Source: an uncultured cyanobacterium (lineage in GTDB: Bacteria > Cyanobacteriota > Cyanobacteriia > Cyanobacteriales > Cyanobacteriaceae). From it: a stretch of DNA of 64,000 nt. The notes beneath the pieces are model-generated. The model made no database searches and was not told the origin of the DNA. It was given only the letters and a program-made list of their open reading frames with translations. The number at the start of each line of letters is the position of its first letter. The stretch's first letter is position 1. The position numbers were made by a program, and so were the translations under genes. The stretch is taken from positions 96,001-160,000 of the forward strand of contig CAVQBA010000002.1 in NCBI GenBank assembly GCA_963710605.1, in the 5' to 3' direction. This document shows positions 1-64,000 of this stretch, in pieces.

Positions 1-79
1 TTTGTTAATCGTCAAACATTTTTGTTTTCGTATTAAACAGTAGATTATACATGATTACTCACAAAACGGAACAATAAAA

Positions 80-658
80 TTAATTTTTATTATTATTGTC
101 GAGAAAAACAATTTCTAAACGATCGCCTGGTTGAATATCAAGTTCAACTGCTCTTCCTCCTGCAAGCTCAATTACTTGATTGATAAAACCTTCAGAATAA
201 TAAGCAGGACAAGGGTTTTCGGTACATGGAGGAACATTATGAGCGATCGAATTAACGACACCATTGCTTACAAAAATCATATCTAAAGAAATAGAGACAT
301 TTTTCATCCAAAAACTAGCGATGATTGGTTCTTTAAAATCAAATAACATACCTCGATTTTCAGCTAAGGACGATCGATACATCAAACCAAGTGCTTGTTG
401 TTCTGGGGTAACGGCTACTTCTAAATCAATTATATTTTGATCGTTAATTAATAACTGAGCAGTTATGGGTAAACTTTGTTCTTGATTTGATTGGTTCATT
501 GTTTGCTCGTGATGTGCTTTTAGTTTTTTTATTTCGGCTTTTCCTATCGGCACATCAACAAAACTACAACCATTAATCAACAAATGTAAACAAAATATTA
601 TCCCTAATTTCCAATAACGTGGCAAACTATCTATGACCTCATTTAAGAATTTAGACAA
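80..658 (-). CDS. DUF192 domain protein, probably a lipoprotein
   Basis: EVAVTPEQQALGLMYR, RGMLF, FWMKNV..SLDMIF and VIELAGG motifs of DUF192; hydrophobic N-region ending LINGC. Confidence 0.85.
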   Translation of the reverse strand: MSKFLNEVIDSLPRYWKLGIIFCLHLLINGCSFVDVPIGKAEIKKLKAHHEQTMNQSNQEQSLPITAQLLINDQNIIDLEVAVTPEQQALGLMYRSSLAENRGMLFDFKEPIIASFWMKNVSISLDMIFVSNGVVNSIAHNVPPCTENPCPAYYSEGFINQVIELAGGRAVELDIQPGDRLEIVFLDNNNKN

Positions 659-723
659 CTAGGCTAACATATAATAGTGAAATAATAACACCAAAAAATC
701 GTTTCAATTATTAATTATTTAAG

Positions 724-1545
724 TTATTTTTCACCATAAAGAATATCCAACTCTTTTTGCATCTGACGAACTACTAAATTGTAACATTCGTTTACATAGT
801 TTTTATCTTTACTAGCTCGATTACCGTAACGTTCAAAATTAACTGGTTGACAGACACGAGTTGTTATTTTTCCGGGTAAAGAAATATTTGGTAATGGCCC
901 AATTCCTATACCCCAAGGTAAACCTAAATAAAGAGGAAAGACTTCTGGATCTATATCAAACAACCATGGAAACAAACCTCGATCGTGAAGTTGTTTTACT
1001 TGCTCATAAAAGTCAGCCATGACAAAAATTGTTTCATGAGCTCCTTTAGAAATCAAAGGTACGATCGGTAAAGAGTAACGGATTGCCAATTTAACAAACC
1101 CTGTTCTCCCCATAAATTTGATTTGATCTCTTTGATTATAAGGACGAAATACATCTTGCGCACCACCGGGATAAACCAAAACACTTGCCCCTTTCTCGAT
1201 TGCGGACATTGCTACTTTCGGATGAGCTCTTATCGCTCCTGTTTTACCTGCTAAAATTCCCACGTAATGATAAAGAGTCCATGCAGTAGGGTGCATCAAA
1301 CCATAAATTAAACGATCGGTACCAAAACAACGAAACCAATCGTACATTATCATGATGGTATCAGGAGCGGCTAAGCCACCGTTATGAGAACCAACTAGTA
1401 AGACTTGACCTGAGGGAATATTTTCCCAGCCACTGGTTTGTACTTGAAAATAATAGCGATAAAGAAGTTGCCAAATCGGCATCAATTTTTTAATTGTTTC
1501 AGGATCTCTTTTATTCAAAGACCATCCCATATCTGTTTTATCCAT
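724..1545 (-). CDS. Lysophospholipid/glycerol acyltransferase family protein
   Basis: VGSHNGGLAAPD (HxxxxxxD variant) and VLVYPGG motifs. Confidence 0.85.
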   Translation of the reverse strand: MDKTDMGWSLNKRDPETIKKLMPIWQLLYRYYFQVQTSGWENIPSGQVLLVGSHNGGLAAPDTIMIMYDWFRCFGTDRLIYGLMHPTAWTLYHYVGILAGKTGAIRAHPKVAMSAIEKGASVLVYPGGAQDVFRPYNQRDQIKFMGRTGFVKLAIRYSLPIVPLISKGAHETIFVMADFYEQVKQLHDRGLFPWLFDIDPEVFPLYLGLPWGIGIGPLPNISLPGKITTRVCQPVNFERYGNRASKDKNYVNECYNLVVRQMQKELDILYGEK

Positions 1546-2119
1546 TTTTAATCGTTACTTATATATTTATGAGTGCTAAAAAAATACCGTTTATTGTGCT
1601 ACTAATTGAAAAAATACTCGACATCATCTCAAAATGGCAAAACAAGAAAAATAAAATAAAAATTTGAATATGTTTTACCCTCCTACTAAAGATAGATGAC
1701 GATGACACATCAATATGCCACTTAGATCATTATCATTGATCTGTTAGTTAATTTGAGGGTTCGCACATTCTCAATTTATTCGGATAGCTATACTTGATAA
1801 TTTTTAAGTCGGGTTATTAAAAAAAGACTATTTACAAAGTATAACATTATCAAAGACTCAAAAAATATTATCCATTTAAACTACTATAGACAAGAAGTTT
1901 TTTAATTATTATGATTATCTACTTATCAATGATAATCTTGTTTCTAGGCAATTATTCCTAATTTAATTAGTTATATTTTTAATTGACAAAATTTAATTAG
2001 AAAGCAGAAATATCTAACTTTTGATAGATGTTAGAAAGAGAAATAAATGAAGATATTATCTGATTAATTTTTTTAAATCAAATTGGTAAAAACTAGGTAC
2101 TTTTTTTTAAGATTACTGA

Positions 2120-4048
2120 TCAATTCATGTAGTTAGTAATCCAAAGACATTGATAAGGTTTAAGAGTATATTTAAAATGAATATTATCGATCGTTTTTTT
2201 ACTAATAAGATCAAACCAACCATCTAAATCAATTAAATTTAGTTGAGAGAGGATTAAATTTTGGCATTGATTACTCAGATTGTGAATACAAAAAATACTT
2301 TGTTCTCGATCGATACTTTGCCGCCAAAAAGCGAATAAAGCCCTATTTAAAGGATGCAAGGTATATTGAGTCGCATTAGGATGAAAAGCAGGTTGCTGAC
2401 GACGTAATCTAATCAAACCAGATAATTTATTCAAAACTATACTTTGATTAGAAGCAGAATCATTTAAACAAGTACTAAGTTGTTCGTAATCCCATTTGTG
2501 ACGATTAATTGCTCGATTATGACCAGTTTTAGCAACATTATCTAAATCATTATCTGTTGCCAGCAAATTGTGAAGATAAAAAGCAGGAATCCCTTCTAAA
2601 CCAAGCATGATTGTCTGTGAACATAAAAACCGTTCAATTTGCCATTCATCTTCTCCTTTAACAGTGCCTTTCATTGCCGAAAACCAAGCGATATTAATTT
2701 CGTAAGGAGAATCACTACCATCAGACTTTTGCCGATAACTAATTTTACCGCCAAATTTTTTCATGGTTTCTAACAAGGCTTGATACTCTTCTTCTTTTAA
2801 CAAACCTTTAGCCGGAAGTAAACCGATTCCATCATGAGAAGCCGTAAAATTGAGATAAGCACAACCTTTTTGAGCAGGTGGCATCCGCATCATCCATGTT
2901 TTTAAATGATCTGATTTACCTTGCATCAAAGCATTCAGTAATAAAGGAGGTAAACTAAAGTTATAGATTATATGAGCTTCATTACGGTTACCAAAATAAC
3001 TTAAATTTTCCCAGTTAGGTACATTTGTCTCAGTGATAATCGCAATACTGGGATCGAGCATTTGGACAATTTCTCGAATTAAACGAATAACTGTATGAGT
3101 TTGAGGTAAATGGATACAAGTAGTACCAATTTCTTTCCATAAAAAACCAATTCCATCTAGACGAATAGATTTAATTCCTAATTCAACATAGAAAATAATA
3201 ATTTTGATATATTCGAGTAAAACATCTGGGTTAGCAAAATTAAGATCAATTTGATCAGCACTAAATGTTGTCCAAACGTGTTTTTTTCCTGTTTTAGTAA
3301 CCACAGAGGTTAGTAAAGGGATACTACGAGGGCGAACTACTTGAGATAAATCTATGTATGGTTCAACTTCGATAAAATAATTACAACCGGGTTTTTCTCT
3401 ATCCACAAATTGCTTAAACCATTTATGTTCGCTAGAAACATGATTAATCACTAAATCGATCATTAATTTGTATTTTGAAGCGATCGTTCTAATCTGCTCC
3501 CAATCACCTAAACTAGGGTTAACCGTCAAATAATCGATCACCGCAAAACCATCATCAGAGCTATAAGGATTAAACGGTAAGATATGTACCCCTGTAATAG
3601 TTTGTTGTAAATATTTAGCCAAAAAATTAGCTAAGGTATTCAGTGGTTTTTCTTCTGTAGAACAGCAAATAGTATCACCGTAAGTTATCAACTGTACGTC
3701 ATCTTCACTCCATTTATCTAAATCTACTGTCATTGATTGAGCAAATTTATTACTGACTAATTGATAAATTTTTTGACTTAAATCTGAGGCTATCTCCTCT
3801 CCATATATTTGTACCAATAAAAAGTTGGTTTTCAATGCAAAATGCTGGTATCGATCATCAACTTGAGGTTGTTGAGCTATTGATATTGGAGAAGAAGTTT
3901 GTTTTTCGGCTTCTAGATTATCATTGATGAGAAGTTGATATATTTTAGTTAATTTCTCTTTTTGATCATTTTTGGGTTCTAATTGCTTTAATAAAGAAGT
4001 TACTTTTTGGTATAAGTCTTGAGCCGAAACATCATATTTATTAACCAT
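2120..4048 (-). CDS. GH13 sucrose-phosphorylase-family enzyme, glucosylglycerate phosphorylase/YcjM-like
   Basis: LITYGD, HILPF..SSDDGF, DLVINH, IRLDGIGFLWK, ITETNVP and ASHDGIG conserved regions. Confidence 0.85.
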   Translation of the reverse strand: MVNKYDVSAQDLYQKVTSLLKQLEPKNDQKEKLTKIYQLLINDNLEAEKQTSSPISIAQQPQVDDRYQHFALKTNFLLVQIYGEEIASDLSQKIYQLVSNKFAQSMTVDLDKWSEDDVQLITYGDTICCSTEEKPLNTLANFLAKYLQQTITGVHILPFNPYSSDDGFAVIDYLTVNPSLGDWEQIRTIASKYKLMIDLVINHVSSEHKWFKQFVDREKPGCNYFIEVEPYIDLSQVVRPRSIPLLTSVVTKTGKKHVWTTFSADQIDLNFANPDVLLEYIKIIIFYVELGIKSIRLDGIGFLWKEIGTTCIHLPQTHTVIRLIREIVQMLDPSIAIITETNVPNWENLSYFGNRNEAHIIYNFSLPPLLLNALMQGKSDHLKTWMMRMPPAQKGCAYLNFTASHDGIGLLPAKGLLKEEEYQALLETMKKFGGKISYRQKSDGSDSPYEINIAWFSAMKGTVKGEDEWQIERFLCSQTIMLGLEGIPAFYLHNLLATDNDLDNVAKTGHNRAINRHKWDYEQLSTCLNDSASNQSIVLNKLSGLIRLRRQQPAFHPNATQYTLHPLNRALFAFWRQSIDREQSIFCIHNLSNQCQNLILSQLNLIDLDGWFDLISKKTIDNIHFKYTLKPYQCLWITNYMN

Positions 4049-4170
4049 AGCCTCAATCTAAACTACTTTCCTTTTACCTGAATTTTAATCTAAACGAACT
4101 ATGGTAACGACGTAGTTATCATTTATACCATTATCTTAACTATACGATCGTTGCTACGAACATTTTGTCT

Positions 4171-5664
4171 TCAAAAAAGAGAAGGTATTTTACTTAAATC
4201 CAAATTTTCTTCTAATAAGTCAGCAATTGAATCGAGAAGACTTTCTCGTTGCTCACGATAATTATTGATTCCTGTGGGTAATTTAGGTAAACCCCGTTTT
4301 TGTCTTAATATATTTAACCACGATCGTCGCCATGCACCGTTATCAAAAATACCATGTAAATAACAACCCCAAACAGATTGATTTTGGTCAACTAAACCTA
4401 AACTAGGATCATCAAATAAATAAAAAAAGTTGATTTTACTTTGTTTACTCAAAGCAGGTATCACTTGTGTATATCCTTGATGAATTTCGTAACCATCTAT
4501 CGGTAATCCTTGATGAGGAAAATTAGCTGATACTTGTCTTATGCGAGTAATTTTCTCAGGTTTTAAAGTAGTTTGTATCGGCAATAAATCTAGCCCTGCA
4601 CAAACAGCATTTTCTGTACTTTCTAAGTTATCGGGGTCTAATATTTGATTACCTAACATTTGAAAACCGCCACAAATACCTAAAACAGTACCTCCTGCTT
4701 CGATATAATCTTGTATTTGCTTAAGCATTCCTGTTTCGTGTAAAACCATCAAGTCAGAAATCGTTGTTTTCGTACCGGGTAAAATGATGGCATCAGGATA
4801 ACCTAAATTTTGCTCAGGTTTAAGATACTCAATAAATACACCTTCTTCGCTCTCAAGAGGATCAAAATCAGTAAAATTAGAAATACGAGGTAATCTAATA
4901 ATATTAATTTTTAATTCATAATTATTTTTTTTAGTTGGTCGATCGAGTAAACTCAAAGAATCTTCAGAAGGTAAAGCCGATTCAAACCAAGGAATGACAC
5001 CTAAAACCGGTATTTTGGTATATTCTTCTAACCATTCAATCCCCGGTGTCAAAATAGAAACATCACCTCTAAATTTGTTAATAACTATACCTTTAACTAA
5101 TGCTCTTTCTTCTGGCTCCAATAGTTCTAAAGTACCAACTATATGAGCAAAAACACCACCTCTTTCAATATCAGCGACTAAAATAGTATTAGCATTAAGA
5201 TATTTAGCAACACGCATATTAGTTAAATCTCGATGCTTGAGATTAATTTCCACTGGGCTACCTGCACCTTCACAGACAATTAAATCAAATTCCTTAGCTA
5301 AGGTATCAAGGCTTTGAGTAATAGCTTCCCAACCAATCTGAAAATAATTTTGATAATAATCTTTAGCATTAGTTACACCGACAACTCTTCCTTTGATGAT
5401 TACTTGAGAAGTCATATCACCTTGAGGCTTAAGCAAAATAGGATTCATTTCCACTGTCGGTACAGTTTTCGCTCCCCATGCTTGTAGTGCTTGGGCGTAA
5501 CCTATTTCCCCTGCTGTTGGTGTAACATAAGCATTTAAAGCCATATTTTGCCCTTTAAATGGTGTTACTGCCCATCCCTGACGCCAAAGTAATCGACACA
5601 AACCAGTTACTAATGATGATTTACCAACATGGGATGCTGTACCCACTACCATAATTGCTTTCAT
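4171..5664 (-). CDS. cobQ: Cobyric acid synthase
   Basis: GTASHVGKS, PFKGQNMALN, EGAGSP, ISNFTDFDPL, GICGGFQMLG and GCYLHGIF; ATG at 5664 preferred over the track start 5685. Confidence 0.95.
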   Translation of the reverse strand: MKAIMVVGTASHVGKSSLVTGLCRLLWRQGWAVTPFKGQNMALNAYVTPTAGEIGYAQALQAWGAKTVPTVEMNPILLKPQGDMTSQVIIKGRVVGVTNAKDYYQNYFQIGWEAITQSLDTLAKEFDLIVCEGAGSPVEINLKHRDLTNMRVAKYLNANTILVADIERGGVFAHIVGTLELLEPEERALVKGIVINKFRGDVSILTPGIEWLEEYTKIPVLGVIPWFESALPSEDSLSLLDRPTKKNNYELKINIIRLPRISNFTDFDPLESEEGVFIEYLKPEQNLGYPDAIILPGTKTTISDLMVLHETGMLKQIQDYIEAGGTVLGICGGFQMLGNQILDPDNLESTENAVCAGLDLLPIQTTLKPEKITRIRQVSANFPHQGLPIDGYEIHQGYTQVIPALSKQSKINFFYLFDDPSLGLVDQNQSVWGCYLHGIFDNGAWRRSWLNILRQKRGLPKLPTGINNYREQRESLLDSIADLLEENLDLSKIPSLF

Positions 5665-5669
5665 CTTTT

Positions 5670-6083
5670 TTATCCCCACTGCCAATTTATAATCCTATTC
5701 CATAAATTACCCAAACGATCGAAAATTGTTGCTTGAGGAATTTCACCTGTTTGTTTTTGCCAATTATTAACAATCTTTCTGCCTAAAGGTGTTAAACGAA
5801 AACTATCTGTGATACCTTGCCCATCTACTTCTCGACGCAAAATACCAACTCTGATTAACCACATTAATTCTTGTTCTACTTTATTTTCGCTAATACTTTG
5901 ATGTGTATAATCTCTTTCTACTCCTCTAGATAAAGCAATATCTTTAAGATCAACACTTGTATTGATCATCTTGGTAAATAAGTTTAATTTAAAATGGGTA
6001 CAAATAAGAGCTTTTTCTCCTCTTTTGATTGTACTAGGTGCATAATAAATTTCCGTGGTAGGTGATTTTAAAGAGGATGTCAT
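5670..6083 (-). CDS. Conserved cyanobacterial protein, Npun_F0494-like
   Basis: LMWLIRVGILRREVDGQGITDSFRLTPLG motif; directly upstream of cobQ. Confidence 0.75.
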   Translation of the reverse strand: MTSSLKSPTTEIYYAPSTIKRGEKALICTHFKLNLFTKMINTSVDLKDIALSRGVERDYTHQSISENKVEQELMWLIRVGILRREVDGQGITDSFRLTPLGRKIVNNWQKQTGEIPQATIFDRLGNLWNRIINWQWG

Positions 6084-6216
6084 GTCAAAATAATGAGAAA
6101 CAACTAAATAACGCTAAAAATAAGTTGACTTTTGCTTTTTTTTGCTCTGGATTGGTCAATATAATAATATATTGTACTAGGAATTATTAGTTTATTTTGC
6201 TTATTTCAATTGAGGA

Positions 6217-6452
6217 ATGAAAATATTGTTTAAAAAATCAATTTAAATAGTTAACTTGAGTATTTGATTAATTATTCCCATTAATGTTGCTTTGTCTCAA
6301 AATACATCAACTAGTTTTGATAATTGGTGTAGTCAAAAAGAATCTTTATCGGCTGAAACTCAAAAAAACTTACAGGAATGATACATACATAATAATCTGT
6401 GTTTCTCGTCAGTTTTGTCCTGATAATCAAGAAGGTTTATGTTTTTTAGGTA
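6217..6452 (+). pseudogene. Remnant of a secreted LRR/internalin-like protein
   Basis: GAGG + ATG at 6217, broken signal peptide, then SFDNWCSQKESLSAETQK and a terminal FCPDNQEGLCF; no LRR repeats in between. Confidence 0.45.
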
Positions 6453-6524
6453 ACAAATAATAATTATCACCTTGAATTTGTTATACTGCTGTGATTAATA
6501 ATTAAATTTAGTATTTTAATCTCT

Positions 6525-7373
6525 GTGGAAATTCAAAAAGAAAAGATAAAAGTTGGTCAATTTGATTGGTTTTATCGTCAAACTGAACCTGTAGAAAATA
6601 GCGAGAAGATTCCGGTTGTTTTATTACATGGCTTATTTTCTCAAAGTTATTGTTGGTCAGAAATTATGCCGAGCTTAGCTGAATATGGTTATCGATCGAT
6701 CGCTCCTGATTGGTTAGGCTGGGGTTTATCTGACAAACCAGAAAAAAAAGATTTTCCTTATACTGTTGATAGTTTTATTGAAGCTTTTAGTAGTTTTATT
6801 GAAGAGTTAAATCTTGAAAAAATTTCTTTAGTTGTCCAAGGTTTTTTAGCTACTGTTGGAATTCAATATGCTTTAAAAAATTCTGAAAAAATTGATCATT
6901 TAATAATTCTTAATTCTCCTATTTATCAAGGTGCAAAACTGCCTTGGCAAATCGCTCAATGTGGCTTTCCTTTTTTAGGTGATATGATTACACAAGATCC
7001 TTTGATTGTCGATCGAACTTTAGAAAAAGGAACAGGTTTTGTGATCTCTGATTATAATCTGGCTTTGTATCGTAAACCAATTACCTCTTCTTCAGCTTCA
7101 GGAAGAATGCTAGTTAATATCATCAAAAAACTACAACTACCTCAAGTAACAACTGAAATTGAAACAGGCTTAAAAAATTGGCAAAAACCTTGTTTGATTA
7201 TTTGGGGAAAAGATGATCCCTGGTTAGATTTTGAAGCGGTAGAAGCTTTAGTTAAAACTAATCCCGAATTAAAATTATTTGCTTTAGATGAAGCTAAACA
7301 TTACCCGCAAGAGCATTTTTCTCCAGAAATGACACCAACTTTAATTAATTTTTTAGGAAGCTACAAGAATTAG
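6525..7373 (+). CDS. Alpha/beta fold hydrolase
   Basis: VVLLHG, APDWLGWGLSDKP, IIWGKDDPW and AKHYPQEH. Confidence 0.85.
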   Translation: MEIQKEKIKVGQFDWFYRQTEPVENSEKIPVVLLHGLFSQSYCWSEIMPSLAEYGYRSIAPDWLGWGLSDKPEKKDFPYTVDSFIEAFSSFIEELNLEKISLVVQGFLATVGIQYALKNSEKIDHLIILNSPIYQGAKLPWQIAQCGFPFLGDMITQDPLIVDRTLEKGTGFVISDYNLALYRKPITSSSASGRMLVNIIKKLQLPQVTTEIETGLKNWQKPCLIIWGKDDPWLDFEAVEALVKTNPELKLFALDEAKHYPQEHFSPEMTPTLINFLGSYKN

Positions 7374-7418
7374 TAATTATTTATTTATTCATTTGTGTCG
7401 GATTTGCAAAAAAATCGT

Positions 7419-7447
7419 AAAGGCTTAGCACGCGCTAAGCCCTTTTT
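7419..7447. terminator. Putative bidirectional intrinsic terminator
   Basis: aaaGGCTTAGC-acgc-GCTAAGCCcttttt hairpin between convergent genes. Confidence 0.7.
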
Positions 7448-7475
7448 CACGAATTAATCAATTGTTGTCAATTTA

Positions 7476-8795
7476 TTACTGACCTAATTTTGAATTAACT
7501 AGCTGTAAATTACGAAGATAATTAGCTTGTTCGTTTCTTAAAACCGAAATAGCTTTCAAATACTGACTATCTGATCTAGTACCAATCAAATCAGGATTTT
7601 GTCTTAACATTCTGATTTCTCGCTTACTTAAACCATGAAACACATCAGGAACGATACCTTTTTTACTAATATTGATACCACTAGGAGGAAAATAACGAGA
7701 AATTGTAACGGCTAATCCCGAACCATCAGAAAGAGAATGCACTGATTGTACTGTACCTTTACCAAAAGTATTAGTACCCACAATAACACCACGGCGATTC
7801 TCTTTTAATGCACCTGCCAAAATTTCACTAGCACTAGCTGAATTGTTGTCAACTAAAACAACTAAAGGTAAATCAGTAATTGCTGAATTATTAGCACTAA
7901 ACATTTGATGCCCACCTTGTCTGTTGACAATATCAACAATTTCCCCTTGATTCATCAGCATTCTGGCAATATCGACACTAGCAAATAATAAACCTCCCGG
8001 ATTACCTCTTAAATCTAAGATGAAACCTTGTGCTTGTTGCTTGTTTAATTCTTCGATCGCTTCAAACATTTGTTCGGCGGCATGAGAGCTAAATTCATCT
8101 AATTTGATGTACCCAACATTCAAATTTCCTTCTTTTTTAAGATTGTATTCAACTGAAGGCACTTCAATTTGAGCTCTAGTAATACTAACTGAAAAAGCAT
8201 TTTGTCCACGTCTGCCTATTTCTAACTGAACATCTGTTCCTAATTCTCCTTTTAAGGCTTCTGATGCTTGTTCTAAATCCATCAATGCGGTTGGTTTGCC
8301 GTCAATTCTGACAATACGATCGCCTCTTTTTAATCCTTCTTCCATCGCCGGAGATGTTTTAATGGTATCGATAATGACTAAATCTTGAGTGCGTGGATCG
8401 ATCGCAATCCGTATGCCGACGCCTGAAACTTCCCCTGAGGTTTGATTGGTTAAAACTTCAAACTGTTGTGGTGCTAAAAAACGAGTATAGGGATCACCTA
8501 ATTCTTTTAAAGCTTGATTAATCGCTTTATAGGCTTCTTTGTTATCACGATAATCTTGAGTTAAAAGTTCTTCTCTTTTGGTTTTCCAATCAACTTGATT
8601 AAAACCACCATCAACAAATTCTTGATGCACAATTTGCCAGACTTCATCTACTACCGCTTTGGGGTTATTCACCATTTCGGCTTTAGCTTCAAAAGGTACA
8701 ACGCCTTGTAGCAAACCTCCTGTGATTAAGGTTACTAAAAACGAAGATGCGATCGATTTGCGAGTAGAATGTTTTGCTTTGGCTGACTGATTCAT
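7476..8795 (-). CDS. ctpB: Carboxyl-terminal processing protease (S41, PDZ), CtpB-like
   Basis: DPYTRFL, DLRGNPGGL, SASASEI, TFGKGTVQ and signal peptide; paralogue assignment less certain than family. Confidence 0.8.
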   Translation of the reverse strand: MNQSAKAKHSTRKSIASSFLVTLITGGLLQGVVPFEAKAEMVNNPKAVVDEVWQIVHQEFVDGGFNQVDWKTKREELLTQDYRDNKEAYKAINQALKELGDPYTRFLAPQQFEVLTNQTSGEVSGVGIRIAIDPRTQDLVIIDTIKTSPAMEEGLKRGDRIVRIDGKPTALMDLEQASEALKGELGTDVQLEIGRRGQNAFSVSITRAQIEVPSVEYNLKKEGNLNVGYIKLDEFSSHAAEQMFEAIEELNKQQAQGFILDLRGNPGGLLFASVDIARMLMNQGEIVDIVNRQGGHQMFSANNSAITDLPLVVLVDNNSASASEILAGALKENRRGVIVGTNTFGKGTVQSVHSLSDGSGLAVTISRYFPPSGINISKKGIVPDVFHGLSKREIRMLRQNPDLIGTRSDSQYLKAISVLRNEQANYLRNLQLVNSKLGQ

Positions 8796-9109
8796 ATGTT
8801 ATCTGCGGGGTAAATCAATTAAGGTTCGTCTTAACTTTGGGTGTCAATATTCTAGCTTTAAGTTTTGGTGTTATTTGTATCCTATTAGCCAGTTGACTTA
8901 CTGTTAGTTATCTGTATTGTAATCAAATCATCCTCTATTTGACATTTTTTTAACTAAACTTATTTCAAATACTCAACTCTCAAGTCTTTATTCTCAAGTA
9001 TTTATTTTCTCTAATTGGTATTTTGTAGTAACCGTACTTGAACAATTACACTCATAAACTTAATAATTGTTTACAATAGAAAAACTAGACCTTAACAAAT
9101 ATTAATATA

Positions 9110-9370
9110 ATGATTCCGAATCTATTAGAAGCCACTCAAGAATACTGGCAAAAATTAGATAAACTAGAAAGTGATTATCAAGCAGGTAAAGTAACAATTG
9201 AAGAAGTTGATGCTCAAGTAGAATATCTAATGAAAGAGCTTGGACAAAAACGTAGAGCATCGATTAATTATTTCTTACGAACATTGCGTTATTCGATCGT
9301 CGAACAAAAAGAAGTCGTGATGGGGATTGCGATTTTAGGAGTACTTTCTTATTCTTGGTTACTTTTATAA
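9110..9370 (+). CDS. Small hypothetical protein with C-terminal membrane anchor
   Basis: 86-aa ORF with ATG, helical N-part and hydrophobic C-terminus. Confidence 0.65.
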   Translation: MIPNLLEATQEYWQKLDKLESDYQAGKVTIEEVDAQVEYLMKELGQKRRASINYFLRTLRYSIVEQKEVVMGIAILGVLSYSWLLL

Positions 9371-9569
9371 GCAATTTTTCTATCTAGAGATAGAGTTGTA
9401 AAAAGAAATAATGTGTAAAGTAAGTCAACCATACCCGATCGGTTTGAAAAATATAGCTATTCAAAAGCGTAAAAACTATACCATTTGATAGTGCTACCAC
9501 GATAACAGTTAACCTTATAATCAAATTATAATTGTAATTAAGAAATGTAAAGTTACTGAGATTTAAACC

Positions 9570-10251
9570 ATGGAACTAACCCAAATCAAAACATACTTAA
9601 ATAGCCCTAATCCTCAAAACAGAATGAAAGCTATTGTTGAGTTAAAAGATTACGAACCAGAAGTAGTCGTACCTTTACTCAAACAAAAAATGTATGATAA
9701 AGAATTTGTAATTCGTTCTTTTGTAGCTATGGGGTTAGGGATACAAACGTACTGATGAAGGTTATGATAGTTTATTAGATTTAATTGAAAATGATAATGA
9801 TCATAACGTAAGGGCGGAAGCGGCTAATTCTCTAGCCAAACATGGAGACAAAGCAATTCCTCACTTATTGAAATTATTCAAAAACGATTCTCATTGGTTA
9901 GTAAGACAAAGTATCTTTGCTGTGATGAGTGAAATTAATTCTCCTGATATTTTATTTCAACTTGCTAATTGGGGTTTAACTGGTAATGACTTAGTCGTTA
10001 AATTAGTCTCCATTGATAGTTTAGGTAAATTGGCTGGCACTACTTACGAAGAAAAAGCGATCGATTTTCTGTTTGATTTAACTACTCATGATATTGCCGA
10101 AGTGAGAATGGAAGTAGCTAAAGCATTAGCTAATTTTGACAATGCCAAAGCAAAAGCCGCTTTAACCGATTTAAGAAACGATACTGATTATCGAGTAATC
10201 GGTGCAACCTTAGAAAAACTCTTTAGTATGCACACAGATGTCAATAGCTAA
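9570..10251 (+). pseudogene. HEAT-repeat phycobilin-lyase-like (NblB-like) protein, frameshifted near 9740
   Basis: ORF 9570-9755 continues in another frame (YKRTDEGYDSLLDLIENDNDHNVRAEAANSL) into ORF 9868-10251; repeated HEAT_PBS motifs. Confidence 0.8.
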
Positions 10252-10331
10252 TTAAGAGATTATTTTGGTCAGAAAAGAAAATTAAACTATTGACAAAAGA
10301 CTTCAAATAGGATGCAAAATAAGTAAATAAA

Positions 10332-11147
10332 ATGACTCCAACAGTATTAATTACGGGTGCTTCTCAAGGAATTGGGAAAGCAACCGCTTTATTATTTGCC
10401 AAAAATGGTTATGACTTAGTTATCGCTTCTCGTAACGTTGAAAACCTTGAAGTCTTAGCCAAGCAAATTGAAGGAATGGGTAGAAAAGTATTAGCTATTC
10501 CTACCGATGTCAGTGAAATAGAACAAGTAGAAAGATTAATAAATCAAGCACTAGAGTATTACGAACATATTGATGTGTTAGTGAATAATGCAGGTGTTTG
10601 TATGACTGGGGCAATTTCTCAAACAGATTTAGCCGATTGGCAAAGAGTTATTAATGTTAATTTGTGGGGATATATCAATACGATTCATACTTTATTACCC
10701 CATTTTTTAGCCAAGAAAAAAGGTACGATCGTCAATGTAGGCTCGATCGGCGGTAAAATTCCTTTACCTAACATGACCGTTTATTGTACTAGCAAATACG
10801 CCGTTACAGGTATGAGCGAAACCTTAAGAATTGAATTAGAGCCTAAAGGGATTAATGTCTGTGCAGTACATCCTAGTGCGACTAATAGCGATTTTATGTC
10901 TAGAGCAGTATTTAAAGGCGAAACCGAATCACAAGCTCAACAAGCAAGACAACAAATGAGTGAATTACTCAAAAGCCCGATCGCTAGTAAACCAGAAGAT
11001 GTAGCTCAAGCAATTTGGAAAACCGTAAAAAATCCTCAAGCTGAAGTTGTTGTCGGCACAGGAGTTTTTCCTACTTATTTATATAAAATAGCTCCTCGAA
11101 TTACTCAATGGTTTATGCAACAAGCAACGGTAAACAATGAACAATAA
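10332..11147 (+). CDS. SDR family oxidoreductase
   Basis: TGASQGIG, NNAG and YCTSK. Confidence 0.92.
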   Translation: MTPTVLITGASQGIGKATALLFAKNGYDLVIASRNVENLEVLAKQIEGMGRKVLAIPTDVSEIEQVERLINQALEYYEHIDVLVNNAGVCMTGAISQTDLADWQRVINVNLWGYINTIHTLLPHFLAKKKGTIVNVGSIGGKIPLPNMTVYCTSKYAVTGMSETLRIELEPKGINVCAVHPSATNSDFMSRAVFKGETESQAQQARQQMSELLKSPIASKPEDVAQAIWKTVKNPQAEVVVGTGVFPTYLYKIAPRITQWFMQQATVNNEQ

Positions 11148-11153
11148 ATAATT

Positions 11154-11207
11154 AACTCCTTACTCATTACTCCTTACTCCTTACTCCTTACTCCTTACTT
11201 ATTACTC
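11154..11207. repeat. Heptamer tandem repeat (TACTCCT)n, STRR type
   Basis: Direct reading of the intergenic array. Confidence 0.85.
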
Positions 11208-11212
11208 GAATC

Positions 11213-12112
11213 ATGATACAGCCGATCGGTTTTACTCAGCACTCTGTAGCTACTAGTTTAGGGAAAATGGTCTATTATACAAATGACCAAGCACCTTGGG
11301 TAGTAAACAATACATTACCAACTACTAAAGAAAAATTAATCTTTTTACATGGCTTTGGTGGTGGCTCGTCTGCTTATGAATGGTCTCAAGTATATCCTGC
11401 TTTTGCTACAGAATATGAAATTATCGCTCCTGATTTAATTGGTTGGGGCGATTCAGCTCATCCTCAACGTAGTTATAAAATTGATGATTATCTTGATACT
11501 ATCACTGAGTTTTTAGATGCGGTAACTGACGAACCAACTACGATTATTGCATCATCTCTGACTGCCGCTTTTCTGATTCGGGTAGCAATTTTACGCCCTG
11601 AGTTATGTAAATCTTTGATTTTGACGACTCCTGCTGGTTTGTCTGATTTTGATCAAGATTATACTCGTAGCTTTTTTGCTCAATTAGTTAGTACTCCAGT
11701 TCTTGATAATGTTATTTACAAAGTAGGAATTGCTAATGAGTCAGGTATTCGTAGTTTTCTAGAACAAAGACAATTTGCTAGTCCCGATCGTGTCTATCCT
11801 GAAATAGTAAAGGCATATTTAGCTTCATCGCAACGAGAAAATGCTGAATATAGTGCTTTGGCTTTTGTCAGGGGAGATTTGTGTTTTGATTTGGCTAATT
11901 ATGTTTCTCAACTAATTACACCAACGGCAATTATTTGGGGCAGAAAGTCGCAATTTACTAGCCCAGAAATTGGTCAACGTTTAGCTCAAATGAATCCTTC
12001 AGCGATTAGAAGTTTTGAGGTAGTAGAAGAAGTTGGTTTGACTCCACATTTAGAACGCCCTGCACTGACAATTGGTTTGATTCATCGCTTTTTAAATGAA
12101 CTTAATTCATAG
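11213..12112 (+). CDS. Alpha/beta fold hydrolase
   Basis: FLHGFGGGSSAYEW and APDLIGWGDS. Confidence 0.85.
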   Translation: MIQPIGFTQHSVATSLGKMVYYTNDQAPWVVNNTLPTTKEKLIFLHGFGGGSSAYEWSQVYPAFATEYEIIAPDLIGWGDSAHPQRSYKIDDYLDTITEFLDAVTDEPTTIIASSLTAAFLIRVAILRPELCKSLILTTPAGLSDFDQDYTRSFFAQLVSTPVLDNVIYKVGIANESGIRSFLEQRQFASPDRVYPEIVKAYLASSQRENAEYSALAFVRGDLCFDLANYVSQLITPTAIIWGRKSQFTSPEIGQRLAQMNPSAIRSFEVVEEVGLTPHLERPALTIGLIHRFLNELNS

Positions 12113-12180
12113 ACACTAACAATTTTATTTATCTTGATTGATAATTTTTTATTCTATCTAAGTCACGATCGTATTCGTCA

Positions 12181-12483
12181 TTAATCACCAGTACTTTGAT
12201 TATCGATTCCCTTTTCTGTATTTTCTTTTCTCTGTTGTTTGTTTTTAGCGATCGCTTCTATAAGTGTAGATGGTACAGGATCATATCCTCCTTGGCAAAA
12301 AGGATGACAACGTAATATTCTTTTGAGAGCTAAATAAGTACCCGTGATAACACCAAAACGATCGATCGCAACATAAGCATATTGAGAACAAGTTGGCTCA
12401 AATCGACAACTAGGAGGAAAAAGTGGCGAAATATAATTGCGATAGCAAGTAAGTAGATAAAGTAAAACTTTCTTGAGAATCAT
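12181..12483 (-). CDS. yidD: Membrane protein insertion efficiency factor
   Basis: [19 protein letters not shown] and [18 protein letters not shown] at 12483 preferred. Confidence 0.92.
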
Positions 12484-12898
12484 TATTAATAAGTAATGTT
12501 TGAGTTGGTTGATTTTTTGTGAGAAACTGTTACATACAATACTTTTTATCAATTTTGATTGGTTTTGAATCTCGATAACCAAAATTATAAAAACAAAGAA
12601 ATAAAAGATTATTCTGTGGATATTTACCTGTAATTAGTTACTATTATATTTTGACTATAATTACTATTATGGTTTGGCTATGATAACGAGTAAAGCTGGA
12701 TTTAAGCTCAAGTAGAAAATTAGATGTCCAAAATTAATTTTTGCTTAAATAAGTTTTTTAAAGGAGATTAAACACATCTTAACCTAAACCCTTTATCATA
12801 ATGTCTATGAGGTAAAAATATTTACTTAGTTACTTGAGAAATTATTGCTAGTAATTACTATTTGTGATAAAAGTAATTAAATGACTATTATATTAATT

Positions 12899-12907
12899 GT
12901 GTGAGGA
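12899..12907 (+). promoter_or_regulatory. Putative Yfr1 sRNA target site over the porin ribosome-binding region
   Basis: GTGTGAGGA just upstream of the porin start, complementary to the Yfr1 ACUCCUCACAC motif. Confidence 0.55.
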
Positions 12908-12916
12908 AAACAAAAA

Positions 12917-14516
12917 GTGTTTAATTTAGTCAATAAAAAATCAATTAAGGCATCTGCGATGATCGCTTTAGCGATCGCTGGTAATAGTTTAGTTATCGAA
13001 GCCGTTAAAGCAAACGAATCAGAGAATAATCAATTAACCTTAGAGCAGATTCAAGGTTATGATCAAAATCAATCAATGGATCAAGTAACAAGCGTTTCTC
13101 AACTTAGAGACGTTTCTCCTACTGATTGGGCTTATGAAGCATTAAGAAGTTTAGTCGAGCGTTACGGTTGTATTGTCGGTTATCCCGATCGTACCTTCAG
13201 AGGAAACCGAGCTTTAAGTCGTTACGAATTTGCCGCCGGTTTAAATGCTTGTATGCAACAGATGGAGCGTTTAATCGCAGGTAGCGAATCAGTATTAAGA
13301 GAAGATGTCGCTAAACTACAACGCTTAATCACCGAATTTGAAGCTGAATTAGCCGCCCTAGGTGCAAGAGTTGACAATATAGAAGGTAGAGTTGCATTTT
13401 TAGAAGATAATCAATTCTCTACAACTACTAAATTGTCAGGTGAAGTTATTCTCGCTGTAGCCGCAGGATGGTCAGATGATCAAGATGATGCTCAAACAAC
13501 TTTAAGCGATCGTGTCCGTTTAACTTTAGATACTAGTTTTACAGGTAATGACAGATTAAGAACTCGTTTAGCCGCAGGTAATATTGCCGAAATCCAAGAT
13601 CCATTAGGCACAAATATGGCTCGTTTAAACTTTTTACAGTTTACAGGGTTAAGCGGAAATGATGTCGAACTCGATCGACTTTATTACAGAACAAGTGTAG
13701 GTGACAACACTACTGTTTGGGTAGGTACAATTTTACCTCCTCAAGATATTTACGAAACCTTTAGCCCTTACACCCAAAGTAGCGGTACAGGTGCTTTGTC
13801 TCGTTTTGGTCGTTATAACCCCTTCATTTACCGTAGTGTAGCCGGTGCCGGTGGTGGTCTTAAATTTGATTTTAATGATACTTTTAATATTACTGCTAGT
13901 TATTTGGCAGGTAATGCAAACAATCCTAACGATGGTAATGGTTTGTTTGATGGTACATACAGTGCGGGTGTACAATTAGGTATTAGCCCTACAGACACGA
14001 TCGATCTAGGTTTATCTTATATGCGTAGCTATTTCACCCCTGGCGATGTCAATGTTAGTGGTAGTCTAACTAGTGGTGAATCGAGAAGACCTTTTGGTAA
14101 TAGTGTACCTACTACTACAGATAATTTTGGTGTTCAAGCTAGTTGGAAAGTTGCATCTAGACTTCATGTTGGAGGCTGGTTTGGTTATTCCTTTGCTGAA
14201 GCTCAAGAAAATATTAATGGTGATGACGATGCTGAATTACTCAGTTGGAGTGCTAATGTTTCGTTTCTTAGATTTACTTAAAGAAGGCTCAGTGGCAACT
14301 GTTATTGTTGGGCAAGCGCCTTTCTTGACTGGTGAAGTTGATGGTAATGGTGTTGCAGATGATCCAGAACGTAACTTTATCATCGAAGGTCAATATAGAT
14401 ATCCGATTACCGATAATATTTCAATCACTCCCGGTGTTTACGCTATTTTCAATCCTGAAAATGAAGATAGAGACACGATTATTGTTGGTGTGATTCGTAC
14501 TGTATTCAAATTCTAA
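12917..14516 (+). CDS. SLH-domain outer-membrane porin (cyanobacterial OprB/Som type), frameshifted near 14275
   Basis: QVTSVSQLRDVSPTDWAYEALRSLVERYGC and FSTTTKLSGE; C-terminal YRYPITDNISITPG...IRTVFKF lies in the next frame. Confidence 0.9.
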
Positions 14517-14568
14517 TTTATTAGTATTGGTAAGAATTTCTAAGGTAATTACTTTTAAATAGTTAAAT

Positions 14569-14610
14569 AAAAGGGTGAGTCTAACTATAAATGTTGGGTT
14601 CGCCTTTTTT
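14569..14610 (+). terminator. Intrinsic terminator after the porin
   Basis: AAAGGGTGAGTCTAAC-loop-GTTGGGTTCGCCTTTTTT hairpin with G:U pairs and T-tract. Confidence 0.7.
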
Positions 14611-14718
14611 GATTGAAGAATATATTCTTGATTTTAAGTATAGTATTCATTCGCAAAAGTCGAAGTTTAAACTAAAACAATATACAAAAATTTATCTGTT
14701 TTTAAAATTCACTTTTTG

Positions 14719-14770
14719 AGTTCAATTTATTGAACGGTATTTATTAGCCTTGTAATTTATACCCAAGGCA
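14719..14770 (+). repeat. Dispersed ~50-bp double-hairpin repeat, copy 1
   Basis: AGTTCAATTTATTGAACG...TTAGCCTTGTAATTTATACCCAAGGC; related copies at 25956, 38386 and 49768. Confidence 0.65.
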
Positions 14771-14789
14771 ATTATTATACTCTTAACTC

Positions 14790-16373
14790 TTAACTCAATT
14801 GGGCAACGATCGCATTATTTAATAAAGTTTCATTAATTAACATATCTTCGACTGTAATTTTTAAATATCGATCGCTATCTACCTTAAACGATACCTTAAT
14901 TCGATCGTTTCCGGGTACGCCCAAAGGATTCAAATTGGCAATCGTTTTACCGGTCTCAGAATCATTCAAAACTTGTACTTTATTTGCCCCAAGCTCTATA
15001 CTACGAGTAATTAAACGATCGCCATCAAAATATACTTCTGTACTAATATTGTCTTCTCCTAATTCACCCATACTAATTCAATACTAGGTTGATTATCAGC
15101 AGAAGCACCTAAAATCAATTCTCGTGGTTGATTCATTGGGTATGGTTGCCCAGGGGGAATAATCGTATGCCAATCGTGACGATTTTCTCGACGATTCCAA
15201 TAACGAATACCGTAACTATGATAAAGAAAATCTTTGACTTCCAAACCTTGTTCTAATTTTAAAGCACCCATGGCAATTGCTTCAAAAGGTCGATCGCTTT
15301 TAATTTTTGATTCAGGAAAATAATTATTTAGCCATGACTTTACCGCAGGAATTTGCCCACCACCACCAACAAGCAATACGGCATCAATAAAATTAGGATT
15401 AACTCCATTACCTTGCCCTTGTTGTAAGACATTATTCATCAACGAGTCTAATTGCTCAAAAAATTGATTATCAGTTAAAATTTGCTCGAATGTATCTCTA
15501 TCTAACTGTAAATCATAGGTATCTAAATTAATGTCATCAAAAAATACTTCTTGAGCTTTTTCTTCACTTGAAAGTTTTATTTTTACCCTTTCACACAGAC
15601 GAGTGGTTAAAGTTGATTTGACGACATCTTGTTGAGTATGAAAATATTCTAATATCCAGTTGTCTAAATCGCTCCCACCTAGATTCGCACCTGCTTTACC
15701 CATTACTTTCGCTGACTTTAGGTTTTTGAGCTGAATTTTTGCCGAATAATTTGTCTCCCCATTTCAAGATAAATCCTTGAGCGGTTTGTGATTTACCCAT
15801 ATCTAATTCTACTAACGAAAAATCGATCGTACCGCCACCAAAATCAACTACTAAAATATGTTTATCTTCTTGTGTACCATAACCTAATGCCGCCGCCGTC
15901 GGCTCATCAATTATTCTAATTTGGGGAATATCCCATTTTTGGCAAACAGAATTTAACCAATAACGATAACTTTCAAAACTATCTACAGGCACAGTCAAAA
16001 TTAAAGAATCTTTTTCTTCACCTAAAAGAGGAATTATTTGTGAGAGAAACCATTCTCCTATCTGCTCAAAACTAATATTTTGTCCGTCTATTTCGGGTAA
16101 AAATCCTTGAATATCCGTACCGATACCACGTTTAAAATTATTGAAAAAACGATCGTCATCAGCAACGTCTAATCCTTTGTCTCTTACTGTCTGCCCAATC
16201 ACAATTTCTGGTTTACTCGCCGATTGTACGTATAATAAGCTCGGTATGACAGGAGGCATTTGCGGATTACGTTGGGCAATTGCTGGTAACTTGACAATTT
16301 CCGCTTCTTTAGTTGTGGGGTTGATACGGGTAATTACTGTATTGCTAGTACCAAAATCAATTGCGATCGTCAT
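14790..16373 (-). pseudogene. Hsp70/DnaK-like protein split by two frameshifts (~15700, ~15065)
   Basis: IAIDFGTSNT, IIDEPTAAALGY, VVDFGGGTID, LGGSDLD and LLVGGGGQIP spread over three abutting ORFs. Confidence 0.85.
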
Positions 16374-16488
16374 ATAAAAGTTAGTTGTTAGTTGAGATTA
16401 AATTAATAGTTAGTTGTCAATCGTGAATTATTGACTAAGTTTATTCTAAGTACAGATTTATCTTAATTATATAGCAAAGGGCAAGGGG

Positions 16489-16796
16489 CTTACCGCACCA
16501 CATTTTGATTTTGAGAACGAAAATAGACCATTTTAGAGGTATTTCAACTATGTTTATCAACCAAAAAGTAATACTTTCAATCGATCGAAATTATAAAAAA
16601 TATTAGTGATTAGAAAATAATCATTACCTAAATCAAGGACAATCGATAGTTAATTAAATATAGTCGTTGATTAATATTGATGACAAAATAGAAACCGAAA
16701 TAGATTGAAGTTACTTTTGAATAAGGTTTTTGACAGTTTAGAAATACATCGATCGCACCTTAATATAGTTTAATTATCATTGTGTGGTGCGGCAAG
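16489..16796. mobile_element. Non-autonomous MITE, 308 bp
   Basis: TIRs CTTACCGCACCACA / TGTGGTGCGGCAAG (13 of 14 match); 10-bp direct repeat GGGCAAGGGG at 16479-16488 and 16797-16806; no ORF inside. Confidence 0.8.
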
Positions 16797-16954
16797 GGGC
16801 AAGGGGCACTCGTGCACTCGTGCAAAGGTTATTTTTCGATAAATTCAAAAAAAGATAACTAACTAAAACAACATCATTTTTAGAGTAAGTCATTTTGCGT
16901 TACTACTTAAACGCTATCTAAAAATTTATTCAATAAAAGAGTCTTAGATAAAAA

Positions 16955-17311
16955 TTAACTAATAATAATCATAATTGAAATAGTTATCTTTTGCATTTCC
17001 TCTGTGGAGATAAAACCTATTTTTTTGATAAAACGTTGTAGATCTACTCCTCTTAATTGTAAAGTATCTATAGCAGAAGTTTTTGTTAATTTATTAGTTG
17101 AATTAGGTATGATTTTAACGTGCCAAGGATTTTGACTAAAGTAGTTTTTCCAATCGGTAATAGGGGCAATTAATTTTAATGGTAACTTACCGATAGCATC
17201 AGAATTAATCACAACCACAGGACGAATTTTTTTAATTTCTACTCCTAAAGTCGGTTCTAAATTAACTAACCAAATCTCTCCTTTTTTTGGCAATATTTTT
17301 TTAGTAGTCAA
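16955..17311 (-). CDS. PemK/MazF family toxin
   Basis: KGEIWLVNLEPTLGVEIKKIRPVVVI, APIT and QLRGVDLQRF. Confidence 0.92.
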   Translation of the reverse strand: MTTKKILPKKGEIWLVNLEPTLGVEIKKIRPVVVINSDAIGKLPLKLIAPITDWKNYFSQNPWHVKIIPNSTNKLTKTSAIDTLQLRGVDLQRFIKKIGFISTEEMQKITISIMIIIS

Positions 17312-17630
17312 TCAAATCTCCTCCGCTTAAATCGTGCCATTCCTGATTTTCTTGATAATGGGATAACATTTTTTCGGCACTTTCTCTTAAAATTTCAGCT
17401 CTTTCTTCTAAAGGGAGGTTTAAAATAGCTAATCTTTCTTGAATAGTTAAGTCTTTATCGTCTATATTAGCCGATCGATTTTGAGAATTAGATAAGCGTT
17501 GATATTCTTCTACTGATAGCATGATGGCAACCTTTCGCCCTTGTTTTTCAATAATGACTGGCTCTTGCCTTGCCCAATCTAATAGCATCCCAAATCGATT
17601 TTTGGCTTCAGAAGCAGTTAAACTTTTCAT
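17301..17630 (-). CDS. Phd/YefM family antitoxin with extended C-terminus
   Basis: TASEAKNRFGMLLD..RQEPVIIEKQGRKVAIMLSVEEY; overlaps the toxin start. Confidence 0.9.
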   Translation of the reverse strand: MKSLTASEAKNRFGMLLDWARQEPVIIEKQGRKVAIMLSVEEYQRLSNSQNRSANIDDKDLTIQERLAILNLPLEERAEILRESAEKMLSHYQENQEWHDLSGGDLIDY

Positions 17631-17711
17631 CGTTTTTTAATTCATATTTTGTCTATTTTAGCTAATTTAGTAATAGAATATGATAGTTAGCTAACAAAAT
17701 ATAGATACAGT

Positions 17712-18623
17712 GTGAGTAGTCTATTTCCTATCATCGAAATTCCCTTAAACGCCCCCGAAAATACGGAATATATGGGAACGAAAGAAAAATTTTGGTTTCA
17801 TCATTCAGAATTTGGTTTATGTCTTTATAAAAAAGCCAGAAAAAATACAGGTGAAGATTGGGCAGAAAAAATTACGGCGGAATTATGCAAATTAATCGGA
17901 TTACCATCGGCTGAATATGAATTAGCAATTTATGATAATCAAAAAGGTGTTTTATCTAAATCTTTTTTACCCAAAAAAGCTCGTTTGGTAACAGGAAATG
18001 AAATTTTAGCATCACAATTTCCTAATTATCCTCAGAATATCAATAATCCTTCTAATCACACTTTAGATAATATCTTCACTTCGTTTCAAAATTCATCGGT
18101 GAATTTACCAATTGACTGGCAACCATTAGACGGTATCAAAACAGCGATTGATGTATTTATTGGTTATTTACTTTTAGATGCTTGGATTGGTAACAGTGAC
18201 AGACATCACGAAAATTGGGCTTTTATTAATTTAGATGGAAAAGATTATTTAGCACCAACTTACGATCATGGTTCTAGTTTAGGACGAAATGAATCCGATC
18301 GAAAAAGAAAAGACAGATTGCAAACTAAAGATAAAGGTTATTCTGTCGAAGCATACACAAATAAGTGCTTATCTTGCTTATATAATAAAGTTGGAGACAA
18401 AAAACCATTTAAAACATTGTCTGCTTTTGATTATACCGCTAAAAAATATCCCCACTCAGCAAAAATATGGCTCAATAATTTGGCACAAATATCTGATGAT
18501 GATATTTCAAATTTGTGGCAACGTATTCCTAATAATTTTATCTCTTCAATTGCTATTGATTTTTCACAAGAAATATTAAAAATAAATAAAAATAAACTAT
18601 TAGACTTTGGTAATGATTTATGA
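17712..18623 (+). CDS. HipA-homologous Ser/Thr kinase
   Basis: GTKEKFW, LYK..GEDWAEK, DAWIGNSDRHHENW and LAPTYDHGSSLG. Confidence 0.85.
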   Translation: MSSLFPIIEIPLNAPENTEYMGTKEKFWFHHSEFGLCLYKKARKNTGEDWAEKITAELCKLIGLPSAEYELAIYDNQKGVLSKSFLPKKARLVTGNEILASQFPNYPQNINNPSNHTLDNIFTSFQNSSVNLPIDWQPLDGIKTAIDVFIGYLLLDAWIGNSDRHHENWAFINLDGKDYLAPTYDHGSSLGRNESDRKRKDRLQTKDKGYSVEAYTNKCLSCLYNKVGDKKPFKTLSAFDYTAKKYPHSAKIWLNNLAQISDDDISNLWQRIPNNFISSIAIDFSQEILKINKNKLLDFGNDL

Positions 18624-19378
18624 GTATCAAAAAATTATTTTTAACGTGGCAAAATCCAGAAACTTATGATTATTTTCCAATTGGGATGTTAACCAGTGAT
18701 GGTGAATATTATTATTTTACCTACACAAAAGGTGTCAAAAAAGCTCAACTGGAATCAAATTTTTATCTTTTACATTCTTTTCCTAAAATCGATCGTGTTT
18801 ATCAATCTAAAAACATTTTTCCTTTGTTTAAAAATCGCTTAATGCCTTCTTCTCGTCCAGATTATCCTCAGTATATTGAATGGCTTAATTTTTCTCAAAG
18901 CAATCCTAATTTTATGGATATTTTAGCTCGTAGTGAAGGACGAAAAGTGACGGATACATTTCAAGTTTTCCCTGAACCTGAAAATAATAATGGTTTTTTG
19001 AAAATTCATTTTTTTGCTCATGGTTTACGCTATATGCCAACATCAGCTCAAGATTATATTAGTAATTTAGAAACAAACATCCAGTTATTCGTCACTAAAG
19101 ATTGTCAAAATCAGTACGATTCTAATGCTTTATTACTAAAAACAAAAGAAAATCATAATTTAGGATATATTCCCCGATATTTAACCAAAAATATTGTTAA
19201 ACTTTTAGCAGTTAATTCTCAATCAGTGCGTGTTTGTGTCGAAAAAATTAATCCTGCCCCTACGCCAATTCAGCTTCGTTTATTATGTAATTTAACTGCA
19301 CCTTGGGATGAGAATTTTTTAAATGAAGAAGATTATCAACCGATTGTCGATTATTCTTTTTTGTTATCAACAACTTAA
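18620..19378 (+). CDS. HipS-like + HIRAN domain protein, putative antitoxin
   Basis: N-terminal PIGMLT..YYFTY..FPLFKNRLM; C-terminal FFAHGLRY..QNQYDSNAL..LGYIPRYL HIRAN motif; ATGA overlap with the kinase. Confidence 0.8.
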   Translation: MSIKKLFLTWQNPETYDYFPIGMLTSDGEYYYFTYTKGVKKAQLESNFYLLHSFPKIDRVYQSKNIFPLFKNRLMPSSRPDYPQYIEWLNFSQSNPNFMDILARSEGRKVTDTFQVFPEPENNNGFLKIHFFAHGLRYMPTSAQDYISNLETNIQLFVTKDCQNQYDSNALLLKTKENHNLGYIPRYLTKNIVKLLAVNSQSVRVCVEKINPAPTPIQLRLLCNLTAPWDENFLNEEDYQPIVDYSFLLSTT

Positions 19379-19577
19379 ACTCTAAACTAATCAAAATTTA
19401 ACTATCTGTAAACAAACCTAAAGAGCAAATAATTTGACTGTCTTTAACTTGCTTATAGTCATGTTTAATCGATAATAGATTATCTTCATGTAGAGATAAA
19501 AGCATATCTACTAATTGTTGGTCATTAATACTACTTCTAAGTTGACGATTTAATTTGACGATCGATTATCGCTCCTT

Positions 19578-20312
19578 TCAGAGGTTTCTTTTTTCAGGAA
19601 AACGATAGATACTAGTCACACCATCAAAAATAATTTTTCGATCAATAATATTAACACTATCTACTCTTAATTGAGTTCCATCTAAAGCAATTATATCTAA
19701 ATCAAGCAACTTATTAACATGATTAATAATCACTTTAGTTAGTTTTTGAGCTGGTTGAGTTTCAGGATAACTAACATTTACAAATTGAATTTTCTTCCTC
19801 TCTTCTAAGTCTAAATGAGTGTTAAAAGCTAAATCTACTTCTACGTTTTTTTGCTCATCAATGACAGATATTTTAATATTTAAAGATCGATCGTCATTGA
19901 TCAAAAGTTTGATATTCTTAAAGTCTAAATGAGTATTTTCGTCGTTAATTTTTTTTAGTTGTCGATTAATAAAAGACGTATTGAAACCTGTAGTCAAATC
20001 ATTTTCAGTAAATATAGCTCTCATCGTACCTTCAATCGGATGTCTGAGTTTTACTTGCCCTTGAAAAATACCACCAAAATCGATCGATACTGCTTGAAAA
20101 GATAATTGCATATGTTCGATACACAAACCATTGTACATCAAACATCGATCGCCAATGAGATCGAAACTATCAATACTCCCTTGCAGAAGTTTAACCCAAG
20201 GTTGTGCTTCAACTCGTGCTTCTAATTTCTGTGTCTGTTTAAATAAAGTATTAATAGCAGTTGTTACTACCTGACTAATTATTTTGTCTTTGCTATCTTC
20301 TCCAAAAAACAT
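19578..20312 (-). CDS. DUF2993/LmeA-like protein
   Basis: KLLQGSIDSF and FTENDLT..FN pattern. Confidence 0.65.
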   Translation of the reverse strand: MFFGEDSKDKIISQVVTTAINTLFKQTQKLEARVEAQPWVKLLQGSIDSFDLIGDRCLMYNGLCIEHMQLSFQAVSIDFGGIFQGQVKLRHPIEGTMRAIFTENDLTTGFNTSFINRQLKKINDENTHLDFKNIKLLINDDRSLNIKISVIDEQKNVEVDLAFNTHLDLEERKKIQFVNVSYPETQPAQKLTKVIINHVNKLLDLDIIALDGTQLRVDSVNIIDRKIIFDGVTSIYRFPEKRNL

Positions 20313-20473
20313 CTACTCTTTTCCCGATTACTCAGATTATTTTTAAAACGATCGTTTTGACCCTACATCAAGAAATATTTAGTTATATTAATAAATATTA
20401 AACCATTTTTTGGATTCTTTAATCTTTAAATAGAGTGATGCGAGGTTTAGTTATTTTGTGCTATTACTAAAAT

Positions 20474-21322
20474 ATGACTAACAAACTATACGAACAAATC
20501 GGTAATTTTTACGACAACTCCAGCCAGTTATGGGAAGAAACTTGGGGTGAGCATATGCACCATGGTTACTACGGTAAAAATGGAAATTATAAGCTAAATC
20601 GCCGTCAAGCTCAAATTAATCTCATCGAAGAGTTATTAGCCTACGCCCAACTTGATAACGTTGATAATTTTTTAGATGCCGGTTGTGGTATCGGTGGTAG
20701 TACTTTGTATTTATCTAATAAATTTAATGCTAATGGTATTGGGATTAGTTTGTCCCCATTTCAGGTATCTAGAGCCACAGAAAGGGCAATGGAAGCAAAT
20801 TTAACTGATAAAGCTCATTTTCTTAAAGCTAACGCCTTAGAAATGCCTTTTGAAGATAATAGTTTTGATTTAGTATGGAGTTTGGAAAGTGGCGAACATA
20901 TGCCAGATAAAACTAAATTTTTAGCTGAATGTTATCGTGTACTAAAACCCGGCGGTAAATTGATTTTAGCAACTTGGTGTCATCGATCGACGACTTCTTC
21001 AGCGGGGGAGTTAACCGAGGATGAAAAAGGTCATTTAAAGATGATTTACGATATGTATTATCTTCCTTATGTAATATCAATTCCTGAATACGAACAAATT
21101 GTTACTAATTGTGGTTTTAAGAATATTAAAGCAGATGATTGGTCGATCGCTGTTGCTCCTTTTTGGGATACTGTCATTGATTCAGCACTCAATCCTCAAG
21201 CAATTATTGGGCTATTTCAAGCAGGTTGGGAAACAATTGTCGGTGCTATGGCTGTGCCTTTAATGCGTAGTGGTTACGAAAGAGGGCTAATTAGATATGG
21301 AGTGGTTTGTGCTAGTAAATAG
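20474..21322 (+). CDS. Gamma-tocopherol methyltransferase (VTE4-like)
   Basis: FYD.SS.LWE..WGEHMHHGYY, LDAGCGIGGS, WSLESGEHMPDK and LATWCHR. Confidence 0.85.
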   Translation: MTNKLYEQIGNFYDNSSQLWEETWGEHMHHGYYGKNGNYKLNRRQAQINLIEELLAYAQLDNVDNFLDAGCGIGGSTLYLSNKFNANGIGISLSPFQVSRATERAMEANLTDKAHFLKANALEMPFEDNSFDLVWSLESGEHMPDKTKFLAECYRVLKPGGKLILATWCHRSTTSSAGELTEDEKGHLKMIYDMYYLPYVISIPEYEQIVTNCGFKNIKADDWSIAVAPFWDTVIDSALNPQAIIGLFQAGWETIVGAMAVPLMRSGYERGLIRYGVVCASK

Positions 21323-21324
21323 GT

Positions 21325-21370
21325 AATTAACAATTAACAATTAATAATTAATAATTAATAATTAGTAATT
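21325..21370. repeat. Heptamer tandem repeat (AATTAAC/AATTAAT)n
   Basis: Direct reading. Confidence 0.7.
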
Positions 21371-21530
21371 TACTCATTATTTGCATATCTATTTATGTAT
21401 TGATTTATCAAGAAAAAAAGAATAATTAAAATATAAATTTTCATCCCATAATTTTAAATGGAGGTAATTATAAATTATTTTATCTATTGTTTGATTAGCG
21501 TGGTGTTTGCTATCAGTTATTAATTTAAAG

Positions 21531-22655
21531 ATGTTAATAGATCATATTCATTTCTATGTTGAAGATGCCATTGAGACTCGTAATTGGCTCATGAAAAAAA
21601 TGGGGTTTCAATTTTTCAATCAAATTGTGAATGAGCATACCCAGACAGAAATTGTGACTTGTAATCAGCAAGTTTTCTTTTTGATTTCTTCTGCTTTAAA
21701 TCGTACTAGTCCAGTTTATGATTATCTGAACAAATTTACTTCAGGGATTGTTAATGTCGCTTTTCAGGTAAAAAATATCGATCGTATTCTTCACAAGTTA
21801 TCAAATATTGATAGCAGTAATATTCTCTATACTCCTCAAACACATTCCTTTCCTGAAGGAAAATTAACAATCGCTAAGGTAAAAGGATGGAATAGTCTAG
21901 AACATACTTTAATTGAAAATAATACTACTGTTTCTTATTCTCATTTGTTATCACGATTAGAACAAAATATTACTGGTAAATTAATAGTAGAAGAAGACAA
22001 TTTATTAACATCTTTATCATCTAGTTTGATACAATCGAATTTAGCGATAATAACAGAAATTGATCATGTTGTTTTAAATGTTGACAAAGGTAAGTTAAAT
22101 GAAGCCGTAAAATTTTATCAAAATACTTTTGATTTTCAAACATGGCAAAAGTTTAAGATTAAAACTGATAAATCAAGTTTGTCAAGTAAAGCCTTAATCT
22201 CTTCAGATAATAATTTTTATTTTAATATTAATGAACCGACTAGCCCAAATTCACAAATACAGACTTTTTTAGACGCTAACGGTGGTTCAGGAGTTCAACA
22301 TTTAGCGTTGAAAACTAATAATATTATACAGATAGTTAGCCAAATGCACGATCGAGGTTTAGATTTTTTAAATATGTCTGATGCTTATTATACTCAGTTA
22401 AAAAAACATGGTAAAGAAGGAATATATCCTGTTTTAACAACCGATGAATGGGAGCAAATCCGTCAACAAAAAATATTAATTGATTTTGAGCCACAAAATT
22501 CGACTGCTTTATTAATGCAAATTTTTACCCAACCAATATTCAATCAACCGACTTTCTTTTTTGAATTGATTGAAAGAAGAAAACAATCTCAAGGGTTTGG
22601 CGAGGGAAATTTTCAGGCTTTGTTTGAATTAATTGAACAACAACAAAATAATTGA
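21531..22655 (+). CDS. hppD: 4-hydroxyphenylpyruvate dioxygenase
   Basis: IDHVVLNV, SQIQTFLDANGGSGVQHLAL, QIFTQP, FFELIER..GFGEGNFQALFE; ATG at 21531 preferred. Confidence 0.92.
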   Translation: MLIDHIHFYVEDAIETRNWLMKKMGFQFFNQIVNEHTQTEIVTCNQQVFFLISSALNRTSPVYDYLNKFTSGIVNVAFQVKNIDRILHKLSNIDSSNILYTPQTHSFPEGKLTIAKVKGWNSLEHTLIENNTTVSYSHLLSRLEQNITGKLIVEEDNLLTSLSSSLIQSNLAIITEIDHVVLNVDKGKLNEAVKFYQNTFDFQTWQKFKIKTDKSSLSSKALISSDNNFYFNINEPTSPNSQIQTFLDANGGSGVQHLALKTNNIIQIVSQMHDRGLDFLNMSDAYYTQLKKHGKEGIYPVLTTDEWEQIRQQKILIDFEPQNSTALLMQIFTQPIFNQPTFFFELIERRKQSQGFGEGNFQALFELIEQQQNN

Positions 22656-22812
22656 CAATTGACACTCACACCAGATTCTTTGGATAAATGATTCACAAAC
22701 GTTATAAAGTAAAGAAAAATATATTTTTGTTAATTATATACTTCATAGATAGAAAAAATTAGATCTAATTCTTGTATTTAGATTACTTAAATTATTCTTT
22801 ATTTTTTAAATT

Positions 22813-23487
22813 ATGCCTAATGTACCTCTTGTTAGTGTTATTGTCGTTGCTAGAAATAGCGAAAAATATTTAGTAGAAGCAATCGATAGCATCATAGCTC
22901 AAACTTATCCTAATTTAGAAATCATTTTAGTTGACGGGCAATCAAGCGATAATACAGCCACTATTGCTAAGTCTTATCCACAAATTAAATATGTTTATCA
23001 GGATACTCTTGGTTTATCTAATGCTAGAAATTTAGGTATCGAAAATACTAAGGGTGAGTTTCTTTCTTTTTTAGATAGTGACAATCGTTGGAGTAGTGAT
23101 AAAGTTGAGTTACAAGCACAAATATTAATTAACAATCCTGAGATTCAATATGTCAGTGCTAACTTACAACTATTTACTACTCAAGATGACGAGAATTTGA
23201 GACAAGGATACCAAGAAAATGTGTTAAAAGAAGCGAAATGGGCGCGTACTCCCGGTATTTTAATGGCAAGAAAAGAATTATTCAATCGAGTAGGAATGTT
23301 TGCCACTGAATATAAAATAGCAGGAGATTTAGAATGGTTTGTCAAAGTACAAAAACAAAATATACCTACTTTTGCCTTACCTAATGTTTTACTTTATAAA
23401 AGAATCCGAGACAACAGTCTTTCTACTCGTAGTCAAGTAAATCGTCAAGAAGTGATGCGAGTATTACATAAATATATGAAAAGTTAA
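22813..23487 (+). CDS. Glycosyltransferase family 2
   Basis: VSVIV, ILVDGQSSD, ARNLGI and FLDSD. Confidence 0.9.
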   Translation: MPNVPLVSVIVVARNSEKYLVEAIDSIIAQTYPNLEIILVDGQSSDNTATIAKSYPQIKYVYQDTLGLSNARNLGIENTKGEFLSFLDSDNRWSSDKVELQAQILINNPEIQYVSANLQLFTTQDDENLRQGYQENVLKEAKWARTPGILMARKELFNRVGMFATEYKIAGDLEWFVKVQKQNIPTFALPNVLLYKRIRDNSLSTRSQVNRQEVMRVLHKYMKS

Positions 23488-23529
23488 CTAACTATTGATA
23501 CTTCTTGATGGCGGATAAATGATTATTAT

Positions 23530-24477
23530 CTACATTGAAGATTGTCGGAGTTTGATAGCTAGTTTTTCTTTCAAATCTGAAGAAATTTCGCTTGATTGAG
23601 ATTTTTGTTTAATAGACCAATGATTAGCAAAAGACTTGTGGGTTAATTGTTCTAACTCATTTGTCCAATTGGTAAAAGTATCTGCTAAAGTAGTCTCTAG
23701 TAACTCCACATCAAGTAAAAACTTTTCGGATTGAAAATCGATAACTTTTTTTGGTACTATCGCTGTCATTTGTTGAGAAGGAAACCAATCAAACCCTCGC
23801 TTAAAACTTTTTCTACGGGCAATTTTTTGTACTAACCACCCTATCCAATGAGTTGTGTCAATTATTTTCATTGTTTGATAGCTACTAGGAAGATAATTTT
23901 TTTTAAAATTGGGAGGAATAAAAGAACAATCGACTCCCAGCCAAGAAAATAAACGTTGAAAAAATTGTTCTGGTGAAGTCGTTAAGGCTTCTAAAGTATC
24001 AATATAAACTGATTGTATTCCGAATAATTGAACATATGGTTTGAGTTGGTAAGCGTAATAGCTACTGTTTAATGTAGTATCATATCGAATCGGCGATCGT
24101 ATTAATCAAAGATCTTACTTCATAGTGTTTTTTAACCAAATGTTTGTATTGGCTTATCATTCTTTCTAAAGGATTGCGTATGATGTAAATAATCTTAGCT
24201 TCAGGTGAGTAATCATATATTCTTTGTGCTACATTTTTTTTAAAAAGCATTCTTGAATAACTAGAACTAGATTCACCAATATACAATTCACTACTTGCTT
24301 CTTGAAAAAGCTCTAAATACTCTTGTTCGGTTAGTCCTAAATTACGAGAAGTAGAGAAAAATCTGGCTCTTTAACCTCAGACATGAATATCTCTGGATGT
24401 GAACTTAAATAATTATGTAGCGATGTTGTTCCTGATTTCATCGCACCTATAATAAACAAGTTCGGTTTATTCGTCAT
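23530..24477 (-). pseudogene. Sulfotransferase, split by frameshifts
   Basis: ATG at 24477 gives MTNKPNLFIIGAMKSGTTSLHNYLSSHPEIFM..KEP (PAPS loop); GESSSSY and IYIIRNPLERMISQYKH in later fragments. Confidence 0.8.
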
Positions 24478-24503
24478 AAAAATAAAGATAGTTTTGATTT
24501 TAA

Positions 24504-25877
24504 ATGCTTAAAATACTTCATATAATTCCTAGGTTATCAAATGCAGGACCAACTCGTACCTTACTAGTAATTATTCAATCTTTAAAAAGAATCAATCCAA
24601 CAATCACTCATAGTATTATTAGTTTAGATAAAAATGTTCATCCTTTTGTCGCTTTAAGAGTAAAAAAAGCAGGGATTAATATAATTAAGACAGAAAATTT
24701 AGATACTACTAAAAAAGAAATTGAAAAAGCAGATATAGTACAAATCCATTTTTGGAATAATCCTTTAATGTACGAGTTTAAGATCGAATTTACCACCGAT
24801 GCGGTTACTATTCTGGTTTAAAATTTTAGGCTATTATGCACCTCAAGTAATTACCAAAGAATTAATAAAATGTAGTGACTATTGTCTAGTTTCTTCTCCT
24901 GCAAGTCTTTCTCTTCCATGTTTCGATAAATTAGCCAATAAAGATAATCAAGTTAGTTTTGCTCTTTCACCTGCTGATTTTACTCGCCTTAAAGATATCA
25001 CTTTTCAACCTCACGATGGTTTTAATGTGGGTTATATTGGTACTGCTAATTTTACCAAGATTCATCCTCAGTTTGTGCAGATGAGTAGTAAAGTCGATCG
25101 TCAGGATACTAAGTTTATCATTTGTGGTGGCAACGACAAAGACTTAAAACAACAAGCTGATAAATTAAATGTTACTCAAAATTTTGAATTTGTAGTTACG
25201 TTGATAAAATTAAAGAAGTATTAGAAATAATCGATGTCTTTGGCTATCCTCTTTCTTCTGATAACTATGCCACATCCGAACAGGCTTTGCAAGAGGCTAT
25301 GTATGCCCAAATTCCTCCTGTTGTATTCGATTATGGTGGGATGAATAGTTTGGTTAAAGATCAAGAAACTGGTTTATTAGTCAATAGTGAAGCAGAATAT
25401 ACTGAAGCAATCGAACTCTTATACGATAATCCTTCTTTGAGAATAAAATTGGGTAAACAAGCTCAAAAATACGCTCAAGAAAACTTTCAACCTGAGAAAA
25501 CCGCCCAAATTACAGTGGATGTGTATCAAAAGTTAATGAGTCAAGCAAAAAATGATTATCGAGGCTTAGAAGATAGTATCAATACGCCTAGTGAAGGGTT
25601 TGCTTCTTCTTTTGGAGATAAGGGAAAAGCTTTCTGGGAAAGCCTCAAAGGGAATAATATTACGATCGCTCATCAAACTATTGCCCAAGCATCTAATGTT
25701 TGTACCTTTGCAGAAGGTGGAATTTTTCAGTATCGTAATACCTATCCCCACGACCCTTATTTGCGATTGTGGGCGGGTTTAATTCTCAAACAAATAGGGA
25801 GAGAAGAACAAGCTAAAAAAGAGTTTGAAGAGGCTTCAAACCTCGGTATCGATCGTAATTTAATCCCTTCAGTATAG
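24504..25877 (+). pseudogene. Glycosyltransferase family 4, split by two frameshifts
   Basis: KILHII..L..AGP, VGYIG, DVFGYP..SEQALQEAM..IPPVV across three consecutive ORFs. Confidence 0.8.
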
Positions 25878-25955
25878 AACAATATTTTATCTATTAGTTT
25901 CAGATATTGGTAGTTGTTTCAAATAAAAATGAGATAATTTGTGATTTAAAATACT

Positions 25956-26009
25956 AGTTTAATTTATTAAACGGATTTTGTTAGCCTTGCAATGATAATT
26001 GCTCGTCGG
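25956..26009 (+). repeat. Dispersed double-hairpin repeat, copy 2
   Basis: AGTTTAATTTATTAAACG...TTAGCCTTGCAATGATAATTGC. Confidence 0.65.
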
Positions 26010-26155
26010 GTTTAGTACTCAAATTTTTCGGTGAATACTAGTATCTCATTCTAAATTGAAATGACTATAACCCTTTTTTGTTACTTTCTATAAACGCTTA
26101 CAATTTATCAGTTTTATTTTCTAACCAAACAAATTAATTATAATAACAAAATAAG

Positions 26156-26869
26156 CTATAAAATATTAATTTTAAAAGTATTTTTGAGATATTCTAACAT
26201 AGACGAAATACTATTTTCTTGTTTTACTTGTTGTTGAATTTTTTGGAAATATAACCAATCAAATTGTGAGGTAGAGGTAATAATTTGAATAGCATCCATA
26301 ATCCAACGATAAGGAGAAACAAATTGAGGATTCTGTCCTTGTATCAATACTTGTAACAACTGATCTTCTGGAGTAAGTATCTTTATTTTATGATTTTTAA
26401 ATTTAATAGTTTTTAGATTACTTATTAATTTTTTTTCTAGTTCTAAATCTTGATAATGATTTTCTGATTCTAGATTATTTTGTAATAAGTATTGGTATAT
26501 ATCTAGTTTGACAGATGTTTTTCGATGTAGAAAACGTAAAATATTATTAACATAAGTTGGTGATATTTCTTGCCAGTTATTACTTAATAAAAGTTCTTTA
26601 AAATAATCTATCTTTTCATAATTAAGTGATAAATCTATTTCTTCTACTGGACGTAACACTAAATCTGGATAGTAAGCTAAATTAATAGCTGTACCTCTAA
26701 TCGCAAATAGAGATATATTTTGACGATCGGTTAAACTTAAAAGACGATCGAGTTGAGTATAAAGTAACTGGTTTTTATACCAAAATTTACGAGATAAACC
26801 TTTCATTAAAGGCGTGTAAGGAGATTCTATATTGTACTTATTTAATCTATGATAAAGAGTAGGAATAAC
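26156..26869 (-). pseudogene. Nucleotidyltransferase family protein (NTP_transf_5-like), 5'-truncated
   Basis: WYKNQ, AIRGTA...YYPD..LRPVEEIDL and LTPEDQLL; frame open upstream to 26869, where a heptamer array starts. Confidence 0.65.
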
Positions 26870-26870
26870 T

Positions 26871-26911
26871 TACTTATTACTCCTTACTCCTTACTCCTTA
26901 CTCCTTACTCA
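26871..26911. repeat. Heptamer tandem repeat (TACTCCT)n at the junction of two truncated genes
   Basis: Direct reading. Confidence 0.85.
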
Positions 26912-28174
26912 TTTCTTATTGATTCGACTTTAATTAATTTTATTAAACACATAAAAATGACAATCGTCAAAAAATTAAATATTAATCCTTCTTATATTAT
27001 TCCTATTAACAAAAACTCGATTCCTCGTACAGCTTCAGGAAAAATAAAAAGAAAACAATTAGTTAGTTTTTTCCAAGAGGGTAAATTCGATAATATTATC
27101 AATCAAATTAAAAATAAAACTAAAAAAGAAAGAAAAGAAAAATATATTAAAGCCGAAAATACGATTGAGAAAGAATTACAAATATTATGGTCAAATTTAT
27201 TTAGTCTTAAAAATATCGGTATCCAAGAAAACTTTTTTGATTTAGGCGGCACATCGCTTTTAGCTTCACAATTAGTGAGTATAATTAATAGTAAATTTAG
27301 TGTTAATTTATTAATTGAGAGTATTTTTAAATATCCAACAATTTATCTACTTAGTCAATATATTCAAAACCAAATCGAGCAGAAAAACCAGAAAGAGAAT
27401 AATCAAAAAAGTAGTCTTATCAAAATAAAAAGCGATGGAAAAAAAATACCTTTATATTTTATAAATTCGACTACTGTTGCTTATAATATTTGTCAGTATG
27501 TAGAATCTCAACAACCTTTATTTGGTTTAAATATTTTTGGTGTAACTACTAGAATCAATAAATCATTTGAGCAATTAACTATGGTAGATTTTGCTCAATA
27601 TTTAATTGAAGATTTATTAGAGTTTCAACCTACTGGTAGTTATAAATTAATTACTTTTTGTCAAGATGGTGCTTTAGCTTTAGAGATTGCTCAACAATTG
27701 CAACAAATGGGAAAAAAAGTTGATTCGCTAATCTTGATTGATGTTTTATTTCAAAAAGAAAAACTAAAATTAAGCGATCGATTTAAATTAATCTATAATT
27801 TTAGAATACCTTATCTTAAAACTAAATTAAATTCTTTATTTAATCAAAAAATATTCAAGGATAAGCAATCAAAAAATATAACTAAAGATAGTAAATTAAA
27901 AGAAAAAATAACTTTAGATGAAAAACTTTATCTAGCTTATTTCCGACAAGCAGAAAAATATAATCCGCAGAAATATAATGGTAAAATAATTTCTTTTCTT
28001 TCTCAAGAGTGGAGTAACAAAAAACAAGATAAATTACAATCAATTAGTGAGAATCCAATAAAAAGTATTACGATTAAAATTCCTCATAGTTTAATTTTTT
28101 ATCCACAATATATTCAGAAGTTTATCAAAGAATTAAATGTTATCTTAAATTGTGATTCAAATAACAATTATTAA
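26912..28174 (+). pseudogene. 3' fragment of an adenylation (FAAL/NRPS)-carrier protein-thioesterase gene
   Basis: IPRTASGKIKR (A10 motif), NFFDLGGTSLLA (carrier Ser) and TE-like QPTGSYKLITFCQDG; the track N-terminus only translates the repeat array. Confidence 0.75.
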
Positions 28175-28322
28175 ATACTTGACATAATCTAATAACTACG
28201 ATTGTTTTTTGCATAATGTCTAACTTAGTTATTCTTTTTAATTGAGATTATCAGCTTAAATTTTATTATATATAAATTGCAAATTTATTTTTTATAAACT
28301 GGTCATAAGTAATTTTTTATGC

Positions 28323-28400
28323 TATAATCTTAATAAGATTGAAGAGTTTCCCCGTTTTGAGCCGTGTGGTTCAGGGCGGGGGACTCGTGCTTATTTTTAT
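28323..28400 (+). ncRNA. Candidate small RNA: -10 box, long G:U-rich hairpin, T-rich tail
   Basis: TATAAT at 28323; GAGTTTCCCCGTTTTGAGCC-gtgt-GGTTCAGGGCGGGGGACTC hairpin in AT-rich intergenic DNA. Confidence 0.35.
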
Positions 28401-28664
28401 TAAGAATAAAGAGCCAGATAAATATTGTTTTAATGTCGATCGGGTTATAGTTTTAAGTAAGATAGCAAACAGAAAAATAGTTAGGAAGGAATTTTTTTAA
28501 TTTGATAAATTAAAATTAATCGCTAATCATAGAATACTTAATTAAACGATTCTATGACTAAGAAGTCACTACAAAATCAGAGCTTATTATCAACAATAAG
28601 GCGAGTGAGATAATTAATGATCAGCAAGACTTTCTAAAGCATTAGGTTGATTGTGTATTGCTAA

Positions 28665-30101
28665 TCAATCAATCAAAGTAGCACTAGCTTCATTTAAGCC
28701 AAGTAACTCAACTTCTACACCTCTTTTACGGTATTTTAAAACAATTTTATCGATCGCCATAACAGCACCTTGATCCCAAAGATGAGAATGGGTAAGATCA
28801 ATTACAACAGAATCATATCCTGCTTGGAAATCAAAAATAGCGAGAAAATCATCGACAGAGGCAAAAAATAATTGACCAGATACACTATAAGTACATTTAC
28901 TACCATCTTCACTTTCTTGTTTGTCAACATAAACCATTTTGGCAATTTTACGAGAGAAGAAAATAGTACTTAAAGTAAAACCAATCACAACACCAATGGC
29001 TAAATTATGAGATAAAACTGTGACTAAAACCGTAGTAATCATCACCGCTGTTTCGTTATGAGGAATACGTTTGATATTTTTGATTGATGCCCAGTTAAAT
29101 GTAGTAATCGAAATCATAATCATTACCGCCACCAATGAAGCCATTGGAATCTGTTTTACCCAATTAGCTAAAACAAGCACAAAAAACAGTAAAGCAACTC
29201 CCGTACTTAAGCTAGAAAGCCTCTGTCTTCCTCCTGACTTAATATTAATAACTGTTTGCCCAATCATGGCACAACCTGCAATCCCGCCAAATAATCCCGT
29301 GACAATATTACCTAATCCTTGGGCTTTGGCTTCTCGATTTTTATCACTAGTGGTGTCTGTTAACTCATCTACTAAAGAAGCTGTCAATAAAGTTTCAAGT
29401 AAACCGACAATCGCCATTGTCAGTGCATAAGGAAAAACAATTTGTAGCGTTTCGGAATTTAAAGGTAGTTGAGGCAAAGCAAAAAACGGCAAGCTATCAG
29501 GTAAATCGCCCATGTCTCCAACTGTTGGCACATCGACTTGACCAACGATCGCAAAAGCTGTTAAAGTAACGATCGCAACTAATGGTGATGGTATTGAAGT
29601 TGTTAGTCTGGGTAACAAATAAATTATCCCTAAACCGATCGCTGTCATCAAATATACTGTAATCGGAGCATTAATCAAATGAGGTAGTTGTGATATAAAC
29701 ATCAGTATAGCTAGAGCATTGACAAAACCCACCATAACTGCTCTAGGTACATATTTAATCAAACGCCCTAATTTACAGAGTCCAAAAATTGCTTGGATTA
29801 TACCCATCAAAATGGTGGCGGCAAAAAGATATTCAACTCCATAATCTTTAACTAAATAAACAACTAATAATGCGATCGCACCTGCCGCCCCAGAAATTAA
29901 TCCTGTTCGACCGCCGAATATAGCAGTAATCACAGCAATAGTAAAAGAGCCATATAATCCTAGTTTAGGATCGACCCCCGCCACGATCGAAAAAGCTAAT
30001 GCTTCAGGAATTAAAGCCAATGCCACCACAATACCAGCTAAAATATCTTTAGGAGTATTAGAAAACCATTCACGTCTCAATTTTGATGTTTTACTACTCA
30101 A
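28665..30101 (-). CDS. SulP family inorganic anion transporter with STAS domain
   Basis: [35 protein letters not shown] and GQLFFAS; an in-frame 16-aa tail follows the TGA up to 28614. Confidence 0.92.
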
Positions 30102-30355
30102 TCAAATTCTCCGTAATGCTATAACAATTAAAATTAATGAATTAAATAAACCTTAAACCTCCTTATATTTTCTACTATCTGAAAATAGGATTTTCTCTTT
30201 GATAGATAACAAATAATACCGTAGATTTATTATTTTTTAGACAATTATTAATAGATAATCTCTAGACAAATAGGTTACAACTATCATTACTATAACTAAG
30301 GATCTATCTCTATTAACGATATTGTAATTAATAGTTAATAATTCAGATAATAGCG

Positions 30356-31495
30356 TTACTTAATAATTTGAGCTAATTCTTCAAACCATTGAATTGTCCG
30401 TGGTGATACTTCATTTTGTTCTTGAATTAATTCAATTACTGATTTTGATGATTCAATGGTTTGTGCTAAATACGAATCAAGTTGTGATTGAGAGATTAAA
30501 TGAGCTTGAATTAAGTATTCTTCTAATAACAAGATTTGTTTTTCGGCAACAATTAAAGGTAATTTTTCGACAAAAAAAGTGATTGTTTCTGGAGATAATA
30601 AACCTTGCTCAACAGCTATTTCTCCTATGCGTATATTATATTCTCTTTGTTTTTGTATTTGTAAGAGTGTTGCGACTTCTTCAGATGATAAGATACCTGC
30701 TTTGTAAAGTAACATTCCTAGAGGTAAAGATTTTAAATCCATAATCGGATCATTAATATATCTTTTTGAGCGAAATTTAACTACATCGACAAAAAAAGGA
30801 ACACTATCAACTAGATAACGTTTCCATAATCTTTTAGGCTCGGCAACTAAACGATAAAACCATTCAAGTCCTGCATTACTCATCCATTTAGGGGCACGAC
30901 TTGTTTTTCCCGCTTCAAAATCAATCGTGGCACCGATAGGTAAATAAATCTTAATTTTCGGCATTAGATGACGATATTTTAAAATCCATTTTTCTTGCTT
31001 GGGTGCACCAACACCGATAGCAAGAATATTTGCACCTGAATTATTAATTTTTTCAACTATTTCTAAACATTCAGTTTCATTTTTTTCAAAACCAAAGCTA
31101 GGAGATAATGCCGAAACAACTATCTCTCTACCTACTTTATTATTAATATTTGTTTTGGCTTGTTCAGCGACACTATCTGTACCACCTAAAATAAAAATTT
31201 TAACTTTTTCGTTGTTTTTATGATATTCGTAAAAAGCAGGAAATAAATCAGAACCTGAAATTTTTTCTGGTACTGGCTGACCTGAGAATTTCATTCCATA
31301 TTGAAGAATACGACTATCACAAACGACACAGTCAGCAATACGATATATTTTTAAAAAATCTGGATCTGTTTTTAGTTTGACTAAATGATCGACGTTAGGA
31401 GTTAAAATTAAAAGCGTTTCGTTATTAGTTCTTTCTAATAATTCTGATAGCTTAATATTATCTAAATCAATGTTTAAAAAGTTAATTTTGGTCAT
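30356..31495 (-). CDS. WecB/TagA/CpsF glycosyltransferase with C-terminal MshEN-like repeats
   Basis: TPNVDH, ISGSDLF, GVGAPKQEKW and GLEWFYRL..EPKRLWKRY. Confidence 0.9.
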   Translation of the reverse strand: MTKINFLNIDLDNIKLSELLERTNNETLLILTPNVDHLVKLKTDPDFLKIYRIADCVVCDSRILQYGMKFSGQPVPEKISGSDLFPAFYEYHKNNEKVKIFILGGTDSVAEQAKTNINNKVGREIVVSALSPSFGFEKNETECLEIVEKINNSGANILAIGVGAPKQEKWILKYRHLMPKIKIYLPIGATIDFEAGKTSRAPKWMSNAGLEWFYRLVAEPKRLWKRYLVDSVPFFVDVVKFRSKRYINDPIMDLKSLPLGMLLYKAGILSSEEVATLLQIQKQREYNIRIGEIAVEQGLLSPETITFFVEKLPLIVAEKQILLLEEYLIQAHLISQSQLDSYLAQTIESSKSVIELIQEQNEVSPRTIQWFEELAQIIK

Positions 31496-31687
31496 GACAA
31501 TAAGAACTTATCTTTAGGATAATTTACTCATAAAATTTTAATAAAAAATCGATCGATAGTAAAAAAATAGCTGATTTTTAATAAATTAAGATTTATTTGA
31601 TTTAGTAGAACAAACCAAAAATTCGCTTTCAAGCCTTAAACATTGGTTGATGAACAGCCATAAATAAAACTGACTGTTTATCATAAC

Positions 31688-33915
31688 TTATTGTGCTAAG
31701 ACAAAACCTAAAAAATTGAGATTATAATTTTGGATTCTTTCTATAGCATCAACAACTGACGATTGAGAAGTTTGTTTTAACTTAACAACCATAACAATAC
31801 CTTGAGTTTTCTGAGCTAATAAACTCAAATAATGAGAATCTAAAAATGAAGAAGTATTATACAGCACCAAATTATAATCTTCAGCGATTGATTTAATTTT
31901 TGCTTGAGTTTCTTCTGCACCAAGATGTAAAGGTATATCTGAATTTTTCGTTCCCGCCGTCAAAATAGAAATACCAGTATTTGTACTAGATTTTGTCTGT
32001 TGCTCAAGTTTAGAATCGGTAACCACACCAATGGGTGAAAGTTCAGCTAAACCTTGACGAACACAATCGTTATTTAAATACCGAGATATATTTTCAGTGG
32101 GTTCACCATCAACAATTAAAACTTTTTGGTCAATATTGGCAGCCATTTGAGCTAGATTAGCACAAACACCTCCTTGACCATCATCTGGATCTAAAGAAGA
32201 AATTAAAACATATTGTTTTTCATCTGTATTCGGCAATTGAAAATGAAGATTAGCATAAACCTCAGAAATAGTGGCTTCATAAAGATGAGATTGAGAATTG
32301 TCTGCTGGCTCAACATCCTGAGACGAAGAGAAAAAATTATTTTCATCAACCAACGATTTACTCTTCTTGTTTTTAGGTAATACACCTAAAATAGGTAAAC
32401 CGAATATATATTTAACATCATTAGGTTCATAAAAAACGTCTCTTCTTTTTTCCCATAGAAATGCTATCAATAAACCTAAAACTAATCCTGCCGCAACACC
32501 AATAGCTATTTTTCTTTTAGGATCGGTTGGAGCACCTTGAGGTTGCCCTAAAGCATTTAAAGGAATTTGTGGTTCTGCTAGTATTTTCCAAGGAGATTGT
32601 TTTTGAGCTACATCAACACTTAATGCCTCTTTTTGAGAAGTTAATTGAGTTAAAACATTTGTATCTAATTCAATTTGTCTTTGTAAATCATTATATTCTT
32701 TAATCACACTAGGAATAATAGCTAACTCGCCCGCTGTTTGACGTTGATTTGCCAGTAAAGATTCATAACGAGAAGACAAAGCATCAATTTGATTTTGAGT
32801 TTCGACTAATTGGTTAATTAAACCTACACGACTAGAATCTTGATTCGTAAAAACACGAGGATTAATATCAGAAGCTACATTGTTTTCCTGTAAGATACGA
32901 CGATTTTCTTGGTTTAACAGGTTTTGAATATTATCTTTTTGTTCTCTTAAGTTGACTAATGTAGGATGATTAGAGGTTACTAGTGCTGATTGTCTGCTAT
33001 TTCAGCTTCAGTTTGTTGTAATTGACCCATTAAAGCTTGTCGTTCAGGATCTTGGCTTAATGTTGTTGCGATTAAAGCCTCTGAAGCATTTAAACCTAAA
33101 TCTTGTTGTAATTTGGTCGCTATGATATTTAATTCTTTTAGCTGTGCCTGCAAAGACGAGATTTGTTGTTTACTATTAGTATTAGCTTGAAACAGACTAT
33201 CTCCTTTAGTACTTGGTTCGATCAACTCATATTGACGTTGAATTTCTTTTTGTTTTTCTTGAAGTTGATCTATTCTATATCTAATGACAGGTACTTGTTG
33301 ATCAATAAAGTTCACTCCTGATTCTAAATTAGTTTCTCTTTCTTCTTGACCATATCTTATATATTCTTCAGCTAAAGTATTTAAAACTGTGAGTACTAAT
33401 TCAGGATCATTTCCTCTATAAGCAACAACGATTACTTTTGTTACATCATTTCTGCTTCGACTTATTTGACCTCTGGCAATAGATAAATTTGCATTAAAAG
33501 AATTCATCAAGAAAGTTTTCGGATATTGAGGGTATTTTGTACTAATTTGTGTTGCTACATCATCTAAAACTTGTCGCCCTTTGAGTACTTGAATTGTCGT
33601 CGGATAGTCAACACCGAAAAGATCTTTATTCCTTGCACCCGTACCTATTCTTGACAATACTGACGGATCAGTTAATTGTTCTTCTGTACTAATTGGTTCT
33701 AGTAACATTTCAAAATTGCCTACATATGAAGTAGGATCAACTTTAGTCCAAAAATAGGCAGGAATAGCCCCAGCGATTATAAAAGCGAGAATAACAAACC
33801 ATTTGCGTTTGAGCATCATCAGATAATACAAGAGTACATTCTTTTTGCTCTGTTCTTCCTCGGAAGAATTATTTTGCTCTACGTCCTCTATCAAAAATTG
33901 CTTTTCGTATTCCAC
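31688..33915 (-). pseudogene. Wzc/GumC-like polysaccharide co-polymerase, frameshifted near 32985
   Basis: Two TM helices flanking a coiled-coil periplasmic region, plus a degenerate C-terminal kinase-like domain; the gap 32780-32980 is open (HPTLVNLREQK). Confidence 0.8.
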
Positions 33916-34248
33916 TGTTTTAACTATTTATAAGAATAAAAATTAGGATTGGGTACTTATCTTTTAATCGATTATCATTTGATGATAAGTATTTGATTAT
34001 ATTGATTATATAAAACTGTTTAATGATAACGCTTAAATCAAAAAATCGTAATTAGAAATTAGCTTAATATTTTACTTTCAAGCAAAACTATTTTTGACGA
34101 TCGCATTTTGAGTGTTTTAATTATCAATACAGTTATCGTCATCAATTTTACAGCTAATATAATTTATACATTGTAACGGGTATTTAATATTTGCTTTTAT
34201 GCTTCAAATGCAAGTCCCTAACTATATCATTATTAGCCATAATATATT

Positions 34249-34878
34249 TTAATTGGTTTTTTGTGCTTGAATTACTTGTAAGCTTCCTCCTGCGTAAAGT
34301 CGATCGTCTATTACCGTTAATTTTGCTCCACTAAGTTTGGCTGGTAGATTCGTTCTAATTAATTGCCAAGCAGTTTCGGTTTCAAATAACCACATAAAAA
34401 TAGCTAATCCGGGCATAAATAATAAGTTATGAGGTTGATGTAAATCGATAAAAGCGAAAATTCCTTCTGGTTTTAAAACTCGATATACTTCAGCAAATAT
34501 CTGATCTAATTCTGAAGGTGTCATTTCATGTAAAGCTACACTAGTATGAACTAAATCAAAACTACAATCGTCAAAAGGTAGTTTTTGGGCTAAACCCTCA
34601 ACATAATGGGCTTGAGGAACATTTTTTTTGGCTTCTTCTAAAGCATAAACTGAAGCATCTAATCCTGTTACTTGTTTTGAATAGTTAACTAAAAATTTGG
34701 TTGTTTGCCCTTTACCACAACACAAATCTAAAATTTTACTACTTTGATTGAGAGTTAGGTTTTCTAAAGCTAATTGTCTAAACTGTTTTTCTCCACCAAC
34801 GGGAATTGCGGCCAACCGAGAAATCGTATCATAAAGCCATTGATATTTATAACTTAAAGGACGTAAAAAAGTTGCCAT
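34249..34878 (-). CDS. Class I SAM-dependent methyltransferase
   Basis: ILDLCCGKGQ, FDLVHTSVALHE and RVLKPEG. Confidence 0.9.
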   Translation of the reverse strand: MATFLRPLSYKYQWLYDTISRLAAIPVGGEKQFRQLALENLTLNQSSKILDLCCGKGQTTKFLVNYSKQVTGLDASVYALEEAKKNVPQAHYVEGLAQKLPFDDCSFDLVHTSVALHEMTPSELDQIFAEVYRVLKPEGIFAFIDLHQPHNLLFMPGLAIFMWLFETETAWQLIRTNLPAKLSGAKLTVIDDRLYAGGSLQVIQAQKTN

Positions 34879-34976
34879 ATTTAAAAAGAATTATGGGTTA
34901 GGGATTAAGTGTCAGGTGTATAAATTCTATTGTTAACTGTTAAGCGTTAAAGGTATTTTAATTAACTAATGTGCAA

Positions 34977-35270
34977 TCATAATTTAGTGGCAGTCGATCG
35001 TAAAACTTCAGGAATAATAACATCATCGCCAAATTCTAACATCGTTTCTGTCGTACCTAAATAGCCAGAATTATAGAAAAAAAGTAACATCCTGTTTAAT
35101 GCTATCCAAACTTCTGAGCTAAATTCCCAATTACTATTAATGGGTGAATAATCGCTAATTGATTTTAATGCCCAAAAATAATTATTACGAACGATCGATT
35201 TTCCTTTTTTAAATTCAGGTACATCTTCTTTGTGTAAGTAAAGTATATTGTCTTCTATCCACGCTTTCAT
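34977..35270 (-). CDS. Conserved hypothetical protein
   Basis: 97-aa ATG ORF co-oriented with neighbours (RNNYFWALKSI). Confidence 0.7.
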   Translation of the reverse strand: MKAWIEDNILYLHKEDVPEFKKGKSIVRNNYFWALKSISDYSPINSNWEFSSEVWIALNRMLLFFYNSGYLGTTETMLEFGDDVIIPEVLRSTATKL

Positions 35271-35273
35271 TAA

Positions 35274-35331
35274 GAGTTCAGAGTTAAAAGTTAAAAGTTA
35301 AAAGTTAAAAGTTAAAAGTTAGGAGTTAAAA
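35274..35331. repeat. Heptamer tandem repeat (AAGTTAA)n
   Basis: Direct reading. Confidence 0.85.
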
Positions 35332-35402
35332 ATTGACAAACAATGAAAATATTTGACTCTTAATCATTAATTATCAACTATCAACCATCAACTATCAACT
35401 AT

Positions 35403-35873
35403 TTAAAGGCGATTAACCAAATCTCTTGCTCGAGTGATTGTCTCAGGAAACACGCCAACCATTGAAGCAAAAATATGATCAGGCACTTTAGCCGCAGTTT
35501 GAGCATCAAACCAGTTTTCAAACTGATTGAGAATTACCTGTGCCCTTTGATTAGGAATAGGATTATCAGTAATTTGCTTAATCAGTCTAACCCACTGTCT
35601 TCTGATTAAATAACTTCTATGTCTTTGCTCATGATTAGTTGGTTTAAGTAAAGACAACTTTCCTACCGAAATCACATCTTGTAAATCTTGATCGAAACAG
35701 CCACCAATAATTGAACCAGGTCCTGCGAAATCTGTATAATAAGTTTTGACCAAAATCAGACCATTTTTTTTCTGAGGATTAATCAATAAAAGATTTTTGT
35801 TTTGTAAAAATTCGTTAAGATCGTATTCTTCTGGCAAATCAACATTATTCGTGGACATAATCTCATTATTCAA
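35403..35873 (-). CDS. Conserved cyanobacterial protein, remote CRP-like architecture
   Basis: DFAGPGSIIG and C-terminal HTH-like FASMVGVFPETI. Confidence 0.6.
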   Translation of the reverse strand: MNNEIMSTNNVDLPEEYDLNEFLQNKNLLLINPQKKNGLILVKTYYTDFAGPGSIIGGCFDQDLQDVISVGKLSLLKPTNHEQRHRSYLIRRQWVRLIKQITDNPIPNQRAQVILNQFENWFDAQTAAKVPDHIFASMVGVFPETITRARDLVNRL

Positions 35874-36504
35874 AAGATTTGGTAAGAAGTAAGCGACGTT
35901 TACTCGTCACAAATAAGCTATATAAATCAGTTTCTACTTGTTTAATATCATACCCGTTTTTTTGATATAGTTCTTGAGCGGGTTTGTTACTGGCTAAAAC
36001 ATGAAGTGATATTTGTTTAAAATCTTTTTGTTTGGCTATTTGTTCGCACTGGACTAGTAATTTGTGAGCAACACCTTGACGGCGATAGTTTTTACATACT
36101 GCTAAATTAGCAATATAAGCATATTTTTGATGATTATACCAATGTGAACGACTCCGAAAAGATAATTCAACAGTACCAACTACATTTTGGCATATTTTAC
36201 CGGCTATTTTCGTCATCATAACTGCAACTAGACAACAACGATCGGCTTCATTCGACTCTGCACGAGCTTGCTCTTGAAAACTATTGTTTTGCAAACGACT
36301 TCGTAAATCTTGAGAAATTCCTAGTTTAAATAAAGGATAAGTCCATAAAGTCAAATCGTTGAAATTATTAAAACTAAGAGTCAAAATTTCGGCTATCTGA
36401 GATACATCATCTAAACGAGCAGGACGAACGATCGTCGTTGATGATAGGTTAGGAGAAGAATAAACGGATGAATGAGGAAAATTAAACCAAGATGATTGCA
36501 CCAT
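35866..36504 (-). CDS. GNAT family N-acetyltransferase
   Basis: YIANLAV..YRRQGVA and LHVLASN..AQELYQKNGY; ATG at 36504 preferred. Confidence 0.9.
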   Translation of the reverse strand: MVQSSWFNFPHSSVYSSPNLSSTTIVRPARLDDVSQIAEILTLSFNNFNDLTLWTYPLFKLGISQDLRSRLQNNSFQEQARAESNEADRCCLVAVMMTKIAGKICQNVVGTVELSFRSRSHWYNHQKYAYIANLAVCKNYRRQGVAHKLLVQCEQIAKQKDFKQISLHVLASNKPAQELYQKNGYDIKQVETDLYSLFVTSKRRLLLTKSFE

Positions 36505-36664
36505 TGACGCTCGATAATTTTGATTAGTTAAGCAAAAGGTAAAAAGTAGCAGAATACAAGATAAGATCAAGTTTGATTTTCAGAAAAAATTAACTCTAAT
36601 ATAGATGATATTTTTAGTTAAAATTAAAATCTGTCTTAAATATAAATAATTTGCTCAATAAATA

Positions 36665-37216
36665 ATGACAACAAATAATTCAATTTATCGACAAGAAATA
36701 ACGGGTTCAAGACGTTTTAGTAATTTATGGTGGGCAGTAGTGGTTACCATAGGCGGAGTTGGTTTTTTATTAGCTGGTTTATCTAGTTATTTTCATACTA
36801 ACTTTTTATTGGTTAGTGATACATCAAATTTACAATTTGTACCTCAGGGAATCGCTTTAACTTTTTATGGAGTTGCCGCTATTTTGCTTGCTACTTATTT
36901 ATGGTTAATGATTTTTTTAGATGTTGGTGGCGGCTATAACGAATTTAACAAAGAAAAGGGTAAAGTGACAATCTTTCGTGCCGGTTTTTTGGGTAAAAAT
37001 CGTCGCATAGAATTAGTTTATAATCTTAAAGACGTACAAGCGGTTAGAGCAGAAATAAAAGACGGTTTAAACCCTAAAAGAACCTTATATTTAAGAGTTA
37101 AGCCTAAAATAGATATTCCCCTAAGCCCTGTAGGTGAACCAATGGCTTTGTCTAAATTAGAAAATCAAGGTGCTGAGTTGGCTCGTTTTCTAACAGTACC
37201 TTTAGAAGGACTGTAA
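36665..37216 (+). CDS. ycf4: Photosystem I assembly protein Ycf4
   Basis: GSRRFSNLWWA, FVPQGI..FYG, GKNRRI and AELARFL.VP. Confidence 0.96.
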   Translation: MTTNNSIYRQEITGSRRFSNLWWAVVVTIGGVGFLLAGLSSYFHTNFLLVSDTSNLQFVPQGIALTFYGVAAILLATYLWLMIFLDVGGGYNEFNKEKGKVTIFRAGFLGKNRRIELVYNLKDVQAVRAEIKDGLNPKRTLYLRVKPKIDIPLSPVGEPMALSKLENQGAELARFLTVPLEGL

Positions 37217-37400
37217 ATAGTTAATAGTTAACAGTTAACAGTTAATAGTTGATTATTTTTAATGACTTGTTCAAACAACCAAACAAAATAGTAACATTTG
37301 TATCAAGAGCGAAAATATAACCATTGAACTTGATTTTTTAATAATATTCAAACCTTCTGACTATAATCAAAAAGGTCAGTTACTTATCACTCTATTAATT

Positions 37401-38177
37401 ATGACGAGTCTTTCCCGAAGTTGGAGTATGATTGTGGTTTTATGCTTAATCACTTTCATTACTTTATCGGCATGTGAATCTGTTGAAGATACTGCCAACA
37501 AGCAAACAGAAAATAATACTACTAATCCAGATTTAGTTGTCTCCGAAAACAACAATACTAATAATACAAATCAAATTATGAATTTACCTAAGTTAGAAGG
37601 CAAAGCAACAGTAATCATGAAAGTAAATGGTGAACCAATCACGATCGAAGTTGATGGTGACAATGCCCCAATTACAGCAGGTAACTTTGTTGATTTAGTC
37701 AAAAAAGGTGTTTATAATGGTTCAGCTTTCCATCGTGTGGTTAAAGAGCCTCAGCCTTTTGTTGCCCAAGGAGGAGATCCTCAGAGTACAAATAAAGATG
37801 TTCCTGTTTCGGCTTTAGGTACTGGTAGTTATACCGATCCTCAAACTGGTTCTCCTCGTTATGTTCCTTTAGAAATTCGTCCAGCTTACGATGAGACTGT
37901 AGAAGGTGTTGAACTACCTGAAATTGTTTACGGCAAGACTATCAATCAACCTCCGCAGTTAAAACACGATTATGGTGTAATTGCCATGGCTCGTTCTCAA
38001 ATGCCTGATTCTGCTTCTGCTCAGTTTTATTTCACTTTAGCTGATGTCAATTTCCTTGATGGTAGTTATGCGGTTTTTGGTAAAGTTACCGAAGGAATGG
38101 ATATTGTGGAAAAAATTAAACAAGGCGATCGTATTGATTCTGCCGAAATAGTTAGTGGTGGGGATAATCTTAAATAG
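37401..38177 (+). CDS. Cyclophilin-type peptidyl-prolyl isomerase, lipoprotein
   Basis: [33 protein letters not shown] and YAVFGKV; LSAC lipobox. Confidence 0.92.
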
Positions 38178-38198
38178 AATAATTAGTTAGTAGTGACT

Positions 38199-38246
38199 AA
38201 TAGGGAATAGGGAATAGGGAATAGGGAATAGGGAATAGAGAATAGG
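38199..38246. repeat. Heptamer tandem repeat (AATAGGG)n
   Basis: Direct reading; complementary array at 60512-60543. Confidence 0.85.
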
Positions 38247-38385
38247 TAGCAAATTTCGTGTTTCTCAACTCTTAACTCTTAACTGTCGAGGCTTTTAACA
38301 CCTGACACTTAATACCTGATGACTATTAATCAAGTTGTAACTACTATACTAAGAGCCATTTTTTGAGTGTTTTTAAGTTAAAAAA

Positions 38386-38437
38386 AGTTTAATTTATTAA
38401 ACGAATTATATTAGCCCTGAATGATAATTCGGGGCGA
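38386..38437 (+). repeat. Dispersed double-hairpin repeat, copy 3
   Basis: AGTTTAATTTATTAAACG...TTAGCCCTGAATGATAATTCGGGGCG. Confidence 0.65.
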
Positions 38438-38553
38438 GTGTAGAATTATAATTGAGAATTGAGAGATAAAAAAAAGAACTCTCAACCGAACACTTCTAAC
38501 TTTTAACTCTTAAGGTTATCGACTATATTTGTTCCTTTTAAATCAATTAACTA

Positions 38554-39739
38554 ATGGTTAAAGTTGTTGTTACAGGTATTTCTCTTCAGATCGTGTCTAG
38601 GAGATGCACAAGCTACTTTCTCAGCTATTAGTCAAAAAAAAACAGGTTTAAAAATAGTTCAGCCTTTTGATTTTTTAGCTCCATTACCTTTAGGTTTAAT
38701 TGATGGTTAACCAACACAATCAGCACATTTAACTCTCAAGTTGATACAAGCTTTATCCTTAGATAGTAAAATCAATTTTCCTAACTCGAAGATAGGAGTT
38801 GTGATTGGTTCGAGTCGTGGTTGTCAAAGTCAGTGGGAACAGTTTTTACAAACACCTAGCTTAAATAGTAATCAGCAGTCTGTTTTAAATTCGTTTTCTT
38901 CACCACAAAATCAAACGTATTCGTGGCTAGAAACATTACCTTATCAACCTGCGACTATTTGTGCTAATTTTTTGGGTGCATTAGGAATAGTTTCTTCTCC
39001 TGCTAATGCTTGTGCTACTGGTTTAGTGGCGATCGCTCAAGGTTATGAATTGATTCAACAACAAAGATGTAGCCAAGTGGTTGTGGGAGCAGTTGAAACA
39101 CCTGTTACTCCTTTAACAATTGCTGGGTTTACAAAGATGAAAGCATTAGCTAAACAAAAATGTGATCCTTTTGGGAAACTAAGAGATGGTTTTGTTTTAG
39201 CAGAAGGAGGTGCAATGTTACTGCTAGAAAGTGAGGATTCGGCAATTGCTCGTCAAGCCAAAATTTATGGTGAAATATTAGGTTGGGGTATGACTTGCGA
39301 TGCACAGGCAATGACAGCCCCATCAAATCAAATCAATTCTGCGGTTAAAGCGATTGAACAATGTTTAAAAGTTGCACATCTTCAGCCTAATCAAATTGAT
39401 TATATTCATGCTCATGGTACAGGTACAATCCTTAACGATCAACAAGAAGCGAAAATTATTAGTCATTTATTTAGTCATTCTCCTTATATCAGCTCGAGTA
39501 AAAGTAATACAGGTCATACTTTAGGTGCTTCAGGAGCGATCGCTTCGGCATTAAGTTTACTTTCTCTTCAACAACAAATTGTACTCCCACATCTTAATTA
39601 CTCCCCTACTAATTTTAATTTGAATCTTGCTTCACAAGCTTCTTGTGTTGATTCAATTGAAAATCTTCTTTGTTTTAGTTTTGGCTTTGGCGGACAAAAT
39701 GTCATTATTGCGATCACGCAGTGGCAGGCGCGCGCCTGA
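38554..39739 (+). pseudogene. Beta-ketoacyl-ACP synthase (FabF-like paralogue), 5' part disrupted
   Basis: ATG at 38554 (MVKVVVTGI), frameshift near 38587, in-frame TAA at 38708; ACATG, HAHGTGT, GHTLGASG and SFGFGG downstream. Confidence 0.8.
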
Positions 39740-40121
39740 TCGGAAAATACAATAACCGTAGTTAAAAATTGTTAATTACGATTAAAAGCAATAAGGGAAA
39801 GCTAATTAAGACAGGGAATTTTCTACTCATATACAAGAATCTATCCCACTATTATCAAAAAATAGATTGAAATAGAAAACGATCGACTCGCCATTATCTA
39901 TTACTATTTGTGAAAAGTAACCATTGCCAAAATCCCAATCGTTACGCTAGCTTCATTGGAAAGATTACCATCTTTATCTTCGCTATGTGTAGGTAAATCG
40001 ATCGATTCCCACAAATTCGCTGTTAGGTTGATAGTCAACTATGCCTTGTGAATTAACTGTGATAACGCCGTTATTTGGTTGGCTAGTTATTTGTCAGCTA
40101 TTAGGTATTAATGTACCATCA

Positions 40122-40226
40122 CGATCGGCTGAAGCCGGCGCTGCTCGCGATCGCTATCGTTAGCTAAGACATCGATGGCGATATTTTCTCCTTGCTCGAT
40201 CGGCTGAAGCCGGCACTGCGCGATCG
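40122..40226. repeat. Two tiny HIP1-associated inserts (26 and 24 bp)
   Basis: CGATCGGCTGAAGCCGGC at 40122 and 40197, each followed by a second CGATCG (40148, 40221). Confidence 0.7.
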
Positions 40227-40375
40227 AGATTAAATCATTAAGGGCTAATGGAGCGGTAACGGACTGATTGTCAATTTTGACGTAATCGAGGTTGGTGTTG
40301 TTACTAATGGCAAAGTCACCGTTAAGAATTTCTGCCATTAATCCACTAGAGGTTAGAGAGGCAGTGAGGGAGATT

Positions 40376-40474
40376 CCCCCCTCTCCTTCGGAAGGAGAGG
40401 GGCTGGGGGTGAGGTTGAAAGCGTTGGGTTCAACCCCTCTGCCTATTATCGGCATCTCCCCTTCTAAGGGGAGA
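40376..40474. repeat. Two GC-rich palindromic REP-like repeats
   Basis: CCCCTCTCCTTC-G-GAAGGAGAGGGGctgggggtgagg and TCTCCCCTT-ct-AAGGGGAGA. Confidence 0.7.
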
Positions 40475-40876
40475 ACAGTAGAGCTATTATAAGGAATTAA
40501 GGTGTGGTAAGTATCTGTTTTTGTATTTTGAATAGCATTAAGTATTAATACGTTGATATCGGAAGGAAGTTTACGGATACCAGGGGCTATATGGTTCTTT
40601 AGTAAGTCGTGGGGATGAGCTTGTTTGTCTAATTTTTTGTTGGCAAAGGGAGTTTCATCGATAAACCAACCTAAACCGTTGGCGTTATGATCGATTTTAA
40701 TAATACCTGCGTTAGGTTTACCCTCGGAGTCAGAAACTTGTAATGGTGGCTTCTGCTAGTTGTCCTGTGGGTAAGTCTTTTATTTCATAAGTGATATCGA
40801 TATCTGTTTGAGGTAAGAGAGTTGACCAGATGTGGTTTACGCTGTTATTTAGTTGATGAATCGTTTGGAGATTAGA

Positions 40877-41656
40877 ATGATGGACAGAGAAGAATTTTTT
40901 AGAAGGTATGATGCTGGGGAAAGGAATTTTATGGGTTACAGTGGAAGTATTGGCTCGTGCCTCGGAAATCTGAATGGTATCAATCTCCAAAATGCCATTT
41001 TGTTGAATAATTCCTTGGACCAATCTTTTTTGATTAATGCCAACTTGAGTCATGTTAATTTTGAAGGCTCCGACTTGGTTGGATGTTTCTTCAACAATTC
41101 TAATTTCAGGAATGCTAATTTGAGGAATTGTGACTTGACTGGTGCTGACTTGACTGGTGCTGACTTGACTGGTGCTGACTTGACTGGTGCTGACTTGACT
41201 GGTGCCTTCTTGCTCGATACCAATCTTACAGGAGCTAACATTACCAATGTTAAGACAAGTGGAACTATCTTTCACGAAACTATCATGCCTGATGGAAGAA
41301 TCAGTCATAAGAGTTCTCATGTTTTGGACGGAAAGGAATTGCTTAAACGTTGTCGGAAAGGTGAAACCTATTTTTCTTCCTTTATTTTGTACAAAGCCAA
41401 TTTGAATCAGACTAGTTTGAGTTCTATTACTCTCCCTTGGAGATGTATTAGAGTCAATTTTAGAAGAGTGAGCTTTGTTAATATTGACATCATTGCTAAT
41501 AATTTTGTTTTGTGTGATTTCAGGAAAGCTAATTTTAGTAGAGCGAATCTTTGGAATGGTAATTTCGCTTGTTGTGATTTCAGAGAAATTATTGGAAGTG
41601 AACAAATCAGAGGGAGTGACAGCGATGCCTTTATTTTCATTGATTGTACTAAGTAA
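40877..41656 (+). CDS. Pentapeptide repeat protein with two EELL.RY..GER.F-type modules
   Basis: GGAG at 40867 before ATG 40877; MDREEFFRRYDAGERNF, (A)DLTG x5, TIMPDG and second module LDGKELLKRCRKGETYF. Confidence 0.85.
   Translation: MMDREEFFRRYDAGERNFMGYSGSIGSCLGNLNGINLQNAILLNNSLDQSFLINANLSHVNFEGSDLVGCFFNNSNFRNANLRNCDLTGADLTGADLTGADLTGADLTGAFLLDTNLTGANITNVKTSGTIFHETIMPDGRISHKSSHVLDGKELLKRCRKGETYFSSFILYKANLNQTSLSSITLPWRCIRVNFRRVSFVNIDIIANNFVLCDFRKANFSRANLWNGNFACCDFREIIGSEQIRGSDSDAFIFIDCTK
41131..41205 (+). repeat. Perfect 15-bp tandem repeat x5 (TGACTTGACTGGTGC)
   Basis: Direct reading; encodes DLTGA on + and QVSTS on -. Confidence 0.95.
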
Positions 41657-41715
41657 GCGTGCTGAGGGGTCATTAAATCTTGAAGGGTTACTATTTTTGA
41701 GTGCGATCGTATCTC

Positions 41716-41780
41716 TTGTAGGGTGCGTTCTATTAAACCGTTACATATTTAAGACCATCCCATATAACAGAGAACGCACC
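41716..41780 (+). repeat. GTAG-type REP element
   Basis: GTAG foot, then GGTGCGTTCT ... AGAACGCACC inverted repeat. Confidence 0.75.
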
Positions 41781-41788
41781 ACCGTTGT

Positions 41789-42340
41789 TTATTCATTAAC
41801 GATTTCTTGAGGTATTTGTGGTATGTTATCTACTCCCCAATTAGACGGATAAATTCCTTGAGCAATAAAGCGATGAATGGTTGAAAACTGCCAATCTTTC
41901 TTGTGCCGATCGACATAATTGATGACGAACCGAATTATAATGTATCTAATCACAATGTCGAGCAAAATCTTTTTCATCTCTAATCAAATGCTCTCAAAAT
42001 CTTCTTGCCAAAGATTACTTTCTTTTCGTTTTTGTCTTGAAGCAGAAATATTTCTCTTGATGCCTAATTGTTGAGCGTAATGTTTGCTGACAAATGTTTT
42101 GATTAAACGAATACGAGTAGATAAATCCCCATCCCCTTGTGGAAGAGTCCATACACAATGAAAATGCTCTGGTAACAAAACAAAAGCATCAATGGAAAAA
42201 GGATATTTTTGACGTACTTTATCGATCGCCTCTCTCAGAGCCTTCCGTGCAATTTTACCATACACGTTGTCTTTGGTAAGTTACTTGGGTAATAAAATAA
42301 GTACCACCACGAAGAATTGATACGTCAATATTTAGGCTGA
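41789..42340 (-). mobile_element. REP-associated tyrosine transposase (RAYT) pseudogene
   Basis: GGTYFITQVTYQR, AFVLLPEHFH (HUH), LWQ, YIHYN and WQFSTIHR in shifted frames; flanked by REP copies. Confidence 0.85.
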
Positions 42341-42432
42341 AAAAGTATATTTAATTTTTATAATTTGATCGTTTTCTATTTTAAAGGAAAGAATTTTGAA
42401 GAGACAAAAAGGTCGATTACGATCGTCGCAGA

Positions 42433-42448
42433 TTGTAGGGTGCGTTCT
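42433..42448 (+). repeat. Half REP, TTGTAGGGTGCGTTCT
   Basis: Identical 16-mer at 41716-41731. Confidence 0.7.
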
Positions 42449-42537
42449 TTTTTTTGATAATAGTGGGATAGATTCAAGAAAGGAGAATTGACTATTTAGA
42501 TTCTCCATTCTTAATTCTTTTTTTCCTTATCTATTAT

Positions 42538-43215
42538 CTAAGATACTTTTTGATTAATTTTCATATTAGGAGGGCGGTTAGTAGGTTGAGAATTTTGATA
42601 TACTTGTTGGCGACCATTTGTTGTAATTCTTAACATTTCGCTCAAATCCCGTTCAAGTTTTAATAACACAGAATCGGTATAGTTATCAGCTTCACGGTGT
42701 ATTTCATCAGCTTCAACTAGAGCTTGTTTTTTCATTTGAATAACTTCTTGCTGAATTTTCTTGCGTATTTGTTCTACTTCAGACATCGTCTTACGTTGTA
42801 GATTTTCGCAATCAGTTTGTACTTGTTTTTTGATTTGATATGCTTGGTTTTCTGCTTGTTTAGTAATTCTAGATTCATCAAGCAATTGACTAGCTTTATT
42901 ACGTGCATCGGTGACTATTTTTTGAGCATAATTTTGGGCATCAGCGATCATTTTTTCTCTTTGTGCCAAAATATCTACTGCTTGTGCGTAGCAGTCTGGG
43001 ATATTAATACGTATATCATCTAATTGACGAGTGATCGCTTCTTCATCAACTAAAGTTTTGTTAATGAAAGGAATACTAATGCCATCCATTACCATGTCTT
43101 CTAAACGATCGATTTCTTCGATTATAAGAAAACCAATTTCTTCTACATGGGGAGGATTTGGAAGGTTAGAAGCTTGATTTTGCGGTTGTTGAGAGTTGAT
43201 AGGAGTATTACTCAT
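42538..43215 (-). CDS. DivIVA-like coiled-coil cell division protein (Cdv3-like)
   Basis: IDRLEDMV..G..IPF..KTLVDEE...QLDDIR and EADNYTDSVL..LE...NGR. Confidence 0.75.
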   Translation of the reverse strand: MSNTPINSQQPQNQASNLPNPPHVEEIGFLIIEEIDRLEDMVMDGISIPFINKTLVDEEAITRQLDDIRINIPDCYAQAVDILAQREKMIADAQNYAQKIVTDARNKASQLLDESRITKQAENQAYQIKKQVQTDCENLQRKTMSEVEQIRKKIQQEVIQMKKQALVEADEIHREADNYTDSVLLKLERDLSEMLRITTNGRQQVYQNSQPTNRPPNMKINQKVS

Positions 43216-43876
43216 GATTATAATTTTACCAATTATTGCGGTTACAATGCCTTTTGTTTAATAAGTCAAATATTATCGAAATAATTAAGACTATATCTCA
43301 AAGTGTAGAAAAAGAATATATTAATTTTAGTTCAAGAATATCTTAATTTTACAATTGCTGGTTTTTTGCCATTAGCCGTGATTAATCCGTTGACATTTTT
43401 TGATGATTATTTTTACTTTTTGCTTTTAATATAGCTTTTTTGATACTCTTGAAATATATTCAACATTTAGTTAAATAAAGTTAGAAACAATTAGCGAGTT
43501 AAAACTCAAATATAACAATAGGTAATAAATAGTTATAACAGCTAAATAGCATTTTGGGAAAACTATTCTCTTTTATCGCCTGTTAGCTCAACTAACTAAT
43601 TATCAAAACTAAGATACTCTAATTATTTTTCTGATATTTGAATGGCTTTTATTTATTTGGTATTATAGCCAAGAATAATTGAGACAAATGACGATCGTTA
43701 TCTATCTAAACACGGCTAATTATTAACTATTCGTTAGACTCTATTCACAATTACCTTATTCTTAACACTTAACACCTAATACCTCGTATTTGTAAAGATG
43801 TTTTCGATAAACGTCTCTATTTGTTTTGCTACACTAGAGGTAATCAATAATTTTAGGTTCTCAGTAATTATTAATT

Positions 43877-44206
43877 ATGGCTAATAATTCAGAAAATATC
43901 TTACAAAAGGCTTTTTATTTGGGTGTTGGGATGGCAGGTTTAGCAGTAGAAAAAGCAACCGACACATTACAAGAATTAAAAAAACAAACAGAAGCGATCG
44001 CATCTTATCCTGATTTTCCCCAAAAACTACAGCAAATTGCCGATGGAATGGTGGCTAAAGGTAAAATGAGTACTGAAGAAGCTCGTAAATATGTCGATGA
44101 AATACTTCTTCAACAACAATCTTCTACCACTTCTGTGGTTAATGAATCAACTACTACTACTAGCTCACCTAGAACGATCGATATCGTAGTTGATGATGAT
44201 GAATAA
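43877..44206 (+). CDS. Phasin-like small protein
   Basis: QKAFYLGVGMA..A.EKA and MVAKGKMSTEEARKYVD. Confidence 0.7.
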   Translation: MANNSENILQKAFYLGVGMAGLAVEKATDTLQELKKQTEAIASYPDFPQKLQQIADGMVAKGKMSTEEARKYVDEILLQQQSSTTSVVNESTTTTSSPRTIDIVVDDDE

Positions 44207-44498
44207 ATATTTGACTAAACCTTATGTTAATTAATTGGCAATAAATTTCTCGAATTAGCTTTGGTATTTTTGCATATATTGATTGTCGTGAAAATATTCC
44301 CTAAAGAATAATGTGGCTTAAACTCAAAAGTAAATAGAGTAAAAACTAAGTAAAATTAACTTGTTGACTAATATAAATCAATCACTATAACAACAATCTA
44401 ATCTTGCCTAGAAAATTTATTGACAAATATTTAAACAAACAATAAGAACAAAATTAAGATAAATTATAACTAACTAATCGCTATACAAATTAAAAAAG

Positions 44499-44963
44499 AT
44501 GGATAATTGGGAAGACAGTTTTAATAAATGGTTAGCAGATGTTCAAAAAAACTTCGATAATTTCTCAGAAAATATTGATACAGATATCGATAAAACCGTT
44601 GAGATAGCTAATCAAGAAATTGATAAGTTGATGGAAGAATGTGAAGAATACATAGAAGATATATCGATCGAATTCAACCATGCCTTGGTGGAAACAGAGA
44701 CATTTTTCAACCAATTTCTTCACTTATTGCTAGATTTCGATTTAGACGGTGATGGAGATTCTAGAGATTATAATATTGGTAATTGGGAAGATTGGTTTCC
44801 TGAGCATGACGAACAACCTAAACCTAATCCAAGAAAGCACCCTGCTTGTGTTGGATGTAATAACTATCATGGTTATATTTATGGTGGTGATTTATTAGTT
44901 TGTGCAATGCACCCGTATGGTTGGGAAGGAGAAAAATGCCCTGATTGGCAAGCCCCTAATTAA
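44499..44963 (+). CDS. Conserved hypothetical protein with Cys/His C-terminal motif
   Basis: HPACVGCNNYHG..YGG..LVCAMHPYG....CPDW. Confidence 0.75.
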   Translation: MDNWEDSFNKWLADVQKNFDNFSENIDTDIDKTVEIANQEIDKLMEECEEYIEDISIEFNHALVETETFFNQFLHLLLDFDLDGDGDSRDYNIGNWEDWFPEHDEQPKPNPRKHPACVGCNNYHGYIYGGDLLVCAMHPYGWEGEKCPDWQAPN

Positions 44964-45090
44964 GAAGTAAAAAGTAAAAAGTATGTTTAGTCGAAAAAAC
45001 TAAATATACCCTCTTTAAAAAGAGAAAGCAAAACAGATTACTATCAGGGCAATTGATAGTTAATCATTAAGAATCTAAAATATTAATTAT

Positions 45091-45753
45091 TTACTCTTCT
45101 AGGTTGTCTATTGAGTGAAGTTGATTAATTTTTTCAGCACAAATTTGAGTAGTAGCTTCTAACTGCTCTTTTTTTGTCGAAGAAGGAGGTGCGATAATCT
45201 CACCAATTCTCACTTCAACACGAATCAACTTAGGTAACTTACTTCCTCGTTGCAAAATTTTATCCGTACCATAAAGACACACAGGTAAAAGAGGGGCTTG
45301 TGTTTTAGCCGCAATCAATGCCGCACCTAATTTAGGCTCATGTATTTTGGCGTCGATCGTTCTTTTTCCTTCTAAAAAAATACCCGTTGCCCAACCTTCT
45401 TCGATACGGGCAATTGCTTGTCTGATAGCACGCCGATCAAATCCTGCTCGATTAACAGGATAAGCACCCAAAGAAGTAATCAGTTGACTCAAACCATTGA
45501 CAGCAAATAGTTCTTGTTTAGCCATATAAGAAACAGGACGAGGAATAGCCGCCGAGATAAGGGGGGGATCAAAAACACTAGCGTGATTACTAACAACGAT
45601 CAATTTACCTTCTAGAGGAACTTTTTGCGCACCAATAACCTTGCCTCGAAAATAAATATTAAAAAATGGCTTAACAATGATATTGTTGACTAAATTATAA
45701 ACCGTTTTACCTGTTTGGACTATTTCTACAGGATTAGTAATATTTTTATTCAT
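45091..45753 (-). CDS. plsC: 1-acyl-sn-glycerol-3-phosphate acyltransferase
   Basis: SNHASVFDPP, MAKQELF and IFLEGKR. Confidence 0.88.
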   Translation of the reverse strand: MNKNITNPVEIVQTGKTVYNLVNNIIVKPFFNIYFRGKVIGAQKVPLEGKLIVVSNHASVFDPPLISAAIPRPVSYMAKQELFAVNGLSQLITSLGAYPVNRAGFDRRAIRQAIARIEEGWATGIFLEGKRTIDAKIHEPKLGAALIAAKTQAPLLPVCLYGTDKILQRGSKLPKLIRVEVRIGEIIAPPSSTKKEQLEATTQICAEKINQLHSIDNLEE

Positions 45754-45860
45754 AAGAATTATTTATATTTTTGAGAATTAATATTTTTACCGAAAGACAA
45801 AGTTGTTGTTACAATACGGGGGATCAGTTTAAGCTTATTTCCTCAACTCATTCATTATTT

Positions 45861-46778
45861 ATGCTTAAAAAACAGAATATTTTTAATTTACTTTCTATTT
45901 GTGCTGTTTTAACCACTACTTCTGTCTCAGCACAGCCAATAGTGACTGAAATAGAGCCAATCAGACCGATACAAGAGTTTACGACTACCCCTTTATCTAC
46001 CTCTGTCTCTACACCTACATCTATTCCTATTTATGTACCTCTACCTGAAAAATCACAATCTACAGGATATTGTAGTACTGTTTTAGCTCCTAAGATCGAA
46101 AATGTGATTCGACGTTATGGAGGAGGATGGGGTATTCTGGTTCAAAAACTAGATGATGGACAAACAATCTATCATTACAATGCCGATCGACATTTTATTC
46201 CTGCTTCTAATATGAAGTTGTTAACAACCGCCGCCGCATTGCAAAGAATCAATCCGAATACTAAAATAAGTGCTAATAAATCTTTAACTGAATGGGTTCA
46301 AATTACTAATCTTCGTAGTAATAACTATTATGCCGATACATTATTAAAAAAATTAGGTGGTGGTAGTGTAGCTAAAACTACTTTAACCAATTTAGGTGTC
46401 AATCCCGGTGGTTTTCATTTTGCTGATGGTTCGGGTTTATCTCGTCGTAATATCGCTACACCTAGAGTTTTAGTTGATACTCTTAGAGTAATGTATAGTG
46501 ATCCTAATCGGGATATCTTTTTTGCTTCTTTACCAACTGCTGGGGTGAGTGGCACTTTACGTAATCGGATGAAAAAAACCCCTGCTCAAGGTCTAGTTCA
46601 TGCTAAAACAGGTACTCTAAGAGGTGTAAGAGCATTGTCAGGTTATTTAGATCATCGAGAATATGGAACTTTGATTTTTAGCATTCTAGCGAATCATCCG
46701 AGTCAATCTGGCACAAGCTTAGTTAAAGCGATCGATGAAATCGTTTTAAGTATTAATACCACTTCAACTTGTCAATAA
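45861..46778 (+). CDS. dacB: D-Ala-D-Ala carboxypeptidase/endopeptidase, compact S13 family
   Basis: ASNMK (SxxK), SNN, DGSGLSR and AKTGTL; ATG at 45861 followed by a signal peptide. Confidence 0.85.
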   Translation: MLKKQNIFNLLSICAVLTTTSVSAQPIVTEIEPIRPIQEFTTTPLSTSVSTPTSIPIYVPLPEKSQSTGYCSTVLAPKIENVIRRYGGGWGILVQKLDDGQTIYHYNADRHFIPASNMKLLTTAAALQRINPNTKISANKSLTEWVQITNLRSNNYYADTLLKKLGGGSVAKTTLTNLGVNPGGFHFADGSGLSRRNIATPRVLVDTLRVMYSDPNRDIFFASLPTAGVSGTLRNRMKKTPAQGLVHAKTGTLRGVRALSGYLDHREYGTLIFSILANHPSQSGTSLVKAIDEIVLSINTTSTCQ

Positions 46779-46878
46779 GAATTTAAGTAAAGTAAAGTTA
46801 TGTTGTAAATTTTACTATTATTGCTTCATTAATGTTAATTAATAATAAAAGTTCAATGTAATTGTTAGCAAAATACTA

Positions 46879-47265
46879 ATGCAAGTTTACGTTCTTTTAT
46901 ATAATGTTGGCACCGTCAACGAAGGTATCCACACAATTCAAATTGCCAATCAAGATATGGTATTAATGTTTGAATCTGAAGATGATGCTACTCGTTACTC
47001 CATCTTACTAGAAGCCCAAGACTTTATGACTCCTTCTGTTGAAAAGATTGATAGTCAGGAAATAGAAGATTTTTGTCTTCAGGCAGGTTATCAAACCAAG
47101 TTAGTCACCGAAGGAATGTTAGAAATTCCTCCAGAAACAAACGTTGATAGTACCGATTGGAATCAAACAGGAAAATATTCGCCACCTGAAGAATCTAAAT
47201 CTCCCGAACAAGTGCAATCTGCGGAATTAGAACGTATTCGTCGTCAGTTAGAAGGATTGCTTTGA
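46879..47265 (+). CDS. DUF3110 domain protein
   Basis: NEGIHTI, VLMFESEDDATRY..LLEAQDF and IRRQLEGLL. Confidence 0.85.
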   Translation: MQVYVLLYNVGTVNEGIHTIQIANQDMVLMFESEDDATRYSILLEAQDFMTPSVEKIDSQEIEDFCLQAGYQTKLVTEGMLEIPPETNVDSTDWNQTGKYSPPEESKSPEQVQSAELERIRRQLEGLL

Positions 47266-47780
47266 AGATAATTAATCATCAATAATTAAAGAACTTCATT
47301 GTCTATTATTGTATTACTTCTGAGACTGTCGGGAAAAACTAATTTTCACCAATCTAAGACTTTTATACCGAAAGAGTGTATAAGCTCGTTTTTAAGACAA
47401 TGATTATTAGATGTGTATCAACTAACTACTTGTTAAAAGACTGATTAATTAAAATAAATTGAAAAATAAGCGTATATTCAAAAATATGATCTTCTTAACA
47501 ATCTTTTTAGATGATCTTAGTTGATAACTTTTATGAGTAAATTCTTAAGATAAGAGCAAAAAATATAATAATAGATTTGTCAATAATTAATCAGAACAAA
47601 TATTATTCTGACATTATTGTTAATAATATTTAGTTAGCTCAAAATAAAGTTATTACAAAATAAACATTCTGAAATTCGGCATCTTATTTTATAGTAAAAC
47701 AATGATACTTAACGTAGATTAAAAATTAATTATTGAGTAAAAAATATTACTAATTATTTTGCTTCTTAACATTTTCGATT

Positions 47781-48236
47781 ATGAACGAAAAAACAATCTA
47801 TCTTTTTTTAGCTTTAGTAGGTGGGGCAGTTATTCCCGTTCAAATTGCCTTAAATAGCCTCTTACGTGGATACGTTGGCGAAGCAATGCAAGTAACATTT
47901 ATCTCTTTTTTAGCAGGTACACTTACTTCTTTTATAGTTTGTTTGATTGCACAATATCAAATTCCGCAAATATCAACTTTAACTCAAACATCTTGGTGGA
48001 TGTGGATTGGTGGATGTTTGGGTACACTTTATGTGTTGTCAACTATTTTGGCTACTCCTAAAATAGGAGCGGCTTTTACTTTAGCTTTAACTATTGCAGG
48101 TCAAATGATCATAGCACTATTTTTAGATCATTATGGAGCAATTGGTTTAACAAAACAAGCCGCTAACCCAACTAGAATCACTGGTGTTGTTTTAGTTATT
48201 TTAGGTGTATCTTTAGTTGCATATACCAAAAAATAA
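47781..48236 (+). CDS. DMT family transporter (YdcZ-like)
   Basis: Q.ALNS.L, WWMWIGGCLG and GQM..ALFLDHYG. Confidence 0.88.
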   Translation: MNEKTIYLFLALVGGAVIPVQIALNSLLRGYVGEAMQVTFISFLAGTLTSFIVCLIAQYQIPQISTLTQTSWWMWIGGCLGTLYVLSTILATPKIGAAFTLALTIAGQMIIALFLDHYGAIGLTKQAANPTRITGVVLVILGVSLVAYTKK

Positions 48237-48755
48237 AGTTGATACAGATGATAAATAAATTGATAACTAATTACAAAATAAACTATTTTTACTCAAAATA
48301 ACTAGTAATATTAGTGTTTTTGAATAAATAAAAAAACTAAGTTTGAGTTTAGACTGAATATAGTTCTTAAGTACTATCACAGTAATAGTTAAATAATCAA
48401 TTTAATGGCGTTAATTAAATCAAAAGCCAAACATTAAATGGTAAATAAAAAAAGTTAACATTTATTTCTTAATTAAGTGGTGAGCAATTGCTGATAAACT
48501 AAACTAATAATTATCTGTCTGTTTTTTATGATATTTTTTTACTATTTATAGTAGGATATTAAATAATAATTAACGCTTATTGATAAGTATAAATATTATT
48601 TAATATTTATTTACCTAATAATAATTGATGTTTAGACTAATTAATAATAATAAAAAAACTAACCTTCGACTTACTGGTTATTTATAAAAAAATAATTTAA
48701 ATTATTGATAGTTGTTAGTGTAATCAATATTAATCCTTAATTTTTAGATAAAATT

Positions 48756-49643
48756 ATGACTCAACCAAATCAAAACGACAACATTGACATTCAAACAGAA
48801 ACTAACTCTGATGAAAATTTGATTGTGACATCAAATAAAGAAATGATTACTGATGAAGATTTAATTGTTACATCAACTGAAGAAGTTGTTTCGCCTTCAA
48901 TTTCTAAGACACCTTCTGTTTCCATGAATCAAAAAGTTGATAAACTTGGCGACTTTAGTTTAAATATACTTAGATCACTGGGTATTTTACGATTATCAGG
49001 TTATGTGTTACTAATCCTATTTTTTATGGATGCAGTAGAAATTTTAGTACCACCTCGATTTTTAAATCCAGAATGGGAATTTCAAACAATCGGACAATTT
49101 GTCGAAAGAGTACCGATTCCGTTAATTTCTCTTCTATTTATTTTTTATGGTGGTAAGTATTTACGCAAAGGTTGGGAATCGATCGTTTTATTTATTAGTT
49201 CGTGGTTAACATTATTAATAGGAATACTATTTTTAATTGCTGTACCTTTAGGTATCATTAATACATTTAGAATTGATAATACTGCTCAAACTAACATCAC
49301 TGAAGGCGCACAACAAAGATTAGAGGTTTTCCAGCAAGTAGAAGATAGATTAGATGATGTACAAACTACCGAACAAATGCAAGTTTTAATTGCTCAATTA
49401 AATAGTGGTAATGCACCTCGAATTGAAAATAATCAACAATTAGAATTAGCCAAAACAGAGCTAACTCAATTTATCGAGCAAAGTCGAAATAGACTTAATC
49501 GTGATGCTGAAGCGAGAAAAGGTCAAGCTCGAAGAAGGTTACTAAAAAGTTCTGTAAAATGGAATGTAGGTGCTTTGATTTCGGGAGTTTTGTTTATCGT
49601 AATTTGGAAGATGACTAAATGGGCAAGAGTAAAAGGAAGTTAA
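48756..49643 (+). CDS. HpsJ-like membrane protein
   Basis: PPRFLNPEWEFQTIGQFVERVPIPL and KSSVKWNVGALISG. Confidence 0.75.
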   Translation: MTQPNQNDNIDIQTETNSDENLIVTSNKEMITDEDLIVTSTEEVVSPSISKTPSVSMNQKVDKLGDFSLNILRSLGILRLSGYVLLILFFMDAVEILVPPRFLNPEWEFQTIGQFVERVPIPLISLLFIFYGGKYLRKGWESIVLFISSWLTLLIGILFLIAVPLGIINTFRIDNTAQTNITEGAQQRLEVFQQVEDRLDDVQTTEQMQVLIAQLNSGNAPRIENNQQLELAKTELTQFIEQSRNRLNRDAEARKGQARRRLLKSSVKWNVGALISGVLFIVIWKMTKWARVKGS

Positions 49644-49767
49644 TCAGTTGACAATTGATAATTGACAATTGACAATTAATATTTTTTACTTCACTCTTTG
49701 TACTTATAGTTATTTCAATAAAGAGGTGAGACAGTAATAATAATTTGAAAAACGAAAGTCATTTACC

Positions 49768-49818
49768 CACCGTGTAATAAATTTCACGGCTAATAGATAT
49801 CGTTTAATAAATTAAACT
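49768..49818 (-). repeat. Dispersed double-hairpin repeat, copy 4
   Basis: Reverse complement AGTTTAATTTATTAAACG...TTAGCCGTGAAATTTATTACACGG. Confidence 0.65.
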
Positions 49819-49915
49819 AAGATTTAATTCGTCAAAATTGTCTCATTGTTATTTTAAATTACTATAACTATAAATAAATTTTAAACTTGACTAATTTTTT
49901 GTTAGTTTTATCAAT

Positions 49916-52393
49916 TTATTTAAAGCCGAATTTGATTTTTAAGTTATCATCAATTTCGGCTATTTCAGTAATATCTATTCCTAATTTTTCGGCATCTTTA
50001 ATTGCTTTTTTATCGGCAGTATAGGCTATTTTTTCAGTTCTATATTCTGTCGGTAATTCTTGAGGTTTAACTTTAAGTTTAATTTTGGGATATTTACGAA
50101 AACTGATATTTCTTTCTTTACCTTGAGATTTTTTATTTAGTAATCCTTGTTGATATAACTCAAGTAGTTTTTGATGTAATAATTCTTGTCCTGTTTTTAA
50201 TTGTTGTATTTGCTGTTGAAGCATTTCGTTAATTTTTTTCTGTTTAGCGATCGTACTTACTATTGCTAATTCGTATTGATCATTTATCCAAGCGAAACCA
50301 TCAATATCAACGTTTAGTTTAGTCATCAAATTAAAAACTTCGTCTTCATCTTCAGTATTAATTAATTCTTGCCAAATTTGAGCCGCTAACGGATGATAAT
50401 TTTGCGGTAAATCTTGATAATCTTCTTCAACTACTTTAGTTGAATGAGAGCTAATATTTTGACTGATATTTTCAATGGATGATTGATAATCTTCTTCCTG
50501 ATTAAAATTATCGGTAGTCAAATGAGACTTTATCCATTCTGTTTTCATTTGGGCTAAAGACTCATCATAAAGTTGTAATATCTCCACGGAAGAGTGCATC
50601 TGTCTTTGTTGATAAATTTGTTGTAGTTGGGTTAATAACAAATGACGATTTTCGAGATCGGTATCTAGTTTTGAATATTGTTTGAATTGAAGATAAAATC
50701 GATTTAAACGATCGTCAAAGATATTTTGGCTTGAATTTGAGGTATTAATAAAAATCAGTTTTACTTGTCTTAAATCGCTATTTACACGAAGATAACTAAT
50801 TATTTCGGTTGCAAAAACGATCGCAATTTGCTCAACAGAAAGAGAAATCCCGTCAGCTAAAAAGACAGGAAAAGCGATCGACTCATAAGCACTAGTATCG
50901 GCTAAGGTGAGACAACGATGTACAATCGTTTGAATTAATTTTAAGTCAGTGAGTTGAGGATGCGCATAGTCATAAATCACAGCATGAAAAATAGTATCTA
51001 CCAATAAATTTCCGGCATTAGTGGTGATGATTTGCCCTAGTTGCTTAACGTTGGTTTGCTTTAATTGTTGAGTAATAGTTTTCCCGCCTTTAGTAACTAT
51101 TTCAGTAGCGATGGCTTCACTTAAAGATAAATCTCGATCGAGATAATTTATTAATACCTCTGTATTGATATTATCGATCGTGTTATATTCTAAAACCAAT
51201 TCAGTTTGATTGATGGTTGTATCCCAAAGCAGGTTACTAAAATTAGTCGAAGTCTGGGAATAATTACTAGTATTTAATTCAGTCGGATTTAATTGTAAAC
51301 CCTGTAAATTTTGCCAAGTGAGGGGTAAGCTAGCGGGATTTTGGCAGATAATAGGCAACCACGTGGCACAAGGATAGTCTTTTTCTAAAGGTTGTAATTT
51401 TTCTCTGGCTTGTCTGACGGCTAAATATAAAGGTTGATTATTAGCAAAACTTTGTAAAAATTGACGAATAAAAACGTGGGCAACCGCATCGGGTATCATT
51501 TCACCCATGACGATAATTTGGGCTAGATGTAAATTAGCTAAATCCTCGGCTAAACCAATTCCTTCACAAGAGTTAAAAATAGCAAGTCTTAAACCTTTAG
51601 CAATGGCTTTTTTTAGTGCTTTATTTAAGTCTTCGATTGTGATAATATCACTGTTGTTAAGGTGGAGTTTTCCTTCTCTAGTCTCTTGATTTGTACCGCT
51701 ATGCCCTGCAAAAAAAAGAATATCCCATTCTTGCTCATAAAGATGATTAAATAATTCTTCGGAGGTAGGAGTTACTAATGTAGTGATTTGAGCCGTTTTG
51801 AGATTACTGATAGCGTCTAAATCCGGTTGCAAGTCGATGCCTTCACTATTACCAAAAACAGCTAAAATTTTGATTTGGCTATGGTTTGCCGGAGGTAAAT
51901 TAATATTAGTATATTCGACAGGAGCGATCGCTACCTCAGCTTGAGGATAACGATTAAGAAAAGCATCAAAAAATAAATGCCAAGGAAGAAAACGTAATTC
52001 AGAAATATCAGTTTGTACCAAAAGACGAATCATATCTTGTGGATTTAACTCAGTCGAAAGTTTTTCACGCACTGTAGCAAAAGATTCTTGAGGGGAATTA
52101 TACCAACTAGATAACGCTACTTTTAATTGCGAAGCCGATTGCTGACAAGTATGGGTAATGTGGGTAATTTGTCTTGGGGATGAACCAAGTCTTACTTTTT
52201 GGTGTAAACTACGATAACTATTTTGCCATTGCTGATAATGTTGAGTAATAGGTTGGCAAGGAGGAAGTTTCCCTTTAATTGTGGTAAAAGGATGGGTAAT
52301 TCGATCGGGGTTATCTTCACAAATTTGGACGGTAACCGCAAATCCGTTGGCAAAATTACCTGATTCGATTTTAAACAGAATTAACTTACCCAT
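49916..52393 (-). CDS. CHAT domain + degenerate macrodomain + Siphovirus Gp157-like fusion protein
   Basis: FFAGHS and IFNSCEG (CHAT dyad); ITTNAGNL...IFHAV and SIAFP (macro); ISFRK...LPTEY...ADKKAIKDA..G (Gp157-like); ATG at 52393 preferred. Confidence 0.75.
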   Translation of the reverse strand: MGKLILFKIESGNFANGFAVTVQICEDNPDRITHPFTTIKGKLPPCQPITQHYQQWQNSYRSLHQKVRLGSSPRQITHITHTCQQSASQLKVALSSWYNSPQESFATVREKLSTELNPQDMIRLLVQTDISELRFLPWHLFFDAFLNRYPQAEVAIAPVEYTNINLPPANHSQIKILAVFGNSEGIDLQPDLDAISNLKTAQITTLVTPTSEELFNHLYEQEWDILFFAGHSGTNQETREGKLHLNNSDIITIEDLNKALKKAIAKGLRLAIFNSCEGIGLAEDLANLHLAQIIVMGEMIPDAVAHVFIRQFLQSFANNQPLYLAVRQAREKLQPLEKDYPCATWLPIICQNPASLPLTWQNLQGLQLNPTELNTSNYSQTSTNFSNLLWDTTINQTELVLEYNTIDNINTEVLINYLDRDLSLSEAIATEIVTKGGKTITQQLKQTNVKQLGQIITTNAGNLLVDTIFHAVIYDYAHPQLTDLKLIQTIVHRCLTLADTSAYESIAFPVFLADGISLSVEQIAIVFATEIISYLRVNSDLRQVKLIFINTSNSSQNIFDDRLNRFYLQFKQYSKLDTDLENRHLLLTQLQQIYQQRQMHSSVEILQLYDESLAQMKTEWIKSHLTTDNFNQEEDYQSSIENISQNISSHSTKVVEEDYQDLPQNYHPLAAQIWQELINTEDEDEVFNLMTKLNVDIDGFAWINDQYELAIVSTIAKQKKINEMLQQQIQQLKTGQELLHQKLLELYQQGLLNKKSQGKERNISFRKYPKIKLKVKPQELPTEYRTEKIAYTADKKAIKDAEKLGIDITEIAEIDDNLKIKFGFK

Positions 52394-52660
52394 AAATAAT
52401 GAATAATAAATAACGTACAATGAACAATTAATAATGAACAATGAATAATTAATTTACTAATTACTCTTATCCTGTCTCAATCTTAATCTAAACGACTATA
52501 ACTAATAATATAGCTAGTTATTAGAACTTACGCATTGACCCTAAATGTAGAGTAGGTAGTACCAAACTTTCTCCTACAGATAGCGTTAATAAAAGCTATT
52601 TTAATATTATTGTTATTTTCTTAATTCTTTTTGTAAACGACGATTGTAATTATTACTTTA

Positions 52661-53218
52661 ATGAATATCAATCAAGACTATTACCTTATTGTTGATTTGG
52701 AAGCTACTTGTAGTAACGATAAGTCTATTTCTTCTAAGAAAATGGAAATTATTGAAATAGGGGCGGTGATGCTCAATTCAACCACTCTGGAAGTAGAAAG
52801 CGAATATCAAACTTTTGTTAAGCCAATATTGTATCCTCAATTAACGGATTTTTGTAAGTCTCTTACTTCTATTACTCAAGAAGACGTTGATAATGCCCCT
52901 TTATTTCCTGATGCACTTAAAGATTTTCAATCTTGGTTTTATCCTTTTGGCAGTTATCTTTTTTGCTCTTGGGGAGACTATGACAAAAATCAGTTTAAGC
53001 TTGATTGTAAGTTATATAATATTGGTTACCCTTTTGCTAGTGAGCATCTTAATCTTAAGAAAGAATATACGGTTGTGACTAATTCTGCCAAAAAATGGGG
53101 AATGGTACAAGTATTAGAGCAACTAGATTTAAAATTAGAAGGTACACATCATAGAGGGATTGATGATGCTCGCAATATTGCCCGTATTGTTAAAGCTATA
53201 CGATCGAAACCGGTATGA
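52661..53218 (+). CDS. DEDDh 3'-5' exonuclease (ERI-1/KapD-like)
   Basis: VDLEATC, EIIEIGAV, SWGDYD and HHRGIDDA. Confidence 0.9.
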   Translation: MNINQDYYLIVDLEATCSNDKSISSKKMEIIEIGAVMLNSTTLEVESEYQTFVKPILYPQLTDFCKSLTSITQEDVDNAPLFPDALKDFQSWFYPFGSYLFCSWGDYDKNQFKLDCKLYNIGYPFASEHLNLKKEYTVVTNSAKKWGMVQVLEQLDLKLEGTHHRGIDDARNIARIVKAIRSKPV

Positions 53219-53391
53219 TAAATGAAGAATACAAAAGAATGGAGAATTGATTTTGAGTTTTTTGATTCGCAATTGCTAATTCACCGACTTTGATAATACT
53301 AATCACAATTGATAAGTATTATGTACCAAGCTAACTTTTTCCTTAATTTTTTTTTAGATTAGAAAAAGTAACCTAATCTAAATCTGTCAAA

Positions 53392-54180
53392 ATGCAACAA
53401 AGCGGATTACAAACAAAAGACAAATTGCAAAATTCCCTACTAGAATTAGGAGACTCTCTTAGTATAGCTTGGTCAGAATTTAGTAAAAACATTAAAAATT
53501 TTTTGATTCTTGTTTTAGTGATTAATTTACCAATGGCATTAATCAACTTATACCTTTCTACTTCAATTCAAACTGATAGTGATGGGGCGTTTACCTTCGT
53601 CGGAAATAAAGGGTTATTTGTGATAGGCTGGTTGATATATGCTGTTTTGGCAACATTAACTTCATTAGCTAGTCATAAGATTATAGAACGATCGATATTA
53701 AACCAACACATAGAAGTAACTACAATACTTAAAAACTCTCTACCACAAATTTTAATCACTTTCGTTGTCGGTATAATTTTATTTTTTTTAATTGGATTAG
53801 GTTATATTTTTCTAATTATTCCTGGTATTTGGTTAATGGTTAGATATAGTTTTACCGCTCAAGCCATTGCTTTACGTAATTGTGGTTTAAATTCTTTAGG
53901 TTATAGTAGCTCGATTGTTAAAGGGCGATGGTGGAGTTTATTCTGGAGATATATATTGTTAGGTTTTTGTGCTTTGCTAATTTTCATTCCAGTATTGATT
54001 GTTATGGGCATTATTGGTGGTTTAGCTAGTTTAATCAATCTTGGTGTTGTTGCACAAATATTATCTGCTTTGATTAGTAGTTTAATTGGTTATTATTTTT
54101 TAGCTGTAAATACAGTTATTTTTCTTAATTTTGACTATACTCATAAAAACAATTTACCAGAATCTTCTTCCACTTCTTAA
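53392..54180 (+). CDS. Integral membrane protein
   Basis: Multiple TM helices; LIIPGIWL.VRYSF and S..IVKGRWW. Confidence 0.75.
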   Translation: MQQSGLQTKDKLQNSLLELGDSLSIAWSEFSKNIKNFLILVLVINLPMALINLYLSTSIQTDSDGAFTFVGNKGLFVIGWLIYAVLATLTSLASHKIIERSILNQHIEVTTILKNSLPQILITFVVGIILFFLIGLGYIFLIIPGIWLMVRYSFTAQAIALRNCGLNSLGYSSSIVKGRWWSLFWRYILLGFCALLIFIPVLIVMGIIGGLASLINLGVVAQILSALISSLIGYYFLAVNTVIFLNFDYTHKNNLPESSSTS

Positions 54181-54208
54181 ATTTTAGCGACACAATTATC
54201 CATGACTA

Positions 54209-56497
54209 ATGAGTAATTCTGATTCATCTGATAACGTAAATTTCGATCGTTTTTCCCAACAATTACAAACGATTACTAATCTGCCTGAATGCGATTATTT
54301 AGCCCAACTATTGTGGAATAGAGGAATTAAAAATACTCAACAATTAACATCTTTATTCGCTACTGGGCAACATCAACCTACTTCTTATTTAGAATTTGGT
54401 AACGAAATTGAGCAAGCTATTACTAGAATCAATCAAGCTCAAATTAACGCCGAAAAAGTTGCCGTTTGGGGAGATTGGCAAGTAGATAGTGTTATTTCGG
54501 CTTGTATTTTAAGTGAAGGTTTACAAGATTTTTTCCCTTTTAAAGATAACTTACAATTTTATTTTCTAGAGCGTGATTTATCTTGCTGGGGTTTAAACTG
54601 TGAAGGGATAGATAATTTAGCCAGACAAGATGTTAGTTTAATCATCACTGTTGGTATCGGGAGTCAGAATCTTCAGGAGATAGAATACGCTCGTAGTTTG
54701 GGTATTGATTTAATCATAATCGATCGTACTCCTATTATTAACCCAGATTTATCCGTCGTTGCTTTACTTAATCCCTACTTATTACCTGATACTCATCCTT
54801 TTTATCATGTTAGCGAAATAACGATCGTTTACAAATTACTTGAAGGTTTAGCCACAATCTCACCTAGTTTTTTCCCTCAACCTGTTAATAATCTTTTAGA
54901 TTTAGTCGCTTTGAGTTTACTGGCTACCGCCACCGAAAATTATTTATCCGCTGATGAGCGTTATTTAATTAATCAAGGGTTTATGCTCATAAAACAAGCA
55001 AAACGCCACAGTATTAATAGTTTAGCTCAACTTGGTTTTTCGATCGGCGATCGAGCTTTAGATCAAAATGACGGATTAGGACGTAAAATACAATTAATTA
55101 GTAGTATCTCTACAGACATCAACTTTATTGTTAATCTACTAACTAACTCCGAACAAAAAGAACAATCTAAACTAACTAATCAAGCCGAACAAATTTATCT
55201 TAACTGTTTAGATTTATACCAAAAAATGGTTGACGAAGCCAGAAAAATAATTAGTAATATAGATTTATCTAATACACAGATAATTGTTTTAACTAATACT
55301 CAATGGCAGATTGGTATCTTAGATTTGTTAGCTAAAATTATTTTCACTGAATATAACAAACCTATTTTATTTCTTTTACCTAAAAATAACTATACATTAC
55401 TATCTATTTATGGCTTAAATAGTATTTATTTATCCAACTTAGTTGAAGATTATAATCATTTAATAATAAACTTTGCCTTTATAAATAATCACCTGAAATG
55501 CGAATTATTAACAGAAAATATTGATTTATTTATTGAAATAATTACTCAAAAAGTAAACCATTTATCTAATAATATTAATAAGTTAAACAACTCTCATCAA
55601 ATAGACTTATTCGTTACGATAAATCAACTCGATCAAACTTTATATCAGCAATTAAAAATACTAGAGCCTTATAGTAAAAATAATCCTCCTTATCAACTAT
55701 TGATTCAAAACTGTTACTTAACTAATATTTTTCAACTAAACTTAAAAAGTACCCGTCAAAATAAACAAACTCGTTACAAAAAAACTTATTTTCAAGTATA
55801 TGATGATAGTGGTAAATATTCTTTTGATGGTGTCTGGCATACCCATTACGCCTTTGAACTTAACCAAAACGATCGTTTTGATTTGATAGGCGAAATTGCA
55901 TATAATACTTACAAAGAGTCTTATTATTTTCGAGTAATTAATTGTTATCTTCATCAGCAAAATAATTATTTTTTTAGTAACTCAAAAGAAACTATTCCTA
56001 TCTTAGATTATCGTTTTCAAACTCAGGAAAATATAGATAATATTTCTGCTTCTCAAATTATAAATAAATGCCCTCATCAATGGCAAGAAATTAATCAACC
56101 TTATCAGACTGCTAAAAAACAAAATCAACAACTTATTTTATCCTATTCACAAAATAAAACCGAAAATATTGAAAAAATATGGTTAGAATTTATCGGCTAT
56201 TTAAAATACTTATTATTAAATGATAAGTCAATTATGTTGTCAAAATTTAGTGAAAAGTTGAGTGTTAGTCAGCAATCTTTATTAAAGATATTATCTCTTC
56301 TTTCTTTATTATCAATTAATTATAGTATTCAAAAAAACAAACTAAAATTAAAACAACAAAAAGCTCATTTTTCAGCAGAAAATTATCATCTTGCTCATCA
56401 AAAATTTATTGAAATTATTAAGCAAGAAAACTTAGCAAAAAAATACTTTCATCAAATTCCGATCAAAATAATAGTTGATAATATTAATAACGATTAA
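54209..56497 (+). CDS. RecJ-like protein with degenerate catalytic motifs
   Basis: AQLLWNRG, WGDWQVD, LDLVAL and LEPYS..NP follow the RecJ layout; DHH replaced by DRT. Confidence 0.75.
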   Translation: MSNSDSSDNVNFDRFSQQLQTITNLPECDYLAQLLWNRGIKNTQQLTSLFATGQHQPTSYLEFGNEIEQAITRINQAQINAEKVAVWGDWQVDSVISACILSEGLQDFFPFKDNLQFYFLERDLSCWGLNCEGIDNLARQDVSLIITVGIGSQNLQEIEYARSLGIDLIIIDRTPIINPDLSVVALLNPYLLPDTHPFYHVSEITIVYKLLEGLATISPSFFPQPVNNLLDLVALSLLATATENYLSADERYLINQGFMLIKQAKRHSINSLAQLGFSIGDRALDQNDGLGRKIQLISSISTDINFIVNLLTNSEQKEQSKLTNQAEQIYLNCLDLYQKMVDEARKIISNIDLSNTQIIVLTNTQWQIGILDLLAKIIFTEYNKPILFLLPKNNYTLLSIYGLNSIYLSNLVEDYNHLIINFAFINNHLKCELLTENIDLFIEIITQKVNHLSNNINKLNNSHQIDLFVTINQLDQTLYQQLKILEPYSKNNPPYQLLIQNCYLTNIFQLNLKSTRQNKQTRYKKTYFQVYDDSGKYSFDGVWHTHYAFELNQNDRFDLIGEIAYNTYKESYYFRVINCYLHQQNNYFFSNSKETIPILDYRFQTQENIDNISASQIINKCPHQWQEINQPYQTAKKQNQQLILSYSQNKTENIEKIWLEFIGYLKYLLLNDKSIMLSKFSEKLSVSQQSLLKILSLLSLLSINYSIQKNKLKLKQQKAHFSAENYHLAHQKFIEIIKQENLAKKYFHQIPIKIIVDNINND

Positions 56498-56634
56498 AAT
56501 AATTTAAACTAAATACGATAAATTTATAGTCACCATCAAAACTATAAAAATAAGCTAAATCAAATATCGACACATCTTCAAACAGCTATAAGTAACCAAA
56601 CAAACTTAATATTTATTACAAATGCAAAGTGCAA

Positions 56635-56653
56635 AGGCTAAAGCCATTACTAC
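56635..56653 (-). repeat. Short GTAG-footed palindrome GTAGTAATGGCTTTAGCC
   Basis: Near-identical GTAGTAAGGGCTTTAGCCC at 62431; both lie between convergent genes. Confidence 0.55.
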
Positions 56654-56668
56654 AGACTTTATTGGTTA

Positions 56669-57032
56669 TTATGATAATGCAAAAAGAGTTTTGACTTGTT
56701 TTTTGGTTTTAATTTCTAACTGTTGCCAGTTTACTTCTCCATCATCGTCGATTAGTAACTTATCGATTGTGACAGTTTTTTGAGGATTAAAATTATGAAA
56801 ACAAATTTCAAAACAAAGTTGCCAAATATTTTTTTGTACTTGATAATCACCCTTAGTCAAATAAACCATATAACTAGGAAAAGAGGCTTCTAACTCTTCG
56901 TACTTAACTAGCCCAACCTGAAGATTCTGATTCTTTACGAATATTATCTATAACTCGAATAAAAATAGGTTGCATTAATAATTGAGCTTGATTATATTCT
57001 GACTTATTTTTGAATTTTGGTTCGATTATCAC
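56669..57032 (-). pseudogene. Conserved cyanobacterial hypothetical protein, frameshifted near 56905
   Basis: QAQLLMQPIFIRVIDNIRK upstream joins NIWQLCFEICF...LIDDDGEVNWQQLE in the track ORF. Confidence 0.65.
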
Positions 57033-57128
57033 TTAACAAAAATCGTTAACTTTGTTTTTGATACTATAACAAAAGGTAAACTAAGAAGTAAGAGGAAAAA
57101 AGATTAATTGTTAACTAAAGAAAAAGCT

Positions 57129-57494
57129 TTACACTTCATCTGGATGATATTTTTCTTGTTCGATCGCACTATAATAATCAATTAAATTATCTAAATTTTC
57201 TATTGAATCAGATTCAATAATTTTACCGCCAATTTGGTCAAACTCTTGACTACTAGAAAAACGCCAAGCTTGTTTAATTTTAATCAGTAAATCGGGATTC
57301 ATCTCTCTATCTTCTTTTGCTTGACTTAAAACAACTTCAAATTCTGATTGCTGAGGAAAGTTTTTATCAACGACGAATTTAATTCCATCATGACTTAAAT
57401 CAAGAGTAAACCCTAAAAATTTTCCTTGTAAATCTAGCACCCGACAAACTGCTAAAACACGACGAGAATTTCTTTGGTCATTACTTTGAGTCAT
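57129..57494 (-). CDS. PilZ domain protein
   Basis: QRNSRR (RxxxR) and DLSHDG (DxSxxG). Confidence 0.8.
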   Translation of the reverse strand: MTQSNDQRNSRRVLAVCRVLDLQGKFLGFTLDLSHDGIKFVVDKNFPQQSEFEVVLSQAKEDREMNPDLLIKIKQAWRFSSSQEFDQIGGKIIESDSIENLDNLIDYYSAIEQEKYHPDEV

Positions 57495-57596
57495 CCTTTT
57501 AGTTAAAAAATATTAGTTTATATTCGTATTCTTACTACTTCCTAATATAACAGGACAAAAACCAATTAGTTATCTCTCTTATTATTTATTATTCTT

Positions 57597-58508
57597 TTAT
57601 AAAGACGAATTAAAAGAGTAAAACAATGGTAAAAATAAAGTCACAAAATAATAAACAACAGGTGCGGTAAAAACGTAACTATCTGTTCTATCTAGAATAC
57701 CACCATGACCAGGAATTAATTGACCCGAATCTTTTACTCCGGCATCTCTTTTCATCATCGATTCCATCAAATCACCTAACAAGCTAACCACTCCCACTAA
57801 CAAACCTAAGAGTAAACCATTTAAAATCCAGAAATCCCAGTTTAATAACCATGCACCAAATACACCAACCATCATACTACCGCTAATTCCAAATAAAGAA
57901 CCTTCAACAGTTTTTTTCGGGCTAATATCAGATAATTTAGTTTTACCAAAATTCTTACCAATCAAATAAGCACCAATATCCGCCGCCCAAATACAAGCCA
58001 TCGCAATAAAAGTGATTTTTAAAGCATCAGGAAAGTTCTGAAAATCGAGTATGTTTTGAGGGAAATAACCATCTAAAGGTAAGTTATGAATGTTGGGTAT
58101 AGTTTGAGCATAAGCCGGGTTTTGATCTAAGCTTACTCTTAAACGAATCCAATAACTAGGTAAATAACCAACATAAAACAATCCTAATATCGAACTAGAA
58201 ACATCAGCAATAGTAGCGAGTTTTGGTTGAAAGAGAAGATAAAAACAAATTAACGCACCAGCTAAAGCAAAAGTGGCATCGGTTAAAGTCGGAATATAAG
58301 TTGCGGTAACCAATAATAGTTGCGAAACGACTAAAGTTGTCTTCGCCGCGGGCTCAATTCCTTTGGCTTTTACTAAGCGAAAATATTCTAATTGTGCTAA
58401 AAAGACAATCACTCCAAAGCATACTGTAAAATATAGTCCACCTAAAATAATCATCAGTACAGCTAATATAATGGCAACTATGGTGCTGAAAGTTCTGGGA
58501 TAGGACAT
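57597..58508 (-). CDS. cdsA: Phosphatidate cytidylyltransferase
   Basis: ISPKKTVEG and GDLMESMMKRDAGVKDSG.LIPGHGGILDRTDS. Confidence 0.95.
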   Translation of the reverse strand: MSYPRTFSTIVAIILAVLMIILGGLYFTVCFGVIVFLAQLEYFRLVKAKGIEPAAKTTLVVSQLLLVTATYIPTLTDATFALAGALICFYLLFQPKLATIADVSSSILGLFYVGYLPSYWIRLRVSLDQNPAYAQTIPNIHNLPLDGYFPQNILDFQNFPDALKITFIAMACIWAADIGAYLIGKNFGKTKLSDISPKKTVEGSLFGISGSMMVGVFGAWLLNWDFWILNGLLLGLLVGVVSLLGDLMESMMKRDAGVKDSGQLIPGHGGILDRTDSYVFTAPVVYYFVTLFLPLFYSFNSSL

Positions 58509-58623
58509 TTTTATTTACTTATTTTACAATTGGCAATGTATTGAGCAATAGCATACCATTTTAACTTAAAATTCTCTACAGATAGTAAAACTAATCGAAA
58601 GAATAATCATAAACGATCGTCAA

Positions 58624-60447
58624 ATGGATAATAGCTTTGAGCAAATATCTCTACTAATGCGTCAAAGTACCCTTGGCAAATTACTTCCAAATAATCTTTA
58701 CGTTCATATTTCAGCTTTGGAATATTTAGATTCATCAATTCAAGAATATGAAAAAAAATCGAGAAATATTCTTAACAATCATCTAGATTTTACTTTAATT
58801 AAATTTAATTTTACTAAAGCTAAAATATCATATCTTACTTATCCTGATTTTGATGATTCTCCTCATCCTATTTTAACTAAAAGTACGATCGTTGATTTAG
58901 AAACCCAAACTACTAAAACGATCGATTATAGTAAATCACAAAACCCACCAATTCTTCATCGTAAAGAAACTTTTGTAACAAATGACTATTCTCACTACGA
59001 AAAATTTGCTCATTTAACAACTGTTGAAGAAAAATTAGGTTTACTAGATAATCCTCGTTATATCGGTACTCTCAAACAATGGCAAAAACTAATTGATGAT
59101 CATTCTCTTTATTTTCTTGATCATTATTTAGTTTGTAATTTGGCAGATAATCCACAAGAATTTGTCAACATTGAACGTCATCGTGCCGCTATGTTTAGAA
59201 ATAGACTTTCTCGCCCTGTTAAATTAGTGCTAGAAGCAGGTTTATTTGAGCCACAAATGAGCTTTTTTGATTATGGCTGTGGTCGTGGCTTAGATGTAGA
59301 AATTGTTGCTCTTAAAGGTCATAAAAGTAGTGGTTGGGACCCTTATTATGCTCCTTATAATGTATTAGAAAAAGCAGATCTGGTTAATTTAGGTTATATT
59401 ATTAATGTTATTGAAAATGTTGCTCAAAGAAGAGAAGCTTTGATACAAGCATGGTCATTAACTCTTGACATTTTGATTGTTTCAGCTCAAGTTTTAATCG
59501 ACGATCGACAAAGAGGTTATTTAGCTTACGCTGATGGTATTATCACCGAAAGAAATACATTTCAAAAATACTATCAACAAGAAGAATTAAAAATTTATAT
59601 CGAACAAGTTTTAAACTCTGAAGCGATTCCCATTGCCTTAGGAGTTTTTTTAGTCTTTAGAAACCCTGATAAAGCGAATAATTTTCGAGTATCACGTTTT
59701 CATTCTAATTTACAATCACCTCGCATTTTAAAACCAGTTAAAAAGTTTGCTGATTATGAGCAAATACTAACTCCTTTAATGGATTTTTATAGTAAAAGGG
59801 GTAGATTACCTCTTAAAGGAGAATTGGCTGTCGAAGACGAAATTAAAGCCGAATTTAGAGGTTTTAAACAAGCATTCAAAACTATATTACAAGTAACCGA
59901 AGAAGCACAATGGGAAGAAATTGCCGATTGTCGTCGTCAGGATATATTATTATATTTAGCACTCGGTCGTTTTGAGCAAAGACCAAGTTTTAGGCAACTA
60001 CCTTCATTAGTGAAAAATGATATCAAAAGATTATTTGGTAGTTATCAAGCCGCTTGTTTTCTAGCTGATGAAATGTTAATTTCGATTGGAAATCTAGACA
60101 TTATTCGGCAAATTTGTCAAGAGTTAAAAATAGGTAAAGCTTTTGAAAAAAGTTTTTTAATTCATATTGAGATGTTAAATTCTTTACCAACTTTGTTACG
60201 TTTATATGAAGGTTGTGCTAGTCGTACGATCGGTAGAATGGAGTCAGCAAATTTAGTTCGTTTCCATTTTACTGCCCCGAAAATTAGTTATCTTTGTGTA
60301 CCCGATTTTGAAACAGAAAAAAAACCCAAAGTTGATTCTATCATGACGATCGCTTTACAAGACTTAAGAGTACAATATCGAGATTTTGCGACAGAAGACA
60401 ATGCACCAATTATTAACGATAAAAAAGCCTTAAAAGTTAAAAGTTAA
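58624..60447 (+). CDS. DNA phosphorothioation-associated putative methyltransferase family protein
   Basis: YPDFD..PHP, NPPILHRKETF, IERHRAA, FFDYGCGRG.D, GWDPY, VNLGYIINVIE and TFQKYYQQ.EL. Confidence 0.8.
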   Translation: MDNSFEQISLLMRQSTLGKLLPNNLYVHISALEYLDSSIQEYEKKSRNILNNHLDFTLIKFNFTKAKISYLTYPDFDDSPHPILTKSTIVDLETQTTKTIDYSKSQNPPILHRKETFVTNDYSHYEKFAHLTTVEEKLGLLDNPRYIGTLKQWQKLIDDHSLYFLDHYLVCNLADNPQEFVNIERHRAAMFRNRLSRPVKLVLEAGLFEPQMSFFDYGCGRGLDVEIVALKGHKSSGWDPYYAPYNVLEKADLVNLGYIINVIENVAQRREALIQAWSLTLDILIVSAQVLIDDRQRGYLAYADGIITERNTFQKYYQQEELKIYIEQVLNSEAIPIALGVFLVFRNPDKANNFRVSRFHSNLQSPRILKPVKKFADYEQILTPLMDFYSKRGRLPLKGELAVEDEIKAEFRGFKQAFKTILQVTEEAQWEEIADCRRQDILLYLALGRFEQRPSFRQLPSLVKNDIKRLFGSYQAACFLADEMLISIGNLDIIRQICQELKIGKAFEKSFLIHIEMLNSLPTLLRLYEGCASRTIGRMESANLVRFHFTAPKISYLCVPDFETEKKPKVDSIMTIALQDLRVQYRDFATEDNAPIINDKKALKVKS

Positions 60448-60544
60448 AAGTTAAAAGTTATTAATAGCTCTAAGTTAAAAGTGTTGATAGTTGAAAGTTA
60501 AAAATTAACTACCTATTCCCTATTCCCTATTCCCTATTCCCTAA

Positions 60545-61048
60545 CTATTCTGTACTATTTTTCTTAGCACGACGAATTAATTCTTGAGGGCTTAAATCAG
60601 CGACAAAACTCTTAAATGCGTCCATTTCTTCTTGATCAGCTTCTTGATCGACAGGGATAGAAGCATTAATCAAAACTTCTTCCATCACCCAAATCGGACA
60701 ACCTACACGTAAAGCGATTGCGATCGCATCACTAGGGCGAGAATCAATATTTTTTTCCAGATCACCTTGTTTAGTACAAAGAATGGCATAAAAAGTATGA
60801 TCTTCAATAGAATTAATGATTACTTTATCTAATTCTAAATTCCAGACATTAATCAAATTAACCATTAAATCATGAGTTAGAGGGCGAGGCGACTCTTGAT
60901 TTTCTAAAACGTTCATAATCGATTTAGCCTGTTCTTGAGTGACGTAGATAGGCAATGCACGACGTTCGGTTGCGTCTTTTAAGAGTATGATGGGACTGCG
61001 AGATCTAGCATCAAAAGCGATCGCGGCTACTTTCATTTCGATCATCAA
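60545..61048 (-). CDS. Bifunctional nuclease family (DUF151) protein
   Basis: RALPIY, PRPLTHDL and DSRPSDAIAIALR. Confidence 0.9.
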   Translation of the reverse strand: MMIEMKVAAIAFDARSRSPIILLKDATERRALPIYVTQEQAKSIMNVLENQESPRPLTHDLMVNLINVWNLELDKVIINSIEDHTFYAILCTKQGDLEKNIDSRPSDAIAIALRVGCPIWVMEEVLINASIPVDQEADQEEMDAFKSFVADLSPQELIRRAKKNSTE

Positions 61049-61211
61049 TTTATTCCTCTAGAAGAAATTAGCACTTGCATAATAATAATTATAAGGTAAA
61101 TTGACAACAGTTAGACCAATAACTGCCGAGTAAAGCGAACAAGTAGTTATCAAAATACCAAGAAAATATAATCAATAATTACTCAATCAATAATTCAAAT
61201 TTAATTAAGCG

Positions 61212-62369
61212 ATGAAATTAGTACCAGAACAATTTGTGATTACTAATGCACAACTAACCAACTACCAAAAACCGCAAACGATAACTATCGAAAATAAAAT
61301 TATTACATCAATTGAAGAGACTCAAACACAAGATCAAAGCAATCTAGATTTAAATGGTGATTACCTTTCTTTAGGGGGTGTAGATTTACAAATTAATGGT
61401 GGCTTAGGGTTAGCTTTCCCTGATTTAGAATTTACTGATATTGATAAATTGCATGATATCTGTCGATATTTATGGGAAACAGGAGTCGATGGTTTTTTAC
61501 CGACAATTGTGACAACTTCGATCGCTAAAATACAACAATCTTTAGCAGTCATCGATAAATTTCAAGCTCAACCTAAAAAAGAGCATCAAGCTGAAATAAT
61601 TGGTGTACATTTAGAAGGACCATGCTTAAACTATCACAAAAGAGGAGCACATCCTCAAGAATATTTACAACCTTTAACGATCGATACTTTAAAGCAGATT
61701 TTAGGTGATTATTCTCATTTAGTCAAAATTATCACTTTAGCACCCGAATTAGATAAAACAGGTGAAACGATCGCTTATTTACGCTCACTAGGAATTATAG
61801 TTAGTTTAGGGCATTCTCAAGCTACAGATTCTGAAGCCAAAAAAGCATTTAATCAAGGTGCATCAATGGTTACTCATGCGTTTAATGCCATGCCAAGTCT
61901 TCATCATCGCCAACCGGGGTTATTAGGTGAAGCAATTATTAATCCTCACGTTTATTGTGGTTTAATCGCCGATGGCAAACACGTATCACCAACAATGCTA
62001 AAGCTCGTTTTACAAGCTAGTAACTATGAGCAAGGTATCTTCTTAGTTAGTGATGCCTTAGCACCAATCGGTTTAGCTGATGGCGTTTATCCTTGGGATG
62101 AAAGAACAATTGAAGTCAGATTTGGTACAGCAAAATTGCCTGATGGTACTTTATCAGGCACAACTTTACCTTTATTTGTTGGTGCGGAAAACTTATTAAA
62201 ATGGAATCTTTGTACCTTACCACAAGCGATCGCTTTAGTTACAGATGCACCACGTCAAGCGATCGATTTACCAATTTTAACGATCGGAGCGACTGCTAAT
62301 TTAATTCGTTGGCAATGGCATCCGCAAAAGCAAAAATTAGATTGGCAACGATTAATGAGTAATGATTAA
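61212..62369 (+). CDS. nagA: N-acetylglucosamine-6-phosphate deacetylase
   Basis: GVHLEGP..N..KRGAH, TLAPE, LGHS, THAFNAM and IADGKHV. Confidence 0.93.
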   Translation: MKLVPEQFVITNAQLTNYQKPQTITIENKIITSIEETQTQDQSNLDLNGDYLSLGGVDLQINGGLGLAFPDLEFTDIDKLHDICRYLWETGVDGFLPTIVTTSIAKIQQSLAVIDKFQAQPKKEHQAEIIGVHLEGPCLNYHKRGAHPQEYLQPLTIDTLKQILGDYSHLVKIITLAPELDKTGETIAYLRSLGIIVSLGHSQATDSEAKKAFNQGASMVTHAFNAMPSLHHRQPGLLGEAIINPHVYCGLIADGKHVSPTMLKLVLQASNYEQGIFLVSDALAPIGLADGVYPWDERTIEVRFGTAKLPDGTLSGTTLPLFVGAENLLKWNLCTLPQAIALVTDAPRQAIDLPILTIGATANLIRWQWHPQKQKLDWQRLMSND

Positions 62370-62504
62370 GGAGTAAAGAGTAACAAGTTAATTAGATATC
62401 TTCTTGTCTAAAATATTATTCTATTATTTTGTAGTAAGGGCTTTAGCCCTCAATAAGCATAATTATTTCCAGATATCTATTATTAATTGTTAATTGTTAA
62501 TTGT

Positions 62505-63302
62505 TTACTGTTCTTGATAATTCCATAATAAGCCACCATCAACAACAAAAGTTGAACCTGTGATGTAACCTGCATCCTCTGTACTTAAAAAGGCAACTAA
62601 TGAAGAAACATCGTTAGGTTGCCCCAAACGATTAAGGGGAATATTTGCCAGTAAAGCATCTAATTGTTCTTTATTGTTAAGCAAATTTTTATTAATCGGA
62701 GTTTCGATCGCACCGGGGGCAATATTATTAATCGTAATCCCAAATGGACCTAGTTCGACAGCTAAATTACGAGTAAACATTTTCATTCCTCCTTTGCTCA
62801 AACAATAAGGAGTAAAATTAGGAAATGGTAATTCTTCATGTACCGAACTAATATTAATTATTCTACCAGTACGTTTTTTTTCCATTAAATATTGAGTAAA
62901 TTTCTGAGTAGCAAAAAAAGTACCTTTAAGATTGGTATTCATTACCTTGTCGTATTCTTTTTCCGTTACATCCCAAAAAGGGGTATTTATTTCTAATCCG
63001 GCATTATTAACTAAAATATCTAATTTTCCAAATTTGGCAATCGTACTTTCAACTAAAAATGTTGCTCTGTCAACTTGACCTACATCTGCCTGTGTTACGC
63101 TTGTTACAGGTTCGTCATTGTTAGCTGAATTGTTTTTTTGATGCAACTGTTCTATTTGAGTGGCGGTATCGTTTGCTCCTTCTTCGTTGGAATAATAGTT
63201 TACCGCTACTTTTGCACCCTCAGAAGCTAGTTTAATGGCGATCGCTTTACCAATACCTTGACTTGAACCTGTGACTAGTGCAACTTTATCTTTTAGTTTC
63301 AT
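62505..63302 (-). CDS. SDR oxidoreductase, glucose 1-dehydrogenase-like
   Basis: TGSSQGIG, NNAGLE, ISSVHE, YCLSKGG and PGAIETPIN. Confidence 0.88.
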   Translation of the reverse strand: MKLKDKVALVTGSSQGIGKAIAIKLASEGAKVAVNYYSNEEGANDTATQIEQLHQKNNSANNDEPVTSVTQADVGQVDRATFLVESTIAKFGKLDILVNNAGLEINTPFWDVTEKEYDKVMNTNLKGTFFATQKFTQYLMEKKRTGRIINISSVHEELPFPNFTPYCLSKGGMKMFTRNLAVELGPFGITINNIAPGAIETPINKNLLNNKEQLDALLANIPLNRLGQPNDVSSLVAFLSTEDAGYITGSTFVVDGGLLWNYQEQ

Positions 63303-63878
63303 TTTTTAACTAATTGCCTTGATAACAATACTCTTTACATCGTGCGATAAATAATCAAAAAAAGGGACGAGAAAAGGACAATAACTGAAGAATGAATATT
63401 TAATCAATCGTTATATGACTTGACAATCAAAACTTGAATAAAGTTAATTTAGATAATCATTAATTAAATCATTATATTTTTAACTCAAATAACGATCGTT
63501 TTGTCAAAATCAATTTTTTGATAATAATCAATACACGATCTATTTTAATTGTCAAGTAATAATCTACAATAATCAATCATTGATTTTTTTTAATAACAAT
63601 AATAGCTTTTTTAGTTTCTATTAACTAACCGATAACTATCATTATTATTACAACTTACATCCTTTATCTAGTCTCAAATTTGTACTTATTTGTGCTACTT
63701 CAAATCATAACATGATTGACATCCTCTGATAAGCTTGAAGTAGCTATTTCTCACCTTACTCTTTTATTGAGGATTGCACTATCAATTTCCTAACACACAG
63801 GCACTTAAATATATTTACATTGTCATTCAAAGATAATATAGATAAAAAGTTCTGAAGTTTTTCGATAATTTCTTTAAA

Positions 63879-64000
63879 TTACCAAACAGGATCAGAATAA
63901 ACATCAATAATCAGTTCTTTTGTATTAACAGGAACAGAACTAATACAAGCACGAACTAGTTTACCGTCTCCTAATTCCACTTCACAAGCATGACAAGACC
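63879..64000 (-). CDS. 2Fe-2S ferredoxin-like protein, 3' end (runs off the window)
   Basis: SCHACEVELGDGKLVRACISSVP...YSDPVW*; not in the ORF track. Confidence 0.75.
   Translation of the reverse strand, partial: SCHACEVELGDGKLVRACISSVPVNTKELIIDVYSDPVW

Follow-up and report, generated by a model that had tools for sequence, protein, structure and literature searches.

A pentapeptide-repeat gene nested antisense within a large cyanobacterial protein gene, with a possible link to NucA-type nucleases

The Anabaena-type NucA/NuiA pair consists of a sugar-non-specific nuclease and its inhibitor. Pentapeptide-repeat proteins (PRPs) that act as DNA mimics, such as MfpA, Qnr, and proteins of the McbG/AlbG type, have gyrase or topoisomerase as their known targets. 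To our knowledge, no DNA-mimic PRP is encoded by a gene nested in another gene, and the papers found make no mention of a nuclease target for such proteins. Long antisense overlaps of bacterial protein genes are disputed. The described cases include pop, which lies antisense to ompA in E. coli O157:H7, and two long pairs in Pseudomonas aeruginosa (PMC7103648, PMC8850804). Long opposite-strand ORFs are for the most part regarded as by-products (bioRxiv 10.1101/724807). In the shadow ORFs opposite dnaK (“glutamate dehydrogenase”, PF10712) and other long antiparallel ORFs, the opposite reading is without negative selection (same preprint); that preprint mentions neither pentapeptide repeats nor cyanobacteria. 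A search of the literature, supplementary files aside, returned no paper in which pentapeptide repeats are connected with nesting in antisense or with the inhibition of nucleases.

Here, we describe a nested PRP gene in a 64,000-nucleotide stretch of DNA (the window) from an uncultured cyanobacterium (assembly GCA_963710605.1, contig CAVQBA010000002.1, positions 96,001 to 160,000). An initial annotation of this DNA had placed the plus-strand gene wholly inside a minus-strand frame and aligned with it codon for codon. Both the coordinates and the frames were borne out (Table 1): the host frame spans the entire nested gene in register. The nested gene product belongs to the Pfam Pentapeptide family, scoring 101 bits against a cut-off of 20.2, and its matches are to pentapeptide families only. 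The AlphaFold2 model of the window PRP (pLDDT 88.9, pTM 0.86) consists of two beta-helices with strands every five residues and cap helices at residues 4–12 and 152–160; the predicted structure is thus a right-handed quadrilateral beta-helix with a capping helix. The N-cap motif of the nested PRPs aligns with solved and designed PRPs. The window PRP is a called protein in NCBI/ENA. A promoter and terminator scan of positions 40500–42000 yielded three promoter-like sites, with 4.5 expected from shuffles. A search for sequencing runs that contain this DNA listed no RNA run and a single DNA metagenome run, with a 0.07 share of words.

Table 1. Coordinates of the nested gene and of the host-gene remnants in the window.
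Feature	Position	Strand	Remarks
Nested pentapeptide-repeat (PRP) gene, two-domain type	40877..41656	+	259 aa + stop; ATG at 40877, stop codon ends at 41656; PF00805 2e-29
Shine-Dalgarno-like GGAG	40867..40870	+	6 nt upstream of nested PRP ATG; read from sequence
Host-gene frame, remnant of linker and start of metzincin-like domain	40730..41740	-	Open stop to stop, 336 codons + stop; homologous to residues 182-305 of intact 817-codon paralogue
Conserved block: first helix and strands of metzincin-like domain (..NSVNHIWSTLLPQTDIDITYEIKDLPTGQLAEATIT)	40733..40876	-	~20 copies in genome
Post-frameshift host fragment (DSEGKPNAGIIKIDHNANGLGWFIDETPFANKK)	40633..40731	-	Matches paralogue residues 306-338 (tblastn map)
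Host fragment matching paralogue residues 412-528	40282..40632	-	tblastn map
Ig/cadherin-like tail of host pseudogene	39937..40290	-	tblastn map; weak Cadherin_4 match
Inverted-repeat element, 10-nt arms, 39-nt loop	41722..41780	.	At 5' boundary of host frame

As had been claimed initially, the minus-strand host frame runs on past the nested PRP gene into protein-like sequence, IWSTLLPQTDIDITYEIKDLPTGQLAEATIT; a frameshift occurs near position 40731, and beyond it comes GKPNAGIIKIDHNANGLGWFIDETP and then a set of Ig/cadherin-like remnants. The window copy has lost 73 host residues (paralogue residues 339–411), and with them the HExxH motif. The tail carries a further deletion (paralogue residues 529–684), one frameshift, and in-frame stops. 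With its frameshifts, its loss of HExxH, and no nuclease domain, the window copy is a relic and its host gene a pseudogene. The earlier view that the host had decayed here while the nested gene stayed intact is correct for this copy, with one amendment: the nested gene has an intact ORF and a confidently predicted fold, but lacks about the last 40 residues of its two-domain relatives, final cap included. The plus strand of the conserved block forms the 5' leader of the nested gene, and the block itself belongs to a confidently folded domain in the paralogue model. Four host-gene copies in the genome are bounded by the same inverted-repeat element that borders the window copy.

The same arrangement recurs in other cyanobacteria. 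An antisense open frame is present at 75 of the 79 loci found in other cyanobacterial genomes via the metzincin block, and 74 of the 75 antisense ORFs tested passed the Pfam Pentapeptide cut-off. Strains with the metzincin block include Xenococcus sp. PCC 7305 and Tolypothrix tenuis PCC 7101, both among those with checked nested ORFs, as well as Anabaena cylindrica PCC 7122 and Stanieria cyanosphaera PCC 7437. In one cyanobacterial family the frame is found at 26 of 28 loci, many of them within open frames of 10,000–11,600 codons; two long host copies in the genome under study carry it as well. Intact homologues of the decayed host thus do carry the antisense gene, which was the first check proposed for the nested-gene idea. 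In a smaller set, the arrangement is intact at 8 of 13 loci; the other five, namely two truncated fragments and three other giant proteins that match less well, have no linker region. Of 71 nested genes, 64 have an ATG close to the cap motif, and 51 of these 64 also have a Shine-Dalgarno-like motif; the nested ATG is mirrored by an invariant His of the host. In all, about 100 loci from many genera contain a whole gene of 120–345 codons within a second reading frame. The openness of both frames recurs from genus to genus, and in related genomes both ORFs are repeatedly intact over the whole overlap, as is expected of a nested pair.

A PF01223 nuclease domain is present at 47 of the 79 loci and absent from the other 32, and all 47 nuclease-bearing loci retain a nested ORF, none shorter than 132 codons. 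At 31 of 31 loci, nuclease, overlap, and metzincin-like domain share one common frame. In a giant ORF the nuclease is internal, and is followed in order by metzincin-like, Ig, PKD, and Calx-beta domains. Metzincin-like domains of three giant proteins that have neither nuclease nor linker show no nested ORF, their antisense runs being 7–71 codons long. The host had been described as a large surface-protein gene; in full-length relatives the overlap corresponds to a linker after the nuclease domain and not to a surface domain. Both of the annotated records that were examined list the PRP but break up the large frame, which conceals the arrangement from users of public databases.

When the host protein was compared by sequence with solved structures, the only matches were weak ones to an Ig-like phage protein, and a fold search was therefore needed. 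Foldseek matched the domain model of the paralogue to leishmanolysin (1lml, E 5e-4, probability 1.00) and then to MMP catalytic domains (E 0.02–1). By this model, the predicted fold of the host domain is that of a metzincin-like catalytic domain. The HExxH motif is present in the host paralogues and homologues; over 51 sequences, its first H and its E are invariant, and the second H is nearly so.

Taken together, the observations make it probable that the window locus derives by decay from a module conserved among cyanobacteria, in which a constrained PRP gene lies antisense in the linker of a host whose frame is kept open, and in which the PRP inhibits the nuclease. The full module would comprise a large secreted protein with a NucA-type Endonuclease_NS domain, a linker of ~150–300 residues, a metzincin-like HExxH domain, and Ig/PKD/Calx-beta repeats; the opposite strand of the linker would hold a complete PRP gene in codon register, equipped with a separate ATG and Shine-Dalgarno site. 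In this pair, the PRP would be the sequence-constrained partner, the host requiring an open frame only. Because the host needs this open frame, the PRP would be barred from using TTA, CTA, and TCA, and PRP codons would in turn dictate the disordered, Ser/Thr/Gln/Ile-rich linker of the host. The antisense of a constrained gene would then, as we think likely, serve the host as a read-through linker. Such a module may have originated from convergent nuclease and inhibitor genes arranged as in nucA/nuiA, the nuclease frame later reading through the antisense of the inhibitor into the next gene. The acidic PRP may sit on the active-site face of the nuclease and so protect the producer. In the window, the host gene is dead and the PRP persists, its codon avoidance probably inherited. 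We infer that both strands are translated and that the PRP binds and inhibits the nuclease.

The inhibitor part of this reading draws on gene order and on structure prediction. The genome has its own nucA followed by a convergent nuiA, and the 3' ends of the two genes overlap by 4 nt. The nested PRP gene is located directly after the Endonuclease_NS domain, as nuiA is beside nucA. A model of the complex between nuclease and nested PRP had an ipSAE of 0.63 (0.63, 0.76, and 0.59 in individual runs), the best of three controls being 0.00. Of 80 solved complexes, 58 attain this ipSAE mark, as do 2 of 110 mismatched pairs, a calibration that holds only roughly here, since the complex was predicted from author-built alignments. 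The runs share at least 62% of contacts, with partner pLDDT of at least 88, and the predicted interface takes in the Asp of DRGH and neighbouring residues. The complex model, with its controls, supports a putative contact between the PRP and the nuclease at its active-site face. Acidity is common to nearly all nested PRPs (median pI 4.65; pI below 5.5 in 78 of 83). They fall outside the NuiA family (PF07924), and the true nuiA of the genome lies elsewhere; since the nested gene matches pentapeptide families only, it would be an analogue of NuiA at most, and not a member of that family. The early suggestion of an immunity gene has gained support from the modelled complex and the nucA/nuiA layout. 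Nothing in the evidence supports the mechanism of a variable cassette that had been offered alongside it.

No PF01223 nuclease lies beside the candidate inhibitor gene in the window, as it does at the 47 loci elsewhere and in one giant ORF. The sole PF01223 match in the genome is the stand-alone nucA; no nuclease domain was found at the window locus or attached to any host copy in this genome. With the domain missing from all host copies here and from 32 of the 79 loci elsewhere, an inhibitor role cannot explain the present retention of about 20 copies in this genome. In addition, the antisense layout is not obviously suited to producing enzyme and inhibitor together. The loci without a nuclease speak for a different reading, in which both frames are selected to be open but the nuclease is not the target of the PRP: it might regulate the host via convergent transcription, aid secretion or folding, or have been trapped by fusion of two host genes across it. 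The PRP leader and a likely promoter lie within the conserved start of the metzincin-like domain, and known cyanobacterial PRPs have varied roles, both of which agree with such a reading. Against it stand the complex model, which passes its controls and has the interface at the active-site face, the position mirroring nucA/nuiA, the retention of the PRP at every nuclease-bearing locus, and the missing nested ORF in the three giant proteins that lack nuclease and linker. We regard a role unrelated to the nuclease as unlikely, though as the most serious of the alternatives.

We tentatively put forward, as a possibility that falls short of being probable, a more specific form of the inhibitor reading. 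The nested PRP may be the cognate DNA-mimic immunity protein of the NucA-type nuclease in giant secreted proteins; nesting in the linker of the enzyme would make the two an inseparable pair with expression coupled by convergent transcription, and the ~20 nuclease-less copies could be an orphan-immunity repertoire directed against nucleases of neighbours. If true, this would be a new function for PRPs; it would also be the first example, phylum-wide and backed by selection, of one bacterial gene harbouring another complete gene in antisense.

To determine which frame is under selection, differences were counted by codon position in 13 orthologue pairs, not all of which are independent lineages. 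Within the overlap, there were 428/313/743 differences at PRP codon positions 1/2/3. In the host-only flanks, there were 558/418/956 and 194/126/357 differences at host positions 1/2/3. When the changed codons of the overlap are read in the host frame, 169 changes are synonymous and 851 non-synonymous. The counts indicate that coding periodicity switches strand at the overlap, being that of the PRP strand inside and of the host strand outside. Judged from these substitution patterns, purifying selection on amino-acid sequence in the overlap is seen for the PRP frame and not for the host frame, which merely stays open. Coding selection on both strands, as originally proposed, thus stands for the PRP frame; for the host frame, openness is what is left. 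As the host frame has no amino-acid constraint in the overlap, its putative translation there is deduced only from unbroken in-frame continuity with the flanks. A close paralogue pair within the genome also displayed PRP-frame periodicity (14/14/36), but its host copies are decayed, which is why the test was redone on orthologues with intact hosts.

The lack of amino-acid constraint on the host reading is also what would be expected if the PRP alone were a gene, with the opposite frame left over from the past or opened by base composition, and the nuclease and metzincin parts separate genes. Annotation pipelines, which call the PRP and split the large frame, treat the locus in this way. Moreover, composition by itself can produce long antisense-open runs: in one giant ORF, the Calx-beta repeats have antisense-open runs of 111–276 codons with junk-like translation, and for that reason they were left out of the nested-gene count. 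The codon usage of the nested genes argues against this explanation. Among 27 Leu codons of the window PRP (the initial annotation had counted about 28), there is no TTA and no CTA, while 19 are TTG; none of its 22 Ser codons is TCA. In the 2,419 long ORFs of the genome, TTA, as had been pointed out, is the dominant Leu codon (57.8%), CTA makes up 9.1% of Leu codons, and TCA 18.3% of Ser codons. Given this usage, the probability that all three codons are absent is 1.3e-15. In 20,000 synonymous resamplings of the gene, the codon-shuffling check that had been called for, the longest antisense-open run had a median of 37 codons and reached at most 109 of 259. The actual run of 266 codons is the longest among the 2,419 ORFs (median 42; 99th percentile 140). 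A general GC bias or a codon bias due to horizontal transfer was ruled out: out-of-frame TAA and CTA are frequent in the window PRP and its GC3 is 36%, so the avoidance of TTA, CTA, and TCA is frame-specific.

Other copies within the genome behave in the same way. Sixteen PRP genes sit antisense in copies of the gene for the metzincin-like (HExxH) protein, and TTA, CTA, and TCA account for 3 of their 486 Leu and Ser codons. PRPs with 1–8 TTA codons also occur in this genome. In 26 ordinary PRP ORFs of the same genome, the corresponding number is 860 of 1,680 (51%); avoidance of these codons by unrelated PRPs, which would have counted against nesting, is therefore not seen. TTA, CTA, and TCA occur at 45 positions of the 817-codon host paralogue, and none is found in codons 79–256, which is exactly the extent of the nested ORF. 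A founder effect, with avoidance stemming from recent duplication, was rejected, since the PRP bodies of the paralogues, two recent pairs excepted, are too diverged to show blastn-level similarity. Together with the absence of any stop between flanks that share one frame at all 31 loci, and with antisense frames open at 75 of 79, these results make it highly improbable that the PRP is the only gene.

The converse, that the host alone is the gene and that its protein has a Q-[IV]-S five-residue repeat which casts the PRP reading as a shadow, takes its appeal from the fact that a five-residue repeat read in antisense is again a five-residue repeat. Gene callers sometimes pick the host frame, as for a 788-residue protein in this genome. 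Yet the periodicity of the overlap fits the PRP frame, nearly all antisense ORFs pass the Pfam cut-off, and the nested genes encode the N-terminal cap motif of solved and designed PRPs, preceded by an ATG and a Shine-Dalgarno site. In addition, the host translation of the overlap is predicted to be disordered (pLDDT ~30), in contrast to the confident PRP model; the next domain of the host has a pLDDT of 82–96 in the paralogue model. We consider that a host-only explanation has very little chance of being correct. An invertible segment, readable in either orientation within the host gene, would need both orientations open in frame, as they are, but it is least likely of all and can be set aside, since there are no flanking inverted repeats of 12 nt or longer in the window or in a giant-gene copy, and the PRP has its own start, Shine-Dalgarno site, and stop.

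The preferred reading, a PRP gene maintained in the linker of a host gene, bears on the dispute over long antisense overlaps, since it is an unusually clean case built on comparative evidence alone. The overlap appears cheap: the inner gene forgoes three synonymous codons, while the cost to the outer gene is a disordered linker. PRPs as nuclease inhibitors would be a new and testable role, and the module would provide a natural system in which to study how an enzyme and its candidate inhibitor are expressed when the two strands of one DNA segment encode them.

Several known systems share parts of this arrangement. Tox-NucA polymorphic toxins are likewise very large secreted repeat proteins that contain a NucA-type nuclease in which GH, N, and E residues are conserved (PMC3482391). 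The nuclease here is internal and not C-terminal, and the candidate immunity gene is antisense and nested and not downstream on the same strand, so the module cannot be placed among the polymorphic toxins. In the PMC3482391 text examined, PRPs are absent from the listed immunity families and the word “pentapeptide” occurs 0 times. Orphan immunity genes persist without the enzyme, as do the inhibitor-like nested PRPs.

In common with NucA/NuiA, a gene for a candidate inhibitor directly follows the PF01223 nuclease on its 3' side, in the opposite orientation. The differences are that the candidate here is a PRP, that the nuclease domain is internal to a protein of very large size, and that the nuclease frame has no stop and reads through the whole antisense gene. 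The DNA-mimic PRPs belong to the same repeat family, and solved Qnr, MfpA, and McbG-like chains were matched at 1e-14 to 2e-6; the acidity of nested PRPs and their proposed occupation of a DNA-binding site are alike.

The shadow ORFs opposite dnaK share with the present case the avoidance of stops opposite a conserved gene (10.1101/724807). Unlike them, the unconstrained reading here is a stretch of a longer gene with flanks under coding selection in the same frame, and this explains why the overlap must stay open. The overlaps described in E. coli O157:H7 and P. aeruginosa likewise involve a complete ORF of hundreds of codons embedded antisense in a coding frame, and according to the abstracts the embedded genes are young, taxonomically narrow, and located inside old genes (PMC7103648, PMC8850804). 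Here, in contrast, the embedded PRP belongs to an old, structurally known family and would be the constrained partner, the host segment being a free linker, and the arrangement extends over ~100 loci in many genera.

A gene for a pentapeptide-repeat protein (PRP) lies wholly in antisense within a larger minus-strand frame for a secreted protein, which we call the host frame. The nesting described in the initial annotation was confirmed: the two frames face each other codon for codon, none of the 27 Leu codons of the PRP gene is TTA or CTA (19 are TTG), and none of its 22 Ser codons is TCA. The genome has 33% G+C, and its 2,419 ORFs of 150 codons or more use TTA for 57.8% and CTA for 9.1% of Leu, and TCA for 18.3% of Ser; given this usage, the probability of such avoidance is 1.3e-15. 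Synonymous resampling of the PRP gene (n = 20,000) gave a longest antisense-open run with a median of 37 and a maximum of 109 of 259 codons. The gene ranks first among the 2,419 ORFs, with an antisense-open run of 266 codons (median 42, 99th percentile 140), and the next 25 ORFs are mostly its relatives or the opposite frames of relatives.

Features of the nested gene, the host-gene remnant and their surroundings
Feature	Position	Strand	Evidence or description
Nested PRP ORF	40877 (ATG) to 41656 (stop end)	+	Pfam Pentapeptide, 2e-29
GGAG ahead of the PRP ATG	40867-40870	+	sequence
Host frame facing the PRP gene	open 41740 to 40730	-	frame reading; 336 codons
Inverted-repeat element	41722-41780		arms GGTGCGTTCT / AGAACGCACC, 39-nt loop, conserved flanks; 5' boundary of host frame
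93-residue ORF	41984-42265	-	weak IS200-like Y1 transposase match, E 2e-4, below Pfam cut-off
Perfect 12-nt palindrome	40378-40402		CCCCTCTCCTTC / GAAGGAGAGGGG; within host pseudogene
Beta-ketoacyl synthase ORF	38741-39739	+	adjoins tail of host pseudogene

Long opposite open frames can come from composition alone. The Calx-beta repeats of a giant ORF in another genome (locus L167, 16382-18844) have codon-aligned antisense-open runs of 111-276 codons, whose antisense translations are Cys-rich and junk-like. The case for the nested gene therefore rests on the combined tests and not on openness. The PRP family of this genome provides one of these. Pfam Pentapeptide matches were found in 48 ORFs, and with two further copies 50 were classified. 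TTA, CTA or TCA occupy 3 of 486 Leu and Ser codons in the 16 ORFs with a remnant or intact copy of the host gene directly antisense-upstream, 22 of 221 in eight ORFs without a detectable remnant (low counts, 1-8 each), and 860 of 1,680 (51%) in the 26 ordinary ORFs; unrelated PRP genes thus do not avoid these codons. The nested-type PRPs have in common an N-terminal cap (..EELLRRYAAGERDF..) and a C-terminal motif (..TIMPDGS..). Except in two recent pairs, the bodies of the paralogues are too diverged for blastn and the upstream block alone is alike; recent inheritance of the codon avoidance was therefore rejected.

Intact homologues of the host gene were checked for the antisense gene, and it was present. 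Cyanobacteria widely encode proteins of the host family (181 at E up to 0.001), many of them having an Endonuclease_NS nuclease domain before the region and Ig/PKD/cadherin domains after it, and host-family sequences carry mirror images of both PRP caps. In a sample of the phylum, the block occurred in 10 of 400 other genomes, and all eight loci holding the linker region had an intact antisense PRP, 145-345 codons long; two further loci were cut fragments, and three weaker domain matches in other giant proteins lacked the linker and had antisense runs of only 7-71 codons. Within one family, the block was found in 45 of 301 genomes, often inside open frames of 10,000-11,600 codons, and 26 of 28 loci with the block had an intact antisense PRP (121-303 codons). 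Named genome records (Xenococcus, Waterburya, Nostoc, Calothrix and Tolypothrix plasmids, Rivularia, Chamaesiphon, Desertifilum, Leptolyngbya, Acaryochloris and others) returned 80 loci, 79 of them analysable, and 75 of the 79 were open in antisense for 100 codons or more. All but one of the 75 translations passed the Pfam Pentapeptide cut-off, the exception being a 32-residue piece at a locus edge. An ATG lay at most 14 codons from the cap motif in 64 of 71 non-redundant nested genes, 51 of these 64 having an SD-like motif; in an alignment of 51 host-frame sequences, a single invariant His in an otherwise variable stretch faces this ATG.

The selected strand was identified by comparing 13 orthologue pairs (66-97% DNA identity, partly related lineages). 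In the overlap (2,503 codons), differences at PRP codon positions 1/2/3 numbered 428/313/743, while at host positions they numbered 558/418/956 in the host-only downstream flank (2,510 codons) and 194/126/357 in the upstream flank (1,175 codons). The position-3 excess is thus in the PRP frame in the overlap and in the host frame in the flanks: the strand that carries coding periodicity changes at the overlap. Read in the host frame, changed codons of the overlap were 169 synonymous and 851 non-synonymous. Position-3 differences outnumbered those at position 1 by a factor of 1.74 in the overlap, which matches the flanks (1.71 and 1.84); apart from ruling out stops, the host constrains the sequence little, and its reading of the overlap is modelled by AlphaFold2 at a pLDDT of ~30. 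Coding selection on both strands, as had been proposed, thus holds for the PRP frame, the host frame of the overlap being just stop-free.

The conserved end of the host frame (..NSVNHIWSTLLPQTDIDITYEIKDLPTGQLAEATIT, then GKPNAG..GWFID.TP) occurs ~20 times in the genome. The longest copies, open for 817 and 503 codons, run on into ..KYDLLTTILHE..HLYGF.. (HExxH) and Ig/cadherin-like domains. The 817-codon frame has TTA, CTA or TCA at 45 positions and none in codons 79-256, the exact place of an antisense PRP-like ORF; the 503-codon copy has the same gap opposite an intact 168-residue PRP. Modelling of the HExxH domain of a paralogue gave a confident fold (pLDDT 82-96), predicted to be metzincin-like because its best structural matches are leishmanolysin (E 5e-4) and then MMP catalytic domains. 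Outside the overlap, differences among the three longest paralogues fall mostly at host position 3 (positions 1/2/3: 23/16/66, 26/17/54 and 27/11/64), and the divergence was therefore under selection. No nuclease domain was found on any host copy in this genome.

In the window the host gene is a pseudogene: it is frameshifted twice, once near 40731, it has lost the 73 residues holding HExxH and another 156 residues, and it contains in-frame stops. The earlier view of a decayed host around an intact nested gene is borne out; the PRP ORF is intact but, compared with two-domain relatives, is missing some 40 C-terminal residues, the final cap among them. Its AlphaFold2 model (pLDDT 88.9, pTM 0.86) has two beta-helix domains. 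Nested PRPs with two cap-to-cap units in one ORF (~300-345 codons) occur at loci L099, L101, L104, L108, L114 and L115; the window gene is of this type too, and all such forms remain fully nested. The locus in the window is a relic of the conserved module of nested genes.

The inverted-repeat element also occurs near positions 184144 of contig C6 and 499336 and 500298 of contig C7 of the same genome (G000), so that four host-gene copies in all are bounded by it at the 5' end. It may mark host-gene truncation, since the nuclease domain would continue there in full-length relatives. The transposase-like ORF, directly upstream of the remnant on the same strand, is probably a fragment. Both strands of the palindrome read PSPSEGEG, and this stretch is present in paralogues too, so the palindrome belongs to the gene family and was rejected as a private insertion. 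The beta-ketoacyl synthase ORF may be 5'-truncated, since the N-terminal domain model is matched only from position 112 on.

The results show an antisense arrangement in which a PRP gene, complete and constrained, occupies part of a far longer frame; that part must stay open because same-frame coding domains flank the overlap on both sides. In 31 of 31 loci a single frame runs through the nuclease, overlap and metzincin-like parts, and one giant ORF has the order Endonuclease_NS, overlap, metzincin-like, Big_9/cadherin, six PKD and eight Calx-beta domains. Translation of the large host protein would run through the overlap, giving a disordered linker there. Such nesting appears to cost little, since the PRP forgoes three synonymous codons and TTG is a one-step replacement of TTA. 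The initial interpretation as a whole is supported and made sharper.

In a Nostoc plasmid record, the PRP is annotated and the next listed host-strand gene starts >1 kb beyond it, and in a Nostoc flagelliforme plasmid the annotated PRP and 'PKD domain-containing protein' overlap by just 69 nt, the underlying gene table omitting pseudogenes and genes crossing the record start. A literature search, supplements aside, found no paper tying pentapeptide repeats to antisense nesting or nuclease inhibition. Long antiparallel ORFs have been surveyed, with the conclusion that negative selection does not act on most of them, and a word search of the accessible part found neither pentapeptide repeats nor cyanobacteria (10.1101/724807). 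In a polymorphic-toxin survey, Tox-NucA is listed alongside different immunity families, and the word 'pentapeptide' is absent from the accessible part of its text (PMC3482391). The module is antisense gene overlap in a new form and offers a testable new role for pentapeptide-repeat proteins.

The nested PRP is predicted to be a nuclease inhibitor. A nuclease domain lies directly upstream in 47 of 79 loci (it is absent from 32), and each of the 47 has a nested ORF, none shorter than 132 codons. PRPs are thus retained by all 47 intact nuclease-bearing hosts and outlive dead hosts, as in the window, an asymmetry that an enzyme and its protector would be expected to show. Binding of the PRP to the nuclease domain is supported by complex modelling of the domain with its own nested PRP (ipSAE 0.63; runs 0.63, 0.76 and 0.59), the best of three controls being 0.00. 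Among solved complexes 58 of 80 attain this mark, and among mismatched pairs 2 of 110; the complex model was built on our own alignments, and this calibration applies to it only roughly. Agreement between runs is at least 62% of contacts, and partner pLDDT is at least 88. The modelled interface joins one face of the PRP beta-helix to the active-site face of the nuclease, where it takes in the DRGH Asp and residues close by. In the nuclease domain GH and E are invariant and N nearly so; the nested PRPs are acidic (median pI 4.65). The genome also has a stand-alone, lipoprotein-type nucA (PF01223, 1.2e-58; G000:C5:276075-277189, or L056 1390-2504), followed by a convergent nuiA (PF07924, 4.6e-29), their 3' ends overlapping by 4 nt. 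The nested PRP gene is placed relative to the nuclease domain as nuiA is to nucA.

Follow-up and report, generated by a model that had tools for sequence, protein, structure and literature searches.

A cyanobacterial EACC2-CHAT protease with a degenerate macro domain and a Gp157-family tail, a candidate sensor of mobile DNA

Recent work on Craspase, SAVED-CHAT and type IV Thoeris has established that caspase-like proteases, CHAT enzymes among them, serve bacterial immunity as executioners that can be switched on. What, then, could switch on a cyanobacterial protein in which a CHAT protease is followed by a macro domain and by a tail resembling the Gp157 proteins of plasmids and phages? The CHAT-macro-Gp157 family would represent a compact, soluble, single-gene case of such a protease, in which two recognisable parts make up the input region, one of them taken over from the machinery with which plasmids and phages recombine and replicate. 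The gene lies in a stretch of 64,000 nucleotides from an uncultured cyanobacterium (hereafter, the window), at 49916..52393 on the reverse strand, as are all its segments described below, and according to the list of open reading frames it encodes 825 residues plus the stop codon from an ATG at 52393. The same frame can also be opened by a TTG (49916..52441, reverse strand, 841 residues). Read from the ATG, the protein begins MGKLILF, and every one of the 32 aligned orthologues keeps M1-G2-K3-L4; therefore the span 49916-52393, which a preliminary description of the locus had given, is the correct one. Residue numbers in that description followed the 841-residue frame and are converted to those used here by subtracting 16, its H247 and C292 being His231 and Cys276. 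It had recognised a CHAT domain, a macro-like domain and a Gp157-like C-terminus, and all three assignments hold.

The active, caspase-like CHAT half occupies residues 116-360 (51314..52048). CHAT (PF12770) is recognised by Pfam in residues 112-345 (56.3 bits, cut-off 24; E 4.5e-15), and the same profile is matched by 32/32 orthologues, in all of which the catalytic dyad formed by His231 (FFAGHSG; codon 51701-51703) and Cys276 (IFNSCEG; codon 51566-51568) is invariant, both codons having been checked, so that the dyad first reported as retained is borne out. The structure model of the whole protein (AF2, pLDDT 80.5) allows the fold to be compared. No CHAT chain of the PDB was found by sequence profile at E<=1 and the full-length Foldseek list of PDB matches was filled by macro domains; it was a wide search with VIA that recovered the CHAT fold. 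The best match is separase (5fc2_B, Z 23.9, rmsd 3.5, 316 aligned residues), while the best superposition of the active half is given by SAVED-CHAT (8tl0_A, Z 22.6, rmsd 1.9, 181 aligned, 17% identity), and Csx29 scores similarly (7zoq_A, Z 22.2; 7y9x_B, Z 22.0). Caspases, legumain and metacaspase match the CHAT region with lower Z values of 13-15. Judging from the model, the region has a separase/Csx29-type fold, and its proteolytic activity is a prediction.

Separase and Csx29 align across model residues 1-366, that is, with the N-terminal region together with the CHAT half. Residues 1-115 (52049..52393), an alpha+beta region of three strands followed by three helices in the AF2 secondary structure, correspond to the pseudo-protease half of a CHAT/separase-type protease and resemble the constant component called EACC2. 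Having no Pfam match of its own, this region is related in the Protein Atlas only to unnamed clusters (0.90-0.91), and the weak Pfam “Death” matches of residues 58-107 (E 0.11; 6/32 orthologues, the best at 0.0049) leave a Death domain unproven. The N-terminus is assigned to EACC2 by its homology to CHAT-CHASE2 proteins and by its agreement with the description published for the class. The Craspase protease TPR-CHAT/Csx29 and eukaryotic separase thus align to all of residues 1-360 of the fusion, pseudo-protease half included; the fusion differs from Csx29 in that it has neither TPR repeats nor a Cas7-11 partner, and its sequence identity to Csx29 and separase is only 10-14% over the VIA alignments.

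Over residues 1-365 the protein shares 40-48% identity with CHAT-CHASE2, CHAT-pentapeptide, CHAT-NACHT and CHAT-WD40 proteins, and the relatives of the N-terminal module bear CHASE2, pentapeptide, NACHT/STAND, WD40 or cyclase domains. This arrangement has been described by Kaur et al. (eLife 2021; PMC8195603), who report a constant N-terminal EACC2 + caspase module followed by variable C-termini, macro domains among them. The fusion shares with that class the alpha+beta N-terminus, the caspase/CHAT domain that follows and the variable C-terminus, and the idea that its architecture belongs to no described system stands only in part: the class, macro C-termini included, was already known, and the Gp157 tail, of which no mention was found in the main text and 8 supplements of that paper (PMC8195603), would be the new part. 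A literature search found no publication on CHAT together with a macro domain in cyanobacteria, nor on CHAT together with CHASE2.

The EACC2 systems have been proposed to be activated as autopeptidases, with TRADD-N or an ECF sigma factor acting next, and a neighbouring TRADD-N, or ECF sigma plus DUF1822, is stated for the “majority” of them, not for all (PMC8195603). None of these three neighbours occurs at this locus or beside the 6 orthologues examined, which sets the fusion apart from the class. The sole DUF1822 gene of the genome lies directly upstream of a 609-residue EACC2/CHAT paralogue on contig C4, and these observations lead to one alternative: the fusion could be an orphan input branch of the EACC2/DUF1822/ECF-type network, its protease working in trans by way of the DUF1822 protein and of the regulator encoded next to the paralogue, with a transcriptional response and not cell death as the result. 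A further resemblance of the CHAT half, in keeping with that alternative, is to the transmembrane anti-sigma factor DdvA (8rot_B, Z 16.6, 265 aligned in VIA). However, no gene at the paralogue locus was identified as a sigma factor, its upstream ORF of 486 residues having no Pfam match at E<=0.001, and the cross-talk is hypothetical, for which reason we consider this alternative distinctly unlikely.

Beyond a poorly conserved linker of low confidence (residues 361-390, 51224..51313; pLDDT <50 at 366-386, mean identity to the fusion protein 0.40), residues 391-555 (50729..51223) form a macro domain, matched by Pfam Macro (PF01661) with 37.9 bits (cut-off 22; E 1.9e-9) and by PARP14 with E 9.4e-24 in a profile search of the PDB. 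The fold agrees with macroH2A and PARP14 macro2 (TMt ~0.8 in Foldseek; Z 22.2 in VIA), and the NCBIfam search yields only weak macro equivalogs, far under their cut-offs. Glycine-rich loops of macro domains bind the phosphates of ADP-ribose, and such loops were looked for in this domain and are absent. As first described, TNAGNL, IFHAV and SIAFP are retained and the motifs NAAN, GGG and GIFG are missing; NYLDRDLSLSEAI and FPVFLADGISL replace the canonical loops. Loop 1 lacks the canonical glycines in this clade, and loop 2 (residues 510-516) varies across 32 orthologues and contains few glycines. The domain is, by fold, of the binding-type class (macroH2A/PARP14 macro2), and its phosphate loops have decayed in this clade.

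The binding-type fold nevertheless invites the proposal of a nucleotide-gated protease in the manner of SAVED-CHAT and Thoeris, where the macro domain is the real sensor of an ADP-ribose-derived signal and the Gp157 tail a dimerisation scaffold. SAVED-CHAT, found in type III-B CRISPR-Cas, likewise fuses a sensor domain to a CHAT protease and is activated by assembly, a precedent for a gated caspase-like protease (10.1101/2023.06.23.546230); the fusion would sense with its macro domain and Gp157 tail rather than with SAVED, has the reverse order with the protease first, and lies next to no CRISPR or cyclase gene. Thoeris uses similar parts in its ADP-ribose-derived signalling, His-ADPR being perceived by a macro domain in type II and N7-cADPR switching on a caspase-like protease, encoded with a TIR protein, in type IV (10.1101/2024.10.24.620036). 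In addition to these precedents and to the predicted pairing of the tail (see below), the proposal can point to position 412, acidic in 32/32 orthologues, to the invariant D419, and to stronger macro matches in distant orthologues (E 3.5e-21) and in a 639-residue CHAT-macro paralogue (E 1e-21). Yet the macro domain is the least conserved globular domain, with 0.36 identity to the five most distant orthologues; TIR_2 (PF13676) occurs at 0 places in the source genome (85% complete), and of the 10 other genomes that carry an orthologue just 1 has it; no TIR gene or other signal-making enzyme lies next to the fusion gene at this locus; and a conserved basic beta domain in the tail would be superfluous for a mere scaffold. 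Because the loops are degenerate, a nucleotide input through the macro domain appears doubtful on sequence grounds, and the nucleotide-gated proposal as a whole is rather unlikely.

Between the macro domain and the tail there is a conserved helical hairpin (residues 556-627, 50513..50728; AF2 helices 561-596 and 600-625), which is common to the 639-residue paralogue, whose alignment extends to residue 623 of the fusion, and then an acidic linker predicted to be disordered (residues 628-666, 50396..50512; pLDDT <50 at 628-663, identity 0.31, net charge -8). The tail itself, residues 667-825 (49919..50395), consists of long helices and a small basic beta domain with a net charge of +7. In the whole protein the Pfam match to Sipho_Gp157 (PF05565) is sub-threshold, at 16.4 bits (cut-off 28.6; E 0.0092), and the family is matched by 19/32 orthologues at E<=0.1, the best at 7.4e-8. 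The last 140 residues alone match phrog_253, the Gp157 family of PHROGs, with E 1.6e-6. A profile built from 13 tails retrieved 83 representatives among 1.84 billion; of 25 that were scanned, 20 exceed the Sipho_Gp157 cut-off. In hhalign, the tail aligns to a Gp157 profile with 66 free members at 99.9% and to a free cyanobacterial Gp157 protein over ~137 residues, with 31% identity, at 98.8%. The top BFVD match bears the name “Siphovirus Gp157”, but at E 2.2e-3 and TMt 0.42, which makes a shared fold a suggestion. The Gp157 assignment is secured because the reciprocal profile search, PHROGs and the orthologues agree, and the kinship noted at the outset is upheld: by its sequence the tail is a diverged member of the Sipho_Gp157 family, with matches well beyond chance. 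No Gp157 chain was found in the PDB by sequence profile at E<=1, no match of a 266-residue tail model was found there by Foldseek at E<=0.001, and VIA matched only generic helical hairpins to residues 1-90 of this model, leaving the beta domain outside the matched part.

The tail was predicted to form a homodimer, with an ipSAE of 0.62 in 3/3 runs against 0.00 for the best of 3 controls; the runs have at least 97% of contacts in common, and the partner has a pLDDT of 84. This score mark was attained by 20 of 30 proteins solved as same-chain pairs and by 1 of the 23 whose structures are single chains, counts that are approximate because the dimer prediction used its own alignment. An intertwined homodimer is thus predicted for the tail, which strengthens the oligomerisation role that had been suggested for it. 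Compared with the five most distant orthologues, the identity of the beta domain (0.57) is close to that of CHAT (0.60), and at the sequence level the tail is about as conserved as the protease.

Where does such a tail come from? Its nearest free relatives are in 22 plasmid records, all of them cyanobacterial and 16 conjugative, while a tblastn search with the tail and with a free cyanobacterial Gp157 protein found nothing at E<=0.01 in 50,697 phage records, a result compatible with diverged phage homologues. Homologues of that kind are present in PHROGs and BFVD, and a cyanosiphovirus with a gp157 gene has been reported (PMC6157547). The preliminary description had called the tail phage-derived; this needs qualifying, as the nearest free relatives lie on plasmids and in none of the phage records searched. 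One free homologue (L017, Pfam 40.1 bits) sits amid genes for SSB, an Erf-like protein, an exonuclease-like protein, a helicase and a primase-polymerase. Cyanobacterial plasmids, most of them conjugative, and a phage-type SSB/Erf-like/helicase/primase module are where the nearest free Gp157 members sit.

The sipho_gp157 genes have been described in the position of Mu Gam, upstream of erf-ssb (PMC8093625). Comparison of the Gp157 profile with the Gam profile gives a probability of 62% (P 7.5e-5, 49 columns; reversed control, P 0.086), and the profile of the fusion-protein tails compared with Gam gives P values of 0.42 and 0.11. The link between Gp157 and Mu Gam is accordingly weak at the sequence level, and no direct kinship of the tail with Mu Gam (PF07352), which belongs to phrog_491 and is separate from phrog_253, emerges from these comparisons.

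Could the fusion be an accident of assembly, or a protein without function? The full-length relatives number 35, at 39–74% identity, and the fusion is found in 11 of the 20 genomes of the family, with an intact frame and no internal stops in all 11; since it is conserved, it is not a misassembly, nor is it the one-off that the preliminary description had considered. In two genera the gene is fixed and single-copy (7/7 and 3/3 genomes). In the other 9 genomes of the family, including 6 with a completeness of 96% or more, no full-length match was found, and outside the family the fusion was found in only 2 genomes of the 201 searched in the sample of the order. A decaying or functionless fusion could be imagined from the degenerate macro loops and from the lack of a partner or context, but the frame is intact in every genome with a full-length match, the dyad never varies and conservation of the tail is strong across these orthologues, all of which make that explanation highly improbable.

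The neighbouring genes are housekeeping genes and are different in all 7 orthologue contexts compared (the source genome and 6 others), so a conserved operon partner was rejected. Defence-type genes appear near the fusion in one of these contexts only (BrxL, at a distance of 2.3 kb), and PADLOC-DB 2.0 gives 0 families at E<=1 for the fusion protein. Comparison of neighbourhoods, a check proposed in the preliminary description, therefore shows neither a defence island nor a constant partner, and with no PADLOC match, shifting housekeeping neighbours and no TIR_2 gene in the genome, there is no specific pointer to the anti-phage role suggested there.

A different reading of the same distribution is that of a non-immune DNA-damage or stress protease, inherited vertically, in which a domesticated Gp157 binds host DNA ends or repair proteins and the protease processes a repair or cell-cycle regulator. 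The fixation of a single copy in two genera, the housekeeping contexts, the constraint on all modules and a best fold match to separase, a cell-cycle protease, are consistent with it, as is the arrangement at this locus, where the gene is divergent from a DEDDh exonuclease gene and a RecJ-like gene. This neighbourhood, however, is retained in 0 of the 4 relatives compared, and the absence from 9/20 family genomes together with the near absence outside the family is patchy for a core regulator. The fusion protein also evolves faster than the housekeeping control CdsA (58-64% versus 80-86% identity), and homologues of its N-terminal module belong elsewhere to systems for which a role in biological conflict has been predicted (PMC8195603). 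We consider a DNA-damage function unlikely; if true, it would link a separase-like protease to cyanobacterial DNA repair.

Our preferred reading, which we advance tentatively and place somewhat short of probable, is that of a tail-dimerised sensor protease responding to features of mobile DNA. The gene product would be a soluble, stand-alone signalling protease of the cyanobacterial class that joins a variable C-terminus to a constant EACC2 + caspase/CHAT module, held as a dimer by its tail and using the variable part as input. The tail would recognise a feature of incoming or replicating mobile DNA, for which the Gam-like placement of Gp157 genes suggests, as an analogy, DNA ends or recombination intermediates; alternatively, subunit exchange could make the trigger the Gp157 of the element itself or the annealing protein that partners it. 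With the macro domain as a possible co-sensor or relay, recognition would rearrange or cluster the two CHAT domains and turn proteolysis on, be it self-processing or the cleavage of cellular targets, and the outcome may be growth arrest or a transcriptional response.

The points that speak for this mechanism are the dyad kept, the constant module joined to a variable sensor, the fold matches, the Gp157 tail, its conservation, its plasmid relatives, the predicted dimer, and the precedents of SAVED-CHAT and type IV Thoeris for caspase-like proteases gated by a ligand or by assembly. Counted against it are the empty PADLOC result, the varying housekeeping neighbours and the missing class partners TRADD-N, ECF sigma and DUF1822; the fixation of the gene within two genera, unlike patchy accessory defence genes; and the weak link between Gp157 and Mu Gam, the absence of the tail from the phage records searched and the degenerate macro loops. 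A look for expression data also came up empty.

A more specific version is suggested by plant NLR receptors, whose integrated-decoy domains are copies, within the receptor, of proteins used or targeted by the invader. By pure analogy, the tail may be an integrated decoy, a host-captured copy of the Gp157 of cyanobacterial conjugative plasmids and some phages, making the protein a one-polypeptide receptor for mobile elements that answers by caspase-like proteolysis. Because Gp157 modules are predicted to pair as intertwined dimers, the free Gp157 of an incoming element, or the annealing protein or DNA end with which it usually associates, would enter or bind the host dimer and free the two CHAT domains to become active. 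We regard the decoy as unlikely. If the tail is indeed the sensor, it would provide a bacterial example of an integrated-decoy receptor and the first assigned binding partner for the uncharacterised Gp157 family.

The remark in Pfam that Gp157 gives phage resistance goes back to a non-coding origin element (PMC6356513). Free Sipho_Gp157 proteins (PF05565, phrog_253) appear to have the same layout as the tail, helices and a small beta domain, in 160-220 residues, and are found in recombination or replication modules, whereas the tail is fused to an enzyme; among the 83 representatives of the tail profile (25 scanned), the CHAT-macro-Gp157 family is the only enzyme fusion identified.

The open frame of the window gene extends over 49916..52441 on the minus strand, and its first ATG, at 52393, gives a protein of 825 residues that starts with MGKLILF. 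Because this N-terminus is unvarying in 32 of 32 aligned orthologues, the span of 49916..52393 assigned in the preliminary description is right. Pfam detects a CHAT domain at residues 112-345 (56.3 bits, cut-off 24) and a Macro domain at residues 418-514 (37.9 bits, cut-off 22), both of which are found in all 32 aligned sequences, while Sipho_Gp157 matches residues 714-809 of the window protein below threshold (16.4 bits vs 28.6, E 0.0092). The catalytic dyad, described earlier as H247 and C292 in the numbering of an 841-aa frame starting at TTG, corresponds to His231 and Cys276 in the 825-aa frame, and both residues are invariant throughout the 32 sequences. PADLOC returned no defence match for the window protein.

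The possibility that the fusion is a one-off, which had been raised as a refutation, is not borne out: among 5.8 billion clustered proteins, 35 relatives cover 100% of the query (39-74% identical, 792-833 aa), the named ones coming from Geminocystis and Cyanobacterium aponinum. The alignment comprises the window protein and 31 of these 35 relatives, P0012, P0016, P0018 and P0020 being omitted solely as near-duplicates. A full-length match without internal stop is carried by 11 of 20 genomes of the same family, namely the window genome, seven of seven of one genus and three of three of another; the remaining nine, which are 63-100% complete, yielded no full-length match. Of 201 genomes sampled evenly across the order, 9 contain a match to macro plus tail, two of them from other families. 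Conservation of this kind, including the dyad, leaves the idea of a functionless relic highly improbable. The window gene diverges faster than the housekeeping control CdsA (58-64% vs 80-86% identity).

The full-length AlphaFold2 model (mean pLDDT 80.5, pTM 0.48), in which two linkers are predicted to be disordered, was set against 48,161 solved chains. Over residues 1-366 it resembles separase (5fc2_B, Z 23.9, rmsd 3.5 Å over 316 aligned residues; 9hvy_A, Z 22.8) and Csx29, the TPR-CHAT protein of Craspase (7zoq_A, Z 22.2; 7y9x_B, Z 22.0). For residues 171-361, the active half, the best match is the activated SAVED-CHAT filament (8tl0_A, Z 22.6, rmsd 1.9 Å, 181 aligned), followed by gingipains, legumain, metacaspase and caspases at Z 13-19; DdvA, a transmembrane anti-sigma factor, is also among the matches (8rot_B, Z 16.6). 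Residues 1-115, modelled as three strands and then three helices, have no Pfam match, and together with the CHAT domain they co-align with those parts of separase and Csx29 that form the pseudo-protease. Weak Pfam 'Death' matches below the cut-off fall on the helices of this N-terminal region (residues 58-107, 52073-52222; E 0.11 in the window protein) and recur in 6 of 32 orthologues (best E 0.0049); they may be due to chance.

In hundreds of cyanobacterial proteins the N-terminal portion is 40-48% identical to residues 1-365, and the C-termini contain CHASE2, pentapeptide repeats, NACHT/STAND, WD40 or adenylate-cyclase domains. This constant module has been described computationally as a novel α+β domain (EACC2) followed by a caspase domain, with a highly variable C-terminus (e.g., CHASE2, PDZ, kinase or STAND) and, among the TRADD-N-independent versions, variants with ADP-ribose-processing macro domains (Kaur et al., 2021; PMC8195603). 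Judged by its sequence, the window protein belongs to this EACC2 + caspase class. The remark in the preliminary description that the architecture is not recognised from any described system thus fails for the class, macro variants included, and would hold for the tail: the word 'Gp157' occurs neither in the main text of the article nor in 8 supplement files, which also lack 'EACC2', so that a Gp157-family tail on the described class is the apparently new part. In the proposal of the same authors a stimulus is sensed through the variable part, leading to autopeptidase activation, and the window protein would follow this logic, in which the protease output stays constant while the input varies.

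Regarding the macro domain, the alignment profile matches the solved macro domains of PARP14 (E 9.4e-24), TTHA0132 and macroH2A, and the model superposes on macroH2A1.1, macroH2A1.2 and the second macro domain of PARP14 (TMt about 0.8, Z about 22). The canonical motifs, as had been noted, are lost: NYLDRDLSLSEAI occupies the site of loop 1 and FPVFLADGISL that of loop 2, and positions 510-516 are glycine-poor and variable across the 32 orthologues. Position 412 is acidic throughout (E in 25, D in 7) and D419 is kept in all 32. A more canonical macro domain is found in the five most distant orthologues (Pfam E 3.5e-21), with the TG loop retained in a distant orthologue, and in a 639-aa paralogue that consists of CHAT, a canonical macro domain (E 1e-21) and a helical hairpin (L018:5587-7506 in genome G009; G014:C54:17563-19419 in another); this paralogue lacks the Gp157 tail and may represent the precursor architecture of the fusion. 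In identity to the distant orthologues, the macro domain is the lowest of the globular parts (0.36, vs 0.60 for CHAT). Since the loops of the window clade are divergent and conservation is lowest in this domain, ligand binding by it is doubtful. A protease gated by the macro domain, with the tail merely as a scaffold, would agree with the retained fold and acidic positions, and is considered unlikely.

The tail (residues 667-825) is, by several sequence comparisons, a Gp157-family module, in agreement with the resemblance first proposed. PF05565 is matched at E≤0.1 in 19 of 32 orthologues (best 7.4e-8) and phrog_253 in 12 of 32 (best 5.1e-11), and the final 140 residues of the window protein on their own reach phrog_253 at E 1.6e-6. 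Among 1.84 billion representatives, a profile built from 13 tails retrieved 83 proteins at E≤0.001, of which one stands for the CHAT fusion and most others have 160-220 aa. Sipho_Gp157 scores above its cut-off in 20 of the 25 that were scanned, including all 17 scanned free proteins of 161-220 aa, and the tail aligns with a profile of 66 of the 83 at 99.9% (hhalign). In an AlphaFold2 model of residues 560-825 (pLDDT 79.6) long helices are followed by a small β domain, and the top BFVD match of this model is a protein that bears the name Siphovirus Gp157, albeit weak (E 2.2e-3, TMt 0.42). The β domain is basic (net charge +7, 19 Lys/Arg in 75 residues) and, at 0.57 identity when compared with the most distant orthologues, almost as conserved as the protease. 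Two copies of residues 680-825 were predicted to pair, with a score of 0.62 in each of three runs (best of three controls, 0.00), at least 97% of contacts in common and a partner pLDDT of 84; in the calibration, 20 of 30 one-chain-pair structures and 1 of 23 single-chain ones reached the mark, counts that are rough because a custom alignment was used. These predictions support pairing of the tail.

Several free relatives of the tail lie on mobile elements. In a related genome, a 32-kb contig carries a 172-aa homologue (PF05565, 40.1 bits) within a mobile-element module at L017:632-10500 (G011:C6) that contains SSB, an Erf-like ORF (weak, E 0.0013), Gp157, an exonuclease-like ORF, a helicase and a primase-polymerase. 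Free ORFs that match the tail only are present in 22 of the 201 genomes of the order sample. By tblastn the tail matches 22 plasmid records, all cyanobacterial and 16 of them typed as conjugative, 13 of the matches being annotated 'siphovirus Gp157 family protein'; 50,697 phage records gave no tblastn match to the tail or to the free homologue. It has been reported that sipho_gp157 genes share the position of Mu Gam, upstream of erf-ssb modules (PMC8093625), and that the former 'phage resistance' label traces to a 302-bp non-coding origin element (PMC6356513). Kinship with true Mu Gam was considered and is not established: the tail profile scores P 0.42 and 0.11 against Gam, and Mu Gam is assigned to phrog_491, a separate family under the same label. 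A wider Gp157 profile reaches 62% (P 7.5e-5 over 49 columns) against a profile of 19 Gam sequences, with P 0.086 for the reversed control.

The distinctive element of the protein is this tail, a recombination accessory module of mobile elements that is well conserved, basic and probably dimeric. Given these properties, the reading tentatively favoured, at somewhat less than an even chance, is that the tail would dimerise a sensor protease whose proteolysis would answer either a mobile-element protein or some feature of DNA that is mobile or broken. SAVED-CHAT is switched on through ligand binding and assembly (10.1101/2023.06.23.546230), as is the caspase of type IV Thoeris (10.1101/2024.10.24.620036), and the anatomy of the window protein is consistent with such switching. 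The preliminary description is therefore confirmed in its observation of three domains in a conserved fusion, and its interpretation is supported in part.

Around the gene, the window encodes an acyltransferase, an S13 peptidase, DUF3110, a YdcZ exporter, a membrane ORF, a DEDDh exonuclease, a RecJ-like protein, PilZ, CdsA and a BFN nuclease. The plus-strand stretch at 52661-56497, divergent from the CHAT gene, encodes the DEDDh exonuclease (RNase_T), a membrane ORF and the RecJ-like protein (DHH + RecJ_OB), the C-terminal half of which is long and AT-rich. This DEDDh/RecJ arrangement is absent beside the orthologues of four related genomes, where the convergent membrane ORF is the only window neighbour that recurs, once. 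The other orthologue neighbours are genome-specific housekeeping genes: psaB, crcB and squalene-hopene cyclase; CCA-adding enzyme and a Na/H exchanger; ribBA and a DUF697 GTPase; HtpG and a PBP; and aminotransferases together with a BrxL-like Lon protease gene 2.3 kb away (L038:12999-14450, genome G062), the sole defence-type neighbour in seven contexts. A non-immune protease serving DNA damage or stress would suit such surroundings, and is regarded as unlikely.

A further reading, an orphan input of a DUF1822 network, is quite unlikely. The one DUF1822 gene of the window genome lies on another contig, directly upstream of a 609-aa CHAT paralogue with the same N-terminal module, in a three-gene cluster (L037:4156-9099, G000:C4) that represents the system class in its canonical form and comprises a 486-aa ORF (no Pfam match at E≤0.001), the DUF1822 protein (197 bits) and the paralogue; no DUF1822 neighbour is present at the window gene locus. 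PF13676 (TIR_2) was not found in the window genome, which is 85% complete, and occurs in 1 of 10 other orthologue-bearing genomes. Elsewhere in the window, a plus-strand ORF of 607 aa (58624-60447), between cdsA and the BFN-nuclease gene, matches no Pfam family at E≤0.01. At 40730-41656, long ORFs that overlap each other occupy both strands, with GADLT pentapeptide-type repeats on the plus strand and STSQV repeats on the minus strand, and it is likely that just one of the two is real.
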